A DNA stretch of 64,000 nucleotides from positions 22,755 through 86,754 of the forward strand of contig PLRV01000025.1 of the NCBI GenBank assembly GCA_003164925.1, read 5' to 3'. How positions within the stretch are numbered: position 1 is the stretch's first letter; every line of letters starts with the position of its first letter. Positions 1-64,000 of the stretch are shown here, piece after piece. The notes beneath the pieces are model-generated. The model made no database searches, was not told the origin of the DNA, and was given only the letters and a program-made list of their open reading frames with translations. Both the position numbers and the translations under genes were made by a program. The DNA comes from Caulobacteraceae bacterium. Lineage in GTDB: Bacteria > Pseudomonadota > Alphaproteobacteria > Caulobacterales > Caulobacteraceae.

Positions 1-158
1 GCGCCGATCTCGGAAACAACCGAAAGCGCCTGCCGCTTGGAGCTGGCGTTCACGCGGACGCCTATGGCGGTGCGATCCAGCAGATCACCGATATCCAAGG
101 ACTGCTGCTCCTGCCCTGATTCCGCGCCGCCGCGCATGCGGCCGCCTAACCAACCCAT
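1..158 (-). CDS. ptsN: PTS EIIA-Ntr (PtsN), N-terminal part; the gene runs off the left edge
   Basis: My minus-strand translation from ATG 158 (alternative ATG 137) reads MGWLGGRMRGGAESGQEQQSLDIGDLLDRTAIGVRVNASSKRQALSVVSEIG. The IGDLL...SKRQAL pattern is typical of the PtsN N-terminus. Its position downstream of hpf-rpoN matches the conserved rpoN operon. Confidence 0.6.
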   Translation of the reverse strand, partial: MGWLGGRMRGGAESGQEQQSLDIGDLLDRTAIGVRVNASSKRQALSVVSEIG

Positions 159-213
159 CTCCCCCGAAACCGCCGGCCAAGGCGCCTTGCGGGACGGCTT
201 GATCGTCGAGGCG

Positions 214-840
214 TCAGGCGCTCCCCACGAGGACTTGCGCCTTGGTCCTTTCAGGATCGACCCAACCGATATTCCCGTCGGGTCTGCGGTATACAACCGC
301 CAAGCCGCCATGGGCCGCGTTCCTAAACACAATTGCCTGGGACTCAGTCAAGTCCATCTCCATCACAGCCATGGAAACGGTCATGGTTTTCAGCAGCGCC
401 TGGGTCTCGGCGATAACCACGCCCTTGGGCGGCTCGTGCCGGTTGACCGACTCCTGCTCCGCCTCGTCCCAACCGTCGACCTCGTCCTCGCCCTCGGGCG
501 CGCGCAGCACGGTAATCTGCGCGAACTCGTCGGCGCGGGCTGGATGGTGGTGGTTCTTGAGTCGTCGTTTGTAGCGTCGGATGCGGGCCTCGATCTTGGT
601 CAAGGCGCCGTCGAAGGCGGTGTGGGCGTCCGCGCCCAGAGCGTGGCTCTCCAGCCCCTGCCCCGAGGCGAGCCGCACGGAGCAATCCACGCGGAAAGTA
701 TGGCCCGTTCGGCTGACGACCACGTCGGCGTCGCCGCCGCGCTCGAAATATTTGCCGATAGAAGCCACGAGTTCGTCGTTGATACGCGAGCGTAGCGCTT
801 CGCCGAGATCAACGTGTTTGCCGGAAATCTGCACCTTCAT
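214..840 (-). CDS. hpf: Ribosome hibernation promoting factor (long HPF / sigma-54 modulation protein)
   Basis: 208 aa with an ATG start. The N-terminus MKVQISGKHVDLGEALRSRI plus a C-terminal dimerisation domain fit long HPF. It lies directly downstream of rpoN. Confidence 0.9.
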   Translation of the reverse strand: MKVQISGKHVDLGEALRSRINDELVASIGKYFERGGDADVVVSRTGHTFRVDCSVRLASGQGLESHALGADAHTAFDGALTKIEARIRRYKRRLKNHHHPARADEFAQITVLRAPEGEDEVDGWDEAEQESVNRHEPPKGVVIAETQALLKTMTVSMAVMEMDLTESQAIVFRNAAHGGLAVVYRRPDGNIGWVDPERTKAQVLVGSA

Positions 841-905
841 GGATCAATGGCACACCCGGACGGACAGGGTGTCAAGCGCCGCGGCGCTCGTTCACAAGGC
901 TATGT

Positions 906-2426
906 TCAGCAGGCCTCGCGCAGTAGCCGGCGACGCTCCACCGAAGAGGGGATGCGCATGGCCTCCCGATACTTGGCCACCGTGCGGCGGGCGATATCCA
1001 CCCCGGCTTCATTGAGAATCTCGACGATCCGGTCGTCCGACAGCACGGCGTCGACCACCGCCTCCGTTTCGATCAGTTGCTTGATGCGGTGGCGCACGCT
1101 TTCGGCTGAATGGGCCTCGCCGCCCTCAGAGGAAGCAATGGCCGAGGTGAAAAAGAACTTCATCTCGAACACCCCGCGCGGGGTGGCCATATATTTGTTG
1201 CAGGTCACCCGGCTGACGGTGGATTCGTGCATGCCGATGGCGTCGGCCACGGTCTTCAGATTCAGCGGCCGCAGGTGCTCCACGCCGAAAGCCAGGAAGC
1301 CGTCCTGCTGACGCACAATCTCGCTGGCCACCTTGAGGATAGTCTTGGCCCTTTGGTCCAGACTGCGGATCAGCCAGGAGGCGGAGGCCATGCAGTCCGA
1401 CAGGAAGGTCTTCTCCTGCTCGGTGCGCGCGCCGCCCGCCACCAGGGCGTGGTAACGCTGGTCCACCAGAAGCCTGGGCAGAGCGTCGCTGTTGAGTTCC
1501 ACGCGCCAAAGCCCGCCCTGACCCTCGCGCACGAACACGTCCGGCGTGACAGGACTGACGGGCTCGGAGCCGAAAGCGGCGCCCGGGCGGGGCGTCAGGG
1601 CGCGCAACTCCGCCAGCATGTCGCGCAGGTCTTCATCGTCCACCGCGCAGGCCCGGCGCAGGCCGGCCATGTCCCGCTTGGCCAGCAGCTCCAGATTGTC
1701 GAGCAGGGCCGCCATGGCCGGGTCGAAGCGATCGCGCTCCTTGAGTTGCAGCATCAGGCATTCGCGCACGTCGCGGGCGAACACGCCGGTCGGCTCGAAG
1801 CCCTGCAGCTTGAAAAGCACCGCCTCGACCCGCTCGATCGGCACGCCCAGCCGATCGGCAAGATCGGCCAGGTCGGCCCTGAGATAGCCGCCCTCATCCA
1901 CCGCGTCGATCAGCACGGCCGCCACCGCGCTGTCGGCATGGCTGAATCCGGCCAGGGCCGCTTGGTCCACGAGATGCTCGGTCAGGGTCTTGGCCCGGCT
2001 CAGCGAGCCTTCCAGATCGTCCGCGCCGTCGAACGAGCCTCCGGACCCGGCGCGCGACCAGTCCACCGTCCCGCCGGCGTCCGCCGCCTTGGCCTGCTCG
2101 CCGGATTCTCCGCTCAGCCGCTCGCCCGGCGAGGCGTCGCCGTACAGGTCGCCATCGGCCGCGTCCATTTCCGCCGTCTTATGTTGATCGGACGGCTCGC
2201 TATCGCCGGAGTCATCGAACGTCGCTTCAATGGGCCGCTCGTCGGGAGCGACGACTTCAGCCTCGCTCTCCTCGCGCTGAAGCAAGGGATTGCGTTCGAG
2301 CTCGGCGTCGACATAGGCCTCCAGTTCCACGCCGGACAGCTGCAGCAGCTTGATGGCCTGCTGCAGCTGAGGCGTGATGACCAGGCTCTGGCCTTGCCTG
2401 AGTTCAAGACGCGCCGAGAGCGCCAT
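906..2426 (-). CDS. rpoN: RNA polymerase sigma-54 factor
   Basis: 506 aa. N-terminus MALSARLELRQGQSLVITPQLQQAIKLLQLS, and an RpoN box ARRTVAKYRE near the C-terminus. Confidence 0.95.
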   Translation of the reverse strand: MALSARLELRQGQSLVITPQLQQAIKLLQLSGVELEAYVDAELERNPLLQREESEAEVVAPDERPIEATFDDSGDSEPSDQHKTAEMDAADGDLYGDASPGERLSGESGEQAKAADAGGTVDWSRAGSGGSFDGADDLEGSLSRAKTLTEHLVDQAALAGFSHADSAVAAVLIDAVDEGGYLRADLADLADRLGVPIERVEAVLFKLQGFEPTGVFARDVRECLMLQLKERDRFDPAMAALLDNLELLAKRDMAGLRRACAVDDEDLRDMLAELRALTPRPGAAFGSEPVSPVTPDVFVREGQGGLWRVELNSDALPRLLVDQRYHALVAGGARTEQEKTFLSDCMASASWLIRSLDQRAKTILKVASEIVRQQDGFLAFGVEHLRPLNLKTVADAIGMHESTVSRVTCNKYMATPRGVFEMKFFFTSAIASSEGGEAHSAESVRHRIKQLIETEAVVDAVLSDDRIVEILNEAGVDIARRTVAKYREAMRIPSSVERRRLLREAC

Positions 2427-2541
2427 ACGCGGTCAACCTCCGGGAATCACCGTTCATGAAAGGTGATTTTGGCGGCCATTCCTGAAGGGAACCTAAACTT
2501 GGAACGTTTTTTGCAGGACGCGCGGTCCCCTGCCTGAGGGC

Positions 2542-3369
2542 CTAGTCGAACGACCAGCGCCCATCGCGAAAGTCGAACGACCAGACATGGCCGCGCATCA
2601 GGTTGGAGCCCAAGATCAGGTCGGGGAAGTTCGGGGTCTCGGCCTTAGGCGCGGACATATCGACGGCGACCACCGGAAGGCTGTCAATGGCGCGGCCGCA
2701 AACCGCAAAGGCCTTCATCAGATACAGTCGAGCATGCAGGCCGGAGGAGGTGGAATCGTCGCCGGGCGGCATGTCTTTGATATAGGTGAACAGGCTCGGA
2801 TGGGCGGCGACATAGGCCGCGTCGGCTACGGTGATGCTCGCTCCCGTGTCCCATCCGACCGTGATCGGCTGACCGGCGAGCGTGGCCGGCAAGCGGATCA
2901 GCTCGTCAGCGGCGAACCGGCCTGGGCAAGCTGGGCCCTCCGGCGGGCCACGCAACAGCTCGAACCTGCGGAAATCGAAGATCACCGTCTGAAGACCGCG
3001 GAAAAAGCCGAGGCCGAGCGTGGAATAGGCCTGGGGCCGCGAACTGCGCTGAACGTTTGAGACGTCCTTCAGCACGAGTTCGCCGGCGGACAGTGCGCTG
3101 ACGCGCACCACATCGGATGTCACCACCACGCCCGCGACGCCCATGGCTCGTTTGGTCTGTATGACCGGCAATGCGGCGAAGACCGGCAGGGGCCTCAAGG
3201 TGGCCGTGGCGTTATCGCCGGAATCCAGCTGGCAAACCTCGTCCATCCCATCGATTTTGCAGGCGATGACGAAGGCGTTCTTGGAGTCGATCATGAAGGG
3301 AGCGGCAAGCGCCGGGACGCCAGTCGAAACAACGAGCGCCCCTGCGATGACCACGGCCCGGACCGTCAC
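2542..3369 (-). CDS. Secreted retropepsin-like (two-lobed) aspartyl protease
   Basis: 275 aa with a GTG start and a signal peptide (VVIAGALVVSTGVPALAAP). It has two aspartyl-protease-like motifs, CQLDSGDNAT and VGWDTGASITV. Confidence 0.55.
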   Translation of the reverse strand: MTVRAVVIAGALVVSTGVPALAAPFMIDSKNAFVIACKIDGMDEVCQLDSGDNATATLRPLPVFAALPVIQTKRAMGVAGVVVTSDVVRVSALSAGELVLKDVSNVQRSSRPQAYSTLGLGFFRGLQTVIFDFRRFELLRGPPEGPACPGRFAADELIRLPATLAGQPITVGWDTGASITVADAAYVAAHPSLFTYIKDMPPGDDSTSSGLHARLYLMKAFAVCGRAIDSLPVVAVDMSAPKAETPNFPDLILGSNLMRGHVWSFDFRDGRWSFD

Positions 3370-3372
3370 CGG

Positions 3373-4128
3373 TCAGCCGAACCTGTCGCCCAGATAGACC
3401 CGGCGCACTTCAGGGTCGGCCAGGATTTCTTCGGCCGAGCCTTCGAACAGGACCTCGCCGCCGTGGATAATCGAGGCGCGGTCGATGATCTCCAACGTCT
3501 CGCGCACATTGTGGTCGGTGATGAGGATGCCAATGCCGCGCGTTTTAAGATAGGCGATCACATCACGGATGTCGGTGATGGCCAAAGGATCGATACCGGC
3601 AAACGGTTCGTCCAACAGCATGAACGAAGGCTCCGACGCCAAGGCGCGGGCGATCTCCACCCGGCGCCGCTCACCGCCGGACAGAGCCACCGCCGGCGAA
3701 GCGCGCAGGTGGGCTATGTGGAGCTCCTCCAGTAGCTCGGTCACCGTTTGCTTGACCTTGGAGCGGTCGCGTTCGTGCAGCTCCACCACCGCGGTGACGT
3801 TCTGCTCCACCGTCATGCCGCGGAAGATCGAGGTTTCCTGCGGCAGATAGCCGATGCCCATGCGCGCGCGCTGGTACATGGGCTGGGCCGTCACATCCAC
3901 GCCGTCCAGATAGATGGAGCCATAGTCGGCGGGGATCAGGCCGGTGATCATGTAGAAGCAGGTGGTCTTGCCCGCGCCGTTGGGACCCAGCAGGCCGGCC
4001 ACCTCGCCGCGCGCCAGGCGCAGGCTCACGCTCTTGACCACCGCGCGGGCGCCGAAGGATTTTCCGATCGTGTCGACGAACAGGCCGTCGGTCACGACCT
4101 CGGGGGATGCAAAGGCCGAATGCTTCAT
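3373..4128 (-). CDS. lptB: LPS export ABC transporter ATP-binding protein
   Basis: Walker A GPNGAGKTT, ABC signature LSGGERRRVEIARAL, Walker B FMLLDEPFAGIDP. It is syntenic with lptA/lptC/rpoN. ATG at 4128; the track start at 4131 is GTG. Confidence 0.95.
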   Translation of the reverse strand: MKHSAFASPEVVTDGLFVDTIGKSFGARAVVKSVSLRLARGEVAGLLGPNGAGKTTCFYMITGLIPADYGSIYLDGVDVTAQPMYQRARMGIGYLPQETSIFRGMTVEQNVTAVVELHERDRSKVKQTVTELLEELHIAHLRASPAVALSGGERRRVEIARALASEPSFMLLDEPFAGIDPLAITDIRDVIAYLKTRGIGILITDHNVRETLEIIDRASIIHGGEVLFEGSAEEILADPEVRRVYLGDRFG

Positions 4129-4213
4129 CACGACCCAAATGACCCCGCGCCGCCACGCTTGGCAACTGCGCTGTCGTAGGCGTTTTGTGGCGCTGCGGCG
4201 AGCCGGCGAAGCC

Positions 4214-4897
4214 TCATGGCTTGGCCGGGGCCGGTCTCGGCGGCGGCGCGACGGCTGTGGCGGCGGGAGACGTCCCCTGGGCGGGGGGCGGCGCCGAAGC
4301 GCCTGCGGCAGGCGCTGTGGCGGTCTTGGCGTTGTAGAACACGCCGCGCACGCGTTCAGGGTGATTGCGGCCCTGAACGTTGGAGACGACGTTGGCGTGG
4401 TTGGTTTTTTCGTCGATCACCAGGGTGTCGCCCTTGACCACGTTCTGCCCCTGAACCAGGACCACGTTGCCGGTCATGGTGATGATGTCCGGCACGGCTT
4501 CGTAGACGGCGTGGTCGCCCCGCGCGGTCTGGTCCTTGGAGACGTAGAAGACGTGGCCGTCGGCCACCACCCGTTCAACGTCGCCCCAGTCCGAACCCAC
4601 GGCTCCGCCGGCCGCGGGAGCCGCCGGCGCACCCGGCGAAGGCTTGCCGGAGAAATAGACGTTGAGCACGTCCGAGACGAGGCGGTTGCCGTCCTGCAAG
4701 GCTTCGACATTGCCGCGCCAGATCGCCAGGTGCTGAGCGTCGACCATCTCCAGCTGATCGGCTGTGACGTCCATGGGGCCCTTACCGGAGGCAAGCTGCG
4801 CGTGCGCGCCGCCAGCCAGGGCGAAGACCGACAGGCACGTCCAAGCCGCCAGAGGAACTTTCCAAAACCGTCTCATCGGACCCTCTTGCCCCGTCAT
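4214..4897 (-). CDS. lptA: LPS transport periplasmic protein LptA (OstA fold) with an Ala/Pro-rich tail
   Basis: Signal peptide followed by an OstA-like repeat pattern (ADQLEMVDAQHLAIWRGNVEALQDGNRL...). The start ATG overlaps the lptC stop as ATGA. ATG 4876 is an alternative start. Confidence 0.8.
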   Translation of the reverse strand: MTGQEGPMRRFWKVPLAAWTCLSVFALAGGAHAQLASGKGPMDVTADQLEMVDAQHLAIWRGNVEALQDGNRLVSDVLNVYFSGKPSPGAPAAPAAGGAVGSDWGDVERVVADGHVFYVSKDQTARGDHAVYEAVPDIITMTGNVVLVQGQNVVKGDTLVIDEKTNHANVVSNVQGRNHPERVRGVFYNAKTATAPAAGASAPPPAQGTSPAATAVAPPPRPAPAKP

Positions 4898-5577
4898 CGC
4901 GGCCCCTTTAGGGCGCCCCCGCCCGATCCGCTCTGGATTATATGCGCCTTCACATGCCCGTAGAAAAAGACATGAGCCCCGTTCTCGTGCACCGCATAGG
5001 CGTCTGACGAGACACGGCCAAAGGCGCCGGCTCCATCGATATGCGCCTGGCCCGCCACATCATTGGTGGCGGTGTTGGCCACCGCGTGGGAGGTGACAAA
5101 ATCATCGGTGGCGTCGCGCAGGTGCACATTGCCGTCCAGCGTCAGCATGTGGGTGTCCTCACGATAGACGCCCCGGTTGGCGTTCGCCTCGGTGCGATCG
5201 GAGACGGCCGAGCCCAGCACCGCCGTCGGCTGCTGCAGGTAGATGATCTGCGGCGTCTGGGAATCGCGCACCGCCAGGGACGCGCCGACGAAGAAGGGCT
5301 TCCCCCCCTGGTCGCGGCCCATGAATTTAGGATTGACCATGCGGATGGCCATGTTGGCTATGCGCGATGCGGCGGACATGCGCAAAAGCACGGTATTGAC
5401 CCCCGCCCAGACGGCCAGGCCCAGCACCAACACCACGATGAGCGCCGGCAGGGCCCGCCGCGCGATCCATACCCGGCGCGAATGAAGGCGCCAGCGCTCC
5501 AGGCTGCGCGCGCGCCGCTCCGGATCGAACTTGGCCATGGCCGGGCGGTAGACATGCTCAGCTGTGGGCGAAGACAT
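4894..5577 (-). CDS. lptC: LPS export system protein LptC-like (membrane anchored)
   Basis: One N-terminal TM segment (ALPALIVVLVLGLAVWAGV) followed by a beta-jellyroll-like periplasmic domain. It sits upstream of lptA-lptB. Confidence 0.65.
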   Translation of the reverse strand: MSSPTAEHVYRPAMAKFDPERRARSLERWRLHSRRVWIARRALPALIVVLVLGLAVWAGVNTVLLRMSAASRIANMAIRMVNPKFMGRDQGGKPFFVGASLAVRDSQTPQIIYLQQPTAVLGSAVSDRTEANANRGVYREDTHMLTLDGNVHLRDATDDFVTSHAVANTATNDVAGQAHIDGAGAFGRVSSDAYAVHENGAHVFFYGHVKAHIIQSGSGGGALKGPR

Positions 5578-6172
5578 CGATGTCCTCCCAGCCGGCGAGG
5601 TCTAGGCCCGCCCGCCACGGAAGGAAATCGAAACAGGCCTTGGCCAGCTCAGCACGGCCCTCGCGGGCCAGCATGTCGTCGAGCTTGGCCTTAAGGGCGT
5701 GCAGATGCAGCACGTCGGAGGCGGCGTAGTTGACCTGATCCTGAGTCAGATTGGCGGCGCCCCAATCGGAGGACTGTTGCGCCTTGGACAGGTCCACGCC
5801 CAAAAGCTCACGGGTCAGGTCCTTCAGGCCGTGCCTGTCGGTATAGGTGCGCGCCAGCTTGGAAGCGATCTTGGTGCAGTAGACCGGCGCGCACGCCACG
5901 CCCAGGTGCAGCCGGACCATGGCGATATCGAAGCGGCCGAAGTGGAAGATCTTCAGCACCGCCGGGTCGGCCAGCAGGCGCTTCAGATTGGGGCAATCGT
6001 AGCCGGGGCGGCCAAGGCGGACCACATGAGCATCGCCATCCCCGGCGGACAGTTGCACCACGCACAGCGGATCGCGACCCAGCCTGAGGCCCATGGTCTC
6101 GGTATCGACAGCAACCGCGGCGCCGAAAAAGATGTCAGCGGGAAGATCGCCTTCATGCAGGAAGTTGGTCAC
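5558..6172 (-). CDS. DEDD-family 3'-5' exonuclease (small RNase D-like)
   Basis: Exo motifs VAVDTETMGL, FHFGRFD and YAASDVLHL. The track ORF runs up to 6298 but overlaps tRNA-Leu. GTG at 6172 is the first plausible start downstream of the tRNA. Confidence 0.75.
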   Translation of the reverse strand: MTNFLHEGDLPADIFFGAAVAVDTETMGLRLGRDPLCVVQLSAGDGDAHVVRLGRPGYDCPNLKRLLADPAVLKIFHFGRFDIAMVRLHLGVACAPVYCTKIASKLARTYTDRHGLKDLTRELLGVDLSKAQQSSDWGAANLTQDQVNYAASDVLHLHALKAKLDDMLAREGRAELAKACFDFLPWRAGLDLAGWEDIDVFAHS

Positions 6173-6207
6173 GGATTCTTGCGACTCCTGCGATCTACTC
6201 AGGGCAC

Positions 6208-6294
<87 letters not shown>

Positions 6295-6456
6295 CCAATC
6301 CTTGCCGGATCGGCGCGAGCGGCCCTGATAGGGCGCCGACCTTCCGCGGTCAATAACCCCTTGCTACGGAGATTGCGCCCATGGGCCGGCTCGTCTATCC
6401 CGAATATCGGCGCCGCAGTGCGGCGCGGACGTGTCTGGCGGATGGGACTTGGGTCT

Positions 6457-7437
6457 ATGCAAGGACTAGTGACGGTTTTCGGCGGATCGGGCTTCATCGG
6501 CAATCAGGTGACGCGCGCCCTGGCTCGGGCGGGATATCGCATCCGGGTGGCGGTGCGCCGACCGGGCCTGGGCTACAAGTTGCCGCTGATGGGCGACGTG
6601 GGCCAGGTCGAAGTGGTTCAGGCCAATCTCCGCAACCCCGCCTCCATCGGCCGCGCCCTGGACGGGGCCGAGGCCTGCGTCAACCTGGTGGGCTTGCTTT
6701 ACGAGACCGGCCGCCAGCGCTTCGCCGGCCTGCACGCCGAGGGCGCCAAGGAGATCGCGGCGGCCTGCGCAGCGCGCGGGATCACGCGCCTGGTGCAGAT
6801 GTCGGCCCTGGGCGCGGACCCGAACTCGCTCTCAAAATACGCGCGAACCAAGGCCGAGGGAGAAGCGGCGGTGCGCAAGCTTGCGCCCCAGGCGGTGATC
6901 CTGCGCCCGTCGGTGGTGTTCGGCGTGGATGACCAGTTCTTCAACCGTTTCGCGGCCCTGGCCTCGCTCCTGCCGGTCATGCCCTTGCCCGGCGGGGGAG
7001 CCACGCGGTTCCAGCCGGTATTCGTGGGCGATTTGGCCGCGGCCGTTGTCGCGGCCGTGCGCGACCCGGCCGCGGCCGGCAAGACCTTCGAAATCGGCGG
7101 ACCTGAGGTCTATACCTATCGCCAGATCATCGAGATGACCTTGGCGCAGATTCAAAAGTCGCGCCCGCTCCTGTCCCTGCCCTGGCCCCTGGCCAAGCTG
7201 GTCGGCCGGGTCGGCGACCTGCAGGCCAAGCTCCTGCCTTTCGCGCCGGTGCTGACCTCCGATCAGGTGGAACTGCTACGGAAGGACAGTGTGGTCGACC
7301 CCAAGGCGCCCGGCCTCAAAGCCCTGGGCGTGACCGAGCCGGTCGCGGCCGAGGCGATCATTTCGACCTATCTGTATCGCTATCGCCGCGGCGGTCAGTT
7401 CGCCGGGGCGACGGTAGTGTCCGGCTCGGAGGCTTAA
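6457..7437 (+). CDS. NAD(P)-binding SDR, complex I NDUFA9-like / NmrA-like
   Basis: Rossmann motif VFGGSGFIGNQV immediately after ATG 6457. Length about 326 aa. Confidence 0.75.
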   Translation: MQGLVTVFGGSGFIGNQVTRALARAGYRIRVAVRRPGLGYKLPLMGDVGQVEVVQANLRNPASIGRALDGAEACVNLVGLLYETGRQRFAGLHAEGAKEIAAACAARGITRLVQMSALGADPNSLSKYARTKAEGEAAVRKLAPQAVILRPSVVFGVDDQFFNRFAALASLLPVMPLPGGGATRFQPVFVGDLAAAVVAAVRDPAAAGKTFEIGGPEVYTYRQIIEMTLAQIQKSRPLLSLPWPLAKLVGRVGDLQAKLLPFAPVLTSDQVELLRKDSVVDPKAPGLKALGVTEPVAAEAIISTYLYRYRRGGQFAGATVVSGSEA

Positions 7438-7495
7438 ACGGCTCTATTCACGAGACTTGGCGCGCCGTTCCTGAAGAATAGCGGGGGGTCCGGCC

Positions 7496-8368
7496 TCAGC
7501 GGAGGAGACCGGCGAACGAGGCGGCGATCAGCGCGATCCCGAGCACGGCCCGATAGATGACAAACGGCCATGACGAGAACCGCTCCAGGACGCGCATAAG
7601 AGTCCAGATGGCCAGGAAGGACGACAGCGCGCCGAAGACCAGACCGACCGAAAGCACGGCCCAGCCGTGCCCCGACAGGTGGGCTTTATGCAATTCCCAA
7701 ACCTCCTTGGCGCCGGCCAGGGCGATGGCCGGCAGACCGAGCAGGAATGAAAAGCGCGCCGCCTCATCCCGCTGAAACCCCAGCCCGAGCGCCGCGGTAA
7801 GGGTCGAGCCCGACCGGGACACTCCGGGGATCAAGGCTCCGATTTGCGCGAGGCCGACGACGAGCGCGTCCGGAAGACGGGCTGAGGCCATCGTCCTTCT
7901 GTGCCGAGCGGCGACTTCCGCCCAAGCCAAGAGACAAGCCATGACGAGGCAGGCCACCCCGATAGCCGGGAGCGACCGCAGGGGCGAATTGCAGGCGTTG
8001 AGGACAGGGGCAAGCAGCATGCCGGCCAACCCAATAGGGATCGTGGCCAGGATGATGAGCCCGCTCATCCGCAAATGCGGATCGTCGAACCGGCGTTGAC
8101 CTAGGGCGCGCAGCGAGCCGCCAGCAATCTGGGACACGTCCCGCCAGAAATATGTGACGACCGCGAGTAAGGCGGCGGACTGCATTGCGGCCGAGAATGC
8201 TGCGCCAGGGTCGGGCCAGCCGAGCAGGGCGGGAACGACGCGCATGTGCGCCGTGGATGAGATTGGCAGCAGTTCAGTGACGCCCTGAACAACCCCCAGG
8301 AACGCGACCTTGCCGAACCCAAGTCCGGCGAAGCCGACATCCACTCCACGACAGACGTCCGCCACCAT
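7496..8368 (-). CDS. uppP: Undecaprenyl-diphosphate phosphatase
   Basis: Polytopic membrane protein carrying the BacA/UppP motifs GVVQGVTELLPISSTAH and PGVSRSGSTLT. A strong SD (GGAGG) precedes ATG 8368. Confidence 0.9.
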   Translation of the reverse strand: MVADVCRGVDVGFAGLGFGKVAFLGVVQGVTELLPISSTAHMRVVPALLGWPDPGAAFSAAMQSAALLAVVTYFWRDVSQIAGGSLRALGQRRFDDPHLRMSGLIILATIPIGLAGMLLAPVLNACNSPLRSLPAIGVACLVMACLLAWAEVAARHRRTMASARLPDALVVGLAQIGALIPGVSRSGSTLTAALGLGFQRDEAARFSFLLGLPAIALAGAKEVWELHKAHLSGHGWAVLSVGLVFGALSSFLAIWTLMRVLERFSSWPFVIYRAVLGIALIAASFAGLLR

Positions 8369-8720
8369 ACCCTCCTACTGCTCCGCCTGCTTTTCGTGGA
8401 GGAATAGAGCCGTCCAAGCAAGGCGATTTGAGCCAACGCAGCAACTTGATGAAGCCTTCTCCCAAGCCAAGATAATGGCGTTCAGCCAGTCGTCATCGGA
8501 TGCCTTTCAGCTGCAGGGCATGAACTCGCTCGTTTGGGGTAAACGCCAAATAAATCCACAAAGTGGACTATATCACCCAAGGCAAAGCTCGGGCGATTCA
8601 GGAAAACGACCATGGTGTGGATAAACAAGTCCATATCATGGACCATTTGGTTGCAATTATTTCCAAAGCCCTTATACCGCTGGAACATCAAACGCGGTCT
8701 CCACTGCCGGGGCGAGGGCC

Positions 8721-10159
8721 ATGGCCGAACGTATGCTCAAATTCGTGTCCGTTGCCCGAAAGACGCCCGAAAAGCGCGAGGCGGAGGTCAGAACGGGCGA
8801 TTTTCACGAGATTTACGCCGACTTTATCGAAGCCAAGGCCAAGGAGCAGGCCTCGCGCTGCTCTCAATGCGGCATACCGTTCTGCCAGACCCACTGCCCC
8901 CTGCATAACAATATCCCCGACTGGCTGAGGATGACGGCCGAGGGCCGGCTGCAGGAAGCCTATGAACTGTCGCAAGCCACCAGCGCCCTACCGGAAGTGT
9001 GCGGCCGCATCTGCCCCCAGGACCGGCTTTGCGAGGGCAGCTGCGTGATCGAGCAGTCCGGCCACGGCACAGTCACCATCGGCTCGGTCGAGCGCTATAT
9101 CAATGACAAGGCGTGGGAGATGGGCTGGGTCAAGCCGCTCGCCCCCCTGCATGAGCGCCCCCAATCGGTGGGGATCATCGGCTCGGGCCCGGCGGGCCTG
9201 GCCGCGGCCGACGGCCTGCGCGCGCGCGGATTCCAGGTCACGGTGTACGACAGGCATGACCGGGCCGGCGGACTTCTGATCTACGGCATTCCCGGCTTCA
9301 AACTGGAAAAGGAAGTGGTCGAGCGACGCACCCGCCGCCTGGCGGAGGGCGGCGTTGAATTCCGCCTGGACTTCGAGGTCGGCGGCCAAGCCAGCCTGGA
9401 TGAATTGCGGGCGCGCCATGACGCCATCCTCATCTGCACCGGCGTGTACAAGGCGCGCGAACTGACCGCCCCCGGCGCGGGCTCCAAGGGCGTGGTCAAG
9501 GCGCTCGACTATCTGATCGCCTCCAACAAGACGGGCCTGGGCGATGTGGTGCCGGAATTCGAGTCCGGCGAACTGAACGCGACCGACAAGGACGTGGTCG
9601 TCATCGGCGGCGGCGACACCGCCATGGACTGCGTGCGCACCGCCGTTCGCCAGGGCGCCCGCTCGGTCACCTGCCTTTATCGCCGCGACAAGGCCAATAT
9701 GCCCGGGTCCATGCGCGAGGTGAGCAACGCCGAGGAAGAAGGCGTCAAGTTCGAATGGCTTGCCGCGCCCCGCTCGATCCTGGGCGAAGCCGGCGGCGCC
9801 GCCGGCGTGCGCGCCGTTCGCATGCGCTTGGGCTCGCCCGACGCCTCGGGCCGCCAGACTCCGGAAGAAACGCCCGGTTCGGATTTCGACATCCCCGCCG
9901 ACCTGGTGATCAAGGCCCTGGGCTTCGATCCCGAAGACCTGCCCGGCCTGTTCGGCGCACCCGAACTGAAGGTGTCGCGCTGGGGCACCATTCGCGCCGA
10001 TTTCAAGACCATGATGACCAGCCTGGACGGCGTGTTCGCCGCCGGCGACATCGTGCGCGGCGCTTCGCTGGTGGTGTGGGCGATCCGCGACGGACGCGAC
10101 GCGGTGGATGCTATCACCGCCTACCTTGAGGCCAAAGCGCCCGCCCTGGCGGCCGCGGA

Positions 10160-10163
<4 letters not shown>
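8721..10163 (+). CDS. gltD: Glutamate synthase small subunit (NADPH)
   Basis: Fe-S Cys clusters (CSQCGIPFCQTHCP, CGRICPQDRLCEGSC) and an FAD/NAD fold GIIGSGPAGLAAA. Confidence 0.95.
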
Positions 10164-14715
<4,552 letters not shown>

Positions 14716-14716
<1 letters not shown>

Positions 14717-14731
14717 CGCCGAGCTCGGCGC
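14716..14731. terminator. Perfect 16-nt GC palindrome between convergent genes (possible bidirectional stem-loop)
   Basis: GCGCCGAGCTCGGCGC starts at the last base of the gltB stop codon. There is no flanking U-tract, so its function as an intrinsic terminator is uncertain. Confidence 0.3.
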
Positions 14732-14764
14732 CCGCACCGGCGCGAAGAGGGCTTGGACAGCGCG

Positions 14765-15244
14765 CTATTCCACCGTTCGGCTCTCGAGGCTCGCGCCGAT
14801 CTGATCCAGCAGCCAGCCCGTGCCATGCTCACGGCTGCCGTTGTCGTCATAGCCGTCCAGATAGACGCCGTATTCGGTCAGGGTCAGCTTGGCGCCCGTT
14901 CCCTCGGGCCGTATCTCGATGGTGGCTTGCGACACCGAGATGGGAACACCGTCCAGCGCCATGCGGTAGGAATAGACGATCCGCTGGTCCGGCACGATGT
15001 CTTGGTAGACGCTGTGGAAGGCCGAAACCATGTTGTCATGGCTGGCGCCATGCTTGCCCACCAACACTTCCTGGCCGCCCACGCGGAAGTCGAATTGCCG
15101 CTCATGGGTCTCAAACCCGTCGGGGCCTGAAAACCACTTGGCCTTGGCCTGCTCGTCGGCGAAGGCCTTGAACACCCGCGCCGGGGCGTGAGGGTAAGTC
15201 CGCTCAAGGATGAAGGTGGCGTGGACCGCGCAACGCTGAGTCAT
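14765..15244 (-). CDS. SRPBCC / AHSA1 (START-like) domain protein
   Basis: 159 aa from ATG 15244. This ATG overlaps the arsR stop as ATGA. An ArsR + AHSA1 pair is a common operon. Confidence 0.7.
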   Translation of the reverse strand: MTQRCAVHATFILERTYPHAPARVFKAFADEQAKAKWFSGPDGFETHERQFDFRVGGQEVLVGKHGASHDNMVSAFHSVYQDIVPDQRIVYSYRMALDGVPISVSQATIEIRPEGTGAKLTLTEYGVYLDGYDDNGSREHGTGWLLDQIGASLESRTVE

Positions 15245-15600
15245 GACTTGTCTCCCTTGATCTGATCGTCGTCTCGCGTCTGATTGAGATAGTCGCCCAG
15301 GCGGTCCAGCCGCCGCTCCCAGCCGGTCCGGCGCTGATGGATCCATCGCTCGGCCTGCGACATGGCTGTGGCGTCAAGCACGCAGGAACGCACGCGGCCG
15401 ATCTTCTGTGTCTTCACCAGGCCTGAGGCTTCCAGCAGCTGCAGATGCTGCACCACCGCCGGCAGCGACATCGCCAGCGGCGCGGCCAGCTCGCTAACCG
15501 AAGCGGGCCCGTGGCTGAGGCGCTCGATCATTCCGCGCCGGCTGGGATCGGCCAGCGCCTGAAACATCAAGGTAAGCTCCGTAGCGCCCATTGAGGCCAC
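15241..15600 (-). CDS. ArsR/SmtB-family transcriptional regulator
   Basis: Winged HTH signature FQALADPSRRGMIERLSHGPASVSELAAPLAMSLPAVVQHLQLLEASGLV. The start is ambiguous: GTG 15600, ATG 15591 or ATG 15567. Confidence 0.8.
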   Translation of the reverse strand: MASMGATELTLMFQALADPSRRGMIERLSHGPASVSELAAPLAMSLPAVVQHLQLLEASGLVKTQKIGRVRSCVLDATAMSQAERWIHQRRTGWERRLDRLGDYLNQTRDDDQIKGDKS

Positions 15601-15606
15601 GCCAAT

Positions 15607-15628
15607 TAGTTAAGTTAATACTTAACTA
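15607..15628. promoter_or_regulatory. 22-bp perfect AT-rich palindrome, candidate ArsR-family operator
   Basis: TAGTTAAGTTAATACTTAACTA lies between the divergent arsR-like gene and the CDF exporter gene, in an otherwise GC-rich context. Confidence 0.55.
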
Positions 15629-15719
15629 TCACCCAGCCCTGACCTGGACAAGCGCCTTTTCGTCCCGCTGCGAGTCGTTCTCGCTGCCCCGCCGCGAACA
15701 CCGTCGCTATATTGTCGTC

Positions 15720-16718
15720 GTGCCCCACGACGCTCATCACGCCCTGTCGCCAGACGCCGCCGAGCCCGGCTCGACCGAGATCGGTCAGGCCACCGCCCTA
15801 ACGGCCCATGTCACCACCCTCTCGGTGGCCTGCGCGGCCGTGCTGATCGTGCTGAAGTTCGCCGCCTGGTGGTTCTCCGGCTCGGTGGCCATACTGGCGT
15901 CCCTGGCCGACTCGGGCCTGGATCTTCTGGCGGCCCTGCTCACCTTCGGCGCCGTGCGCTATGCGGCCGTTCCGCCGGATTCCGACCACCGCTACGGCCA
16001 CGGCAAAGCCGAGGCCTTCTCAAGCCTGATTCAATCGGGCTTGGTGTTCGCTTCGGCCGTCCTGATCGGCAAGGAAGCGGTGCAGCGCGTGCTGCATCCC
16101 CTCGCCCTGTCGCATCAGGGCGCCGCCATGACCGTGATGTTTGTCTCTCTGGCGCTGACCGGCCTGTTGGTCTGGTCCCAGACCCATCTGTTGAGCCAAA
16201 CCGCCTCGGTCGCCGTATCGGGAGACCGGACGCATTACATAGCGGACATTGCTTCCAACGTGGCCGCCCTGGCCGGCATCGCCGCTGCGACGCTCCTGAA
16301 TGCGCCCTGGATCGACGCCCTGGCCGGCCTTGCTGTGGCCGCGTGGCTGTTCGTCGGCGCCGTGGGGGTCTTCCGCAACAGCGCCGATCAGTTGCTGGAT
16401 CACGAACTGTCGACGCAGGCCCGCGATCGAATCCTTGCCCTGGTCTGCCAGGATCCGGCCATCATGCATGTCCACGAGCTGCGCACCCGCGCCTCGGGGC
16501 CCTATGTGCATATCCAGATGCACGCCGAATTGCCGCCTTCCATGACTTTGGAGCGGGCGCACCAGATCATCGTGGCCGCCGAGCGGCGCCTGCTGGAAAT
16601 TTATCCGGCGGCCGACATCCTGATCCATGCCGACCCCCACGGCCGAGCCGAACCGCATGGCGGGGCCTTCTCCGAGCATTATGAACACCTGGAAACGCCC
16701 GAAGAAACCACCGGGTAA
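15720..16718 (+). CDS. Cation diffusion facilitator (CDF) metal efflux protein
   Basis: Six TM segments with the CDF signature SVAILASLADSGLDLLA and HYIADIASN, plus a C-terminal cytoplasmic domain. The track start 15591 overlaps arsR. GTG 15720 is my guess for the start. Confidence 0.75.
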   Translation: MPHDAHHALSPDAAEPGSTEIGQATALTAHVTTLSVACAAVLIVLKFAAWWFSGSVAILASLADSGLDLLAALLTFGAVRYAAVPPDSDHRYGHGKAEAFSSLIQSGLVFASAVLIGKEAVQRVLHPLALSHQGAAMTVMFVSLALTGLLVWSQTHLLSQTASVAVSGDRTHYIADIASNVAALAGIAAATLLNAPWIDALAGLAVAAWLFVGAVGVFRNSADQLLDHELSTQARDRILALVCQDPAIMHVHELRTRASGPYVHIQMHAELPPSMTLERAHQIIVAAERRLLEIYPAADILIHADPHGRAEPHGGAFSEHYEHLETPEETTG

Positions 16719-16816
16719 ACGCGCCGTTAAGAGTGCAGGGGCCGTATTGGGCTGAACCCCTGGGCGGTGAGCTCAAGGGCTATGGCGCAATCATCGGGAC
16801 CCAATTACTGGGGCGC

Positions 16817-17503
16817 ATGAGCATCGAACGCACCCTCCATCACTTCCCGCTCGATCCCGCCTCGCGCCAGGCCCGTCTGGCCCTGGGCGAAAAGCGCTTG
16901 GCCTTCCGCGAGCAGGTCTCGCGCTATTGGGAGCTGCCGACCTCGCTCACCACCCTGAACCCGTCCGGACTGACGCCGGTGCTGGTGGAAAACAGGGAAG
17001 ACGGCCCGCTGGTGCTGTGCGAGACCCACGCGGTTCTGGAATACTTGGAAGAGGCTTATCCCGACCTGCCGCTGCTGTCTCAAAACCCGGCCGAGCGGGC
17101 CGAGGCGCGACGCCTGATGCACTGGTTCGACCGCAAGTTCGACGCCGAGGTCAATGGTCTGCTGCTGCACGAAAAGATGGAAAAGCGCCTCCTGAGCCTT
17201 GGGGCGCCCGAGCATGGGGCCATGCGGCAGGGACGCGAACAGCTGCGCGTGCACATGGGCTACATCGAGGACCTGCTGCAGAATCGCGGTTGGCTGGCTG
17301 GCCCTTCGCTCAGCCTGGGCGACTTCGCCGCCGCAGCCCACCTGTCGGTGATCGACTATTTCGGCGACGTGCCATGGAAGGACTTTCCCGCAGTCAAGAC
17401 CTGGTACATGAGGATCAAGTCGCGTCCGTGCTTTCGGCCACTTCTGGCCGACCGTTGGCCCGGCATGCCGCCGGCCGCGGACTATGACAACCTCGACTTC
17501 TGA
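16817..17503 (+). CDS. Glutathione S-transferase family protein
   Basis: A thioredoxin-like N-domain (HHFPLDPASRQARLALGEKRLAF...LNPSGLTPVLV) and an alpha-helical C-domain. ATG at 16817. Confidence 0.8.
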   Translation: MSIERTLHHFPLDPASRQARLALGEKRLAFREQVSRYWELPTSLTTLNPSGLTPVLVENREDGPLVLCETHAVLEYLEEAYPDLPLLSQNPAERAEARRLMHWFDRKFDAEVNGLLLHEKMEKRLLSLGAPEHGAMRQGREQLRVHMGYIEDLLQNRGWLAGPSLSLGDFAAAAHLSVIDYFGDVPWKDFPAVKTWYMRIKSRPCFRPLLADRWPGMPPAADYDNLDF

Positions 17504-18620
17504 ACCCCTGAAAGCCGCCATCAAGGGCCGAGCCGCGACGCTCGGGTTCGATGCCTGCGGTTTCGCGTCGGCGCAGGCGCCCTGGCCCGCCGGCGGCCGG
17601 CTGATGGACTTCATCGCCCTGGAGCGGCATGGGTCGATGGATTGGATGCAGACCACCGCCGAGCGCCGCGCCCATCCCACCGCCATGTGGCCGCAGGCCC
17701 GATCGGCCATTGTCCTGGGCCTCAATTACGGACCGGACCTAAATCCGCTGGACGCCTTGCAGGACCGCTCGCGCGCGGCGATTTCGGTCTACGCCCAGGG
17801 CGACGACTATCACGCGTTGATCAAGGGCCGGCTCAAGCAGCTGGGCCAATGGTTGGCGGCCGAGACCGGGTGCGAGCTAAAGGTGTTCGTCGACACCGCG
17901 CCCCTGATGGAAAAGCCCCTGGCCGAGCGGGCGGGCGTGGGCTGGCAGGGCAAGCACACCAATCTGGTCTCGCGTGAGTTCGGCTCGTGGCTGTTCCTGG
18001 GTTCGATCCTGACCACCTTGGCGCTGGAGCCGGACTCGCCCAGCGGGGAGCACTGCGGCGCCTGCCGCGCCTGCCTGGACATCTGCCCGACCCAGGCCTT
18101 TCCCGCGCCGTTCCAGCTCGATGCGCGGGCCTGCCTGTCCTACCTGACCATCGAGCACAAAGGCCCGATCCCTCACCGTTACCGGGTCCCCATGGGCAAC
18201 CGTATCTACGGCTGCGACGACTGCCTGGCGGTTTGCCCGTGGAACAAGTTCGCGCAGGCCGGACGCGAGCAGGCCCTGCATGCGCGCGAGACGCTCAAGG
18301 GACCGTCGCTGGCCGATCTCAGCGCCTTGGACGATGCGGCCTTCCGCGCCCTGTTCGCCAAGAGTCCTGTAAAGAGGATCGGCCGCGCCCGCTTCGTGCG
18401 CAACGTGCTCTACGCCATCGGCAACTGCGGTGATCCGGACCTAATCGCCGTGACGCGCGCAAGACTGGGTGACGAGGATGCTGATGTGCGCGGGGCGGCT
18501 ATCTGGGCGCTTAGCCGGCTGATGCCGCCCGACGCCTTCGCCGCGTTGGCCTCCCAACGCGCTCGTGACGAGGCTGACCCCGAAACGCGGAAGGAATGGT
18601 TTCAGGCGCCGTTGGCGTAG
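17484..18620 (+). CDS. queG: Epoxyqueuosine reductase
   Basis: 4Fe-4S motifs CGACRACLDICPTQAF and CDDCLAVCPWNKF, with C-terminal HEAT-like repeats. Confidence 0.9.
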   Translation: MTTSTSEPLKAAIKGRAATLGFDACGFASAQAPWPAGGRLMDFIALERHGSMDWMQTTAERRAHPTAMWPQARSAIVLGLNYGPDLNPLDALQDRSRAAISVYAQGDDYHALIKGRLKQLGQWLAAETGCELKVFVDTAPLMEKPLAERAGVGWQGKHTNLVSREFGSWLFLGSILTTLALEPDSPSGEHCGACRACLDICPTQAFPAPFQLDARACLSYLTIEHKGPIPHRYRVPMGNRIYGCDDCLAVCPWNKFAQAGREQALHARETLKGPSLADLSALDDAAFRALFAKSPVKRIGRARFVRNVLYAIGNCGDPDLIAVTRARLGDEDADVRGAAIWALSRLMPPDAFAALASQRARDEADPETRKEWFQAPLA

Positions 18621-19519
18621 TAGTCGACGTAGGCGTCCCAGAACCCCCCCTCGGACCAGCCGTAGGCGTGCGGGTCGAGCTGCTGACTGTTGGTCCGGAT
18701 GCGCGGCTCCTCGAAGCTCTGGCTATCCGCCAGGGTCAGGGCGCAGGCCCAGCCGGTTCTGGACGCGGTCTCGGCGGCCATCCGCTGGAAGAACGCACCG
18801 ACCGACCCCGCGTAGAAGGACGGCGAGACGTGGGCCCCCAACAGGCCTTCGCTGGCCGCCACATAGGTCCTGGCCAACAGATCCACCGGCACGTTGTCGC
18901 GCACATAGAAGGGGTGAGAAACGTGCGCCGGGCGACCCTCACGCCATGAGGTCATGACGAAGCGCTGGAACGTCTGGGCCTCGAACGGACCGAAGGGGTT
19001 GGGAACCACGAACTTGACGAAATCCAGGCCGGCGTCGTTGGCGGCCTGGGCAAGGGCGCGGGAAGTGAGGGTCTTGGACATGCCATAGGGGCTGAACGCT
19101 CGGCGCGGCTCTTCTCCCACGCCTTCGTCTTCCTCGAACACCGACCCGGTCAGCACCAGACGCCGCGCGCCGCAGGTCTTGAGCGCGGCCAAGGTGCGAT
19201 CGGCGTTGCGGGTGTTAGTCGCCACCGCCCCCGCCACATCGAAATCCGGCCGTTTATGGCCCGCCGCCTCCGCGCCGTGGTGGCACAGCACCTCGAACGG
19301 CCCGCGCCGGGCGACCAACTCAAGAAAGGCATCGGCGCCGAAGGGCGCACCGGGGACCACGTCGGCCACGGCCGCGACCCTGTCCAGCCGCGCTCGGCGC
19401 AAGGGATCTTCGTAACCTTCAGACCGCAGGGCGGCGACGACCTCGTGCCCGGCTTCGGCCAAGGCCTTGGCGAACCACATGCCGCTGAATGAGGACGCCC
19501 CGGTGAGAAGGATGCGCAT
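18602..19519 (-). CDS. NAD-dependent epimerase/dehydratase (extended SDR)
   Basis: MRILLTGASSFSG Rossmann motif and catalytic YGMSK. ATG at 19519. The 3' end overlaps queG convergently by 19 nt. Confidence 0.75.
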   Translation of the reverse strand: MRILLTGASSFSGMWFAKALAEAGHEVVAALRSEGYEDPLRRARLDRVAAVADVVPGAPFGADAFLELVARRGPFEVLCHHGAEAAGHKRPDFDVAGAVATNTRNADRTLAALKTCGARRLVLTGSVFEEDEGVGEEPRRAFSPYGMSKTLTSRALAQAANDAGLDFVKFVVPNPFGPFEAQTFQRFVMTSWREGRPAHVSHPFYVRDNVPVDLLARTYVAASEGLLGAHVSPSFYAGSVGAFFQRMAAETASRTGWACALTLADSQSFEEPRIRTNSQQLDPHAYGWSEGGFWDAYVDYYANGA

Positions 19520-19905
19520 GGAGATCTTTCCGCCAGGCTGGATGGCCAAATCGCCGCGTCAGGGCTTGACGGCGGGTCCTATACGCAAGCCGCCGCCGAT
19601 GAGCCAGACGGAAAAGCGTAACCTCTGGAGCTGGAGCTCCATGACGGCTATCCACGGTCATGACCCGGACCCAACCGTCAGGCGCCCTGGGCGCCAATCT
19701 CGGCTTTGCCGCCGTCCACGCTCAATGACGCCGATCTGATCCACACTGGGCTTTACGCCAGTGAATATGTCTGCGGCTTAATCAAAAGATCACGCAGCCA
19801 CGAAAGGCCGGCGCGTCGCGATAGGGTGGGGGATAGCTGCATGCTACCCGTCGGGGGCACGGCCAACGGCTCCGCAAGGGGCGGCCTCAGTCTTTGGAAT
19901 ACCCC

Positions 19906-21420
19906 ATGGCCATCGCCGCTCAAGCCAGCCGACGGAGCGCAGTCACCTTCGTTAAGTGGGTCATTCTCGCCTCCATCCCCCTGTCCCTGGTTCAACTCAT
20001 GCTCGGGGCCGATCCAGTGATTCTGCTGCTCTGCATCGCGACAGAAGCAGTTTGTTTGGCGCCTATTCTTCTGTACGGGCTCGAAAGGACAGTTGGGGTA
20101 CTGCTTTTATATGTCTGGCTAACCTTTTCTTTTAGTTCACTTGCCGCAAAAACCGTACTTCTTCAGCCAATAGAATCGAACTTATTCAATCCGTTTTTGA
20201 CATTTACAGCTCAACTTGCCGGCGCCTGTTGCATTTCTATAGCTGCATTTATTTCATATAATATCAAATTTCTGCACAAAAACTCAATTACGCCAGTTCT
20301 TGATCCAAAAATTCTCAGCATTTTGGGATTTATACTTTACATTACCGGAGCTGTTGGGTTTATTCTGTGTAGATTTTCAGGTCAAAATTCTATTACTTCA
20401 AATATTGGCAACATACTGAACCCACTTATCGGGTATGGCATTGTTTGTGAGATATCATCAACAATTGTAAGAACGCAAAGACGTAAAACATTTTCCATAT
20501 ATTCCATATTTATGCTCGCCGGAGTTTTGATTCTCGGTGTCGTCGGTAACTCGAAATCGGGAATTCTTCTGCCTGGACTTATTTATATACTTAGCATAAG
20601 CGCCTTTGGCGGACGACTTCGGTGGACGACCGTTTTCGCCGCCTTAATCTCTATAGCCCTCTTTTCAGAGTTTCTCTTTCCCGCGGTGCACATCGTTCGT
20701 AATTTTCGAGACCGCCTCAATCCCATCGAAGTGGCCGGCGCAACGATCGGAACAACATTTAGTTTGATCGTGGGGGATTCTCAGGCCTTAGCGGAAAAGG
20801 ATGCTCTGAATGCTGAAGCCGATGCCTCGCCGGACGCCTACCGCAACATCTACTTTGGCTCTAGGCAGGTTTGGCTCGACCGATTCGTCAACACCGGCGC
20901 CATCGACGCCGTCGCGCGCAGGCTCAGTTTTGACGGACCCTTCCTCGGTCTTGGACCCGTTGTCGGCGACACCTTGACCGGTTTGCTGCCCCAACAGCTC
21001 AACCCAAATAAATATACCGGAGTCCAGTTCGCGGATGGCGACGTGATCGCGCACGCCTATGGGCTTGAGGCTCGCGACGGACAGGGGGCCGCGACAGTCC
21101 CAATGCCCATAGAACTTTTCGCGGCGGATGGTTTTTTCGGCATATTTATTGTCGGAATACCGCTTATCACTTTGATTTTCGTTGAAGTAAATATGTTGGT
21201 ATTTGATTTTAAAAACAATCCATGGGGTGTTTGCTTTATAGTTTTTTACGGAATGTCGTTTTATGAAGCCACGCACGACATGTACGCCTTCATGGCGGCG
21301 CGCCAAATGCCGTTCGATTTCCTGGCCATCTCGCTTGCAATTATGTTGGCCACGACGATCAAACATGGGCTGCCCACGGCAGGTGCAAGCCGAGGCGCAA
21401 GGAGTTCCCCCGCCTTTTGA
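19906..21420 (+). CDS. Polytopic membrane protein, Wzy-like (putative polysaccharide repeat-unit polymerase)
   Basis: About 10-12 hydrophobic segments and one large hydrophilic loop (about aa 290-390). Very low GC with AT-rich codons. Adjacent to a Wzx-like flippase. Assigned by architecture only. Confidence 0.5.
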   Translation: MAIAAQASRRSAVTFVKWVILASIPLSLVQLMLGADPVILLLCIATEAVCLAPILLYGLERTVGVLLLYVWLTFSFSSLAAKTVLLQPIESNLFNPFLTFTAQLAGACCISIAAFISYNIKFLHKNSITPVLDPKILSILGFILYITGAVGFILCRFSGQNSITSNIGNILNPLIGYGIVCEISSTIVRTQRRKTFSIYSIFMLAGVLILGVVGNSKSGILLPGLIYILSISAFGGRLRWTTVFAALISIALFSEFLFPAVHIVRNFRDRLNPIEVAGATIGTTFSLIVGDSQALAEKDALNAEADASPDAYRNIYFGSRQVWLDRFVNTGAIDAVARRLSFDGPFLGLGPVVGDTLTGLLPQQLNPNKYTGVQFADGDVIAHAYGLEARDGQGAATVPMPIELFAADGFFGIFIVGIPLITLIFVEVNMLVFDFKNNPWGVCFIVFYGMSFYEATHDMYAFMAARQMPFDFLAISLAIMLATTIKHGLPTAGASRGARSSPAF

Positions 21421-21614
21421 CGCGTATTATGCGATCATTCGATGGTGAGAACCGCGCCGCTTGCCTGGAACACGATGGGTTTGGGCGGAATCGCCTAAAC
21501 GCTTATTAATCGTGTTCTAGATTCAAGTTTACGGAGGCGATTCAAACTTCAAGATGAAGCCATTAGCTCTAGGCGCAGCCGCCGCCGACCAAACGCCTTT
21601 GACGGAGATAGGGC

Positions 21615-22013
21615 TTGCCTGGGTATTTTGACGAGATAGAGGTCGGCCGTGTTGTGTCGCTGGGCGCAGCCGGATTGAATCAAAACGCGATAGAAGCCTT
21701 CGTCGAAGCTTTCGCACCGGCGTGGGATCCATCCGAGGGCGCTCCGGACGCCATGATCTATGCGGTTTGGGCCAAGCTCGACCTTGAAGCCTCCGCCACC
21801 TGGCCGCAGACCAAACGACTGGCGGTAGACGCCTTGCGCTGGGCGCGCAATCCGCCGGCGGGCGAACTGCTGCGCGGTCGGATGACGGTGCTGGGCAAGG
21901 ACCCGGTGGGACAGGATAAGGGCATCGTTATCGCACAGCACGATCTGCTCGATGAGGCCGGACGCCTAGTGTTTTCGTGCCTTACACGCAGCGTATTCGC
22001 CATGAAACCTTAG
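21615..22013 (+). CDS. Hotdog-fold protein (MaoC dehydratase-like)
   Basis: 132 aa. TTG start with a GGAGA SD 6 nt upstream. N-terminal YFDEIEVG resembles MaoC-like proteins. Confidence 0.5.
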   Translation: MPGYFDEIEVGRVVSLGAAGLNQNAIEAFVEAFAPAWDPSEGAPDAMIYAVWAKLDLEASATWPQTKRLAVDALRWARNPPAGELLRGRMTVLGKDPVGQDKGIVIAQHDLLDEAGRLVFSCLTRSVFAMKP

Positions 22014-22038
22014 CCGCATCATCAAGCAGGCGGACAAG

Positions 22039-23454
22039 ATGCAGCTTCATCAAAGACTGTCCCGCGGCCTGATTTCAAGCATTGCGGCGCGCGCCGTCGC
22101 CGTCGCGAGCCAGTTGGTCACCATTCCCCTCATGGCCAGGGCCTGGGGCGTGGATGTCTATGGCCAGTATCTGACCATGATCGCTGTGGCGTCCTATATC
22201 AACATCGCGACCTTGGGGGTTCATCAGGCTGCGATGGCGGAAATGGCCATCGCCTATGCCCGCAACGACAGGCAAGCCCACGGCAACGCCTTGCGCGGCC
22301 TGTCTCAATCCGTGCTCGCCGTTACCCTCCTTTGTGTCGTGGTGCAGATCGTTCTGGCCTACGCCCTGCCCACCAAGGCGCTGTTGCACCAGGGGACGGG
22401 CGGCGGCGTTCACTACGTCGCCTCTAACGCGATATTTCTCATCGGGATCCAGTACATCCTGCTGGCCAATATCGGCGTGGTCACCAACGCCATCGCAGCG
22501 CTGGGTCACTATGGCGAGGCCCAGGCCTTCGACACAATCCGCACCGCTATCGACTCCCTATGCTTGTGGAGTTGCGCCATCGCCCTCCACTTCGGCCCCG
22601 ACCTGACGGCGCTGGTCAGCGTGGCCCTCTCCACGCTGACCCTCGCCCTAGCCTGGCGGCGTTTCGCCAAAACTGCGCCGGAGGGGCTTCGCCTTTGGGG
22701 CGGCGTCGACTGGCGGGCTTTCGCCCGACTTTGGGAGCCGACCATGGGCAACTTCGCCGTCGGCACCATGTTCCAGACCGTGATGATCCAGGCGCCCCGC
22801 CTGATCCTCGCATCGGTGGCCGGCGGCAGCGCCGTGGCGTTGTTTTCCATCATCTGGGCGCTACTGGGCATGATCCGGCAGTCCTTCGAAGTGGTTATTC
22901 ATTCCATGACGGTGGAGTTCGCCTTTGCATTCGGCGCGGGCGACAAGACCCTGGCGACCGACCTGCTTGCCCTGGGCACGACGACCGCCGCGGGCTTCAC
23001 CGCGGCGGCTTGTGTTCCCGCCATCGCCCTGGGGCCTTGGATCATCAGCTTGGCGACGAAAGGGCAGATTCACGCCCAACACCTATTGATCGGCGTGCTG
23101 TGGAGCGGGCTGGCGATCTATTCCGCCTCAATTTGCTTCCTGGCTGCCTTGCAGTCGTCGAACCAGTCCTATCGCACCGTTTGGCCATTGTTCTGGCGAT
23201 CGGCGGCGTTCGTGGGTCTGGCCTATGCCATGACGCGCGTGTGGGGGATCTATGGGCTGGCAGCCTCGGTCGTCCTGTATCAGGGCAGCGTGGCGATCGT
23301 TCTGGTCACCGGCACGTGCCGCGCCTTTGGCATACGCATCCGCGACATCGTGAATGAGGCGCTGAGCTTGCGCTCGATCAAGCGCATGCTGGACATGGTC
23401 ATAAAGCCGTTACTCAAGCGCTGGTTGCCAAATCCAGTGCGCGGCTCGGCCTGA
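22039..23454 (+). CDS. MOP-superfamily polysaccharide flippase (Wzx-like)
   Basis: 471 aa with about 12-14 TM segments. The N-terminal pattern ARAVAVASQLVTIPLMARAWGVDVYGQY is typical of polysaccharide biosynthesis/flippase proteins. Confidence 0.65.
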   Translation: MQLHQRLSRGLISSIAARAVAVASQLVTIPLMARAWGVDVYGQYLTMIAVASYINIATLGVHQAAMAEMAIAYARNDRQAHGNALRGLSQSVLAVTLLCVVVQIVLAYALPTKALLHQGTGGGVHYVASNAIFLIGIQYILLANIGVVTNAIAALGHYGEAQAFDTIRTAIDSLCLWSCAIALHFGPDLTALVSVALSTLTLALAWRRFAKTAPEGLRLWGGVDWRAFARLWEPTMGNFAVGTMFQTVMIQAPRLILASVAGGSAVALFSIIWALLGMIRQSFEVVIHSMTVEFAFAFGAGDKTLATDLLALGTTTAAGFTAAACVPAIALGPWIISLATKGQIHAQHLLIGVLWSGLAIYSASICFLAALQSSNQSYRTVWPLFWRSAAFVGLAYAMTRVWGIYGLAASVVLYQGSVAIVLVTGTCRAFGIRIRDIVNEALSLRSIKRMLDMVIKPLLKRWLPNPVRGSA

Positions 23455-23474
23455 CCTGCGCCTAGAGCAAGATG

Positions 23475-23510
23475 CGATCAGCCTGCATTGAGCTGATCGT
23501 TGAATCTTGT
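23475..23510 (+). terminator. Putative intrinsic terminator after the flippase gene
   Basis: An 8-bp stem CGATCAGC/GCTGATCG with a 9-nt loop, followed by the T-rich stretch TTGAATCTTGT. Confidence 0.45.
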
Positions 23511-23517
23511 CCTGACT

Positions 23518-24327
23518 CTAGACGTTCGCCGCCACCGGCGCACGGGGGCGCAGCATGGCCTTGACGATCAGACGATCCCAGCCGAGCAGCGACACTAGGT
23601 GGGCGTAGATCTGCGCCAGGGCGCCGTTGTCGCGCAGCTCGATGAATTTTTCCGGCGGCAGGGCGTTCAGCTTCTGCTCCGACACGCCCAGGTATTCGGC
23701 GATGACCTGGGGCTCCTGGGCCGCGCCATTGACCGGAGGCGGCGTGAAGAAAGCCTTCTTGGTTTCCAGCAGATCCAGTTCAGTCAGCAACTTGACGAAG
23801 GATTCCGTGCGCTGGCGCTCGCTTTCGAAGGTGTTGCAGAACTCCACCGCGTTCTTGGTATAGTCGCTGAGCTCCCCATTCACGAAGAACGGCGACTCGG
23901 GCTTGCTGGTGATCATCGGCGCGTTGCGGTCGATGCACACGACCATCCGTTGAGCCTGCTCGTCGTTGGCCAACACGAACGGATAGCGCCGAACATAGGC
24001 CGGCAGGTAGCAGTCGGGGGCGTAGGCGCCCTGCGCATCCACGAATAGGTTCTCGTTGCCGTTCACGCCCAACACGGCTACCGGAGTCTTATCCGCGCCG
24101 ACAAAAATGATTGGATAGCAAAGGGCCGCGGGCGCGAACTCGGTCACGAGCAGAGGCACCAGATGGGTGGTCGCCGTGAAAGCGTAGGGATGCTCGGTCG
24201 GCTTAAGGCCAAGATCGCCGTGAGCTTCCTTGGACAGGGGCTCAGGCCGCGAATAGAACAGCACTTCGCCTGTAAGCTGGGCCTGGGCAAAGCCTGCCGT
24301 ATCGGTCATTGGAAAATCCTGGCGCAT
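23518..24327 (-). CDS. SapC-family protein
   Basis: The motif pattern FYSRPEPLSKEAHGDL...YPIIFV...LPAYVRRYPF is typical of SapC. It lies downstream of a TonB-dependent receptor. ATG 24309 is an alternative start. Confidence 0.7.
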   Translation of the reverse strand: MRQDFPMTDTAGFAQAQLTGEVLFYSRPEPLSKEAHGDLGLKPTEHPYAFTATTHLVPLLVTEFAPAALCYPIIFVGADKTPVAVLGVNGNENLFVDAQGAYAPDCYLPAYVRRYPFVLANDEQAQRMVVCIDRNAPMITSKPESPFFVNGELSDYTKNAVEFCNTFESERQRTESFVKLLTELDLLETKKAFFTPPPVNGAAQEPQVIAEYLGVSEQKLNALPPEKFIELRDNGALAQIYAHLVSLLGWDRLIVKAMLRPRAPVAANV

Positions 24328-24406
24328 GAAAGGTGCGGCCCGTCCGCACTCTGGGCGCTTCTATCGGATCACCGGACGGGGAGCAATCACCCCGAAGCCC
24401 GCGCGC

Positions 24407-26611
24407 TCAGAAGCTTTTGGTGATTCCCGCGAACAAGCCACGCCGCGGTCCGTACTGCGGCGCGAACACGCCCACGCCCGAGCCGTCGCGGATTTGGTAG
24501 ACTTCGTCGAACAGGTTGATCACATCGAAACGCGCCTGCAGGGTCCCGGCGGGTCCCAGATCGAAGGTGTGCGACAAGGCCAGGTTTACCTGGACGTAAG
24601 CAGGCGTCGTTCCGCCGTTGGGGATGGCGGTGAGCACATTGCCGTCCGGGTAGGACACCGAGTTTGCCAGCGGCAGATCGTTGCGCAGGCCCGTGCCGAA
24701 GATCAGATCGCCGCCAAACCGGGTTCCCATCCAAAGATAGGAAGCGCCGGCTGAAATAGCGTAAGCCTCGTCATGGTCCAGATAGATGTAGTGGTTAGCC
24801 ACGTACTCGAGTTGGGCCGGATTGAAGCTGAACTGGCTGGAAATCCAGTCCTCGCCCTGCGCCACCGTGTGGGAGAAATTGGCGTAGGCGCTAAGCGGAC
24901 CCTGGTTGTAGGCCGCGGTCAACTCGAAGCCCCACTGCTTGCCGTTCTCATAGTTGAACGGCGTGAGGATGATGGGCGCGCCGAACTGGCCCTCGTCGAT
25001 CAGGTGCGTGGACAGCTTGTAGTAGCTGTCGATGCCGACCGTGAAATGCGGGCCGATCTTCTGCTGAGCGCCGACGTCGAAATAGTTGGCCCGCTCAGCA
25101 TAGGGAGTGGTGTCGGCCGTCACCGCCGGCGCGGCCGAAGAGGTGACCAGAGGATTGCCCGTCGGCGTCACGAACTTGGACACCGATTCTGAACCGATCA
25201 GCTCGAAGGGCGGCGGCGAGAAATAGCGGGCGTAGCCGGCGTGGATCGTCGTGGATGGCGTCGGCAGCCACACGGCGTTGACGCGCGGGCTGAGCTGGTT
25301 CTCGTCACGATAGCCGTCGAACTGGTCGAAGCGGGCGCCGTAATTGAGCGTCAGGTTGGACAGCAGCTTCCACTCGTCCTGCAGGTAGACGCTGTAGGTC
25401 TGGGCGGTGCTCGCGCCATTGTCGACGATGGTGAAGGGCTGATTGTTGTTGATCTCGCCCCCATAGTTGGCGTCAGCCGGATTGTTGTCGATCAGCATGA
25501 CCTGCGAGGTCGTGGCGCTGGTGGATCGGTCGATCTCCACGATCACGCCAGCACGTACCGTGTGCTGATCATTCAGGTGATAGGAGCCCTCGGCCTGCAC
25601 GCCCCCGGCCGTATCGGTCTTGCTCGCGACCTGGCTCACGCCGTTGTAGAGGATGTCGCCGACCACGTCGGGCGTGAAATTAAGCGTCGAATAGCGGCCG
25701 AACAGCGAAAGCTGTCCCGTCATCTTGTCGGTAGTCTTCAGGTAGCTGACCACCGCGTAGTCGGTGGCTTCATGCTGGTTCTCGTTGAGCTGACTGCTGG
25801 GGTAGTCGGTCTGGCCGTTGACGTTCAGGCCCAGGCCGCCGTTCAGCTGTCCCGTCACGTCCGGGATCTGGAATTTCTGGTCGGAGGCGCCCAAGATCAG
25901 CGAGACGCGGCTGGAGGTGTCGATGATGCGGTCCGCATAGGCGAAGCCGTTGAACTGCTCGGTGCGGTCATGCAGCGGATCCGAGCGCGTATCCGGCGCC
26001 TCGATGCCCAGACCATTCTGCTTATAGCTGCCTGAGACGAAGAAATTGGTGGTTCCGTCGCCGCCGCCGTACTCGAAGCTGGGCTCCACGTCCCCGTGAC
26101 TGCCGCCGTAGATCGACACCTCGCCGCCCGGCTGGGTCCCGCTCTTGGTCGTGATGTTGATGATGCCAGCGGTGCGCAGCCCGTATTCCGCCGGCAGGGC
26201 GCCGGTGATCAGTTCGACCGAACCGGCCAGGCGTGGGCTGATAGCCTGGCTGAAAACGCTGAGGCCTTCGGGCAGGATCACCCCGTCCAGGCGGAACTGC
26301 AGGCCGTTGTGCTCGCCGCGGATGTGGAGTTGGCCGTATGAATCCTGCACCGCGCCGGGCGCCTGCAGGATCACCTGATTCATCTGGCTGTTCTCCCCGC
26401 CCGGCAGGGCCTGCAGCGCCTGGGAATTCAGGGTGTAGGTCGATGCGCCCACCTGGGGCTGGATGGAGTCCCGCGCCTGGTCCAGCCGCTGGGCGGTAAC
26501 GACCACTTCCGAAGAGGAAGACGCGATCTGGGCCAGGGCGGCGCCGGGCGCGCCCAGCGCCAAAAAGCCAAGGGTTCCGGCGGCGGCGAACAAGGTGAGG
26601 CGCAGCGACAT
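24407..26611 (-). CDS. TonB-dependent outer-membrane receptor
   Basis: 734 aa with a signal peptide, a plug domain (VVVTAQR...), a beta-barrel and a C-terminal aromatic residue (GITKSF). Confidence 0.9.
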   Translation of the reverse strand: MSLRLTLFAAAGTLGFLALGAPGAALAQIASSSSEVVVTAQRLDQARDSIQPQVGASTYTLNSQALQALPGGENSQMNQVILQAPGAVQDSYGQLHIRGEHNGLQFRLDGVILPEGLSVFSQAISPRLAGSVELITGALPAEYGLRTAGIINITTKSGTQPGGEVSIYGGSHGDVEPSFEYGGGDGTTNFFVSGSYKQNGLGIEAPDTRSDPLHDRTEQFNGFAYADRIIDTSSRVSLILGASDQKFQIPDVTGQLNGGLGLNVNGQTDYPSSQLNENQHEATDYAVVSYLKTTDKMTGQLSLFGRYSTLNFTPDVVGDILYNGVSQVASKTDTAGGVQAEGSYHLNDQHTVRAGVIVEIDRSTSATTSQVMLIDNNPADANYGGEINNNQPFTIVDNGASTAQTYSVYLQDEWKLLSNLTLNYGARFDQFDGYRDENQLSPRVNAVWLPTPSTTIHAGYARYFSPPPFELIGSESVSKFVTPTGNPLVTSSAAPAVTADTTPYAERANYFDVGAQQKIGPHFTVGIDSYYKLSTHLIDEGQFGAPIILTPFNYENGKQWGFELTAAYNQGPLSAYANFSHTVAQGEDWISSQFSFNPAQLEYVANHYIYLDHDEAYAISAGASYLWMGTRFGGDLIFGTGLRNDLPLANSVSYPDGNVLTAIPNGGTTPAYVQVNLALSHTFDLGPAGTLQARFDVINLFDEVYQIRDGSGVGVFAPQYGPRRGLFAGITKSF

Positions 26612-26754
26612 ACATCCCCTCGAGTGTTACGCCGTAACGGCTATAGCCGTGCTGTTACGGTATAACATTACGGCTCGTCAAGCCTGTCGATGATGTTTGC
26701 CGCCCAATTTCAGCGCGCCGAAAAATCTGGAAATCTTCCCGGCCTTGGCGGCGA

Positions 26755-27615
<861 letters not shown>

Positions 27616-27624
27616 GTGTTTTCC

Positions 27625-28638
27625 TCAGAGCGGCGGAATCGCCGGCTCCTGTTGGGTGATGCAGTGGAAGGAGCCGCCGCCCGTCAATATAGCCCGGGAC
27701 GGCAGGCCGATCACCTCGCGCTCGGGAAACAGGCCGGCCAGAGCATCCAGGGCGAAGCCGCCGGCGCGCTCCTCGTAGATGGGCGCGATCACCGCGCTGT
27801 TGGCGATGATGAAATTCATGTGGGACGCGGGCGACGGCTCGCCCTTGCCCGCATCGATGAAGCCGGGCGAGGCCACCCGCATGACCTGCAACGGCGCGCC
27901 GCGCGCGTCGGTCATGGACGCCAGAAGAGCGGCGGTCTCGTCATAGAGGGCGCCATTGGGGTCATCGCGGCCGAAAGACACGGGACAGGCCACCACGCCA
28001 GGCGCCACGAACCGCGCCAGATTGTCGACATGGCCATCGGTGTGGTCGTTGAGCAGGCCGTCGCCCAGCCACAGGACCTTTTTCGCGCCGAGGGCCGACT
28101 TCAGGGCCGCTTCGGCCACGGCCACGTCCCAGCCGGGGTTGCGGTTGGCGTTGAGCAGACACTGGCGCGTGGTCAACACCGTGCCGAAACCGTCATGGTC
28201 CAGGGCGCCGCCCTCGAGCACCATTTCGTGCCCGGTCAAGGGCGCGCCGGACGCGGCCGCCAACTGCTCGGCTACGCCGTCGTCGCCCTCCAGCACATAT
28301 TTTCCGCCCCAGCCGTTGAAGCGGAAGGCGGCGGCGGCCACGCCGTTCTGGTTGAGGGTGAAGATGGGTCCGGTATCGCGCAGCCAGATATCGCCGAACA
28401 GGCCGCGTACGATCTCCACGCGGGCGCCGGCCAAGAGGGCCCGAGCGGCGGCCTCAGCCTCGTCGCCCTGCACCAGCAGGCGGACCCGCTCGCCGCCCGG
28501 CCCGGCCAAGGCGCGCGCCAGGGCGGCGACCTCGGCCTGCGCCGGCGCGAGGTCATCCTCCCACAGTTCCTCATGGCTGGGAAAACCCAGCCACATGGCG
28601 GCGTGCGGCGCCCATTCGCCGGGAACGGTCAGTGGCAT
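27625..28638 (-). CDS. aguA: Agmatine deiminase
   Basis: PAD_porph-type sequence (MPLTVPGEWAPHAAMWLGFP...GHVDNLARFV...GGGSFHCITQQ) with a C-terminal catalytic Cys. Confidence 0.85.
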   Translation of the reverse strand: MPLTVPGEWAPHAAMWLGFPSHEELWEDDLAPAQAEVAALARALAGPGGERVRLLVQGDEAEAAARALLAGARVEIVRGLFGDIWLRDTGPIFTLNQNGVAAAAFRFNGWGGKYVLEGDDGVAEQLAAASGAPLTGHEMVLEGGALDHDGFGTVLTTRQCLLNANRNPGWDVAVAEAALKSALGAKKVLWLGDGLLNDHTDGHVDNLARFVAPGVVACPVSFGRDDPNGALYDETAALLASMTDARGAPLQVMRVASPGFIDAGKGEPSPASHMNFIIANSAVIAPIYEERAGGFALDALAGLFPEREVIGLPSRAILTGGGSFHCITQQEPAIPPL

Positions 28639-28833
28639 GGGTGCAGCAGTCCGATCATATGCGCCTCATAGAGCCAGACCCGCTCAGCTGGAAAGCCCCG
28701 CATGTCCAAGTCCACACAAAAGAACAAGGCGCGCCAAAAGAACAAGGGCGGCCTTTGCAGGTCGCCCTTGGTAATTTTGCGCCGGTGAGCCTTCGAAAGT
28801 CGCCCGGATCACGCCTGCTCCATACGGAGGCGC

Positions 28834-28862
28834 AAAAAAAGAGCCCGGCCGAAGCCGGGCTC
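28834..28862 (-). terminator. Rho-independent terminator of the OmpA-family gene
   Basis: A 9-bp GC stem GAGCCCGGC/GCCGGGCTC with a CGAA loop. On the minus strand it is followed by a T7 tract (A7 at 28834-28840 on the plus strand). It lies 27 nt after the stop codon. Confidence 0.8.
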
Positions 28863-28888
28863 TCCAGAATTGAACCGAAACGACGCGC

Positions 28889-30001
28889 TTAGAAGTTGAC
28901 GTCGATCGTCGCGCGGCGGTTCAGGGGCTCCTTGACGCCATCCGGGGTCGGGACAGCCAGATCAGACTTGCCCTTCCAGTCGACAGTCAAGGCGGTCTGG
29001 GCGACGCCCAAGCCGGTCAGGGCGTCAGCCACGGCCTTGGCGCGGCGTTCAGACAGACGCAGGTTGTACTTCACCGAGCCGGAGGTGTCGGTGTAGCCCA
29101 CGATGGCCACCTTGGTCGCGTGACCGGTCAAGGCGTAGCTCGCGGCCGATTGCACCACCGTCTGGGCTTCCGGCGTCAGCACATACTGATCGAACGGGAA
29201 GTAGACGATGAATTCCTTAGCCTGAGGCGCCGGAGGCGGCGGAGGCGGGGGAGGCGGGGGCGGCGGGGGCGGAGGCGGGGGAGGCGGCGGAGGCGGCGGC
29301 GGAGGAGGCGGAGGGGGCGGCGGGGGCGGCGGCGCGGCGAAGGAATAACGCCAGCCGAGCGTCACAGACGGCTCATGAATTTCGCCGTGACTGAAGGTGC
29401 CGCCGCCGTAGGTGAAGCCGTTCGTCGTCTCGTACCGGACGGTGAGGTCGATATCGTTCTGCGGCGAAATGTTATAGGTCAGGCCGGCCAGGGCCTGCCA
29501 AGCGGCGACATCCACGGACCGGTCGTCCGTGGTGAACGCGCCTTGGCCCGGGATGTTGACGTAAGCACGCGCGCTGACGGTTTGCACGCCGGCGCCCAGG
29601 CCGACGAAGGGCGTGATCGCAGGGGCCACCGAAATCCGGTCGAAGTCATAGAGGACATTGACCATGCCGGTAATGCCCGAGACATTCCCGCCGACGCCGA
29701 TCGCACCCGGGGACGGAACCACTTGGATCGCGTGAATCGGACTGTTGGAATAGCCAGCTTCGCCTTCAACGCGCCAGTGACTATCGAACTTATAGCCCAG
29801 GCGCACATCGCCGGTGCCATTGCCGTCGACCTTGGTGCGCACGGCGAGATCGCCGTTGGCGGGGGTCGTCGCAGTATCGATATTATAAGGCCAGTTATAG
29901 CCCAGGTCGACGGCGCCATACCACCCATCGGTGGCCGCTGACGCTCCGGTGGCCGCGAAAACAGCCGCCAGGGCCGCTCCGGCAAGAAGCATAGATTTCA
30001 T
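28889..30001 (-). CDS. OmpA-family outer-membrane protein (beta-barrel + poly-Pro linker + OmpA_C peptidoglycan-binding domain)
   Basis: Signal peptide MKSMLLAGAALAAVFAATGASA, an alternating-pattern barrel, a 34-Pro run, then an OmpA-like domain (GYTDTSGSVKYNLRLSERRAKAV). Confidence 0.85.
   Translation of the reverse strand: MKSMLLAGAALAAVFAATGASAATDGWYGAVDLGYNWPYNIDTATTPANGDLAVRTKVDGNGTGDVRLGYKFDSHWRVEGEAGYSNSPIHAIQVVPSPGAIGVGGNVSGITGMVNVLYDFDRISVAPAITPFVGLGAGVQTVSARAYVNIPGQGAFTTDDRSVDVAAWQALAGLTYNISPQNDIDLTVRYETTNGFTYGGGTFSHGEIHEPSVTLGWRYSFAAPPPPPPPPPPPPPPPPPPPPPPPPPPPPPPPPPPAPQAKEFIVYFPFDQYVLTPEAQTVVQSAASYALTGHATKVAIVGYTDTSGSVKYNLRLSERRAKAVADALTGLGVAQTALTVDWKGKSDLAVPTPDGVKEPLNRRATIDVNF
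29231..29332 (-). repeat. 34 consecutive proline codons, (CCN)34, as an imperfect (SGG)n on the plus strand
   Basis: Counted codon by codon in the OmpA frame. The plus strand carries four G5 runs with loops of 4, 4 and 7 nt (29247-29281), plus two more G5 runs (29313-29317, 29322-29326). Confidence 0.9.
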
Positions 30002-30405
30002 GTTCTAGAACCCTCTTTCATGTTCTCTGCTTTCGGCCACGGACGGCCGCCGCGAGTTATATCAAAACAAGTTTAGGTTGGGCGTGACAACAAGGCCACA
30101 CTTAGTTTGCAAATTTGTCTCCCCCCAGGCTCGACAAGCTCTATCACCGCTTATCCATAAACGCGTCCTCCTATCAATGCCTGGGCGCCGGCTGCCGCCT
30201 TTGCGTGTCAGCCAGCGGCCAAATGCACCGTGCGGGCCTACACAAAACCTTAAGGACACCCACAAACGCGCCCGCGCCGTCATGGTTGCAACAACAATTT
30301 CCATTACGAAGCCCGTCTCTTGGCTTCCTCTGCATCCGCCCGATCCAGAGGAAGGCGACTGAGAAATGCGCCGCCGAGCGTCAGGTTCCAAAAAACTTAG
30401 CCGTA

Positions 30406-31293
30406 GTGCGATTTTCTCTGACCCGTATCGACCGTCGCGGCGCGGACGGCTGGCGCATCCGTTACGTCAAGGACGGGAAGCGCCACACCGTGACGGTCAC
30501 AGGCACGCAAGACGATGCTATAGCGCAGCGCGATCTAATCAGAGCTGACATAGCCCGAAATTCCTGGACCGCCCCGGCCACCACAACGTTCGGCGAATGG
30601 GCACAGACCTGGGTGGCTCAATATCTGATGCGCGCGGTGTCGGCGCGGTCTTATGATCGCCAGAAGGGGATTGTCGACCGTCACCTAGCGCCGCTCACTA
30701 AAGTCCCCCTGCAGAAGCTCGGTCCGGTTCGCATAAACGAGCTATATCGCCAGCTCGAAGCTACCGGCCTTCACCCGTCCACTGTCCATTACGTACACGT
30801 CGTGCTCGGTTCTTGCCTCAAGGCGGCCGTCAAGATTGGCGCCCTAGCCCGCAACCCGGCCAGGGACGCCTCACCTCCCAAAGTCAGTACACAGAGCGGC
30901 GGGCGGTCGCTGACGCAGTCCGAGCTTGGCAGACTGTTGGCCGCGTTCGGCGGCGATCCGCTGTTCTTCGTCGTGGCCCTGGCCGTAGGCACCGGCGCAC
31001 GCATCAACGAGCTGTTGGCGCTGGAGTGGAGCGCGGTCGATTGGGACCTAAAGACCATGCGGATCGACGCCGCGCTGAAGCCCACGGCTGGCCTGCGCTT
31101 CCACGACCTGCGGCACACCCACGCAACCCTCCTCCTTCAGGCAGGAGTGCCCGTAGCCGCCGTCAGCGCCCGCCTAGGACACGCCAACGCCGCCGTAACA
31201 CTCGGCATTTACAGCCACGCCACCACAGACGCGGAGGCGGCAGCGGCTCAAGTGGCCGGTTCTCTCTTGTCTAGTGCACTGAAGGGCGGCTAG
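30406..31293 (+). pseudogene. Tyrosine recombinase / phage-type integrase with an in-frame internal deletion (likely inactive remnant)
   Basis: The N-terminal SAM-like/core-binding part and the catalytic motifs TGARINELLAL (Arg I), HDLRHTHAT (HxxR), LGHANAAVT and IYSH (Tyr) are present. Only about 35 aa separate Arg I from HxxR, where typical integrases have about 100 or more. The Lys-containing beta-hairpin region is therefore missing. GTG 30406 is my guess for the start. Confidence 0.6.
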
Positions 31294-31410
31294 AACCGCG
31301 CCTTCAAACCGGCCCGTTGGGCGTAAATGGTCCAAGATTGGTCCAAGACCCGGTTTGTTCGCTGGATTGCCCTCTCCCATCTTCGGAAAAGGTGAGGAAA
31401 TTCAGCGCTC

Positions 31411-31500
<90 letters not shown>

Positions 31501-31517
31501 ATATGCTTCGCGCGCCG

Positions 31518-32744
31518 TCAGGCCCGCGCCGTCAGGAACGTCTTCAAGGAGACCTGCTCATCCGCCGCCTGTTCGGGCGTGATCGGCAGACCCGCCTGTA
31601 GCATGCGGCGCGCGGCCATGTGGTCCGCCGGGCGGTTGACCGACTCACAGGCCAACAGGCGCTCGCCCTTGAAGCAGAACACCGAGAAGGCGCCGGACGC
31701 CGGATCGCCGCGCAGCACCGCGCTATCGTGGCCGGCGGCGAGGCCGGCCATCTGCAGCTTCAGGTCGCCCTGGTCGCTCCAAAACCACGGAACCGCGTCG
31801 TAGAGCTTGGGCTTGCCCGTCAAGCTGGCGGCCAGGGCGCGGGCCTGGTCAACCGCGTTCTGCACCGCTTCCAGGCGCACCGGCCCGGTAACGCTGAAGC
31901 GGTTGGGATGCAGGGCCACATCGCCCAGGGCCGAAATCGCCGGATCGGAACTCGTGAGCCGTTCGTCGACCACGATCCCGTTGCCTGTGGCCAGCCCCGC
32001 CGCCTCAGCCAACTCGATATTGGGCAGCACCCCGATGCCGACCACCAACAGGTCGGCCGGAACGACCTCGCCGTCGTCCAGCTCCACCGCCTCCACCGCG
32101 CCGACGCCGCGCACGTCCAGCACGCTCCGGTGGAAGTGGAAATGCGAGCCCCAGGCGCGGTGCCGCTCTTCGAAGAAATACGACATCGGCAAAGACAAGG
32201 CGCGCGCAAGCGCTCGCTCGGCGAGTTCGACCACCGTCACTTCAATGCCCTGGGCGCGCGCCACGGCGGCGAACTCCAGGCCGATGAAGCCGGCGCCCGC
32301 CACCACTGCGCGGCGCACATGACCCATGCGCGCCATCAGCGCCTTGGCGTCGGCTAGGGTGCGCAGGGACGCCACGCCGTCCAGCTCCGCCCCCGGAGCG
32401 GGCAGTGGACGCTGGCGCGCGCCCGTCGCCAGGACCAGATGGTCATAGGCCAAGGCGTCGCCATCAGACAGTTGCAGGCGTTGCGAGCTCCGCTCAATGG
32501 CTTGCGCCCGCACGCCGGCCCTCAGGTCGATGCGCAGGTCGGCGTACAGCGACGGAGCGCGCAGAAGGATGCCTTCGTCGTCCATCTTGCCCAGCAGATA
32601 GGCCTTGGACAGAGGCGGACGCTGGTAGGGCCAGCCAGGCTCTTCGCCGACCACGACGATCTGCCCCGCAAACCCCTCGTCCCGCAGGGATATCGCGCAC
32701 TGGACGCCGGCCTGGCCCGCGCCGACGATGACGATCCGCTCCAT
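31518..32744 (-). CDS. FAD-dependent NAD(P)H:ferredoxin/rubredoxin reductase (putidaredoxin-reductase-like)
   Basis: Two Rossmann motifs, IVIVGAGQAGVQ and AVVAGAGFIGLEFA, and a C-terminal reductase domain. Confidence 0.85.
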   Translation of the reverse strand: MERIVIVGAGQAGVQCAISLRDEGFAGQIVVVGEEPGWPYQRPPLSKAYLLGKMDDEGILLRAPSLYADLRIDLRAGVRAQAIERSSQRLQLSDGDALAYDHLVLATGARQRPLPAPGAELDGVASLRTLADAKALMARMGHVRRAVVAGAGFIGLEFAAVARAQGIEVTVVELAERALARALSLPMSYFFEERHRAWGSHFHFHRSVLDVRGVGAVEAVELDDGEVVPADLLVVGIGVLPNIELAEAAGLATGNGIVVDERLTSSDPAISALGDVALHPNRFSVTGPVRLEAVQNAVDQARALAASLTGKPKLYDAVPWFWSDQGDLKLQMAGLAAGHDSAVLRGDPASGAFSVFCFKGERLLACESVNRPADHMAARRMLQAGLPITPEQAADEQVSLKTFLTARA

Positions 32745-32974
32745 GCGCGCCTACCGGCCTAGATATCGCGCGGCCGGCGCGCTCGATGACGTGGCGATGC
32801 CCATGGCTTTGTTCTCCGGGGGCTCGCCCCTCAATGACGGAGCAGCGTTCGCGCCTCTCCCGCACGTTTGGGTGCATAGGCCAGCCTCCTGTGCATACGC
32901 AATGGCGAAAAACGCCGCGCACGCTTAGGGCGAAGGCTTGGATCGGGTCATCGCGGCGCCGTGCGCGATCCCCT

Positions 32975-33844
32975 TCAGCCCACACCGTGCGCCTTGAACC
33001 AGGCCAGCATCTTGGCCCAGGCGTCCTTGGCGTCGGGACCGTTGTAGCTGGGGCGGTAGTCGGCGTTGAAGCCGTGCCCGGCGTCCTCGTAGACGACGAT
33101 CTTGCTTTCATCGTCGCCCGCCGCCCGCAGCGCCGCCGTCATGGCGTCGCGCTGTTCCGGGGGGATGCCTTTGTCTTGGCCGCCGTAGAAGCCAATCATC
33201 CGGCCCTTGACCGCCGCGGCGTTCGGAATCGGCGTCTTGGCGCCGCCCAGGGGGCCGTACCAAGCCGCCGCCGCCTTTACCCCCGGTGTCGCCTCCACAT
33301 ACAGCCAGCTTTGGCGTCCACCCCAGCAGAAGCCGGTCACCGCCAGCTTTTTGATGTTGGCCCCATCGCTTGCGGCAAAGCGCGCCGCGGCGTCCAGATC
33401 GAGCCTGGCCCCGTCGTCGGAAACCTGGGCCGCGAGTTTCATCAGGGAGGGCGGGTCCGCGGCCTTGGTCGCGTCGCCGTAACGGGCGTAGAGATCAGGC
33501 GCGATGGCGTAGTAGCCGGCCTTGGCCAGACGGCGACAGATGTCCTTGATATGCTCGTGCACGCCGAAAATCTCGTGGATCACCAACACCGTCGGCGCGC
33601 CCTTTTTGCCGGCCGGATAGGCGCGGTAGGCGGGGATGGCGCCGTCGGCTGTGGGAACCTTCACTTCGCCTGCGGTCAGGCCGTCGGCGTCGGTGGTGAT
33701 CACGGTCTGGGCGCAGACGGGCTGGGCGGCCAGGGCGAAGCCTACGCCGAGACTAGTCATGGCGAAGCCGCGGCGGCTGAACCGGCGCTCGGGGTTGAGG
33801 CTGTCCACCTGAGACTGCGCTAAATCCGCATCCATGTCCGTCAT
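32975..33844 (-). CDS. Dienelactone hydrolase family protein, Tat-exported
   Basis: Twin-arginine signal RRFSRRGFAMTSLGVGFALAAQPVCAQ, a DLH nucleophile region (GFCWGG), and a C-terminal HGF. ATG 33844 with a GGAG SD. Confidence 0.85.
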   Translation of the reverse strand: MTDMDADLAQSQVDSLNPERRFSRRGFAMTSLGVGFALAAQPVCAQTVITTDADGLTAGEVKVPTADGAIPAYRAYPAGKKGAPTVLVIHEIFGVHEHIKDICRRLAKAGYYAIAPDLYARYGDATKAADPPSLMKLAAQVSDDGARLDLDAAARFAASDGANIKKLAVTGFCWGGRQSWLYVEATPGVKAAAAWYGPLGGAKTPIPNAAAVKGRMIGFYGGQDKGIPPEQRDAMTAALRAAGDDESKIVVYEDAGHGFNADYRPSYNGPDAKDAWAKMLAWFKAHGVG

Positions 33845-33904
33845 CGACCGATCTCCCACTTGTCCTTGTTTAGGTCTGAAGCCTAAACCGAGTGCGACAG
33901 TTTG

Positions 33905-34489
33905 TCAGGGTGCAGGCTCGAACAGATCCGGACGGCGATGGCGAAGGGCGTAGGCCAGGACCAAGGTCTTCATGTCACAGATTTCGCCGTCCAAGATTCG
34001 GCGCCAAAACTCGGCCAGCGCCATTTCAATCACCTCGATCTCTTCGTGCTCCTCGGCCAGACCTCCGCCTTCGGCCACGCGGTCCGCCGCGCTGATCGGC
34101 GCCAGGAACAGGTCGATCTGCTCGGTGCTGACCGCTGGCGAGGCCCACACGCCCTGCGCCACGGGCTCAAGCTTCCCCAGCTTCAGACCCGCTTCCTCCA
34201 TGGCCTCGCGCCGGGCGCAGGCCTCGCCCGTCTCCGGCCCGTCTATCAGTCCCGCCGGCGCCTCGATGAGATAGGGCGACTGCCCGCTGAACAGGGGGCC
34301 GGTCCGCCACAGGCGCACCAGAACAGCCGTGCGCCGCTCGGCATCGTAAGGCAGCACGCAGGCCGCGACGCCGTGATCGTCCAACTGACGCTCAACCACC
34401 GCGCCTTTGGGCGTGGCCACATTCATCAGTAGATAGCGGCCCCAGCCCTGGTAAATGACGGTCTGTTGCAGAATCTGGGGGGTCGTCAT
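33905..34489 (-). CDS. NUDIX hydrolase (ADP-ribose pyrophosphatase-like)
   Basis: Nudix box GLIDGPETGEACARREAMEEAGL. Confidence 0.85.
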   Translation of the reverse strand: MTTPQILQQTVIYQGWGRYLLMNVATPKGAVVERQLDDHGVAACVLPYDAERRTAVLVRLWRTGPLFSGQSPYLIEAPAGLIDGPETGEACARREAMEEAGLKLGKLEPVAQGVWASPAVSTEQIDLFLAPISAADRVAEGGGLAEEHEEIEVIEMALAEFWRRILDGEICDMKTLVLAYALRHRRPDLFEPAP

Positions 34490-34598
34490 GGCGCGCTCCG
34501 GTCGGCGCCTTTCCTGATGGCAGACGGCGAGAACCGCAAGCGTTGGCTCAACCTTTTGCCGAGATGCGCGCTATTGTTCAGCTGGAGGCAGAGGAGCC

Positions 34599-36128
34599 AT
34601 GGACGGGACAAAGGATTTGCAGACGGATAATCCCTGTTGGCGGAGGGAAAAGGCCCGCCGGGCCGCGATCCTGCTCGACAGCGGCGCTTACTTCGCGGCG
34701 GCCATGTCGGCCATGCACCGCGCCCGCCACTCCATCCTGCTCCTGGGCTGGGGTTTCGATCCCCGCACCCGCCTGACCCCCGACTTGAAGGGCAATGAGC
34801 ACGGCCCCGACGAGATCGGCGCCCTTTTGGCCCGCCTGGCGGCGCTCAGGCCGGAACTGGACATCCGCGTGCTGATCTGGAAGTCCGCCCTGCCCGTCAG
34901 CGCCTCCCAACGCTTCTTCCCCCACCGCGCGCGCTGGTGGTTCATCGGCACGCGGGTGCATTTCGAGCTGGACGCCACTGTGCCCTTCGGCGCCTGCCAC
35001 CATCAGAAGGTGTTGGTGATCGACGACCAGGTGGCCTTCGTCGGCGGCGGGGACTTTGGCGTCGACCGATGGGACTCCACCCGCCACCTGGACCAGGACG
35101 TGCGACGGATCATGCCGGGTGGAGCGCGCCACGGACCTCGGCACGAAGCGATGATGCTGGTGGATGGCGACGCCGCCCGCGCCTTGGGCGACCTGGCGCG
35201 CCAGCGCTGGGCCGACGCCGGATTCACCCCCCCTTCCCCGGTCGAACCCACGGACCGGGATCCAGAGCGGCACGATCCCTGGCCCGCCCTGATCGCTCCC
35301 CAATGGCGCGATGTTCACATCGCCATCGCCCGCACTGAACCGGCATGGCGGCAAAACCCGGAGGTGCGCGAGATCGAGTCCCTGCACCTGGACGACATCC
35401 GCCGGGCGCGGCGCTTGATCTATCTGGAAAACCAGTATTTCACCTCCGTCCCCATCGGCGAGGCCTTGGCCGAGCGGCTGGCCGAGCCGGACGGGCCGGA
35501 GGTGGTGTTGATCTCCTCGGCCCATAGCCCCAGCTATTTCGACCGCTGGACCATGGACCGCACCCGCTGGCAGCTGGTGGAGCGGCTGAAGGCGGCCGAC
35601 CGCTACGGCCGATTCCGCGCCTTTTGCCCCTACACCAGCGGCGGCCATGCGATCATCGTCCACTCCAAGGTGAGCGTGATCGACGATGAGGTGCTGCGGG
35701 TGGGATCGGCCAACCTGAACCATCGCTCGGCCGGCTTCGACACCGAATGCGACCTGGCGCTGAATGCCCGGCCCGGTTCGCCGGAGGCGGCGGCGGTCGG
35801 CTCCGTCCACGCGCGGCTTGTCGGCCACTTCCTCGGCCTGAGCGGACCGCACATGGAGGCCGCCATCGCCGAGGCGGGCGGCCTGGTCGGCGCCCTGGAC
35901 AAACTCACCGCCCATGCAGACGCCCGCCTTAGACCCTTGCAACCCTTGATGATGGGCCCCCTGGCGCGGATCATCTCGGCCTTCCACCTGGGCGACCCGA
36001 TCAGCCCGGCCGATTCCTTCAAGCCGCTGCTGCGCCGCCGGCTGCTCGACCCGGCGCGGCGCGGCCTGGCCCTGGCGGGCCGGACATCACAGCAGTTCAA
36101 GGTCGACGAGCAACGGGAGGTGATCTGA
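34599..36128 (+). CDS. Phospholipase D family protein (ClsB-like, two HKD motifs)
   Basis: HKD motifs HHQKVLVIDDQVAFVGGGD and VHSKVSVIDDEVLRVGSANLNHRS. A GAGGAG SD precedes the ATG. Confidence 0.85.
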   Translation: MDGTKDLQTDNPCWRREKARRAAILLDSGAYFAAAMSAMHRARHSILLLGWGFDPRTRLTPDLKGNEHGPDEIGALLARLAALRPELDIRVLIWKSALPVSASQRFFPHRARWWFIGTRVHFELDATVPFGACHHQKVLVIDDQVAFVGGGDFGVDRWDSTRHLDQDVRRIMPGGARHGPRHEAMMLVDGDAARALGDLARQRWADAGFTPPSPVEPTDRDPERHDPWPALIAPQWRDVHIAIARTEPAWRQNPEVREIESLHLDDIRRARRLIYLENQYFTSVPIGEALAERLAEPDGPEVVLISSAHSPSYFDRWTMDRTRWQLVERLKAADRYGRFRAFCPYTSGGHAIIVHSKVSVIDDEVLRVGSANLNHRSAGFDTECDLALNARPGSPEAAAVGSVHARLVGHFLGLSGPHMEAAIAEAGGLVGALDKLTAHADARLRPLQPLMMGPLARIISAFHLGDPISPADSFKPLLRRRLLDPARRGLALAGRTSQQFKVDEQREVI

Positions 36129-36818
36129 CGCCAGCCGCGCCAGGGGCGCGGTGACCGCCCGCACCGCCTTGACCGCGATGCCGCCGCTGACGAACACGTG
36201 GTCGATGGCCAGGACGGGAAAGCGCGAGGGAAAGGTGGGGCACGGGCCGCGAGTCTGATCTGTCTTGCGCGCGTCCCCCAGCGTCGCCGCCAAGGTCCGG
36301 TAGACCGAATGATGCGGCGTGGCGTTGAAATCGCCCAGCAGGACGATGGGATCGCGCCGGAGCGGCCCGCCCAGCCATTCGGGGCCGGCCAGGGCCCGCG
36401 CCTGGGCCCGCTGCTCGTGGGGCACAAGGCCCAGATGGGTGTTGAGCACCTGCAGCCGGCGCCCGCCGATGGCGATGTCGACCAGCAGGGCGCCGCGCGG
36501 CTCCAGCCGCCGCAGGGCGTTGGACCCGGGCAGGGCTCCGGCCTTGACCAGGGTCAGATCGCCGGAGGTCAGGATGGCGTCGCCATATTGCTCCTCCTCC
36601 ACCTTGAGCGCGGCGTTGAAGTGGAAGGCCATGCCCAGGCGCGCGGCCAAGGCGTGGGCCTGGTCCACCCCGCCGGTGCGCAGGCGGCCGACGTCCAGCT
36701 CCTGCAGGGCGACGATGTCCGGGCGCGCCTGGGCGATGACGGCGGCGACGCGGCCCACGTCCAGCTTGCGATCCACGCCCACGCAGCGGTGGACGTTGTA
36801 GGTCATGATCCTGAGCAT
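36087..36818 (-). CDS. Endonuclease/exonuclease/phosphatase (EEP) family protein
   Basis: MLRIMTYNVHRC...LQELD...SDHLPLLVDLEL, the EEP hallmark motifs. The 3' end overlaps the PLD gene convergently by 42 nt. Confidence 0.8.
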   Translation of the reverse strand: MLRIMTYNVHRCVGVDRKLDVGRVAAVIAQARPDIVALQELDVGRLRTGGVDQAHALAARLGMAFHFNAALKVEEEQYGDAILTSGDLTLVKAGALPGSNALRRLEPRGALLVDIAIGGRRLQVLNTHLGLVPHEQRAQARALAGPEWLGGPLRRDPIVLLGDFNATPHHSVYRTLAATLGDARKTDQTRGPCPTFPSRFPVLAIDHVFVSGGIAVKAVRAVTAPLARLASDHLPLLVDLELL

Positions 36819-36915
36819 TGCCCTTATTGAACGCCGGGCAGCGGGAAAAGGCGAGGCGGCGGTGACCAGCCAGAGGGTGGAATTGCTCCCCAATGCCGAA
36901 CCCCTGAGTATCTGA

Positions 36916-38394
36916 TTAGCTCGTTCGCGTGCGTTCTAATTGGCGCGAGGCGAGCATACCGGCCGCAAGCCGGGAGTCGGCGTCGATGCGGCATGCGAGG
37001 CGCCGCAGCGCGGCCTGGGCTTCGGTGCAGACCGAGGCGGGCAGCGGGCTTGACCCGAGCCGCTTGATCAAGACCGCCAGGCGGCCAAGCCGCAGGCGCG
37101 TTGGATCCGGCCCGGAACGCACCTCGACTTCAAAATTGTGGCGCTTGACGAGGGCGCACAGGCGCCGTCCCAGTTCGGCCTGCGCGGTCGCGCCCCGCGC
37201 GATTTCGATCATATCGATGATGGCGTCCACATCTTCCAGCGCGCTGCGGCAGCAGGCCAGCCGTTGATCGACAAAAGCTTGGCTGGAGAGCCGAGCCCAG
37301 CAGGCGACTTCGGCGGCGGCCATAGCTTCCTGGTCGATCAGCGGCCCGCAACCGTCCAGTAGGGCGAATCCGGTTTGGACCCCGTTGATTTCCCCCATGG
37401 GATCGCCTGGCCACAGGCGCGATTGGCTGGCCAAAACGTCGACCACGCGGGCCGCAGCTGCGCGGCGTACGCCCACAAGGCGCGCTGAGCCGTGCAACTC
37501 CAGCGCCAGTCGCGCGCCCAGTCCATGCAGGCTTGTCAGCGAACGCCGCGCGTATGGAAGCTGCTTGGCCGCCTGCACGGCCGAGGGCGGCGCGACGATG
37601 CACAGCAAGGCCAGCGCCTGGGCGCCGGGGGCGAAGTGCGGTCCGAATATCTGCGCTAGATCGCCGTGGACGCCAAGGATCTCGGTCAAGGGCTCGCGCG
37701 CCAGCGAACGCTCAGCTGGCGCCCCCTCGCTGATCAGGTCGAGCAGGATCTCGACCTTGGCCGCCCAATCTGGCGCGGGCCTCAAAGCTGCCGCCAGGGT
37801 GACGCCGGAACGCAACAAGGGCTCGTCCGCGCCGTCTGCGTCCAGCCGGCACAGGCGGTCGATCGCGCGCCGCGCCAGACGGCCGAGCGCCTCGCGCGTG
37901 GACTGTTCCGCTCCACCCCGCTCAGCGCCGTCAAGCGCGGTTGCGGCTTGGACCGCAGCGCTGAGCTCAGCTGCGCAGGCCTCCAGTTGTTCGGCCAAAT
38001 CGGCGCGGTGCAGAAGCTCGAACGGCGTGACGCCATGGCGCGCTAGCCAGTCGCCCAGGACGCGGCCGATCACCGCCCTGGCCCTAGCGCTATACAGATC
38101 CTGGGGCCAGGAGCAGGCCGGTAGCGGACTTGCCTGAACCGATGGGCGTCGGGCTCCGGCTGGGACCTTCAGGCGCGTCAGCGGACCGCGTTCGAGCAAA
38201 ATGAGGCTGCGGAACAGGCCCGAGGCCGGATCGCGGGCCTCCTTGGTCACCCGCACCGCGCCGGCGCCAGAGGCAAGAGCCTCGTCGGCCGCCGTCAACA
38301 CAGCCGAACGACGCTCGCTGGCGAGCGTCAACGCCCATGCCGCCCGTCGATGGCGGCGCACGAATAGCTCGAAATGAATCAGGCCAAGTGGCAT
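36916..38394 (-). CDS. Hypothetical protein, 492 aa, Ala/Leu/Arg-rich, no TM segment or signal peptide
   Basis: A long ORF with an ATG start and no competing sense gene. GC-rich third positions fit a real gene. I do not recognise any family. Confidence 0.5.
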   Translation of the reverse strand: MPLGLIHFELFVRRHRRAAWALTLASERRSAVLTAADEALASGAGAVRVTKEARDPASGLFRSLILLERGPLTRLKVPAGARRPSVQASPLPACSWPQDLYSARARAVIGRVLGDWLARHGVTPFELLHRADLAEQLEACAAELSAAVQAATALDGAERGGAEQSTREALGRLARRAIDRLCRLDADGADEPLLRSGVTLAAALRPAPDWAAKVEILLDLISEGAPAERSLAREPLTEILGVHGDLAQIFGPHFAPGAQALALLCIVAPPSAVQAAKQLPYARRSLTSLHGLGARLALELHGSARLVGVRRAAAARVVDVLASQSRLWPGDPMGEINGVQTGFALLDGCGPLIDQEAMAAAEVACWARLSSQAFVDQRLACCRSALEDVDAIIDMIEIARGATAQAELGRRLCALVKRHNFEVEVRSGPDPTRLRLGRLAVLIKRLGSSPLPASVCTEAQAALRRLACRIDADSRLAAGMLASRQLERTRTS

Positions 38395-39141
38395 GGCGCA
38401 CGACTCCCACGTGAGAATTTCCGAAATGCAGGGCCGGAATTCTTCCGTGGACGCGCTGTGGCGACCTGACGCGAAAAGCTTGCGCCGCCCGCGTTTCAGC
38501 TCGGTTAGCGGATATGGTGAACGGCGCGCTAAGCTGCGGCCGTTTGTTTAAGCCCGCTTTGAGTCATGCAGCGCGGTAATGACCGATCGGCGCCAATTTC
38601 GGTCATTTGCATCCCGCTCGAAAAGCGACATCGCCGCCCTGCGGCACGAGTAAGGAACATCGGCGGCCTTCGGTCCATGCAGGGCCGCACCCTTGCGGAC
38701 CCGGGCACGAGCGCTGTCAAGGAGATTAGGTCAGCGGAGAGAATCGACCTGTCACGGACGATTGGGAGGTCCACTGTGGGGCCACAGTCATGGGATCTTC
38801 GGACTGGACGAGAACATCGCTGATCACTGCTGCGAGGCCTAGAAAGAATCGCCGATCAGCCTTAGCGCATCATGTCTATCGGACTGCGAGACTGGGAGCA
38901 TCGGTACTAATCAGCGCCGGTTGGTGCAAGATATTTTTGATCTACTGACGATGCAATCATCTGTTCCGGATATTATTTTCCGTAGACCATAACATACTCC
39001 ACAATATTCCGCGCTTATCATTCTTGATACAATTTTGGGCGGGGCGCTTGCTGAAAAATACTGGCTTGGTCTTTGCATCTCCTTTTGGCATCGATCGGCA
39101 ACCGCCGACGAAATTATGGCGCCTACATTGGAGATACCCCA

Positions 39142-40383
39142 ATGACTATAAGCAGCATCAACGGGGGGGGCAGTGAAAGCCTACTCCTTCAGCAATTAAT
39201 GCGGATGGAATCGTCTGCCGCCGCCAACACGAACGGCCAGGCAGATTCCTCCCAATCGGCACTATCTGCCTCAGGTACGCAAGGTCCGCCGTCCGCCCCG
39301 CCTCCTTGGCCGAGTAATAATGGATCAGATCTTTTCAGTTCCGATACATTGTCCAGCCTGAGCTCGACGCAAGCAAACTCCAGCGGAAGTTCGACATCAT
39401 CGTCGTCCGGATTAGACGCCATGGCATCGAGCTTGGCGTCCCAACTGATCAGCAATTATGGCTCGGCGGGGGATGGCGCCATCAGCCTGTCGGATATCGA
39501 GTCAGCGTTAGGCTCCAGCGCAAGTTCCTCCACATCGACGTCATCGGTCTCCACAGGCGCGGACACAAGCGGACTGGCGAGCGCATTTTCAGCTTTGGAC
39601 ACGAACGGCGACGGCAAGCTAAGCCAATCGGAGCTGGCAAGTGGTTTGGAGGCCATGTTCAGTCAAGCCGCGGCCTCCGGCGGGCCGCCTCCAGGTCCGC
39701 CGCCGGGCAACATCCCGGATGGCTCATCCACCACGTCTGCGACAGCAGCGGCCACCAGCACCGGAACAAGCGACGTATCAAGTTCGAGCACATCAAGCTC
39801 GACGGCCAGCACTTCGACTTCGACTACGGATCAGACTTCTGCGGCCCAGCAATTGGCGCAAGTCTTAGGGAGCCTTCTGACGCAGCTAGCCCAAGCTCAG
39901 TATGCGGACGTGAGCCAACTGACATCGGATGGCTCATCCACCACGACGGGAGGAGCCGCTAGCACTGGAACAAGCGACGCTTCAAGTTCGAGCGCATCAA
40001 ACTCCTCGGCCAGCGCTTCAAATTCCAGTACGAATCAGACTTCCGAGGCGCAGCAGTTGGCGCAAATCCTGGAGAGTTTTCTGGCGCAGCTGGCTCAGGC
40101 CCAGTATTCGAGCATCGGCCAATTGGCGTCGAATGACTCATCGACCAACACGGCCTCTTCGGCAGGCGCAGGCGCTAGCACCGGAATAAGCGGCGTTTCA
40201 AGTTCGAGCACATCAAGCTCAGCGGCCAGCGCTTCGAATTCGAGCACAGGGCAGACGTCTGAGACGCAGCAACTGGCGCAAGCCTTGCAGCACTTTCTGG
40301 CGCAGGCGGCTCAAGCCCAATATGCGAATGCGAGCCAATTAATGAACGTGAGTACTCAACAATCGACGACAGTCACGGCGTAG
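39142..40383 (+). CDS. Ser/Thr-rich EF-hand protein with three about 70-aa tandem repeats
   Basis: ATG 39142 is preceded by GGAGA (7-nt spacing). There is a canonical EF-hand loop DTNGDGKLSQSE (39598-39633) preceded by a degenerate one (GSAGDGAISLSD). Three repeats each combine an S/T-rich stretch with QQLAQxLxxFLAQxAQAQY. Confidence 0.7.
   Translation: MTISSINGGGSESLLLQQLMRMESSAAANTNGQADSSQSALSASGTQGPPSAPPPWPSNNGSDLFSSDTLSSLSSTQANSSGSSTSSSSGLDAMASSLASQLISNYGSAGDGAISLSDIESALGSSASSSTSTSSVSTGADTSGLASAFSALDTNGDGKLSQSELASGLEAMFSQAAASGGPPPGPPPGNIPDGSSTTSATAAATSTGTSDVSSSSTSSSTASTSTSTTDQTSAAQQLAQVLGSLLTQLAQAQYADVSQLTSDGSSTTTGGAASTGTSDASSSSASNSSASASNSSTNQTSEAQQLAQILESFLAQLAQAQYSSIGQLASNDSSTNTASSAGAGASTGISGVSSSSTSSSAASASNSSTGQTSETQQLAQALQHFLAQAAQAQYANASQLMNVSTQQSTTVTA
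39718..40350 (+). repeat. Coding tandem repeat, 3 units (210 + 207 + about 216 nt)
   Basis: Unit starts are at 39718, 39928 and 40135 (GATGGCTCATCCACCACG / GATGGCTCATCCACCACG / GACTCATCGACCAAC). Each unit ends in ...GCCCA(G/A)TATGCG... Confidence 0.85.
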
Positions 40384-40841
40384 CCCGCATTTTTCACCCT
40401 GTGGCTTGGGGCGGTGCTCTTGGGGTGCGGGCGGATTTTTGGAAGGTGTTGCGTTTGACGGCCACGGCGCAGGACCGGCCATTGAGGGCCTAGACTGCAG
40501 GGTCTAATTATCCTCGGTTGTTGATGACCCTGGCGGGGCGCGGGGTTCAGAGTTCCCTGGGGCGGGCTGAGGGGTGCTGTCGGCTTGATTCGCCAAAGTC
40601 GCAGACACCCCTCCTCTTTCCCATCTGGGCAGCCGCGTTCGGTGGCGGGGTTTGACCTCGCGCGGGAGAACCCCAAATCAGCCCCATCAGAACCGCGGCG
40701 GCGCAGGCCGGCAATGTCTGCCGAATAGGGGTTGGCGTCGTTCTGTGGGGGCCATTGGGGCCGTCTAAAGCCCCACAAGGGCGGCGGAGGGGCCGATTCT
40801 TACCGGAACTGAGGCAGGAATCCCTCCGCCTATCAGTCTTG

Positions 40842-42245
40842 TCACCCAACAGCTCGAGGCAGTACGACTTCAGCGATGAGGCCCCTGGCGCCGGACCGAA
40901 GCACGACGTCCCCGCCGTGACTTCGTGCGACGGCCCGGGCGATTGACAACCCCAATCCAACGCCGGTCGACTGCTCCTGCCGGGCTGCCTCGGTTCGGTA
41001 GAAGGGCGTGAACACCCTTTCCAACTCACGCTGGGGCAGGCCTGGTCCGTCATCGATGATCGTCACGACCGCCGCGCCGTCGCGCTCGGCGAAGAAAACC
41101 TCCACCCTTGCCCCGTACTTCACGGCATTGTCGATCAGGTTGGCGAAGAGACGCTGCAAGCCCACGGCGTCGCCGTCGACAACGAGGGGCGGCGCGAATG
41201 TCGCGCACACGTCCGCGCCGCCCGTCGCCGCCTCGTCCGCCGTGCTGATGACCAACGAAACCAGATCCAGCCGCTGGCGGACGCTGGGCGTCGCATGGTC
41301 TTGGTTGAACGCGATAACGCCATCGATCATGTGCTCCATCTGTCGCACATCGGAAAGGACAGCGGTCCGGAGCGCAGGCTCAACCTTCTCCAGCTTGAAC
41401 CGAATGCGGGTGAGCGGGGTGCGCAGATCGTGGGATATCGCGCCGATCATGCTGACGCGGTCCGCGACGTAGCGCTGCAAACGAGTCTGCATGGCGTTGA
41501 AGGCGCGCGCCGCCACGCCAATCTCCGCTGGACCTGATGGCGCTATCGGCGAGGCCTGGGGATCGCGCCCCAAGGTCTCCGCCGAGGCCGCGAATCCGCG
41601 CAGGGGGGCCGATATCCGCTGGGCAAACCAGAACCCGATCGGCCCCATGATCAGCAGGCCACCGCCGACCCAGACGATCGCACGACGGATCCATTCCAGA
41701 TCGGGCTCCGGTTCAACGATCGCCCACTTCTCATCGGGCCGTCGCCAAGCCGCGGCAAATTCGCCGCGCAAAGTCAACATCTCCAGGCCGGGAGGACGGA
41801 AAATCTCCAGGCCGGGAGGACGGAAATCCAGCGGGAGCTTGCCGGGCGGGCCGCCAAAGCCGGGACCTGCGCCCGGGAACCGAAGCGGCGGCCCCAGGTT
41901 CAGCATGAAGAAGGGGGGCGGCCCCCGACGAACCAGGCGAATTCTCTCTTCGGGTGATCCCATGACTTGCGCCAGGCGGCTCAGGCTGGGGTCTGTTTGC
42001 CGTCTCAATTCCGTCGGCAGGTTAGTGGCGACGCTGCGGCGCAGACGGCGCCCCTGGTCGCTCGCCAGGGATTCGCCCTTGAGAGCCGCGGCCACTTGCA
42101 CAAAACTGTAAATCGGCGGCGGCGAGGGCGGCAGGAGGAAGACCGCGAGGATCGTGACGCCCTGGGCGGTGATCACGGTGCTAAGCACCAGGATCATGAC
42201 CTGCGCCGTCAAGGACAACCGGATTTTGCCGCGATCCACGCTCAT
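40842..42245 (-). CDS. Two-component sensor histidine kinase (HAMP-HisKA-HATPase)
   Basis: Two TM segments. H-box SMIGAISHDLRTPLTRI, N-box LIDNAVKY, G-boxes DDGPGL and GVGLGLSI. The ATG overlaps the response regulator stop as ATGA. Confidence 0.85.
   Translation of the reverse strand: MSVDRGKIRLSLTAQVMILVLSTVITAQGVTILAVFLLPPSPPPIYSFVQVAAALKGESLASDQGRRLRRSVATNLPTELRRQTDPSLSRLAQVMGSPEERIRLVRRGPPPFFMLNLGPPLRFPGAGPGFGGPPGKLPLDFRPPGLEIFRPPGLEMLTLRGEFAAAWRRPDEKWAIVEPEPDLEWIRRAIVWVGGGLLIMGPIGFWFAQRISAPLRGFAASAETLGRDPQASPIAPSGPAEIGVAARAFNAMQTRLQRYVADRVSMIGAISHDLRTPLTRIRFKLEKVEPALRTAVLSDVRQMEHMIDGVIAFNQDHATPSVRQRLDLVSLVISTADEAATGGADVCATFAPPLVVDGDAVGLQRLFANLIDNAVKYGARVEVFFAERDGAAVVTIIDDGPGLPQRELERVFTPFYRTEAARQEQSTGVGLGLSIARAVARSHGGDVVLRSGARGLIAEVVLPRAVG
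41779..41826 (-). repeat. Perfect 24-bp tandem duplication inside the kinase sensor domain
   Basis: ATCTCCAGGCCGGGAGGACGGAAA occurs twice on the plus strand. It encodes FRPPGLEI/FRPPGLEM in frame. Confidence 0.95.
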
Positions 42246-42952
42246 CCGCGGTCAACCTCGCAGTCGATGATGTAACCCACCCCGCGTTGGGTGCGGATCA
42301 GGTTTTCCCCGCCGTGACTCTGAAGCTTGCGCCGCAGCCGGCTGACCAGCAGATCGATGGCCCGACTGTCGGCCCCGTAATCCGTGCGGCTGGGGCCGAG
42401 CAGCTCTTCACGCGTCATAACCTCCAGGGGCTGAAGAAGGAGCGCTCCCAGGAGCGAAGATTCTCCGGCGGTCAGCACAATCAAGGTGCCACTGGGCGCC
42501 TTGAGTTCGCGCCGGGCGGAATCATAGCTGAATCCTTCAAACCGAAAGACCGAGGAGCGGCCGCCAGCCTGGGATCCAAGATCGCGCCGGCGCAGGACGG
42601 CCCGGGTGCGCGCCAGGAGTTCGCGAGGACTGAATGGCTTGGCGAGGTAATCGTCAGCTCCCAGTTCTAGGCCGAGCACGCGGTCGACCTCCTCACCCGC
42701 GGCGCTGACCATGATTACGGCCGTCCCCGCGTTGTGAACAACGCGGCGGCAGACGGACAAGCCGCCCTCCCCGGGCAGCCGCAAGTCCAAGATAATGAGA
42801 TCGACGGGACGGGCCGCCAGCGCCCGGTCCATCGCCTTGGCGTCGCCGGCGGCCGAAACGTCGAATTCGTACTCGTTCAAATAGCGGCTGATCTGCTCGC
42901 GAAGCTCCGGATCGTCGTCCACGATCAGAATGCGTTTGTTGGCGGAGGCCAT
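42242..42952 (-). CDS. OmpR/PhoB-family response regulator
   Basis: Receiver domain KRILIVDDDPELRE...DLIILDLRLPG, and a winged-helix output ending in RTQRGVGYI. ATG at 42952. Confidence 0.9.
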   Translation of the reverse strand: MASANKRILIVDDDPELREQISRYLNEYEFDVSAAGDAKAMDRALAARPVDLIILDLRLPGEGGLSVCRRVVHNAGTAVIMVSAAGEEVDRVLGLELGADDYLAKPFSPRELLARTRAVLRRRDLGSQAGGRSSVFRFEGFSYDSARRELKAPSGTLIVLTAGESSLLGALLLQPLEVMTREELLGPSRTDYGADSRAIDLLVSRLRRKLQSHGGENLIRTQRGVGYIIDCEVDRG

Positions 42953-43484
42953 GTGAGTACCGGTTTGGAAAAGATATCGCGTTACGCGCCTTCTAGTCCT
43001 TTTTGTGGCCACGGAACCCAGACCGGCCAAAATTCCGCATTTCCACGGGCGGTCTTGTCGTTCATGTCAGCTTGACGTCACCAGCACTGTAAGATTAACA
43101 GTTTGACGTATAAATACCAATATCCCGTCGTTTTTTAGGCGAACGCCGCCATATACAAAGTATTGAAAACTTCTAAAAATGGGGGAACACACTACTTTTC
43201 GGCCCCTAGTTTCCGTGTCTCATCTCAGGGGTACAGTCCAAAACGGAAAACGGTCAGTGAAAGTGGTATGTATTCCTATGTTTCATGACCTGCCCCGCGA
43301 GCCGTTGTAGCGCTGAGCTAGGGGCTTGGGCAATTACACGTGGAGCGTTCCGCAATCCCGAAGTTGAGGTGGTACGACCTCGTTCAGCAAGGGTCAGCGA
43401 CGTCGCGCCACGCGGGGTGCTGCGCTCGCGCCCTACCGTCAACCGTCATGCGTTTGGCCTGATCGGCCGTTCTCAAATCGGCGC

Positions 43485-44627
43485 TCAGGATCCAACCGGA
43501 ATGTCACGGCCGCGATCTTCCAGGCCCAGAGCCTTGGCGGTGGCGTGATCGTATGCGCCGCGGGTCAGGCCCTTATCCCGCTGGAAACGAACCATGGCCA
43601 GCTGCACGGCGGCGGTGAAGCGGCCGCTCAGCGGTCCGTCATAGTAGCCGTGCCTCTTCAGGGCTTCCTGCAGGGCCAGGGTGCGATAATCGCCGCCCCG
43701 GGCCAATGCGCCCTCGCGGTAGGTCTCACGCGTGGTGGTGACGACAGAGGATTGCGTGCTCACCACCGGCGCCGAGCGGATCGCCGGAGCGTCGTTCGCG
43801 CCCAGACGCACCGGCGAGACATTGTCCGCTTCCGGCTGGCAGTCGACTTCCTTCCAATCGAAATGGGTCGCCGAGATCAGGCGCTGCTTGGTCACCGTCT
43901 TGTAGGTGGCTGGGATCACCACTGAAACGGTTTGTTCAGGGGTGACCAGCTTGGTGATGCGCACCGTCTTGTAGGTGGCCGGAATCTGGTGCTCGATCAC
44001 TCGCCCCGGTTGGTCGATGACCTGCCGCGTCACTGTGGTGGTGATGGCCGGCTCGAGGACATCGCGGGTGGTTTCGGCCTGACGCACGACGTTGCGCGTC
44101 ACTGTGCGGTATTCCGCCGGCACCTGCACAAGACAGATCACTTCTCCCGTCGCCAGCACCTTGGTCGTGCCCGGCATGATGATGTCGCTGGGCGAACGCT
44201 GGCCGCGCTTCCATTCGGTGTGCGCTTCACGCACCAGAACCTGCTCAGATTCCTCGGCGTAGACCGCTGGAACATCAACCTTGCGGGTCGTCTCGGGCTT
44301 GACGACGATCGTCTCGGTGATGGTCTTGTAGGTCGCGGGGATGGTCTCGTATTCGACGCGCGCCTCGGTCGCGACCACCTGCCGGATGTCGTCGGCATAG
44401 ACAGCCGGCACCACATGCAGATCTGTGTGTTCGGCGGTGTCGACGACCTTTTCGGTGTAGGTCTCGTACTGTTCCGGCACCAGCAGCTTGCCGTAGCAGT
44501 GTCCGGCCACGGCGTTAGGCGGAAGATCGCTCGGAGCAATGCCTACATTCGGGGGCTGCGCGCCTGCGGCGCCGGCGGCCAACAGGATCAAGGCGCCCGA
44601 AGCGACCCCACTCAGATGAACACGCAT
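43485..44627 (-). CDS. Exported repeat protein with a C-terminal PG_binding_1 peptidoglycan-binding domain
   Basis: Signal peptide MRVHLSGVASGALILLAAGAAGAQ. About 8 copies of a (V/I)PAxY(K/E/R)T(V/I)T-type module. C-terminal LALQEALKRHGYYDGPLSGRFTAAVQLAMVRFQRDKGL. ATG 44627 with a GAGGG SD. Confidence 0.8.
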   Translation of the reverse strand: MRVHLSGVASGALILLAAGAAGAQPPNVGIAPSDLPPNAVAGHCYGKLLVPEQYETYTEKVVDTAEHTDLHVVPAVYADDIRQVVATEARVEYETIPATYKTITETIVVKPETTRKVDVPAVYAEESEQVLVREAHTEWKRGQRSPSDIIMPGTTKVLATGEVICLVQVPAEYRTVTRNVVRQAETTRDVLEPAITTTVTRQVIDQPGRVIEHQIPATYKTVRITKLVTPEQTVSVVIPATYKTVTKQRLISATHFDWKEVDCQPEADNVSPVRLGANDAPAIRSAPVVSTQSSVVTTTRETYREGALARGGDYRTLALQEALKRHGYYDGPLSGRFTAAVQLAMVRFQRDKGLTRGAYDHATAKALGLEDRGRDIPVGS

Positions 44628-45095
44628 CTCACCCTCGTTTCGAGACACAGCTGCCTACCGGAAATTCAGCGGCCTGCGCAGAAGTTAAAATTTATTAATA
44701 GTGGTTAAGCTTCGAATGCAAAGGCATTTTCCAATGGATTCAATTCTTAGGGGAAAACTGGCATTGGCAGACCTAGTTGGCTGAATAGGAAATGGGACGC
44801 GGCGACCTTCCCAACACAAGCCACCAAAGCGGGCGCCGTGCTGATCTGAGGCCGGCCCAGGGCGGACGCCGCTGCAACCGTGGTCAAAGCCTTTTTCAGA
44901 GAACCTATTGCATCTTCCAAGGTCTGAAACCGCTGCGGCGCGGCTTCATCAGGATGCAGAACCAGCACGCCCGATGGGAGGCCAGGAGCCGACACTGGGA
45001 CCGATCCGGGAAGGCGATACTCGCTTTGACACCGAGTGGCGAGTTCGACTCCCCAACAGGGGTTGAGTGAAACGCTCGCGATCGGGGTGGTCGAC

Positions 45096-45572
45096 CTAAG
45101 GGCCGTGGGCCAGACGCGACACCGAAGGCGCTTCCGAGCGACCAATCATCCTGGGCCCTATCAGGGCGTCGAGCGACCAGCCGCCGGGGCCGCGCAGGAC
45201 GAGCACGACCATGAACGCCAGCCATTGGATGTGGGTCGGCCAGGCGTCAGGATAGATGAAGAGCTGGATGGTGAGGGTCATGCCGAGCAGGGCCAAGGTC
45301 GAGATGCGCGTGGCGAGCCCGACCAGGATCAGGCTGGAGCAACACAGCTCCATGGTCGCGGCGGTGTAGGCGGCGACCACAGGCGGCAGGACCGGGGTGT
45401 GGTACTCGTTCTGGAACAACAACAGGGTCGCGTTCCAGTCCGACAGCTTCTGCGTCCCCGAGCGGATGAAGACGCTGAAGGTGGCGAGGCGGGCGATCAG
45501 GGCGATTACGGAATAGGGCACGGCGTCGAGCGCGGCGACAGCGCGGCGGATCGGTTGAGCGAAAGGGATCAT
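45096..45572 (-). CDS. DoxX-family membrane protein (last gene of the bufferin-type operon)
   Basis: 158 aa with 4 TM segments in a DoxX-like pattern (RLATFSVFIRSGTQKL...MELCCSSLILVGLATR). The ATG overlaps the upstream stop as ATGA. Confidence 0.8.
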   Translation of the reverse strand: MIPFAQPIRRAVAALDAVPYSVIALIARLATFSVFIRSGTQKLSDWNATLLLFQNEYHTPVLPPVVAAYTAATMELCCSSLILVGLATRISTLALLGMTLTIQLFIYPDAWPTHIQWLAFMVVLVLRGPGGWSLDALIGPRMIGRSEAPSVSRLAHGP

Positions 45573-46333
45573 CGGTCGGTTTCCAGAGTCGGGGACATGG
45601 TGAGGCGCGCGAACGGCGCGGCGAAAATCTCGGTCTGCAAAGCAATGAGGTCGGCGCCTTCGGCGAGCGCGGCTTTGAGGGCGGTGTCGGGCGCGGCCCC
45701 GTCCAGCAGGGCGGCGAGGAAGGCGAAGGCGGCCGGGCCGAGCGGTCGGATCGCGGCGCCGGCCGGAACGCGCCAGAGGACGCGCCTATAGCGGCCGGGC
45801 GCGAGATCGACGGCCCCCAGCGCCGCGTCGTCTCCGGTCTCGATGGCGTCGCGGATGGCGGCGGCGGGGTAGGTCAGGTCCAGGAGGCGGATCGAGGCGT
45901 CCAGGGTCAGCAGCATCTGGCCGAGATCGATGACGCCGCCGTCCGCTCCGACAGACAGGGCGCCCACCTCCTCCACCACCGCATCGAGCCGCGCGACGTC
46001 GACGAGATAAGGAATGTCCGTGGCCGGAGCATAGGTTTCGAGAAAGGCCGGGAAGTCCGCGCCGTAACCGGTAAGGCAGGCGCGGGCGGGCGGGTGGACG
46101 GCGACGAAGGCCAGGGCGGCCTGGTCGAAGAAGGCCTCGCCGACCAGGGCCTCGGCCGTGGGGAAGGTCAGGCGCAGGGCGTTGCTAAGAGCGCAGAGCA
46201 CAGTGTTGCGATGCAGGCCGAGGGCTTCCTGCGCGGCGACAGGTCCGGCGACGATCTGGTCGCCGAGAGCGGCGAAACGGCCGTGCAGCAGGGCGTCGGC
46301 CATCCGGGTCTGCAGAGATATCAGGTCAGGCAT
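45569..46333 (-). CDS. bufC: DUF2063-family protein (MNIO partner, MbnC-like role)
   Basis: 254 aa. An N-terminal LQTRMADALL...HRNTV...ALRLTFPTAEALVGEAFFDQAALAFV...YGADFPAFL pattern as in DUF2063. The start overlaps the DUF692 gene by 8 nt. Confidence 0.8.
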   Translation of the reverse strand: MPDLISLQTRMADALLHGRFAALGDQIVAGPVAAQEALGLHRNTVLCALSNALRLTFPTAEALVGEAFFDQAALAFVAVHPPARACLTGYGADFPAFLETYAPATDIPYLVDVARLDAVVEEVGALSVGADGGVIDLGQMLLTLDASIRLLDLTYPAAAIRDAIETGDDAALGAVDLAPGRYRRVLWRVPAGAAIRPLGPAAFAFLAALLDGAAPDTALKAALAEGADLIALQTEIFAAPFARLTMSPTLETDR

Positions 46334-47267
46334 GGGCGGCCTCGGGGACGGGAGCGCGGTCCATGGCGGCCAGATCGAGGATGAACTGGGCGGCGGCGGC
46401 CTCTTCCTGCAGGACGTCGAACGCGGGGAGGGCGGTGTCCCACTCGATCAGGGTCGGGCGCGGGCCGAGGCGGCGGATGGCGGTCTCGTAGAGGGCCCAG
46501 ACTTCGGGGCACACGCGCGAGCCGTGGTCGTCGACGCGCACGGCGCGGCCGCTGTCGAGCGGGCACACGGCGTGGCCGGCCAGGTGGATTTCGCCGATCG
46601 CTGCTGCGGGAATGAGGTCGAGATAGTCGGCCAGCGCCCGGGCCGGATCGCCGCCCTGGTTCATCACGGCGACCTCGATGTTGTTGATGTCGAGCAGCAC
46701 GCCGCAGCCGGTGGCGCGGGTCAGGGCGGCGAGGAACTGGGCCTCGCCGAGGACGGATCCCGCGAACCGCAGGTAGGTCGACGGATTCTCGATGAGGATC
46801 TGGCGGCCAAGCGCGTCCTGCACCCGGTCGACGTTGGCGGCGACTACCGCCAGGGCTTCCTCGGTATAGGGCAGTGGCAGAAGGTCCGGCAGATGAAGCG
46901 GGCCCGTCGGCAGGCTCGCGGCGCTCCAGGACAGATGATCAGATACCAGGCCCGGGCGCACGCGACGCTCCAGCGCCTTCAGCCGTGACAGGTAATCGGC
47001 GTCGATCCCGCAGGCCGAGCCCAGTGACAGGCCCACCGCGTGCAGCGACAGGGGATAGCGTTCGGCGACGCCGGCCAGTTCGTCGGCCAGGCCCGGGGTC
47101 ATGTAGTTCTCGGGGTGAACCTCGAACCAGGCGGCGGCGGGCGCCGTCTGGCGCACGACGGCGTGGTGCGGCAGGCGCAGCCCGATCCCAGCCTCGGCGG
47201 GGATCGGGCGCGCGCCGCGGGACACGGCGTCGGACGACGCATTGGCGATGAAGCTGTGCAAGGTCAT
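46326..47267 (-). CDS. bufB: DUF692 / MNIO (multinuclear non-haem iron oxidase, MbnB-like)
   Basis: Motifs GIGLRLPHH, WFEVHPENY, LHAVGLSLGS, SDHLSW, LLPLPYTEEAL, LIENPSTY, LLDINN, EIHLAGH, LIEWD. ATG 47267 with a GAGGA SD. The track start 47282 is TTG. Confidence 0.9.
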   Translation of the reverse strand: MTLHSFIANASSDAVSRGARPIPAEAGIGLRLPHHAVVRQTAPAAAWFEVHPENYMTPGLADELAGVAERYPLSLHAVGLSLGSACGIDADYLSRLKALERRVRPGLVSDHLSWSAASLPTGPLHLPDLLPLPYTEEALAVVAANVDRVQDALGRQILIENPSTYLRFAGSVLGEAQFLAALTRATGCGVLLDINNIEVAVMNQGGDPARALADYLDLIPAAAIGEIHLAGHAVCPLDSGRAVRVDDHGSRVCPEVWALYETAIRRLGPRPTLIEWDTALPAFDVLQEEAAAAQFILDLAAMDRAPVPEAAHA

Positions 47268-47295
47268 GACGCCGGTCCTCAAGTCCGAGCCTAGA

Positions 47296-47568
47296 TCACA
47301 TCGCCTTCAGGGAGCCGCCGGCGATCTTGGCGCAGGCGCCCTTGGGCAGGTAGACGAAGGAGGTCTTGTCCATGTCTCTGGTCGCCTGACCGGCGCAGGA
47401 ATGGGCGCCGGCGGCGCAGTCGTTCTTGGCGGCCTTGGCGACGCCGTAGCACTTCTCGGACATGGCGGGCTGGGCGACCGGCTGGGCCGAGGCCGAGCCG
47501 GCGGCGGCGGCGGCAGACAGGGCCAGGGCGCCGAGGATGGTGGTAGCGACGATCTTTGTGGGGCTCAT
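47296..47568 (-). CDS. bufA: DUF2282-type RiPP precursor (bufferin-like): Sec signal + 4-Cys core
   Basis: 90 aa: [28 protein letters not shown] | [71 protein letters not shown] lies 7 nt before the ATG. It is the first gene of the operon. Confidence 0.85.
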
Positions 47569-47612
47569 CGGTAGTCTCCTCGTAGGGTTTGCGAACGAGG
47601 CTTTAGCGCCCC

Positions 47613-47648
47613 GTAACCAGTTGTTCGTTGCGCCTCGGCGAAGGTTAC
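47613..47648. promoter_or_regulatory. Inverted GTAACC...GGTTAC pair holding an ECF-type promoter candidate for the precursor operon
   Basis: The minus strand reads TGTAACC-N15-CGAA (CGAA at 47624-47627), about 55 nt upstream of the bufA-like ATG. A second candidate on the plus strand is GCGAAC (47591-47596)-N15-CGTAA. Confidence 0.4.
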
Positions 47649-47690
47649 AGGATGCTCGGACGAATTTTTCCGGGCGGGATTTGGGGGCGG

Positions 47691-48251
47691 ATGAACGGCG
47701 TCGAGCAGGACCGGCAGTGGTCCGGGTGGATGGCGAAGGCGCAGGACGGCGACAACGCCGCCTATGCCCAGCTGCTGCGCGGGATATTGCCGTTCCTCAG
47801 GGTGCTGGCGCGACGGCGCTGCCGCGATCCGGACCGCTGCGAGGACATCGTGCAGGACGTGCTCTTGACCCTGCACCGAGTGCGTCACACCTACGACCCC
47901 GCGCGGCCGTTCACGCCCTGGCTGGCGGCCATCTGCGACCGGCGCTCGATCGACGCCTTGCGCAAGCGCGTGCGGCAGGCGAGCTATGAGACGGATAACG
48001 CGCGCGCGTATGAAACCTTTGCCGACCCCGCGTCGAACAAGGAAGTGGACGCCGGCGACGCGGCCCAGGCCCTGGCGGCCCTCGTCGCGCAATTGCCGTC
48101 CGCCCAGCGCGAGGCGCTGGAACTGGTGAAGGTGAAGGAGATGTCGCTGCTGGAGGCTTCGCAGGCGTCGGGACAGTCGGTCGGAGGACTGAAGATCAAC
48201 GTGCATCGCGCGCTGAAGGCGCTGCGTCTGCGCGTGGGGGCGAGCGAATGA
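47691..48251 (+). CDS. sigF: ECF (group IV) RNA polymerase sigma factor, SigF-like by synteny
   Basis: Region 2 ([46 protein letters not shown]) and region 4 ([41 protein letters not shown]). The start is uncertain (47652, 47691 or 47730). The stop overlaps the next gene as ATGA. Confidence 0.85.
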
Positions 48252-48892
48252 ATACCGACGGTCTGATCGCCGAACTCGCAGCTTCCGCGCCGCCGGTAAA
48301 GCGCCTGGCTCCGCCGATGACGCGCGCCTTTGTTTGGCTGCTGGCCGTGGCCGCCATCGCCGCTGTGCCGATCATCCTGTTGTCGAACCTGCACGTCTGG
48401 GCCGGCCGCGCCTCCCACCCGCGCATGGCGCTAGAACTTGCCGCCACCCTGGCCACCGGCATCGCCGGCGTGATCGCCGCCTTCCACCTCTCGATTCCCG
48501 ACCGCTCGCCCCGCTGGGCCCTCCTGCCCCTGCCCTTCGCCCTGGTGTGGGCGGCGAGCACCGGCCTCGGCTGCTGGCAGACCCTGGCCGAGCAGGACAA
48601 GCGCGGCTGGGGCCTGTTCCAGAGCAGCGACTGCTTCGTGGTGCTGATGATCGTCGGCATCCCCATGGCCGGGCTGCTGCTGCTCAGCCTGCGCCGCGCC
48701 CGGCCGCTGCAGCCACGCCTGGTGGCGACGGTGGGGGCCGCGGGGGTGGCGGGGCTGGCCGCCTTCGTGCTGCAGTTCTTCCATCCGTTCGACGTGACGG
48801 TGATGGACCTCGGCGCGCACCTGGCCGGGCTGCTGGTGCTGTTCGCGGTGCTCAATCTGTCAGCGCGGCTGGGGCTGGCGGGCCGGGCCTAG
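48248..48892 (+). CDS. nrsF: DUF1109 / NrsF-type membrane anti-sigma factor
   Basis: N-terminus [20 protein letters not shown] followed by six TM segments, the pattern of NrsF-family negative regulators of SigF. It is translationally coupled to the sigma gene. Confidence 0.8.
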   Translation: MNTDGLIAELAASAPPVKRLAPPMTRAFVWLLAVAAIAAVPIILLSNLHVWAGRASHPRMALELAATLATGIAGVIAAFHLSIPDRSPRWALLPLPFALVWAASTGLGCWQTLAEQDKRGWGLFQSSDCFVVLMIVGIPMAGLLLLSLRRARPLQPRLVATVGAAGVAGLAAFVLQFFHPFDVTVMDLGAHLAGLLVLFAVLNLSARLGLAGRA

Positions 48893-48926
48893 GGCCCCTT
48901 TACCGCCACCCCTCCCGCTTCACCCC

Positions 48927-49529
48927 CTACGCCGGCCGCCGCGCCCTCAGCGCCTGGGCGATCGTGCCGTCGTCGAGCCAGTCGAGCTCCCCGCCCACCG
49001 GCACGCCGCGGGCCAGGCTGGTGACCTCGATATTATGGCCGGACAGGCGCTCGGCCAGGTAATGGGCCGTGGTCTGACCATCGACCGTGGCCGGCAGGGC
49101 CAGGATCACCTCGCGCACCTGCCCCTCGGCCACGCGCCCGACCAGTTCGCCCACGCGCAGGGCGTCGGGCCCCACCCCGTCCAGGGCCGAAAGCAGGCCC
49201 CCCAGCACGTGATAGCGGCCGCGGAAGGAGCCGCCGCGCTCCAGCGCCCACAGGGCGCCCACCTCCTCCACCACGCAGATCAGGCTGGAATCGCGGGCCG
49301 GGTCGGCGCAGATGGCGCAGGGGTCGGAGGTGTCGAGCGAGCCGCAGATTGAGCAGGCCTTCACCTTGCGGCCCGCGTCGGCCAGGGCCTGGGCCAGGGG
49401 CGTCAGCAGCTGGTCCTTGCGCTTGAGCAGGGCCAAGGCGGCCCGGCGGGCTGAGCGCGGCCCAAGCCCCGGCAGCTTGCCCAGAAGGGCGATCAGCCGT
49501 TCGATCTCGGGGCCGGCTGAGGAAGCCAA
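48927..49529 (-). CDS. recR: Recombination protein RecR
   Basis: Hh[14 protein letters not shown], zinc finger [16 protein letters not shown], and a Toprim domain. TTG start. Confidence 0.9.
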
Positions 49530-49533
49530 GGCG

Positions 49534-49857
49534 TTAGAACTTCAATCCCGGCAGGTTCATGCCGGCCAAGGGCCCCGCGGCGGCCTTCATATGCTCGGCC
49601 TGGGCGGCGTCGAGCTTGGCCTTGGCGTCGGCGTGGGCGGCCAGGATCAGGTCGCCCACCAGTTCGCCCTCGCCGGGCTCCAGCACCGACTCATCGATCG
49701 CGATGGATTTCAGCTCGCCGGTGCCCTTCAGCGTCAGGCGCACCAAGCCATTGCCCGCCTGGCCCTGGACTTCGGTCTCGGCCATCCGCGCCTGGGCCTC
49801 CTGCAGCTTGGACTGCATGGCCTGGGCCTGCTTCATCAGGGCGCCGAAGTCCTTCAC
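49534..49857 (-). CDS. ybaB: Nucleoid-associated protein YbaB/EbfC
   Basis: 107 aa, [21 protein letters not shown]... GTG start with an AGGAG SD. Lies upstream of recR. Confidence 0.9.
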
Positions 49858-49868
49858 GGGGCCGCTCC

Positions 49869-50974
<1,106 letters not shown>

Positions 50975-50975
50975 C

Positions 50976-52766
50976 TCAGTACACCCGAGCCTTGGGCTTA
51001 ATGTAGTCGATCTCGTCGGTCATGGTGAAGGTGTGCACGGGTCGGTAGTCGATCGTCACCTTGCCGGTCTGGCCGTCGAACCAGGCCAGGGTGTGCTTCA
51101 TCCAGTTCGCGTCGTCGCGGTCGGGGAAGTCCTCGCGAGCGTGGGCGCCGCGGCTTTCCTGGCGGTTCAGCGCGCCGTTCACGGTCACAGCCGCCTGGCC
51201 GACCAGGTTGTCCAGCTCGAGGGTTTCCATCAGGTCGGAGTTCCACACCAGAGTGCGGTCGACCACCTTCAGGTCGGGCAGGCGGCCATGGATCTCGGCC
51301 AGCTTGTCCACGCCCTGCTTGAGCGTCTCGCCGGTGCGGAACACCGCCGCGTCGTTCTGCATGGCCTTCTGCATGTCCAGCCGCAGGGCCGCTGTGGGCG
51401 TGGCCCCGGAGGCGTTGCGGAAGTGATCGAACCGGGCCAGGTGCCCGTCGGTCATGGCCGGTTTCAGCTCGGGCTGCGTTGCGCCGGCCTTGAGGATATC
51501 GGCGGCGCGTAGGCCCGCCGAGCGGCCGAACACCACCAGGTCGATCAGGGAGTTGGAGCCCAGCCGATTGGCGCCGTGCACCGACACGCAGGCGGCTTCG
51601 CCCACGGCCATCAGGCCGGGCACCACCTGGTCTGGATTGCCGTCCTGCAGGGTGACCACCTCGCTGTTAAAGTTCGTCGGGATGCCGCCCATGTTGTAGT
51701 GCACGGTCGGCAGCACCGGGATCGGCTGCTTGGTCACGTCCACGCCGGCGAACACCTTGGCGCTCTCGGTAATGCCGGGCAGGCGCTGGTGGATGATCTT
51801 CGGGTCCAGGTGGTCCAGGTGCAGGAAGATGTGGTCCTTGTGCGGACCCACCCCGCGCCCTTCGCGGATCTCGATGGTCATGGAGCGCGAGACCACGTCG
51901 CGGCTGGCCAGGTCCTTGGCGCTCGGCGCATAGCGCTCCATGAAGCGCTCGCCCTGCGAATTGGTCAGATAGCCGCCCTCGCCGCGCACCCCTTCGGTGA
52001 TCAGCACCCCGGCCCCGTAGATGCCGGTGGGGTGGAACTGCACGAACTCCATGTCCTGCAGCGGCAAGCCCGCGCGCAGCACCATGGCGTTGCCGTCGCC
52101 GGTGCAGGTGTGGGCGCTGGTGCAGGAGAAGTAGGCGCGGCCGTAGCCGCCCGTGGCCAGGATCACGATCTGCGCCTGGAAGCGATGCAATGTGCCGTCG
52201 TCCAGCTTCCACGCGGTCAGGCCCCGGCAGGCGCCGGACTCGTCCATGATCAGATCCAGCGCGAAGTACTCGATGAAGAAGTCGACGTCGTTGTTGAGCG
52301 ACTGGCCGTACAGGGTGTGCAGCATGGCGTGGCCGGTGCGGTCGGCCGCCGCGCAGGTGCGCTGGATCGGGGCCTCGCCGAAGTTGCGCGTCATGCCGCC
52401 GAAGGCGCGCTGGTAGATCTTGCCCTCGTCGGTGCGCGAGAAGGGCACGCCCCAGTGCTCCAGTTCGTACACCGCCGCGGGGGCGTTGCGCACCATGTAC
52501 TCGATGGAGTCCTGGTCGCCGAGCCAGTCCGAACCCTTGACGGTGTCGTACATGTGCCAGCGCCAATCGTCCTGGCCCATGTTGCCCAGCGAAGCGGAGA
52601 TGCCGCCCTGGGCCGCCACGGTGTGCGAGCGGGTGGGGAACACCTTGGTTACGCAGGCGGTCTTCAGACCGGCCTGGGCGCAGCCGAGGGCGGCCCGCAG
52701 GCCCGATCCCCCAGCGCCGACCACCACCACGTCGAACTTGTGATCGATGAAGCTGTAAGCCGCCAT
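50976..52766 (-). CDS. sdhA: Succinate dehydrogenase flavoprotein subunit
   Basis: [16 protein letters not shown], the covalent-FAD His region [10 protein letters not shown], and a C-terminal ...KPKARVY. Confidence 0.95.
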
Positions 52767-52774
52767 GTTTCGTC

Positions 52775-53173
52775 CTACGCCGGGATCACGGTCGGCCCGA
52801 AGGCGACCTTGAGAATGCAGAAGATAGCCAGCGCCGCCGCCAGGGTGCAGACGAACAGGTTGGTCAGCAAAAGGGCGTTCCGGCGGATCGGGGTGTGGAT
52901 ATAGTCTTCGATCACCACGCGAAGGCCGGCATTCAGATGCTGGAAGCCCACCGCCAGCAGCAGCACCGACAGCACAGCGTTGAGCGGCGCGTGCATCCAG
53001 GCCGCCGCGCCGTCATAGCCGACCTTGGCCAGGGTCAGGCCCGAACAGACCGCCCACAACGACAGCGGAACGAGGGCCACCGAAGTGACCCGTTCGGAAA
53101 TCCAGACGCCGGCGCCGTGTTTGGCCGAGCCCAGGCCGCGCGCCCGGCCCAGAGGGGTGCGATAGCTGACCAT
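52775..53173 (-). CDS. sdhD: Succinate dehydrogenase membrane anchor subunit
   Basis: 132 aa with 3 TM segments. The ATG shares one base with the sdhC stop. The track N-terminal extension is Arg/Gly-rich and implausible. Confidence 0.8.
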
Positions 53174-53589
53174 CAGTGAACTCCCGAGAAGATCGCCACG
53201 GCCCAGATGGAAATGGCCGCGACCACGCCGAAGGCCACGGCCGCCGCGCCGGTCATGTCTGCGGTCTTCGGGTCGAAGCCTTCGCCGGTGTCCCACACCA
53301 GATGCCGGATACCGTTGGCCAGGTGATAGAACAGGCTGACCGTCAGGCCGAACAGCACCAGTTGGCCCACCGGGTTGGCGAGCAGGGCGCGATAGGCGGC
53401 GAAAGAGTCCGGCCCCATGGCCAGGGCCACCACCCAGCCGACCACAGCCAGGGCGCCGGCGGCCAGCGCCACGCCCGTGGCCCGGCCCAGGATGGAGGCG
53501 GCCATGGTGATATGCCAGCGCCAGACCTGCAGGTGAGGCGAGGTGGGCCGGTCGGCCGGTCCGCGCGGCGCGGGCGCAGCTTTGCTCAT
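53173..53589 (-). CDS. sdhC: Succinate dehydrogenase cytochrome b556 subunit
   Basis: 138 aa, RPTSPHLQVWRWHITMAASILGRATG with 3 TM segments. First gene of sdhCDAB. Confidence 0.8.
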   Translation of the reverse strand: MSKAAPAPRGPADRPTSPHLQVWRWHITMAASILGRATGVALAAGALAVVGWVVALAMGPDSFAAYRALLANPVGQLVLFGLTVSLFYHLANGIRHLVWDTGEGFDPKTADMTGAAAVAFGVVAAISIWAVAIFSGVH

Positions 53590-53775
53590 TTAAAGGACCC
53601 CTCCGGTCTTCCGCATTGCGGCGCCGGTTTTAGCCCCCTGCCCCCAGGTGTCAACGCGCGGCGACGCTAATTCCGGGAGATCGGGGCCCCGGCGCACGCA
53701 TGGAAGCAGGACCAACTCGCGGCGGGCGGCGATAACCTGGGCGAGGCGTGTTTGCGGCGCGAACAGGTCGGCCCG

Positions 53776-54894
53776 CTACTCCCGCGCCTTCTCCAGATAG
53801 CCCTGCGAGCGCATCTCCTGCAGGCGCGAGGCTGTGCGTTCGAATTCGAAGGCGCCGTCGCCGGCGGGATAGAGGTCGTCCGGCTCGGCGGCCGCCAGCA
53901 CGATCAGCTTGGCCGAGGCCTCGTACAGCTCGTCGATCAGCATCACCAGCCGCCGCGCCTCGTTGCGCTTGTCGACGGTCAGCCGAGGCAGGCCCTCCAG
54001 GAATAGGGTATGGAAGCGCTGGGCGACAGCCAGATAGTCCTGTGGGCCCAGGGCGGCGGCGCACAACTCGTCAAACCCCGCCCGCAGGAACCCGCCGCAG
54101 GCGCGTTTGAACACCAGCTTGCGGCCCAGCACCTCCAGGCTCGCCGGAGCTTCGGGCGCGCCCTCCAGCATGTCGATCCACAGGGCGTCGAAGGCGCGCA
54201 GGGTCTCGTCCTTGATCGGCGTCAGATAGGTCCGCGCGCCACGCAGGCGGTCCAGGCGGAAATCCATCGGACCCTTGACCGCCACCACCTGCAGCTTCTG
54301 CTGGAGCAGGTCGATGAAGGGCGTAAACAGCTGGCGGTTCAGCCCGTCCTTGTACAGATCCTGCGGCGGACGGTTGGAGGTGCACACCAGGGTCACGCCC
54401 TCGGCGAATAGGGCTTCGAACAGCCGCCCCAGGATCATGGCGTCGGCGATGTCACTCACCTGCAGCTCGTCGAAGCACAACAGGCGCGCCTGGGCCGCCA
54501 CCAGCGAGGCGACCGGCGGGATCGGGTCGTCGCCCTTGTGCTGGCCGAACTGCTTCCTGCGTGCGGCCGCGTCGCCCTTGCGCCAGTCGTCGATCAGGCC
54601 GTGCACCTCGGCCATGAAGGCGTAAAAGTGGGCCCGGCGTTTCTTGGCCACGGGGGCGGTCTCGAAGAACAGGTCCATCACCATGGACTTGCCCCGTCCG
54701 ACCGGCCCCCACAGGTAGACGCCGCGGGCCGCCTTGGGCTTGCGGAAGAAGGAAAAGCCCGAGCCCTCGCCCGCCTCGTTCAGGTCGCTCTCCAGCCGAG
54801 CCAGGGCCTCGATGGCCGCTTCCTGGTCGGCGTCGGGCCGAAGGTCGCCGCGCTGCAGGCGCTCCCGGTAGGCGGCTCTGAGGGACAAGGGCAT
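53776..54894 (-). CDS. zapE: AFG1-like ATPase / cell division factor ZapE
   Basis: Walker A GPVGRGKSMVMD and Walker B LLCFDELQV. AFG1 family length (372 aa). Confidence 0.85.
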   Translation of the reverse strand: MPLSLRAAYRERLQRGDLRPDADQEAAIEALARLESDLNEAGEGSGFSFFRKPKAARGVYLWGPVGRGKSMVMDLFFETAPVAKKRRAHFYAFMAEVHGLIDDWRKGDAAARRKQFGQHKGDDPIPPVASLVAAQARLLCFDELQVSDIADAMILGRLFEALFAEGVTLVCTSNRPPQDLYKDGLNRQLFTPFIDLLQQKLQVVAVKGPMDFRLDRLRGARTYLTPIKDETLRAFDALWIDMLEGAPEAPASLEVLGRKLVFKRACGGFLRAGFDELCAAALGPQDYLAVAQRFHTLFLEGLPRLTVDKRNEARRLVMLIDELYEASAKLIVLAAAEPDDLYPAGDGAFEFERTASRLQEMRSQGYLEKARE

Positions 54895-54984
54895 GACCGC
54901 CCGAATAGAGCGCGCGGCGGCGAAAGGAAAGACCGACCGACTTGGCTATGGCCCCTTGATGCCGAAGCTTGGCCGGCGCCATCT

Positions 54985-55857
54985 ATGGGCATGCGCCAGG
55001 GCCACCCTCAGGTCGACCACATCGTCGATGTGCTGATCGCCGAACGGGCCCCGCGCCTGCGCGCCTCCTGGGCCTGGCCGCTCGTCCGGCCCGCGCTCTA
55101 TCGCATGCTCGACTACGACGCGGCCCGCGCCATGGCCGACGCCATCGCGCCCATGGGCGGCTACCCGGCGATGGACTACGCCTCCGATCTGCTGAAACTG
55201 GACGTCCGTGTGCAAGGCCTGGAGCACATCCCGGCCAAGGGCCGTATCTGCGTCATCGCCAATCACCCGACGGGTCTGGCCGACGGAGTGGCCCTGTACG
55301 ACGCTCTCAAGACCGTCCGCCCCGACGTGATGTTCTTCGCCAATTCCGACGCGCACCGCATCAATCCACGCCTATCGGACATCTTCATCCCGGTGGAGTG
55401 GGTCCCCGAGAAGCGCACGCGCGAGCGCACCCGCCTGACCTTGCACCTGGCCAACCAGGCCTTCGAGCAGGAGCGCGCCGTGGTCATCTTCCCGGCTGGC
55501 GCCATCGCCACGCCCGACCGGGGCCATCGCCTGACCGACCCGCCCTGGCAGTCCACCGCCGTGTCCCTGGCGCGCAAGCACGGCGCGGTGGTGACGCCGG
55601 CGCACATGGCTGGACCCTGGTCGAGGATGTTCAACGAATTCCATCGCTTCTCCAAGACCCTGCCCTTTTCCAAGGAACTGCGCGACATCACCCTGTTCCA
55701 TGAGTTGCTCAACAAGGCGGGCCAGCGCTTCGACGTGACCTTCGGGCCGCCGATCCCGCCCTCGGCCCTGGAGGGCGACGCGGCGCAGGCGACCCTGGCT
55801 CTGAAACGTTATATCGAACAGGCCTTGCCCAAGCATCCGGACCGGCCCTTCGCATGA
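54985..55857 (+). CDS. Lysophospholipid acyltransferase-family protein (PlsC-like)
   Basis: An acyltransferase block VIANHPTGLADG and VIFPAGAIA. ATG 54985 or 54991; the upstream part of the track ORF is antisense to zapE. Confidence 0.6.
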   Translation: MGMRQGHPQVDHIVDVLIAERAPRLRASWAWPLVRPALYRMLDYDAARAMADAIAPMGGYPAMDYASDLLKLDVRVQGLEHIPAKGRICVIANHPTGLADGVALYDALKTVRPDVMFFANSDAHRINPRLSDIFIPVEWVPEKRTRERTRLTLHLANQAFEQERAVVIFPAGAIATPDRGHRLTDPPWQSTAVSLARKHGAVVTPAHMAGPWSRMFNEFHRFSKTLPFSKELRDITLFHELLNKAGQRFDVTFGPPIPPSALEGDAAQATLALKRYIEQALPKHPDRPFA

Positions 55858-55888
55858 AGCCCAAATCCTCTCATGAGCCCAGCCCCAG

Positions 55889-56338
55889 ATGAGCGTCGAT
55901 ATTTCCCTGGCGGACGCAGGCGCCACCGAGGCGCTGGGCCAGGCCTTGGCGAGGGCCCTGCAGCCCGGCGACGCGATCTGCCTGCGCGGACCCTTGGGCG
56001 CCGGCAAGACCACCCTGGCCCGCGGCCTGATCCGCGCCCTGACCGATCCGGACGAGGATGTGCCCAGCCCGACCTTTACTCTGGCGCAGCTCTATGAGGG
56101 ACGCACGTTCCCCATTGTCCATTTCGACCTCTACCGCCTGGAGCGGGCTAGCGAGGCGGAGGAGTTGGGCCTGGATGAGGCGCTGGACGAGGGGGCGGCC
56201 TTGATCGAATGGCCCGAGCGTCTCGGAGGGCGCCTGCCGCCGGATCGACTCGATATAGAGATCACCTTGGATGCGGAGGGACGGCGCGCGCGCCTGACGC
56301 CGCACGGCGCATGGAAAGGCCGACCGCTTGACTACTGA
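55889..56338 (+). CDS. tsaE: tRNA t6A37 biosynthesis protein TsaE
   Basis: P-loop GPLGAGKTTLARG and the HFDLYRL motif. Confidence 0.85.
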   Translation: MSVDISLADAGATEALGQALARALQPGDAICLRGPLGAGKTTLARGLIRALTDPDEDVPSPTFTLAQLYEGRTFPIVHFDLYRLERASEAEELGLDEALDEGAALIEWPERLGGRLPPDRLDIEITLDAEGRRARLTPHGAWKGRPLDY

Positions 56339-57419
56339 GCGCGACACCGCGAAAGCCGAATTCCTCGCCGTGGCCGGCCTGGCGCAGGCCGAGCGCCGCC
56401 CCTTGCCCGGCGACGCCTCCACACGCAACTACGAACGCCTGGTCCTGTCCGACGGGCAGACCTTCATGCTCATGGACGCCCCGCCGCGGCTGGAAAGCCC
56501 CCCGTGCGATCCGGCCTGGAGCGCCGAGCAACGGCTGGCGGCCGGCTGGAACGCCACCGCGCGCCTGGCGGCCGGCCGCGTGGACGCCTTCGCCGCCGTG
56601 GCCCGCCATTTGCGCGGACTGGACCTGTCCGCCCCTGCCGTCCATGCCTTGGACGGACCGCTGGGTCTGGCGGTGGTGGAGGACTTCGGCGAGGAGGCCT
56701 TCGCGCGCCGGATCGAGCAGGGCGCGGACGAGCGCGAACTGTATTTCGCCGCGGTCGACGCCCTGGCCGCCCTGCATGCGGCTGCGCCGCCGGCCGTTCT
56801 TGAAGGCCCCGGCGGGTCCTGGCCGCTTTTGACCTACGACGCGGTGGCGCTGAAAGCGGGGGCGGACCTGTTCGTGGAATGGACCCCCAAGCTCAAGCCC
56901 GAACTGAATTTCGACGCCGCCGCGCGCGCCGTCTGGGATGAATTGTGGAGCGATATCGCCGCCCGCGGCGAAGCCGGCGCGACAGTGATGGCTCACCGCG
57001 ATTTCCACGCCGAGAACCTGATCTGGCTTGCAGACCGCAAGGGCGCGGCGCGAGTCGGCATGATCGACTTCCAGGACGCGCTCTTGGCCCACCCGGCCTG
57101 GGATCTGCACTCCCTGCTGCAGGACGCGCGGCGCGACGTCTCGCCCGACTTGGAGGCCGAGGCGCTGGAGCGCTACTTCCACCATTGGCCGGACCTGGAC
57201 CGCGAGGCGTTCATGGCCGACTACGCCGCGCTGGCCGCCCTGAACGAGGCGCGCATCCTGGGCGTGTTCGCCCGTCTGGTCGTGCGCGACGGCAAGCCGC
57301 GCTACCTGGAGTTCATGCCCCGCATGTGGCGCCAGCTTGAGCGCAACCTGGCCAATCCGGCGCTGGTCGGCGTGAAGGCTTGGTTCGACCGCTATGTTCC
57401 CCCTGAGATGCGGGGATGA
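56328..57419 (+). CDS. amgK: Aminoglycoside-phosphotransferase-fold kinase, AmgK-like (anomeric MurNAc/GlcNAc kinase)
   Basis: LPGDASTRNYERL and the catalytic HRDFHAENLIW...IDFQDA. TTG start. Coupled to a MurU-like gene (ATGA overlap). Confidence 0.65.
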   Translation: MTTERDTAKAEFLAVAGLAQAERRPLPGDASTRNYERLVLSDGQTFMLMDAPPRLESPPCDPAWSAEQRLAAGWNATARLAAGRVDAFAAVARHLRGLDLSAPAVHALDGPLGLAVVEDFGEEAFARRIEQGADERELYFAAVDALAALHAAAPPAVLEGPGGSWPLLTYDAVALKAGADLFVEWTPKLKPELNFDAAARAVWDELWSDIAARGEAGATVMAHRDFHAENLIWLADRKGAARVGMIDFQDALLAHPAWDLHSLLQDARRDVSPDLEAEALERYFHHWPDLDREAFMADYAALAALNEARILGVFARLVVRDGKPRYLEFMPRMWRQLERNLANPALVGVKAWFDRYVPPEMRG

Positions 57420-58132
57420 ACGTCCCGTCCACAGCCATGGTCCTGGCCGCCGGTCTGGGCACGCGCATGCGTCCGCTGACGGAGGATCGGCCCAAGGCCC
57501 TGGTGGAAGTGGCCGGCAAGCCGCTGATCGGCCACATGCTCGACCGGCTGACGGAAGCTGGCGCGCAGACCGCGGTGGTCAACGTCCACTATTTCGCCGA
57601 CAGGCTGGAAGCCTATCTGGCCCAGCGCCACCAGCCGCGCATCCTCGTCTCCGACGAGCGCAGTCAGCTTATGGAAACCGGCGGCGGTCTGAAGAAGGCC
57701 CGCCCTTTGCTGGGCGAAGAGCCGATCTGGGTCGCCAACATCGATTCGGTGTGGATCGAGGGCGTCAGGCCGGCCCTGCCGAGTCTGGCGGCCGCTTGGG
57801 AGCCGGAGCGCATGGACGCGCGGCTGCTGCTCGCGCCCCTCGAACGCACTCTGGGCTTCGACGGCCCGGGCGACTTCTTTCTGGCGGAGGGCGGCCGCCT
57901 GACGCACCGCGGCGGGGAGGCGCGGGCGCCCTACGCCTACATCGGCGTGCAGATCCTCAAGCCCCAGGCGGTGGACGGTGGGCCGGAGGGGCCTTTCTCC
58001 CTGTTCGCAACCTGGATGGACATGATGGCGCGCGGGCGCCTGTTCGGCACGGTCATGGACGGCTGGTGGATGCATGTGGGCGATCCTGAAGCCTTGAAGG
58101 CCGCCGAGGTCAGGCTGGCGGCCGGGGCATGA
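57416..58132 (+). CDS. murU: Nucleotidyltransferase, MurU-like (MurNAc-1-P uridylyltransferase)
   Basis: AMVLAAGLGTRMRPLTEDRPKALVEVAGKPLI, a sugar-nucleotidyltransferase signature. Downstream of amgK. Confidence 0.7.
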   Translation: MNVPSTAMVLAAGLGTRMRPLTEDRPKALVEVAGKPLIGHMLDRLTEAGAQTAVVNVHYFADRLEAYLAQRHQPRILVSDERSQLMETGGGLKKARPLLGEEPIWVANIDSVWIEGVRPALPSLAAAWEPERMDARLLLAPLERTLGFDGPGDFFLAEGGRLTHRGGEARAPYAYIGVQILKPQAVDGGPEGPFSLFATWMDMMARGRLFGTVMDGWWMHVGDPEALKAAEVRLAAGA

Positions 58133-61100
58133 GCCCTCGGGGTTTTTCCGGAGATGCTTCGGGCGGCCCGCTCGCCCAGCCGGGACCGCGCTGGTTCTCC
58201 ATCCCCGCGGACCGGCCTTTCCTGGAAGACCTGGCGCAGGGGCTGTCGGACAGCCTGCTGCCCCTGGGCCCGCAGGCCTTCGCCCAGGCGGTGGTGCTGA
58301 TTCCGACCCGTCGGGGCGTACGCGCCTTGACCGAGGCTTTCCTCAAGGTAACCGGCGCTCGGGCCCTGCTGCTGCCGCAGGTCCTCGCGCTGGGCGACCT
58401 GGACGAGGGCGAACCGCCTTTCGAACCCGGGGCCCTGGGGATGGATCTGCCTCCCAGCATCGGCCAACACCGGCGGCGGTTCGAACTGGCGCGGCTGGTG
58501 GCCGACAATGCCGACCTGTTCGAGCGGCCCATCGACGCCGCCGGCGCCCTGGAACTGGCCGACGCCCTGGGCGCCTTCCTGGACGGCCTGCAGATTGAGG
58601 AGGCCTCAGCCGCAGGCCGCATCGAGGCCTTGGCGCAGGGCGACCTAGCGCGCCATTGGCGGTTGTCGGCGAGGTTCCTCGGCCTGGCGCTGGAAGAATG
58701 GCCCCGGCGCCTCCAGACGCTTGGCCTCATCGACATCAACGAACGACGGGTGCGTCTGCTGGACTCCTTGGCCCGTCAATGGACCGATAATCCCCCGTCC
58801 ACACCCCTGATCGCCGCAGGGTCCACCGGCGCGGCGCCGGCCACCGCGCGTCTGCTGCAGGCCGTGGCCCAAGCGCCGGCCGGCGCCGTGGTGCTGCCGG
58901 GTCTGGACCTGGACTTGGCGCAGGACGCCTGGGAGCAGGTCGGCGAACAACATCCCCAGGGCGCCATGAAGCGCCTGCTCAGCCGCGCCGGCGTGGACCG
59001 CGACGATGTCCGCCCCTGGCCGACCCGTGACCGGTTCGGGGCATCGCAGGGCCGCTGGCGAAGGCGGCTGATCAACGAAGCCCTGCGGCCGGCCGAAGCC
59101 ACCGCCGACTGGCGCGACCAGATCGCCAAACTGAGGGACGAAGCGGCGGGCGGTGCGGACCCCATCGCCGCGGGCCTGGAAGGTCTGTCCGTGCTGGCCG
59201 GCCGCAATGAGGAGGAAACCGCCGCCCTGGCCGCCCTTGCCATGCGCGAGGTCCTGGAGAGTCCCGGCAAGACCTGCGCCCTGATCACGCCCGACCGCGA
59301 TCTGGCCCGCCGCGTCTCCGCCCGGCTGGCGCGCTGGGGCATCGAGGCGGATTCCTCGGCCGGCGCGCCTCTGTCGCACTGTCCCATTGGCGTGCTGCTG
59401 ACCCTGCTGGCCCAGGCAGCGGTCGATCCGTGCGATCCGGTGGGCCTGCTGGCCTTGCTCAAGCACCCCCTTGCCCGGCTGGGCCTGGAACCTGAGGCGC
59501 GCGCGCAGGGGCTCGCGGAACTGGAGCGGCGCGGCCTGCGCGGACCGCGCCCGGCCGATTGGACGGCGCTGGAGGCCCGGCTGGCCAAGGCTGAAGCGCA
59601 AGCGGCCCTTGAGCTGCTGTCGGCGGCCAAGGCGGCCCTGGTCCCGCTGGCCGGCGACAGCGAAGCGTCCCCGCCCGCCGCCCACGCCCGCCGCCTCAGC
59701 CAGGCCGCCGAAGCTATGACTGCCGAAGCTATGACTGCCGACGGGGCGGGCGATTTCGGCGCCCTGTGGAGCGGGCCGGGCGGCGAAGCGGCCGCCGGTC
59801 TGCTAGCCGCCCTGATCGGCGAGAGCGACGGATTGCCCCTGGCCACCGCTCAGGGCTTCAGCCTTTTGCTGGAACGCCTCATGGCCTCGGTCGCCGTGCG
59901 CCAGGCTGGCGGCGCCCATCCGCGCCTGCACATCCTGGGCGCCATTGAGGCGCGCCTGGTGCGCGCCGACCGCCTGGTCCTGGCCGGGCTGGAGGAAGGC
60001 GTCTGGCCGCAGGGCGCGCCGGTGGATCCGTTCCTGTCGCGGCCCATGCGCGCCACGCTCGGCCTGCCGCCGCCGGAGCGCCGGGTGGGCCTGTCCGCCC
60101 ACGACTTCGCCCAGGCCGCCTGCGCGCCCGAAGTGATCCTGCTGCATGCCGAACGGCGCGAAGGGGCGCCGTCCGTGCCCTCGCGCTGGCTGTGGCGCCT
60201 GAAGACCTTGGCCGAGGGCGCGGGTCTTGCCCTGCCGAACCGGCCCGAGCTGTTGGGATGGGTGCGAGCGCTGGACCGGCCGCAATCCTTCCGTCCCGCC
60301 CAAAGGCCTGAGCCGCGCCCGCCTCTGCGCGCCCGGCCGCGGGAGCTGCCGGTGACCGCGGTGGAGACTCTCACGCGCGATCCCTACGCCGTCTACGCCC
60401 GCCGCATTCTTAAGCTGCGCCTGCTGGACCGGCCCGACGAGCCGATGGAGGCGCGAGCGCGCGGCACCGCCATCCATGCCGCCTTCGAAGCCTTCGCCCG
60501 GCGCTGGCCCGACGTCTTGCCGCTGGACGCGGCCGAGCAGTTCCGGCGGCTGTATCTTCAGGCTCTCGTCGACGCGGGGGCGCCGGAGGCGGCCCTGGCG
60601 CGCGAACAGGCCCTGGCCATCGAAGCCGCCGCTTGGGTCGAGCAGACTGAGCGCCGTCGCCGTGCAAACGGTCCGAAAATCCTGGTGGAGCAGGAAGGGC
60701 GCCTGCGATTCGATTCGGACGCGGGCGAATTTGTGCTCACCGCCCGGGCCGACCGCATCGAACTGACGAGCGACGGCTACGCCCATGTGCTGGACTTCAA
60801 GACCGGCCGAGCGCCCACCGCCAAGGAGGTGCAGACAGGCTTCTCGCCCCAACTCACCCTGGCGGGCGCCATTGTGGCGGCGGGCGGCTTCGCCGCCGTG
60901 GGTCCAGCTCGCCCCGGAGACCTCGTCTATCTGCGTGTGACTGGCCGCCGTCCAGCCGGCGAGGAGATCGTGCGCGCCGCCGCCGGCGCCGAAAGCGCCG
61001 ATCTTTCGGACAAGGCTCTGGCCGGCTTGATGGCCCTGATCGCCCGCTTCGACAACGAGCGCCATCCCTATCGCTCGCGCACCGCGCCCCAGTTCGTGCA

Positions 61101-61173
61101 CAGCTATCGCAGCGACTACGACCATCTGGCGCGGGTCGGCGAATGGTTGGCGATGGAAGAGGACGAGGGATGA
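58129..61173 (+). CDS. addB: Double-strand break repair protein AddB (alphaproteobacterial type)
   Basis: 1014 aa with a C-terminal PD-(D/E)xK nuclease region (RADRIE...HVLDFKTG). Translationally coupled to addA (ATGA). Confidence 0.8.
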   Translation: MSPRGFSGDASGGPLAQPGPRWFSIPADRPFLEDLAQGLSDSLLPLGPQAFAQAVVLIPTRRGVRALTEAFLKVTGARALLLPQVLALGDLDEGEPPFEPGALGMDLPPSIGQHRRRFELARLVADNADLFERPIDAAGALELADALGAFLDGLQIEEASAAGRIEALAQGDLARHWRLSARFLGLALEEWPRRLQTLGLIDINERRVRLLDSLARQWTDNPPSTPLIAAGSTGAAPATARLLQAVAQAPAGAVVLPGLDLDLAQDAWEQVGEQHPQGAMKRLLSRAGVDRDDVRPWPTRDRFGASQGRWRRRLINEALRPAEATADWRDQIAKLRDEAAGGADPIAAGLEGLSVLAGRNEEETAALAALAMREVLESPGKTCALITPDRDLARRVSARLARWGIEADSSAGAPLSHCPIGVLLTLLAQAAVDPCDPVGLLALLKHPLARLGLEPEARAQGLAELERRGLRGPRPADWTALEARLAKAEAQAALELLSAAKAALVPLAGDSEASPPAAHARRLSQAAEAMTAEAMTADGAGDFGALWSGPGGEAAAGLLAALIGESDGLPLATAQGFSLLLERLMASVAVRQAGGAHPRLHILGAIEARLVRADRLVLAGLEEGVWPQGAPVDPFLSRPMRATLGLPPPERRVGLSAHDFAQAACAPEVILLHAERREGAPSVPSRWLWRLKTLAEGAGLALPNRPELLGWVRALDRPQSFRPAQRPEPRPPLRARPRELPVTAVETLTRDPYAVYARRILKLRLLDRPDEPMEARARGTAIHAAFEAFARRWPDVLPLDAAEQFRRLYLQALVDAGAPEAALAREQALAIEAAAWVEQTERRRRANGPKILVEQEGRLRFDSDAGEFVLTARADRIELTSDGYAHVLDFKTGRAPTAKEVQTGFSPQLTLAGAIVAAGGFAAVGPARPGDLVYLRVTGRRPAGEEIVRAAAGAESADLSDKALAGLMALIARFDNERHPYRSRTAPQFVHSYRSDYDHLARVGEWLAMEEDEG

Positions 61174-64000
61174 GCCCCGACCCGCAGCGTCTGGCCGCCG
61201 ATCCCGCCGGCTCGGCGTTCGTGACGGCCAATGCCGGCTCGGGCAAGACCACCACCCTGGTGGCGCGGGTGGCGCGCCTGTTGCTGGCCGGCGCTGACCC
61301 GGCGGCGATCCTGTGCGTGACCTACACCAAGGCCGCCGCCGCCGAGATGCAGCAGCGCCTGTTCCGTCAGCTGGGTTTGTGGTCGGTGATGGAGGACTTG
61401 GCGTTGCGCAGCCAGCTGGAGAGGCTGGATGGCAGTGGCGAGGCCGCCGATAAAGCCGCCCTGTCGCGCGCGCGCGCGTTGTTCGCCCGCGCCCTGGAAA
61501 CCCCCGGCGGACTGAAGATTCAGACTATCCACGCCTTCTGCGAGAAGCTTCTGCGGCGCTTTCCGCTGGAGGCCGAGGTCTCGCCGGGCTTCAAGGTGAT
61601 GGACGACGCCGACGCCGACGCTATCGCCCAGGCCGCGCGCGCCGATGTGGCCAAGGCCGCCCTGCGCGGCGTGGGCGCCTTGGCGCAAGCCTATGCCCGG
61701 CTGTCGGTGGCTCTGGATTTCGACGCCTTTCAGCAGATGTTCCGCGCCTTCGAGGACCGACGCGCGTCCCTGGCCGACTACACCGGCCGCTGCGGCGGCC
61801 TTCAGGGCGTGGCGGCCGACGTGTGGATCCGTTGCGGCTTTGACGAGCCCACGTCGCCCGAAGCCATCGAACAGGACGCCGCCGCGGCCATCGACCCGCA
61901 TCTGTGGCGAGCGGCGGCGCAAGCGCTCCTGGCCGGCGGCAAGCGGGATGGCGTCTGCGGTCAGGCCATGGCCGCCGTGGCCGAGGCGGCGGCTTCGGGC
62001 GGGGCGCGCTTCGCCGATGCCCTGACAGCCCTTTTCACCAAGGAAGGCGAGCCGGCGGCCCTGGTCCGGACCAGCACGGCTCTGAAGACCCGCGAGGACC
62101 TGCGCGCGCGCCTGCTGGACGAGCAGGACCGGTTGACCGCCGCCCAGGAGCGGGCCCGCGCGGCGCGCACCGCCGAGGATACCCTGCAGGCCCTGGTCTT
62201 GGCCCAGGCCTATGTGGCCGCCTATGAGATCGAAAAACGCGCCCGCGGCCGGCTGGATTTCGCCGACCTGATCCTGAAGACCTCGGCCCTGCTAAACGTG
62301 CGCGCCGACGCGGCTTGGGTGCTCTACAAGCTGGACGGCGGCGTGGACCACATCCTGCTGGACGAAGCCCAGGACACGGCGCCCGAACAATGGTCGATCA
62401 TCAAGGCCTTCACGGCCGAGTTTTTCGCCGGCGCCGGACGGCCCCGCCTGCGCCCGGGCCTGGAGCGCAGCCTGTTCGTGGTCGGCGACGAGAAGCAGTC
62501 AATCTATTCGTTCCAAGGCGCCGATCCGCATCTGCTGCGTATTGAAACCCAGGCCTATGTGGAGATGATTGCGGCCGCTGGCCAAAGCGCGCGCCCAGTG
62601 CAGCTCGCCCAGTCCTGGCGCTCCACGCCACAGGTGCTGAGCTTCGTGGACGCGGTGTTCGCCGATCCGGCCGTTTGGACCGGCGTGCCGCCCGCCCTGG
62701 GCGAAACGGTGGTCGCCCACATCGCCATGCGCACCGGCGACGCGGGCTGCGTGGACCTATGGCCCCTGGAGCGCGAAGCCTCCGGCGCCGAGCGCCTGGC
62801 CTGGGACGATCCGCTCGATCTGGAAGGGCCCGGCAACGCCAATCGGCGCCTGGCCGAGCGCATCGCCGGGGAGATCGAGGGCCTGATCGCCCGCGGCGAG
62901 ACGGTGTTCGACAAGGACCAGCGCCGACGGCGGCCAGCCCACGCCGGCGACGTGCTGATCCTTGTCCGGCGAAGGCGGGCCCTGTTCGATGAGATCCTGC
63001 GCGCGCTCAAGCGGCGGAGCCTGCCGGTGGCCGGCGCCGACCGGCTCAGCCTGTCGCAGCACATCCTGTTTGACGACCTTACGGCCCTGGCGCGCTTCAT
63101 TCAGTACCCGGATGATGATCTGACCCTGGCCGCTCTGCTCAAGAGCCCTTTGTGCGGCCTGGACGAGGAGGCCCTTTTCGCCTTGGCCTATGGGCGCGAC
63201 CGCTCGCTCTGGTCCGTTCTGGAAGCGCGCGCCCCCGAACGCCCCGACTGGCGCGCGGCCCAGGCCCTGCTGGCCAAGGCGCGGCTCCAGGCCGGACGCC
63301 ATCGGCCCTTCGACTTCTACGCCCGCATGCTGGGCTGGGCAGACGAGGATGGAGCTTCCGTGCGCCGGCGCATCCTGGAGCGTCTGGGCGCGGAGGCCGA
63401 GGAAGTGTTGGAGGAGTTCCTGGCCCAAACCCTGGCCGCTGAGCGCCGGGGCGTGGCCGATATGGAGCGTCTGGCCGCCGAGTTTGCCGGGCTCGACATC
63501 ACCGTCAAGCGCGAGATGGACGAGGCGCGCGGCGAGGTGCGGGTGATGACCGTACACGGCGCCAAGGGCCTGGAGGCGCCCATCGTCATCATGCCGGAAA
63601 CCACGGTGAAGAAGGGCGCGCGCGGCTCGCCCCTGCTGCAGACGGAAGACGGCGGCTTCCTGTGGGCGCAGACGGCCAGACAGGACTGCAAAGCGTCCAA
63701 AGCCGCGCGCGCCTGGCGCGAGCTGAAGGAAGAGGAGGAGGCTCAGCGCCTGTTCTATGTGGGTCTGACCCGTGCGCGCGACCGCCTGATCCTCTGTGGC
63801 CGGATCGCCGCCAACGCCAAGCTGGAGAACGTCGGCGGCTGGTACGGCGCGGCCGAGGCCGCCCTGGCCCGGCCGGACATCGAACCGCATGTGCGCATGG
63901 TCGAGCGCGACGGCGTTCAGACGCGACGCTTCGGGCCCGATCCCGAGATCCTGCCGCTGGAAGCAGAGGCGGAGGCCGCCCAGGCCGCCCTGCCCGCCTG
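61170..64000 (+). CDS. addA: Double-strand break repair helicase AddA (UvrD-like), 5' part; runs off the right edge
   Basis: I translated MSPDPQRLAADPAGSAFVTANAGSGKTTTLVARV (Walker A), then later HILLDEAQDT, FVVGDEKQSIYSFQGAD, SWRSTPQVL and VMTVHGAKGLEAPIV. There is no stop in this frame to the window end. It is absent from the ORF track because it is open-ended. Confidence 0.85.
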   Translation, partial: MSPDPQRLAADPAGSAFVTANAGSGKTTTLVARVARLLLAGADPAAILCVTYTKAAAAEMQQRLFRQLGLWSVMEDLALRSQLERLDGSGEAADKAALSRARALFARALETPGGLKIQTIHAFCEKLLRRFPLEAEVSPGFKVMDDADADAIAQAARADVAKAALRGVGALAQAYARLSVALDFDAFQQMFRAFEDRRASLADYTGRCGGLQGVAADVWIRCGFDEPTSPEAIEQDAAAAIDPHLWRAAAQALLAGGKRDGVCGQAMAAVAEAAASGGARFADALTALFTKEGEPAALVRTSTALKTREDLRARLLDEQDRLTAAQERARAARTAEDTLQALVLAQAYVAAYEIEKRARGRLDFADLILKTSALLNVRADAAWVLYKLDGGVDHILLDEAQDTAPEQWSIIKAFTAEFFAGAGRPRLRPGLERSLFVVGDEKQSIYSFQGADPHLLRIETQAYVEMIAAAGQSARPVQLAQSWRSTPQVLSFVDAVFADPAVWTGVPPALGETVVAHIAMRTGDAGCVDLWPLEREASGAERLAWDDPLDLEGPGNANRRLAERIAGEIEGLIARGETVFDKDQRRRRPAHAGDVLILVRRRRALFDEILRALKRRSLPVAGADRLSLSQHILFDDLTALARFIQYPDDDLTLAALLKSPLCGLDEEALFALAYGRDRSLWSVLEARAPERPDWRAAQALLAKARLQAGRHRPFDFYARMLGWADEDGASVRRRILERLGAEAEEVLEEFLAQTLAAERRGVADMERLAAEFAGLDITVKREMDEARGEVRVMTVHGAKGLEAPIVIMPETTVKKGARGSPLLQTEDGGFLWAQTARQDCKASKAARAWRELKEEEEAQRLFYVGLTRARDRLILCGRIAANAKLENVGGWYGAAEAALARPDIEPHVRMVERDGVQTRRFGPDPEILPLEAEAEAAQAALPA

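Follow-up and report, generated by a model that had tools for sequence, protein, structure and literature searches.

In the window analysed here, a 64,000-nucleotide stretch of the genome of a Caulobacteraceae bacterium, the gene of a 413-aa EF-hand protein (P0001; 39142..40383, plus strand) adjoins a two-component system, and the same linkage recurs in other loci in two gene layouts. The family to which the kinase of this system belongs is split, with EF-hand partners carrying signal peptides in one clade and signal-less, XopAW-like EF-hand partners in its sister clade. We lean, with slightly more confidence than doubt, towards the EF-hand protein being a Ca2+-dependent accessory or output component of a conserved three-gene module, together with the OmpR-type regulator and the EnvZ-like kinase. 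Such a role is preferred over that of an orphan matrix protein because proteins of this kind adjoin one sensor family in many bacteria.

Architecture of the EF-hand protein

The coding status of the open reading frame is supported by its stop-free translation, Pfam matches and composition; a GGAGA site lies 8 nt 5' of the start codon, and orthologues begin at the same point. The initial annotation had described a product of 413 aa with more than 35% Ser+Thr, which agrees with the composition found (S 27.4%, T 10.7%, S+T 38.0%); there is a single Lys, Arg and His residue each and no Cys, with a pI of 4.05 and a net charge of about -22. The GC content, earlier stated to be below that of the neighbours, is indeed so in terms of GC3 (0.63 vs 0.74–0.87), and is also below the GC3 of the orthologues (0.76–0.89); GC3 of the adjoining two-component system is lowered as well. 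The EF-hand protein is real, acidic and largely disordered, and is predicted to bind Ca2+.

The N-terminal module (aa 1–80; 39142..39381, plus strand) comprises the start M-x-I-S-S, a short helix LLLQQLM, a polar linker, a Pro-rich stretch and the motif SDLFSSDTLSSL. It is kept in an alignment of 20 relatives, with M1, F65, L73 and Q77 invariant, and AlphaFold2 modelled a helix at aa 11–28 with a pLDDT of about 70. Only 3 matches to the first 97 aa were obtained among 1.8 billion representative proteins, and with a profile of the module the sole match in 401 Alphaproteobacteria was the own genome; the module is absent from all others of the 397 high-quality Alphaproteobacteria sampled. Direct reading of the first 40 aa revealed no hydrophobic h-region and no twin-arginine motif, in line with the earlier statement that neither a Sec nor a Tat signal is present.

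The EF-hand pair domain (aa 89–178; 39406..39675, plus strand) was delineated with Pfam, AlphaFold2 and Foldseek. As annotated initially, it contains a canonical loop, DTNGDGKLSQSE (aa 153–164; 39598–39633, plus strand), with ligands at positions 1, 3, 5, 9 and 12 and Gly at position 6, and a preceding partner loop, G-S-A-G-D-G-A-I-S-L-S-D (aa 107–118; 39460–39495, plus strand), which is degenerate because carboxylates are absent at positions 1 and 3. The canonical loop scores above the Pfam gathering cut-offs of EF-hand_6 (27.3 vs 25) and EF-hand_5 (26.7 vs 25.9; PF13405 / PF13202). AlphaFold2 modelled the domain as an EF-hand pair with a pLDDT of 85–94 and short beta bridges at 113–115 and 159–161, and Foldseek with this model retrieved EF-hand lobes only (TM-score on target 0.74 to CRACR2a, E 0.03). 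Both hallmarks of EF-hand proteins, the 12-residue loop and the paired fold, are thus found, the first loop being degenerate; modelled fold and family architecture together show a predicted single functional EF-hand within a two-EF-hand fold. Pfam, AlphaFold2 and the N-terminus uphold, as a prediction, the prior description of an EF-hand protein that binds Ca and has no classical export signal.

The PPPGPPPG hinge noted before is located at 39685..39708 (plus strand) and appears as GPPPGPPP in relatives. The C-terminal module follows in three copies on the plus strand: copy 1 (aa 193–262; 39718..39927), an S/T-rich stretch and then the amphipathic helix QQLAQVLGSLLTQLAQAQY; copy 2 (aa 263–330; 39928..40131); and copy 3 (aa 331–413; 40132..40380), the only one with the terminal tail of the family, ...STQQSTTVTA. 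At the DNA level, seed extension recovered a 204-nt unit three times, at 39740, 39944 and 40160 (identity 77% and 70%), and a 20-nt head of the repeat was found at 39716, 39926 (100%) and 40130 (75%). The three tandem units proposed earlier are therefore present, and the proposed period of 210/207 nt was close to the spacing of 210 and 204 nt measured between the heads. Tandem Repeats Finder reported no array over the C-terminal repeats because the copies are too diverged. Comparison of copy number, which had been advised at the outset, gave 3 modules in this genome, whereas all relatives seen, a same-genus genome among them, have 1; the single module of the relatives ends in ...[VIL][AT]A. 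Between the helix segments of the repeats (30 codons) there are 10 synonymous and 10 non-synonymous codon changes, a pattern that would be compatible with purifying selection on a working protein. A three-helix bundle formed by the triplicated helices was considered and rejected after AlphaFold2 modelling of aa 225–413 alone (pTM 0.29, mean pLDDT 51).

Relationship to XopAW

The family had not been recognised in the initial annotation. As judged from its NCBIfam match and domain order, the EF-hand protein belongs, if as a divergent member, to the XopAW-like superfamily: XopAW (NF041410) is the sole NCBIfam family matched with a significant E-value (3e-10). At 40.3 bits vs a cut-off of 120, with only model positions 101–231 aligned, the protein falls outside HMM membership, and its relatives extend up to the cut-off and past it (P0020, 103.8 bits; P0010, 144.5 bits), with the genomic XopAW members L102–L104 scoring 233–238 bits. 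These three start with M-I-S-G-V-S-S and possess EF-hand pairs, poly-Pro, an S-rich stretch, the helix YQKLVANLLKQYQ and the tail ...NIAA. The order of domains is common to P0001, P0010, P0020 and L102–L104, and runs from a signal-less start M-x-I-S-(G/S) through EF-hand pair(s), a poly-Pro hinge and a Ser-rich tract to an amphipathic helix ...QY... and the tail [VIL][AT]A. Furthermore, an OmpR regulator and a HAMP kinase adjoin both the present gene and xopAW. The two differ in the number of canonical EF-hand loops (one here vs three to six in XopAW), in the extra 80-aa N-terminal module and the triplicated C-terminal module found here, and in the kinases, since the periplasmic domain of the partner kinase here measures 150 aa, whereas kinases linked to XopAW have a total length of 339–355 aa and a short N-terminal region.

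Linkage to a two-component system

The neighbouring two-component system, mentioned initially and confirmed by Pfam, consists of an EnvZ-like histidine kinase (HK; 40842..42245, minus strand), with the order TM1, periplasmic domain, TM2, HAMP, HisKA and HATPase, and an OmpR-family response regulator (RR; 42242..43030, minus strand; likely start ATG at 42952). Both were assigned with Pfam and NCBIfam, and their genes overlap by 4 nt. The periplasmic sensor domain of the kinase, approximately 150 aa long, is Pro-rich (17% Pro) and basic (pI 10.3).

The system had been taken as incidental to the EF-hand gene, a view which the conservation of the linkage across genera and beyond the Caulobacteraceae contradicts. 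Orthologous systems are present in at least 8 other loci bearing an EF-hand gene (HK 42–62% identity over full length, RR 47–69%). They adjoin the EF-hand gene in L004, L005, L023, L025, L026, L036 and L037, and in L039 the pair is situated 7 kb away. Two layouts were observed, EF>RR>HK co-directional, or EF convergent with RR>HK. In a sample of 28 loci selected by similarity of the kinase sensor alone (27 plus the C52 paralogue from the own genome), an EF-hand gene was located within one gene of the kinase in 15, with a chance expectation of approximately 0.007 per ±2 kb from the EF-loop density of this genome.

A tree of 37 related kinases resolved two clades with 100/100 support. The arrangement RR>HK>signal-peptide EF-hand gene characterises one of them (14 of 16 loci), and the other holds all 10 loci with signal-less XopAW-like genes; partner labels are clustered on the tree, none of 200 shuffles scoring as low. 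In the XopAW-like-linked clade (X clade), 11 of 21 kinases have no EF-hand neighbour, and at times an LTXXQ (CpxP/ZraP-family) periplasmic protein, or lipoproteins, fill the partner slot. Such a two-component system is missing from the vicinity of about half of the family members in Caulobacteraceae, most of these being members with a His-run. Outside Caulobacteraceae, an OmpR RR and/or HK adjoins 8 of the 11 signal-less XopAW-like genes examined, among them all four members above the NCBIfam XopAW cut-off. The linkage thus holds at 42% kinase identity, spans at least four genera and both gene orders, and recurs with a related two-component system in other classes. Because the linkage is kept between genera and outside the family as well, the two-component system provides the strongest functional clue.

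These data bear directly on an alternative reading, in which the protein would be a Ca2+ buffer or disordered protein of the cytoplasm, functionally unconnected with the two-component system, and the two would be neighbours through co-transfer on a small island. The lowered GC3 of the EF-hand gene and of the two-component system suggests recent joint acquisition, the lack of a signal peptide agrees with a cytoplasmic location, and the C-termini ...VTA and ...LAA resemble what we take to be a ClpXP-type tail, as in ssrA tags. However, the persistence of the linkage at such kinase divergence, in several genera and in two gene orders, its reappearance in other classes, there with a related but different two-component system, and the association of the sister kinase clade with a different kind of EF-hand protein form a pattern that hitch-hiking fails to predict; we regard this reading as unlikely.

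Upstream region

The gap upstream of the EF-hand gene (38395..39141, plus strand) contains no credible ORF and represents a non-coding control region. It had initially been called AT-rich over about 750 nt; its last 300 nt or so are AT-rich, with GC down to 0.49 at 38800–39199. An Rfam search of the flanking gaps, this one included, returned nothing credible. Two conserved elements were recognised. The palindrome TTATC-N6-GATAC (39015..39030, plus strand), a candidate operator, keeps a fixed spacing in related loci: in the window, as in L004, L023, L024 and L025, a TTGCA box lies 41–43 nt 3' of it. Since the 3.4-Mb genome has no more than 4 sites matching this pattern, no regulon emerged. The TTGCA box itself (39073–39077) is part of TGGC-N7-TTGCA (39062..39077, plus strand), is kept in 8 of 9 related loci at a distance of 58–91 nt ahead of the start codon, and is read as a putative promoter element not of the sigma-54 type. 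A sigma-54 promoter at this site was rejected, as the GG at sigma-54 spacing is seen in the window copy only and is absent from relatives. Also discarded was a 492-aa upstream orphan as a further part of the module, having no counterpart in any related locus.

Export routes

The genome, 99.4% complete, contains a single FHIPEP gene, placed beside an FlbD-like sigma-54 activator, together with three full and two weak flagellin-type genes; we therefore assign FHIPEP to the flagellar gate. The search of the genome for an injectisome yielded this flagellar export gate as the sole type III machine. Among ABC exporters of the PrtD/HlyB type (TIGR01842), the best score in the genome was 214 bits vs 510, with no adjacent adaptor gene in any case, and among HlyD-type adaptors (TIGR01843) it was 62 bits vs 209. 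With neither an injectisome nor a type I ABC/HlyD pair, readings of the protein as an effector or as a type I substrate fail in this organism.

A XopAW-like effector injected into a eukaryotic host would be in keeping with XopAW as the best named family match and with a Ser-rich N-terminus in which position 3 is Ile and the first 11 positions are free of acidic residues, a pattern which agrees with the signal rules of plant-pathogen effectors. Besides the single, flagellar FHIPEP, the score far under the family cut-off speaks against it, and XopAW, a Xanthomonas 'type III effector' with EF-hands, is itself found in strains without a T3SS (PMC11032200) and is not under HrpG regulation (PMC11316434), so that we give this reading almost no credence.

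Slightly less far-fetched, yet still very unlikely, is a type I secretion substrate with an uncleaved C-terminal signal (amphipathic helix plus hydroxylated tail) and RTX-like folding on extracellular Ca2+. Family-wide, the C-terminal helix is followed by a Ser/Thr-rich tail with a small non-polar end, an arrangement reminiscent of such a signal, for which there is no diagnostic motif, and the protein is acidic, Cys-free and predicted to bind Ca2+. However, in addition to the sub-threshold exporter and adaptor scores in a nearly complete genome, there are no RTX repeats, and relatives have no linked ABC/MFP pair, save a MacB-type set by P0018.

The initial annotation favoured a structural or matrix protein that is secreted by a non-classical route and may carry O-glycans on Ser/Thr, in which case the two-component system would at most regulate its gene. 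The 38% Ser+Thr, the lack of Cys, the strong acidity and the long disordered tracts are in accord with this, the conserved extreme N- and C-termini resemble export signals, and a flagellar export apparatus is encoded. On the other side, none of more than 40 loci has linked genes for adhesins, matrix or polysaccharides, the genome has no known export route for the protein apart from the flagellar gate, no glycosyltransferase is linked, and tertiary packing of the C-terminal repeats was not modelled with confidence (pTM 0.29). There is no sign of a structural or matrix role or of O-glycosylation, and we hold the matrix reading to be improbable. Non-classical secretion is possible, and a Sec-independent exit from the cytoplasm and action on the cytoplasmic side have roughly even odds.

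A putative Ca2+-dependent module and its relatives

In the favoured three-gene module, the regulator would set the expression of the EF-hand gene, and the EF-hand protein, perhaps in physical contact with the kinase, would either feed back on it or supply it with a Ca2+ signal. The metal-binding accessory proteins ZraP and CpxP act in this way with their adjacent systems: proteins of the CpxP/ZraP type are periplasmic, encoded beside a two-component system, induced by it and feeding back on it. The EF-hand locus resembles ZraP-ZraSR and CpxP-CpxAR in that an accessory-type gene is positioned directly beside an envelope two-component system, in divergent, convergent or co-directional orientation, and it shares (as a prediction) metal binding with ZraP. 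Adjacency to a two-component system in many genomes, which marks accessory proteins, is seen for the EF-hand gene too, and in the orthologous locus L079 an LTXXQ (CpxP/ZraP-family) gene takes its position. Unlike ZraP and CpxP, the EF-hand protein has no signal peptide and no LTXXQ fold (no Pfam LTXXQ match); its metal would be Ca2+, bound via the EF-hand, and regulation and feedback are putative in its case.

Several observations count against the module. The EF-hand protein has no signal peptide although the sensor domain of the kinase is periplasmic, this copy has one canonical Ca2+ loop only, and the linkage is not universal among either family members or X-clade kinases. In addition, a motif common to the promoter of the EF-hand gene and the regulator's own upstream region was looked for and not found; OmpR-family sites are usually direct repeats, whereas the conserved upstream site is a palindrome.

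Calsymin (CasA) consists of three domains with two EF-hands each, and its gene is linked to the repressor gene casR and is not known to be linked to a two-component system. Compared by description only, it differs in domain count from the present protein with its one EF-hand pair. Calsymin is a secreted alphaproteobacterial EF-hand protein from Rhizobium etli, exported reportedly without N-terminal cleavage (PMC10574481). Its gene was not seen in the 50-kb stretch at 270–320 kb of plasmid p42f, and tblastn on plasmids returned nothing relevant. UzcRS was also considered as an equivalent system; the literature gave no basis to equate the two, leaving an analogy only (YjbI).

Few sensors are defined in bacterial Ca2+ signalling, and the conserved kinase-regulator-EF-hand module is a testable candidate. 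The view of XopAW shifts as well: Xanthomonas effector catalogues include it, yet strains devoid of a T3SS carry it and it does not depend on HrpG, and its family is generally tied to a two-component system of its own. More tentatively, and with doubt outweighing confidence, this OmpR/EnvZ-type kinase family and its EF-hand proteins may constitute a widespread, undescribed three-component Ca2+-sensing module in Pseudomonadota, the partner being Sec-exported in one clade, whereas the sister clade, like the true XopAW family, would have a signal-less and disordered one. If so, XopAW 'effectors' would be first of all two-component accessory proteins; they could reach the envelope by an unrecognised route (e.g. 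the flagellar gate) or act on the kinase from inside; and their T3SS translocation in Xanthomonas would follow, as a by-product, from an N-terminus competent for export.

The sister kinase clades, with an exported vs a signal-less EF-hand partner, offer a natural contrast on where and how the partner acts. The exported partners in Caulobacteraceae, uncharacterised 'FISPAGEPF...DxDHDG' proteins, likewise possess EF-hand pairs and a kinase partner of the same family, the sensor domains of which match that of the kinase here in length, Pro content and relative conservation. They differ from the present protein in having Sec or lipoprotein signals, in being globular and approximately 250–270 aa long, and in being always encoded downstream of the kinase. 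Two genes of this type, unlinked to the second kinase paralogue, are also carried by this genome (C16 and C100).

The EF-hand protein and its gene

The open reading frame at 39142-40383 (+) is translated into 413 aa uninterrupted by stops and is preceded by a GGAGA site 8 nt 5' of its ATG. A longer, TTG-initiated reading from 39073 is not needed, because of this GGAGA site and because the orthologues begin at the equivalent Met, in the same TTGGAGA context. The product contains 27.4% Ser, 10.7% Thr, one Lys, one Arg and no Cys, with a pI of 4.05 and a net charge of about -22. A single EF-hand was above the Pfam gathering cut-offs (aa 145-171); its canonical loop, DTNGDGKLSQSE, lies at 39598-39633, exactly where the initial annotation had placed it, and in the loop before it (aa 107-118) the ligands of positions 1 and 3 are lost. 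With AlphaFold2 (11 sequences), aa 89-178 were modelled as an EF-hand pair (pLDDT 85-94), along with a short N-terminal helix (11-28) and long helices at 229-262, 297-334 and 370-406, the remainder being disordered; the PDB matches of the model found by Foldseek were EF-hand lobes only.

The C-terminal part is encoded by three DNA repeats, each about 204-216 nt long. The triple repeat reported initially is genuine, though diverged (77% and 70% identity), and none of the three units was detected by TRF. Each encodes an S/T-rich stretch and the helix QQLAQxLxxFLAQxAQAQY, with the terminal tail kept in the third unit only. Between copies, the 30 helix codons carry 10 synonymous and 10 non-synonymous changes, a balance that we read as a probable trace of purifying selection on an old duplication. 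When copy number was compared among relatives, as had been proposed, the module was present once in every relative, including a same-genus genome (G048, locus L025), and three times in the window protein only, so the triplication is lineage-specific. A single-chain three-helix bundle formed by the triplicated helices was considered and found no support in the modelling.

The GC3 of the gene is 0.63 vs 0.74-0.87 for its neighbours and 0.76-0.89 for its orthologues, hence the low GC belongs to the window copy and not to the family. Across window 36900-44650, GC3 is 0.63 in the EF-hand gene, 0.74-0.78 in the two-component system and 0.87, the local norm, in the PLD gene. The low local GC3, the normal GC3 of orthologues and the order EF-hand gene>regulator>kinase in G048 suggest a recent acquisition and inversion in the window.

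Relation to XopAW

The initial annotation did not recognise the family. The sole NCBIfam family matched with a significant E-value was XopAW (NF041410; 40.3 bits vs a cut-off of 120), and this match, together with a common plan, marks the protein as XopAW-like. A search of 5.8 billion proteins found just 19 relatives; within Caulobacteraceae, matches occur in 36/151 genomes and 14/27 genera, and in four of the nine same-genus genomes. Since, among named relatives, MAGs of Phenylobacterium and Caulobacteraceae are the closest, the family in question is Caulobacteraceae.

The plan common to all relatives opens with M-x-(I/T)-S, then a short helix (LLxQL), a polar linker and GPPPGPPP; next come the motif S-x-Q-F-S-x-D-T-L-S-x-L-L and one or two EF-hand pairs. 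A further poly-Pro hinge and an S/T tract lead to a C-terminal helix (...LLxQ[FYW]AQAQY...) or a His-run, and the tail ends in [VIL][AT]A. Against the XopAW model, the relatives P0020 and P0010 scored 103.8 bits (end to end) and 144.5 bits, and genomic XopAW members scoring 233-238 bits have the same plan. The relatives thus grade into XopAW proper, and the graded scores and the same plan make the window protein a divergent member of an XopAW-like superfamily, not a family member by the NCBI threshold. It belongs with the known XopAW-like EF-hand proteins as a variant not seen before.

In the metagenomic orthologue P0003 (L004:10400-11000), the protein as called shifts frame past the poly-Pro hinge; S/T tract, helix (QQLALALQGLLMQFAQAQY) and tail (...QQTVVTS) are recovered in the +1 frame, which indicates either an assembly error or a pseudogene. 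In one subgroup (L027-L035, L038, L042, P0011-P0013) a run of 5-8 His, possibly a second metal site, replaces the C-terminal helix ahead of a Thr/Ala-rich tail; these members do not adjoin the two-component system.

Linkage to a two-component system

In the window, the EF-hand gene lies beside an EnvZ-like kinase (HK; 40842..42245, -) and an OmpR-family regulator (RR; 42242..43030, -). Both closest relatives on long contigs likewise have an OmpR regulator and a HAMP kinase (about 465 aa) as neighbours. Over their full length these kinases share 62% and 43% identity with the window HK; the one regulator compared directly shares 53% with the window RR. For 20 family members from genomes, 17-kb surroundings were inspected: the orthologous RR/HK pair was adjacent in five (G090, G048, G077, G042, G123) and 7 kb away in G007. 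Two layouts were found, with the EF-hand gene (EF) either in one direction with the pair, EF>RR>HK (L004, L023, L025), or convergent with RR>HK (window, L005, L026, L036, L037).

To avoid bias, we also sampled from the kinase side, taking 27 loci by sensor-domain match and the own-genome paralogue; the sensor domain alone matched 81/151 family genomes. An EF-hand gene neighbours the kinase in 15 of these 28 loci, the expectation being about 0.007 per ±2 kb (the EF-loop pattern occurs in only four ORFs of the own genome). In 14, the kinase is followed directly by an EF-hand gene for a signal-peptide protein or lipoprotein of about 250-270 aa, and a previously undetected XopAW-like gene (P0023) lies just upstream in G108. 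Further loci carry an LTXXQ (CpxP/ZraP-family) protein, a DUF3500 lipoprotein, an outer-membrane beta-barrel or very large exported proteins. Signal-peptide ORFs of 1190 and 1068 aa (L075:744-4316 and L077:2221-5427) lie just upstream of the module; neither has a Pfam match, the net charge of the first is near -174, and both terminate in ...F, resembling outer-membrane or autotransporter proteins. The 492-aa orphan upstream in the window (36916-38394, -) has no Pfam or NCBIfam match and is missing from all of the related loci (about 25), and so lies outside the conserved module.

A maximum-likelihood tree of 37 kinases resolved two clades, each with 100/100 support. The clade of the window HK (21 rows) contains all ten loci with signal-less XopAW-like partners; 14 of the 16 rows of its sister have signal-peptide EF-hand partners, the exceptions being the own-genome second paralogue on contig C52 and a contig-end case. 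Partner labels cluster on the tree (0/200 shuffles as extreme). Sensor domains are alike in both clades (about 125-185 aa, 10-21% Pro, mostly positive net charge), with sensor/kinase identity ratios of 0.42 and 0.50; that of the window, which is Pro-rich and periplasmic and differs in length among orthologues, carries a duplicated peptide, FRPPGLEI/FRPPGLEM (41779-41826).

The operon type RR>HK>signal-peptide EF-hand protein (L085-L092, L094-L098, L078; Caulobacteraceae) is apparently uncharacterised. The start of its EF-hand gene is no more than a few bases from the kinase stop, and the product, of about 250-270 aa, has the motif ...FISPAGEPFR...PYPV..WF..AD.DHDG.... The own genome has two such genes (C16:86610-87368 and C100 around 16300-16650), unlinked to the second kinase paralogue (C52:58210-60293).

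Beyond Caulobacteraceae, P0010 and P0020 each diverge from a neighbouring OmpR regulator and 339-355-aa HAMP kinase. Among 401 Pseudomonadota, the three full-length XopAW-family genes above the cut-off by themselves are arranged RR>HK>XopAW; in two further genomes the cut-off is passed solely when matches in one frame are summed. A regulator adjoins three more signal-less relatives, and another three lack one within 5 kb. XopAW-linked kinases (catalytic part) and regulators are 38% and 41% identical to the window system. By published accounts, too, XopAW is an atypical effector: it occurs in Xanthomonas strains without T3SS (PMC11032200), is near-universal in X. arboricola (PMC13375143) and is not under HrpG (PMC11316434). 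Our literature search found no paper describing the linkage to a two-component system.

Because the linkage spans two gene orders and kinase identity down to 42%, because sister kinase clades pair with two kinds of EF-hand protein, and because the same theme recurs in other classes, we regard it as strong comparative evidence for cooperation of the EF-hand protein with the two-component system. The most economical mechanism would be of the ZraP/CpxP type, in which a metal-binding accessory protein, encoded beside its two-component system, would be controlled by that system and would in turn modulate it; the window protein would differ in that the metal is Ca2+. The features initially described in the sequence stand, and their interpretation as a Ca-binding, possibly O-glycosylated or non-classically secreted structural or matrix protein is partly supported. 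The module, which appears to be undescribed, deserves follow-up more than the protein alone.

Export and compartment

The genome (3.4 Mb, 99.4% complete) has one FHIPEP gene, adjoining an FlbD-like sigma-54 activator, and three full flagellin genes with two weaker flagellin-type matches besides; its type III genes are therefore flagellar and do not make up an injectisome. No PrtD/HlyB-type ABC exporter came near the cut-off, no adaptor gene lies beside the three best ABC exporters and no HlyD-type adaptor was found in the genome, so that readings of the protein as an injectisome effector or type I substrate fail here. For export of the protein, the genome would offer no type III machine but the flagellar gate. 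It encodes two other EF-hand proteins, both of a different type and with signal peptides.

Action in the envelope is argued for by the exported EF-hand partners of sister-clade kinases, the LTXXQ protein in the same slot beside a related kinase, a periplasmic sensor domain that is unchanged, and the fact that XopAW is known to be T3SS-competent. Action in the cytoplasm is argued for by the universally missing signal peptide, the lack of T1SS and injectisome in the genome, the short stretch N-terminal to the HAMP domain of XopAW-linked kinases, and a C-terminus that we take to resemble ssrA tags. The relative P0018 (L009/L010) is divergent beside a MacB-type ABC transporter (FtsX + ABC_tran + MFP), a single case and possibly an export lead.

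Promoter region

At window 39015-39077, a palindrome, TTATC-N6-GATAC, is followed 41 nt downstream by a TTGCA box. The palindrome, rare genome-wide, lies 41-43 nt upstream of the box in the five closest loci, and the box itself 58-91 nt before the start codon in 8/9 loci. An attempt to tie the palindrome to the regulator found no link. TGGC-N7-TTGCA at sigma-54 spacing is present in the window alone.

Follow-up and report, generated by a model that had tools for sequence, protein, structure and literature searches.

The window analysed here, a 64-kb stretch of DNA from a Caulobacteraceae bacterium, encodes a compact minus-strand operon of four genes, bufABCD, and, divergent from it, genes for an ECF sigma factor and an NrsF anti-sigma factor. 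The identified genes and features are as follows.

45096..45572, minus strand: bufD, DoxX-family membrane protein, 158 aa (PF07681, E = 3.8e-15), ATGA overlap with bufC
45569..46333, minus strand: bufC, DUF2063 partner protein (PME type 1), 254 aa (PF09836, E = 1.6e-18, residues 7-98)
46326..47267, minus strand: bufB, MNIO (formerly DUF692), 313 aa (PF05114, E = 7.4e-90), GAGGA 8 nt upstream
47296..47568, minus strand: bufA, predicted Buf1-type bufferin precursor, 90 aa (PF10048, E = 1.7e-23, 82.8 bits)
47568-47485, minus strand: predicted Sec signal peptide of BufA, residues 1-28, with cleavage between ASA and QP
47484-47299, minus strand: predicted BufA core, 62 aa, with CysI-IV at core positions 12, 23, 30 and 51
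47581-47576, minus strand: Shine-Dalgarno sequence of bufA, GAGGAG
47624..47648, minus strand: predicted SigF-type (ECF) promoter of the buf operon, GTAACC-N15-CGAA
47648-47643 and 47627-47624, minus strand: -35 box GTAACC and -10 box CGAA of this promoter, separated by a 15-nt spacer
47652..48251, plus strand: sigF-like ECF sigma factor gene (Sigma70_r2 and Sigma70_r4_2 matches), divergent from bufA
48248..48892, plus strand: nrsF-like membrane anti-sigma factor gene (PF06532 NrsF, E = 3.6e-18), 4-nt overlap with the end of sigF

The first-pass annotation had described four tightly joined minus-strand genes for DUF2282, DUF692, DUF2063 and DoxX proteins. All four open reading frames lie where it had placed them (90, 313, 254 and 158 aa), and profile searches bear out every family assignment, as the proteins, at 82.8, 301, 67 and 56.7 bits, respectively, exceed the Pfam gathering scores. 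The 8-nt overlap of bufB and bufC (46326-46333) and the ATGA overlap of bufC and bufD (45569-45572) were correctly described. The gap between bufA and bufB, given as 13 nt, is in fact 28 nt (47268-47295) when counted from the ATG at 47267 that the annotation itself used. The shorter value is obtained only if an upstream TTG at 47282 is taken as the start of bufB, in which case GAGGA (47280-47276, 8 nt ahead of the ATG) falls inside the reading frame. The 313-aa ATG form was also chosen by gene callers on identical metagenome contigs. No paralogous buf genes were found elsewhere in the 64-kb window. The surroundings of the operon in the window are housekeeping genes (gltBD, sdhABCD, recR, ybaB) and not a metal-resistance island. 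Beyond the end of bufD lies a gap of 447 nt that gave no Rfam match, contains no terminator and is conserved only within the same species.

BufA matches the DUF2282/BufA1 profile over positions 2-53 of 53, with a score far above the cut-off of 22.4 bits. As previously noted, it has exactly four cysteines (residues 40, 51, 58 and 79, in the motifs EKCYGV, NDCAAG, HSCAGQ and GACAKI), and these are invariant in an alignment of 43/43 homologues. The N-terminus resembles a signal peptide, as had been proposed, with K5, hydrophobic residues 5-25 and then a putative cleavage site, A26-S-A28/Q29. This assignment was based on hydropathy, the -3/-1 rule and agreement with the numbering of Buf1; with cleavage after Ala28, CysI would fall at core position 12, which is also its position in Buf1. 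The predicted core has a monoisotopic mass of 6273.02 Da unmodified and approximately 6262.94 Da in the mature form. Relatives of BufA are numerous (1193 matches in 90%-identity clusters; 1277 clusters at 50% identity). A PDB sequence search with BufA returned nothing real, only a chance match to a cytochrome c (E = 0.28), and no EGKCG repeats occur in the precursor. An AlphaFold2 (AF2) model of low confidence (pLDDT 59) places strands at residues 37-40 and 72-75 and a helix at 78-82, a layout that, to the extent the model can be trusted, is the same as that published for Buf1. The loop between CysII and CysIII is six residues long and includes an invariant His ([13 protein letters not shown]). 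This is the majority form of Buf1, of which the locus is a clean example; the only biochemically characterised Buf1 has a seven-residue loop.

BufB scores 321.6 bits against the NCBI equivalog NF050167 (MNIO_BufB; cut-off 310), and its match in the PDB is 3BWW (E = 1.8e-34). All six motifs quoted earlier for this protein were located: WFEVHPENY (47-55), SDHLSW (109-114), LIENPSTY (158-165), LLDINN (191-196), EIHLAGH (226-232) and LIEWD (273-277). Within WFEVHPENY, H51 is not invariant (3BWW has Ala); it is H76, in SLHAV, that provides the first His ligand. Ten residues (H76, H111, E160, D193, N196, H228, D246, H248, E275 and D277) are invariant in 51/51 BufB homologues, and these correspond to the iron ligands of MbnB plus the catalytic Asp.

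A PDB sequence search with BufC gave no match, so a fold search was needed. The AF2 model (pLDDT 93.5) has its best PDB matches in TglI (8hci_A, E = 4e-5, TM 0.56) and NGO1945 (3DEE). By this predicted fold, BufC would be an MNIO partner with a putative C-terminal peptide-recognition domain. BufD contains hydrophobic segments and scores 43 bits against the HvfX family NF050144, under the cut-off of 80. In 35 related loci bufD likewise follows bufC, and its product carries the conserved motif YP.AWPTHIQW. A DoxX gene is frequent in Buf1-type clusters, although not obligatory, and its dispensability has been shown by experiment in C. vibrioides.

The divergent sigma and anti-sigma genes, absent from the first-pass annotation, are part of the buf system, as is the SigF promoter. 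The order nrsF-sigF, divergent from bufA-bufB-bufC-bufD, recurs in approximately 22 of 53 related loci, in which sigF is directly adjacent to bufA. The motif of SigF was defined experimentally in Caulobacter (PMC3511200), and the consensus of its target promoters is GTAACC-N16-CGAA. Allowing spacers of 14-18 nt, there is one exact match on both strands of the 64 kb (0.21 expected), and its end is separated from the bufA ATG by 55 nt; no further exact boxes occur elsewhere in the window. Across alpha-, beta- and gammaproteobacteria, 19 related loci carry the same box 46-77 nt ahead of bufA, with a spacer of N15 or N16, and this recurrence can aid regulon annotation and reporter design. In the two closest relatives (L001 and L002), both boxes and the adjoining 5'UTR are conserved. 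A plus-strand GTAACC (47613-47618), which forms an inverted repeat with the bufA -35 box, was considered as an autoregulatory promoter of sigF and rejected because its spacer to CGAA is 20 nt and the hexamer is GCATCC in L001 and L002. The 5'UTR of bufA also contains a small hairpin (CGGGGC/GCCUCG) with possible anti-SD pairing. The SD pairing is not conserved, and there is no covariation in the hairpin because the sequence is identical in close relatives.

Three start codons are candidates for sigF (TTG 47628, ATG 47652 and ATG 47691), and the N-terminal alignment does not discriminate among them; gene calling on metagenome contigs yields proteins of 199 or 186 aa. The score of NrsF against PF06532 is 66.6 bits (cut-off 26.8), and the protein has about six hydrophobic segments, with Cys109 and Cys129 between the third and fourth. 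Both cysteines are invariant in 22/22 buf-linked homologues. How NrsF and its two conserved cysteines function in Caulobacter has been described (PMC3511200), and there the cysteines (C131 and C181) are 50 residues apart rather than the 20 found here. Both regulatory proteins clear the Pfam cut-offs and fall well under the NCBI equivalog cut-offs. For NrsF the score is 26.6 bits against a cut-off of 300, unlike in the C. vibrioides system.

Taken together, the locus is very probably a Buf1-type bufferin (captophorin) biosynthetic and regulatory module. Gene content, family membership, conservation of the ligands and cysteines, the promoter motif and synteny are read directly from the DNA. The bufferin reading that had been proposed agrees with every feature of the published C. 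vibrioides buf1 system (PMC11626156) for which a sequence can be checked.

The chemistry, export, bound metal and inducing signal are predicted by homology, and a scheme of the following kind may be envisaged. Periplasmic metal or thiol-reactive stress would be sensed by the membrane protein NrsF, probably through its two invariant cysteines, and NrsF would then release the ECF sigma factor, which would transcribe bufABCD from the GTAACC-N15-CGAA promoter. In the cytoplasm, a complex of BufB (the iron MNIO) and BufC (the DUF2063 partner that would recruit the substrate) would oxidise the central cysteines of BufA, Cys51 and Cys58 (core Cys23 and Cys30), to 5-thiooxazoles. BufA would be exported through the Sec pathway and cut by signal peptidase after Ala28, and the outer pair of cysteines, at core positions 12 and 51, would become linked by a disulfide. 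The mature product, a periplasmic mini-protein of 62 residues, is expected to chelate Cu(I)/Cu(II) via thiooxazole S and N and to buffer excess copper. BufD would be an accessory membrane protein, unnecessary for the modification. By analogy with Buf1, we thus predict CysII/CysIII thiooxazoles, a CysI-CysIV disulfide, and copper binding and protection for the BufA product.

The main alternative to copper buffering retains this biosynthesis and changes the target: the periplasmic thiooxazole mini-protein would be directed at another thiophilic metal (Au, Cd, or the damage induced by Cr) or at reactive chlorine or oxidant stress, and the peptide and DoxX could together act as a periplasmic thiol/redox buffer. 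Orthologous operons were indeed first found to be gold-induced (gig, in Cupriavidus) and Cr/Cd-induced (in Caulobacter), SigF/NrsF homologues control hypochlorite defence in Azospira and Brucella, and SigF/NrsF systems in general respond to Cr, Cd, Cu or hypochlorite, depending on the species. The authors of the bufferin work themselves expect roles with other metals, and possibly a role for DoxX in oxidative or sulfur stress. However, Buf1 of C. vibrioides bound Cu selectively when metals were offered as a mixture and shielded cells from Cu, and the reporters of that organism respond to Cu and not to Fe, Zn or Mn. Cu is also bound by other MNIO-PME1 products, and C. metallidurans gig has been reported as linked to copper resistance. 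The length of the CysII-CysIII loop, which is unlike that of the characterised Cu binder, can be cited in favour of another target, as metal geometry and specificity could differ between loops of six and seven residues, but the six-residue loop is the majority form and occurs in a Cupriavidus sp. locus (L015). On balance, we consider a non-copper target unlikely. Similarly doubtful is a joint proposal, in which the six-residue loop alters coordination geometry or metal preference (e.g., Au or Cd) or uses its His as a ligand, while the DoxX protein BufD (YP.AWPTHIQW) is a quinone-linked oxidoreductase that keeps periplasmic thiooxazole thiols reduced. If true, the oxidoreductase reading would give a function to the sole gene of the cluster still without one. 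The function of DoxX is a question for the whole class, and this locus makes answering it no easier.

Two other readings depart further from a periplasmic copper buffer, and we regard each as highly improbable. A methanobactin-like chalkophore, i.e., a modified peptide secreted for copper acquisition, is suggested by the membership of BufB in the MbnB superfamily and by the ability of Cys-derived heterocycles to bind Cu. Yet BufB scores 40.9 bits against the MbnB equivalog TIGR04159 (cut-off 325), the place of a short leader-core MbnA is taken by a 90-aa DUF2282 protein with a Sec signal, and the partner is DUF2063 rather than MbnC. The operon also has no linked MbnT-type TonB receptor, MATE exporter or MbnPH, and control by a stress ECF sigma factor is better suited to detoxification. 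There is comparably little to recommend a membrane or regulatory module that modifies no peptide, as legacy names imply: 'predicted integral membrane protein' for DUF2282 and 'putative DNA-binding domain' for DUF2063, and 'uncharacterized membrane protein' and 'DNA-binding domain-containing protein' in JGI/NCBI entries for identical or related proteins. Apart from its N-terminal signal sequence, which leads into an AXA site, BufA has no hydrophobic stretch, the top structural match of the BufC model is an MNIO partner subunit (TglI), and the Caulobacter experiments showed roles in peptide modification. Published biochemistry of the orthologous system already contradicts this reading. Pfam has since renamed the families BufA1 (PF10048) and HvfC_N, and NCBI names relatives of BufA at 84% identity 'BufA1 family periplasmic bufferin-type metallophore'.

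The Buf1-type copper-buffering module thus remains the preferred interpretation. The locus is real but ordinary: its family is large, and the characterisation has already been done in Caulobacter. Buf1 clusters of exactly this architecture, including the sigma and NrsF genes, have been catalogued in thousands (PMC12452194, PMC13097082). As Pfam and NCBI already name the family, the locus adds little beyond the published record. What it provides is a standard predicted copper-buffering RiPP module, with its own dedicated ECF sigma/anti-sigma switch, in an uncultured member of the Caulobacteraceae.

Among known systems, methanobactin biosynthesis (MbnABC) is related through its enzyme, which shares the MNIO fold and iron ligands with BufB. 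MbnB carries out a four-electron oxidation of Cys that yields a Cu-binding heterocycle, and the MNIO encoded here is predicted to do the same. Methanobactin differs in the MbnC partner, the oxazolone-thioamide product, the type of precursor, the export route and the role in Cu acquisition. The HvfABCX-type captophorins (oxazolin, fontiphorin and gonophorin) also combine an MNIO with a DUF2063 (PME1) partner and sometimes DoxX; as in bufferins, Cys of a Sec-signal precursor is converted to 5-thiooxazole and the product is Cu-associated. This modification has since been generalised to MNIO-PME1 clusters. However, HvfABCX-type precursors are unstructured EGKCG-repeat peptides, whereas the precursor here is a folded four-Cys DUF2282 domain, and BufB scores 195 bits against the HvfB equivalog NF003818 (cut-off 360).

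Closer are gig of Cupriavidus metallidurans and its beta- and gammaproteobacterial relatives, which have the same DUF2282-MNIO-DUF2063-DoxX core. The divergent ECF sigma/NrsF pair and the promoter box are likewise shared, e.g., by the relatives in Cupriavidus (L015), Paraburkholderia (L007) and Bordetella (L020), and gig-type loci share the six-residue loop ([12 protein letters not shown]). Their BufB proteins are only 55-60% identical to the one encoded here, and their precursors are longer, with an extra N-terminal core segment of approximately 15-20 residues.

The closest parallel is buf1 of C. vibrioides, bufA1B1C1D1 (CCNA_03363-03366 = CC3254-CC3257) plus sigF-nrsF (CC3253-CC3252), for which experiments have established thiooxazole formation by BufB/BufC, Sec export, 1:1 Cu binding and copper protection. 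Among bufferins, binding of Cu(I)/Cu(II) and protection from copper excess are known only for Buf1 and Buf2 of C. vibrioides. The locus described here, from an uncultured organism sampled in metagenomes, is known from sequence alone. The core of BufA is 62 aa compared with 68 in Buf1, the residue after CysII is Ala rather than Lys, and BufB has approximately 25 extra N-terminal residues. The proteins are otherwise of similar size (90/313/254/158/214 aa here and 93/280/254/150/214 aa in C. vibrioides). Both precursors are DUF2282 proteins with a Sec signal and four cysteines, at core positions 12/23/30/51 here and 12/23/31/52 by the published residue numbers of Buf1, and the contexts of the modified cysteines, D-C and S-C-A, are shared (Asp22-Cys23 and Ser30-Cys31-Ala32 in Buf1). 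GTAACC-N15/16-CGAA lies at a similar distance in both systems, with the transcription start at -61 in Caulobacter and the -10 box ending 55 nt before the ATG here, and CC3252-CC3257 comprises the same six genes in the same order and divergent arrangement.

Within 45096-47568, the four co-directional minus-strand ORFs that the first-pass annotation had read as a bufferin-type RiPP/metallophore operon are all present (90, 313, 254 and 158 aa), and the same four coordinates were picked by gene callers on identical metagenome contigs. When profile-HMM searches were run, as had been proposed, all four proteins scored above the curated Pfam cut-offs for the claimed families.

Genes of the buf operon (45096-47568) and of the divergent pair beside it
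bufA (gene 1), minus strand: precursor; PF10048 DUF2282, now 'BufA1', E=1.7e-23 (Pfam)
bufB (gene 2), minus strand: MNIO (DUF692) enzyme; PF05114 MbnB_TglH_ChrH, E=7.4e-90 (Pfam)
bufC (gene 3), minus strand: partner protein; PF09836 DUF2063, now 'HvfC_N', E=1.6e-18 (Pfam)
bufD (gene 4), 45096-45572, minus strand: PF07681 DoxX, E=3.8e-15 (Pfam)
sigF-like gene, 47652-48251, plus strand: ECF sigma factor (Sigma70_r2/r4_2)
nrsF-like gene, 48248-48892, plus strand: NrsF-family anti-sigma factor (PF06532, E=3.6e-18)

Because gene 1 passes the PF10048 cut-off, there is a significant DUF2282 match, the lack of which had been named as grounds for rejecting the bufferin reading. Genes 2 and 3 overlap by 8 nt and genes 3 and 4 share an ATGA, both as described. 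The gap between genes 1 and 2, given as 13 nt, is actually 28 nt from the gene 2 start originally chosen (ATG 47267), and GAGGA at 47280-47276 lies 8 nt ahead of this ATG. A 13-nt gap holds only for an upstream TTG (47282), in which case GAGGA would fall inside the ORF.

The N-terminus of BufA has a basic K5, a hydrophobic stretch (residues 5-25) and then an A-S-A/Q site. The predicted cut after Ala28 would leave a 62-aa core. All four precursor motifs were found (EKCYGV, NDCAAG, HSCAGQ and GACAKI; Cys at residues 40, 51, 58 and 79). These Cys are invariant in an alignment of 43 homologues from related loci, as are, or nearly so, E38, K39, G42, N49, D50, G60 and G77. In core numbering they occupy positions 12, 23, 30 and 51, in the contexts Asp22-Cys23 and Ser29-Cys30-Ala31. 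The experimentally characterised bufferin of C. vibrioides, Buf1, has Cys12, Asp22-Cys23, Ser30-Cys31-Ala32 and Cys52; its second and third cysteines (CysII and CysIII) are converted to 5-thiooxazoles, and a disulfide links CysI to CysIV (PMC11626156). An AlphaFold model of BufA, of only moderate confidence (mean pLDDT 59, core about 65-75), has strands at 37-40 and 72-75, with a short helix following at 78-82. Buf1 shows the same arrangement by NMR: the first of its two short strands bears CysI, which is disulfide-bonded to a short helix (PMC11626156). Tandem bufferins were also seen among BufA-family representatives (P0197, P0200, P0202 and P0205; 164-198 aa, two DUF2282 stretches each), in agreement with PMC12452194, which mentions Buf1/Buf1 fusions.

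BufB passes the NCBIfam 'MNIO family bufferin maturase' BufB equivalog (321.6 bits against a cut-off of 310) and falls far under the NCBIfam cut-offs for HvfB, ApyH, MbnB and ChrH. Its PDB sequence matches are 3BWW (a DUF692 protein, E=1.8e-34), TglH and MbnB. Ten residues are invariant when 51 BufB homologues are aligned: H76, H111, E160, D193, N196, H228, D246, H248, E275 and D277. They agree in order and spacing with the iron ligands of Vibrio MbnB (His55, His91, Glu135, Asp165, Asn168, His194, Asp209, His211 and Glu238) and its catalytic residue, Asp240 (PMC8888699). In HMMER alignments, H111, E160, D193, N196, H228, D246 and H248 stand opposite the corresponding MbnB residues, and E275 and D277 align with the LER-D motif in 3BWW. 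The motifs WFEVHPENY, SDHLSW, LIENPSTY, LLDINN, EIHLAGH and LIEWD, by which the enzyme had been recognised, were all found in gene 2. As a hallmark WFEVHPENY stands only in part, as its His is not invariant and is Ala in 3BWW; the first His ligand is predicted to be H76 instead.

The Pfam match on BufC is limited to residues 7-98 of 254 aa. A confident model built from 46 homologues (pLDDT 93.5, pTM 0.87) has as its best PDB fold TglI (8hci_A, E=4e-5, TM 0.56), which serves the MNIO TglH as partner subunit, and also matches NGO1945 (3DEE), a DUF2063 protein that is now assigned to the type-1 MNIO partners (PME1). These fold matches support a partner role for BufC, which would bind the peptide. 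The DoxX protein BufD shares with its homologues (L002-L050 among the related loci) the motif YP.AWPTHIQW (H114, W117) and conserved charged residues (R28, K42, E56, E75, R89 and D135). Its Cys77-Cys78 pair is not conserved among them.

Divergent from bufA, and outside the coordinates of the first-pass annotation, is the ECF sigma factor gene, the end of which is overlapped by 4 nt by the NrsF-family gene. The layout equals that of C. crescentus, where nrsF-sigF (CC3252-CC3253) lies beside CC3254-CC3257 (PMC3511200). This six-gene arrangement is repeated in about 22 of 53 related loci, and a survey of MNIO clusters names genes for a sigma factor and NrsF as a typical part of Buf1 clusters (PMC12452194). 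For Caulobacter SigF, 5'RACE and reporter fusions established the promoter box GTAACC-N16-CGAA (PMC3511200). We identified GTAACC-N15-CGAA at 47648-47624, the only exact match on either strand of the 64-kb window (chance expectation 0.21). Between the end of the predicted -10 box and the bufA ATG lie 55 nt, and transcription would be expected to start near 47617, about 49 nt ahead of that ATG. In 19 related loci (from Caulobacteraceae, Steroidobacteraceae, Paraburkholderia, Caballeronia, Cupriavidus, Bordetella and others) a SigF box precedes bufA by 46-77 nt. The closest relatives, L001 and L002, keep both promoter boxes and part of the 5'UTR, with diverged flanks. The sigF start is ambiguous (TTG 47628, ATG 47652 or ATG 47691), and only 3 nt separate ATG 47652 from the -35 box of bufA; with a start so placed, the sigF promoter would overlap the bufA promoter/5'UTR or sit within bufA. 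A plus-strand GTAACC at 47613-47618 mirrors the bufA -35 box, but L001 and L002 have not kept it.

Cys109 and Cys129 of the NrsF-like protein lie between its third and fourth hydrophobic segments and are invariant in 22 of 22 buf-linked homologues. Two conserved periplasmic Cys of Caulobacter NrsF are required to keep SigF inactive (PMC3511200); that pair is numbered C131/C181, whereas the pair here is just 20 residues apart.

Identical proteins with the same neighbours occur on metagenome contigs (JGI 3300014493 and several SRA runs), and the closest genome representatives are Caulobacteraceae MAGs (BufB identity 80% and 71%). The flanks are housekeeping: recR, ybaB, ferredoxin, sdhABCD, gltBD, a two-component system and a peptidoglycan-binding protein. 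The window has neither a metal-resistance island nor a second buf paralogue, and its only Rfam matches are two tRNAs. The 447-nt gap downstream of bufD (44649-45095) lacks an Rfam match, an intrinsic terminator, a convincing small ORF and similarity to related loci beyond the same species. Past it, 43485-44648 (minus) encodes a protein with PG_binding_1 at its C-terminus and four or more internal 'IPATYKT...' repeats. In the two-component system, the sensor histidine kinase (40842-42245, minus) has an unusual Pro/Gly-rich stretch, PPFFMLNLGPPLRFPGAGPGFGGPPGKLPLDFRPPGLEIFRPPGLEM, between its first hydrophobic segment and HAMP domain. Also encoded, at 39073-40383 (plus), is a 436-aa Ser/Thr-rich low-complexity protein with a single EF-hand loop, DTNGDGKLSQSEL, to which its Pfam match is confined, and three ~60-aa repeats ending 'AQQLAQ.L...L.QLAQAQY'. 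The 492-aa ORF at 36916-38394 (minus) has no Pfam match at E<=1e-5.

With gene content, ligands, Cys pattern, signal-peptide features, promoter and synteny read from the sequence here, and the steps themselves taken by homology with C. vibrioides, the system probably operates as follows. Stress sensed by NrsF would free the sigma factor, and bufABCD would be transcribed. In the cytoplasm, core Cys23 and Cys30 would be converted to 5-thiooxazoles by BufB and BufC; the peptide would be exported by Sec and then processed by signal peptidase. A Cys12-Cys51 disulfide would form in the core, and the folded 62-aa product would bind one Cu with 2N+2S coordination, buffering periplasmic copper. Maturation would lower the calculated monoisotopic mass of the core from 6273.02 to about 6262.94 Da (-10.08 Da, or -8.06 Da in the reduced form). 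The 5-thiooxazole assignment was later extended to other MNIO-PME1 clusters, in a class named captophorins (PMC13097082).

The locus was correctly recognised but is an ordinary bufferin cluster, because the family is very large and already named by NCBI and in the literature. BufA has 1193 matches among 90%-identity clusters, with 1277 clusters at 50% identity; published Buf1 precursors number in the thousands (PMC12452194, PMC13097082) and captophorin-type precursors more than 21,000. A relative at 84% identity already carries the NCBI name 'BufA1 family periplasmic bufferin-type metallophore'. A CysII-CysIII loop of 6 residues, as found at this locus, is the majority form: it occurs in 31 of 42 loci and in 119 of 119 close relatives. 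The DoxX protein of Caulobacter was dispensable for modification and copper protection (PMC11626156). That the 6-residue loop brings a different metal preference, or that DoxX has a redox-maintenance role, seems improbable and would be of moderate interest if true. As an ordinary bufferin cluster, the locus differs from the C. vibrioides model system only in small ways: a shorter core, a loop of 6 rather than 7 residues, about 25 additional N-terminal residues in BufB, and sigma and NrsF proteins that score under the NCBI equivalog cut-offs (26.6 bits against 300 for NrsF).
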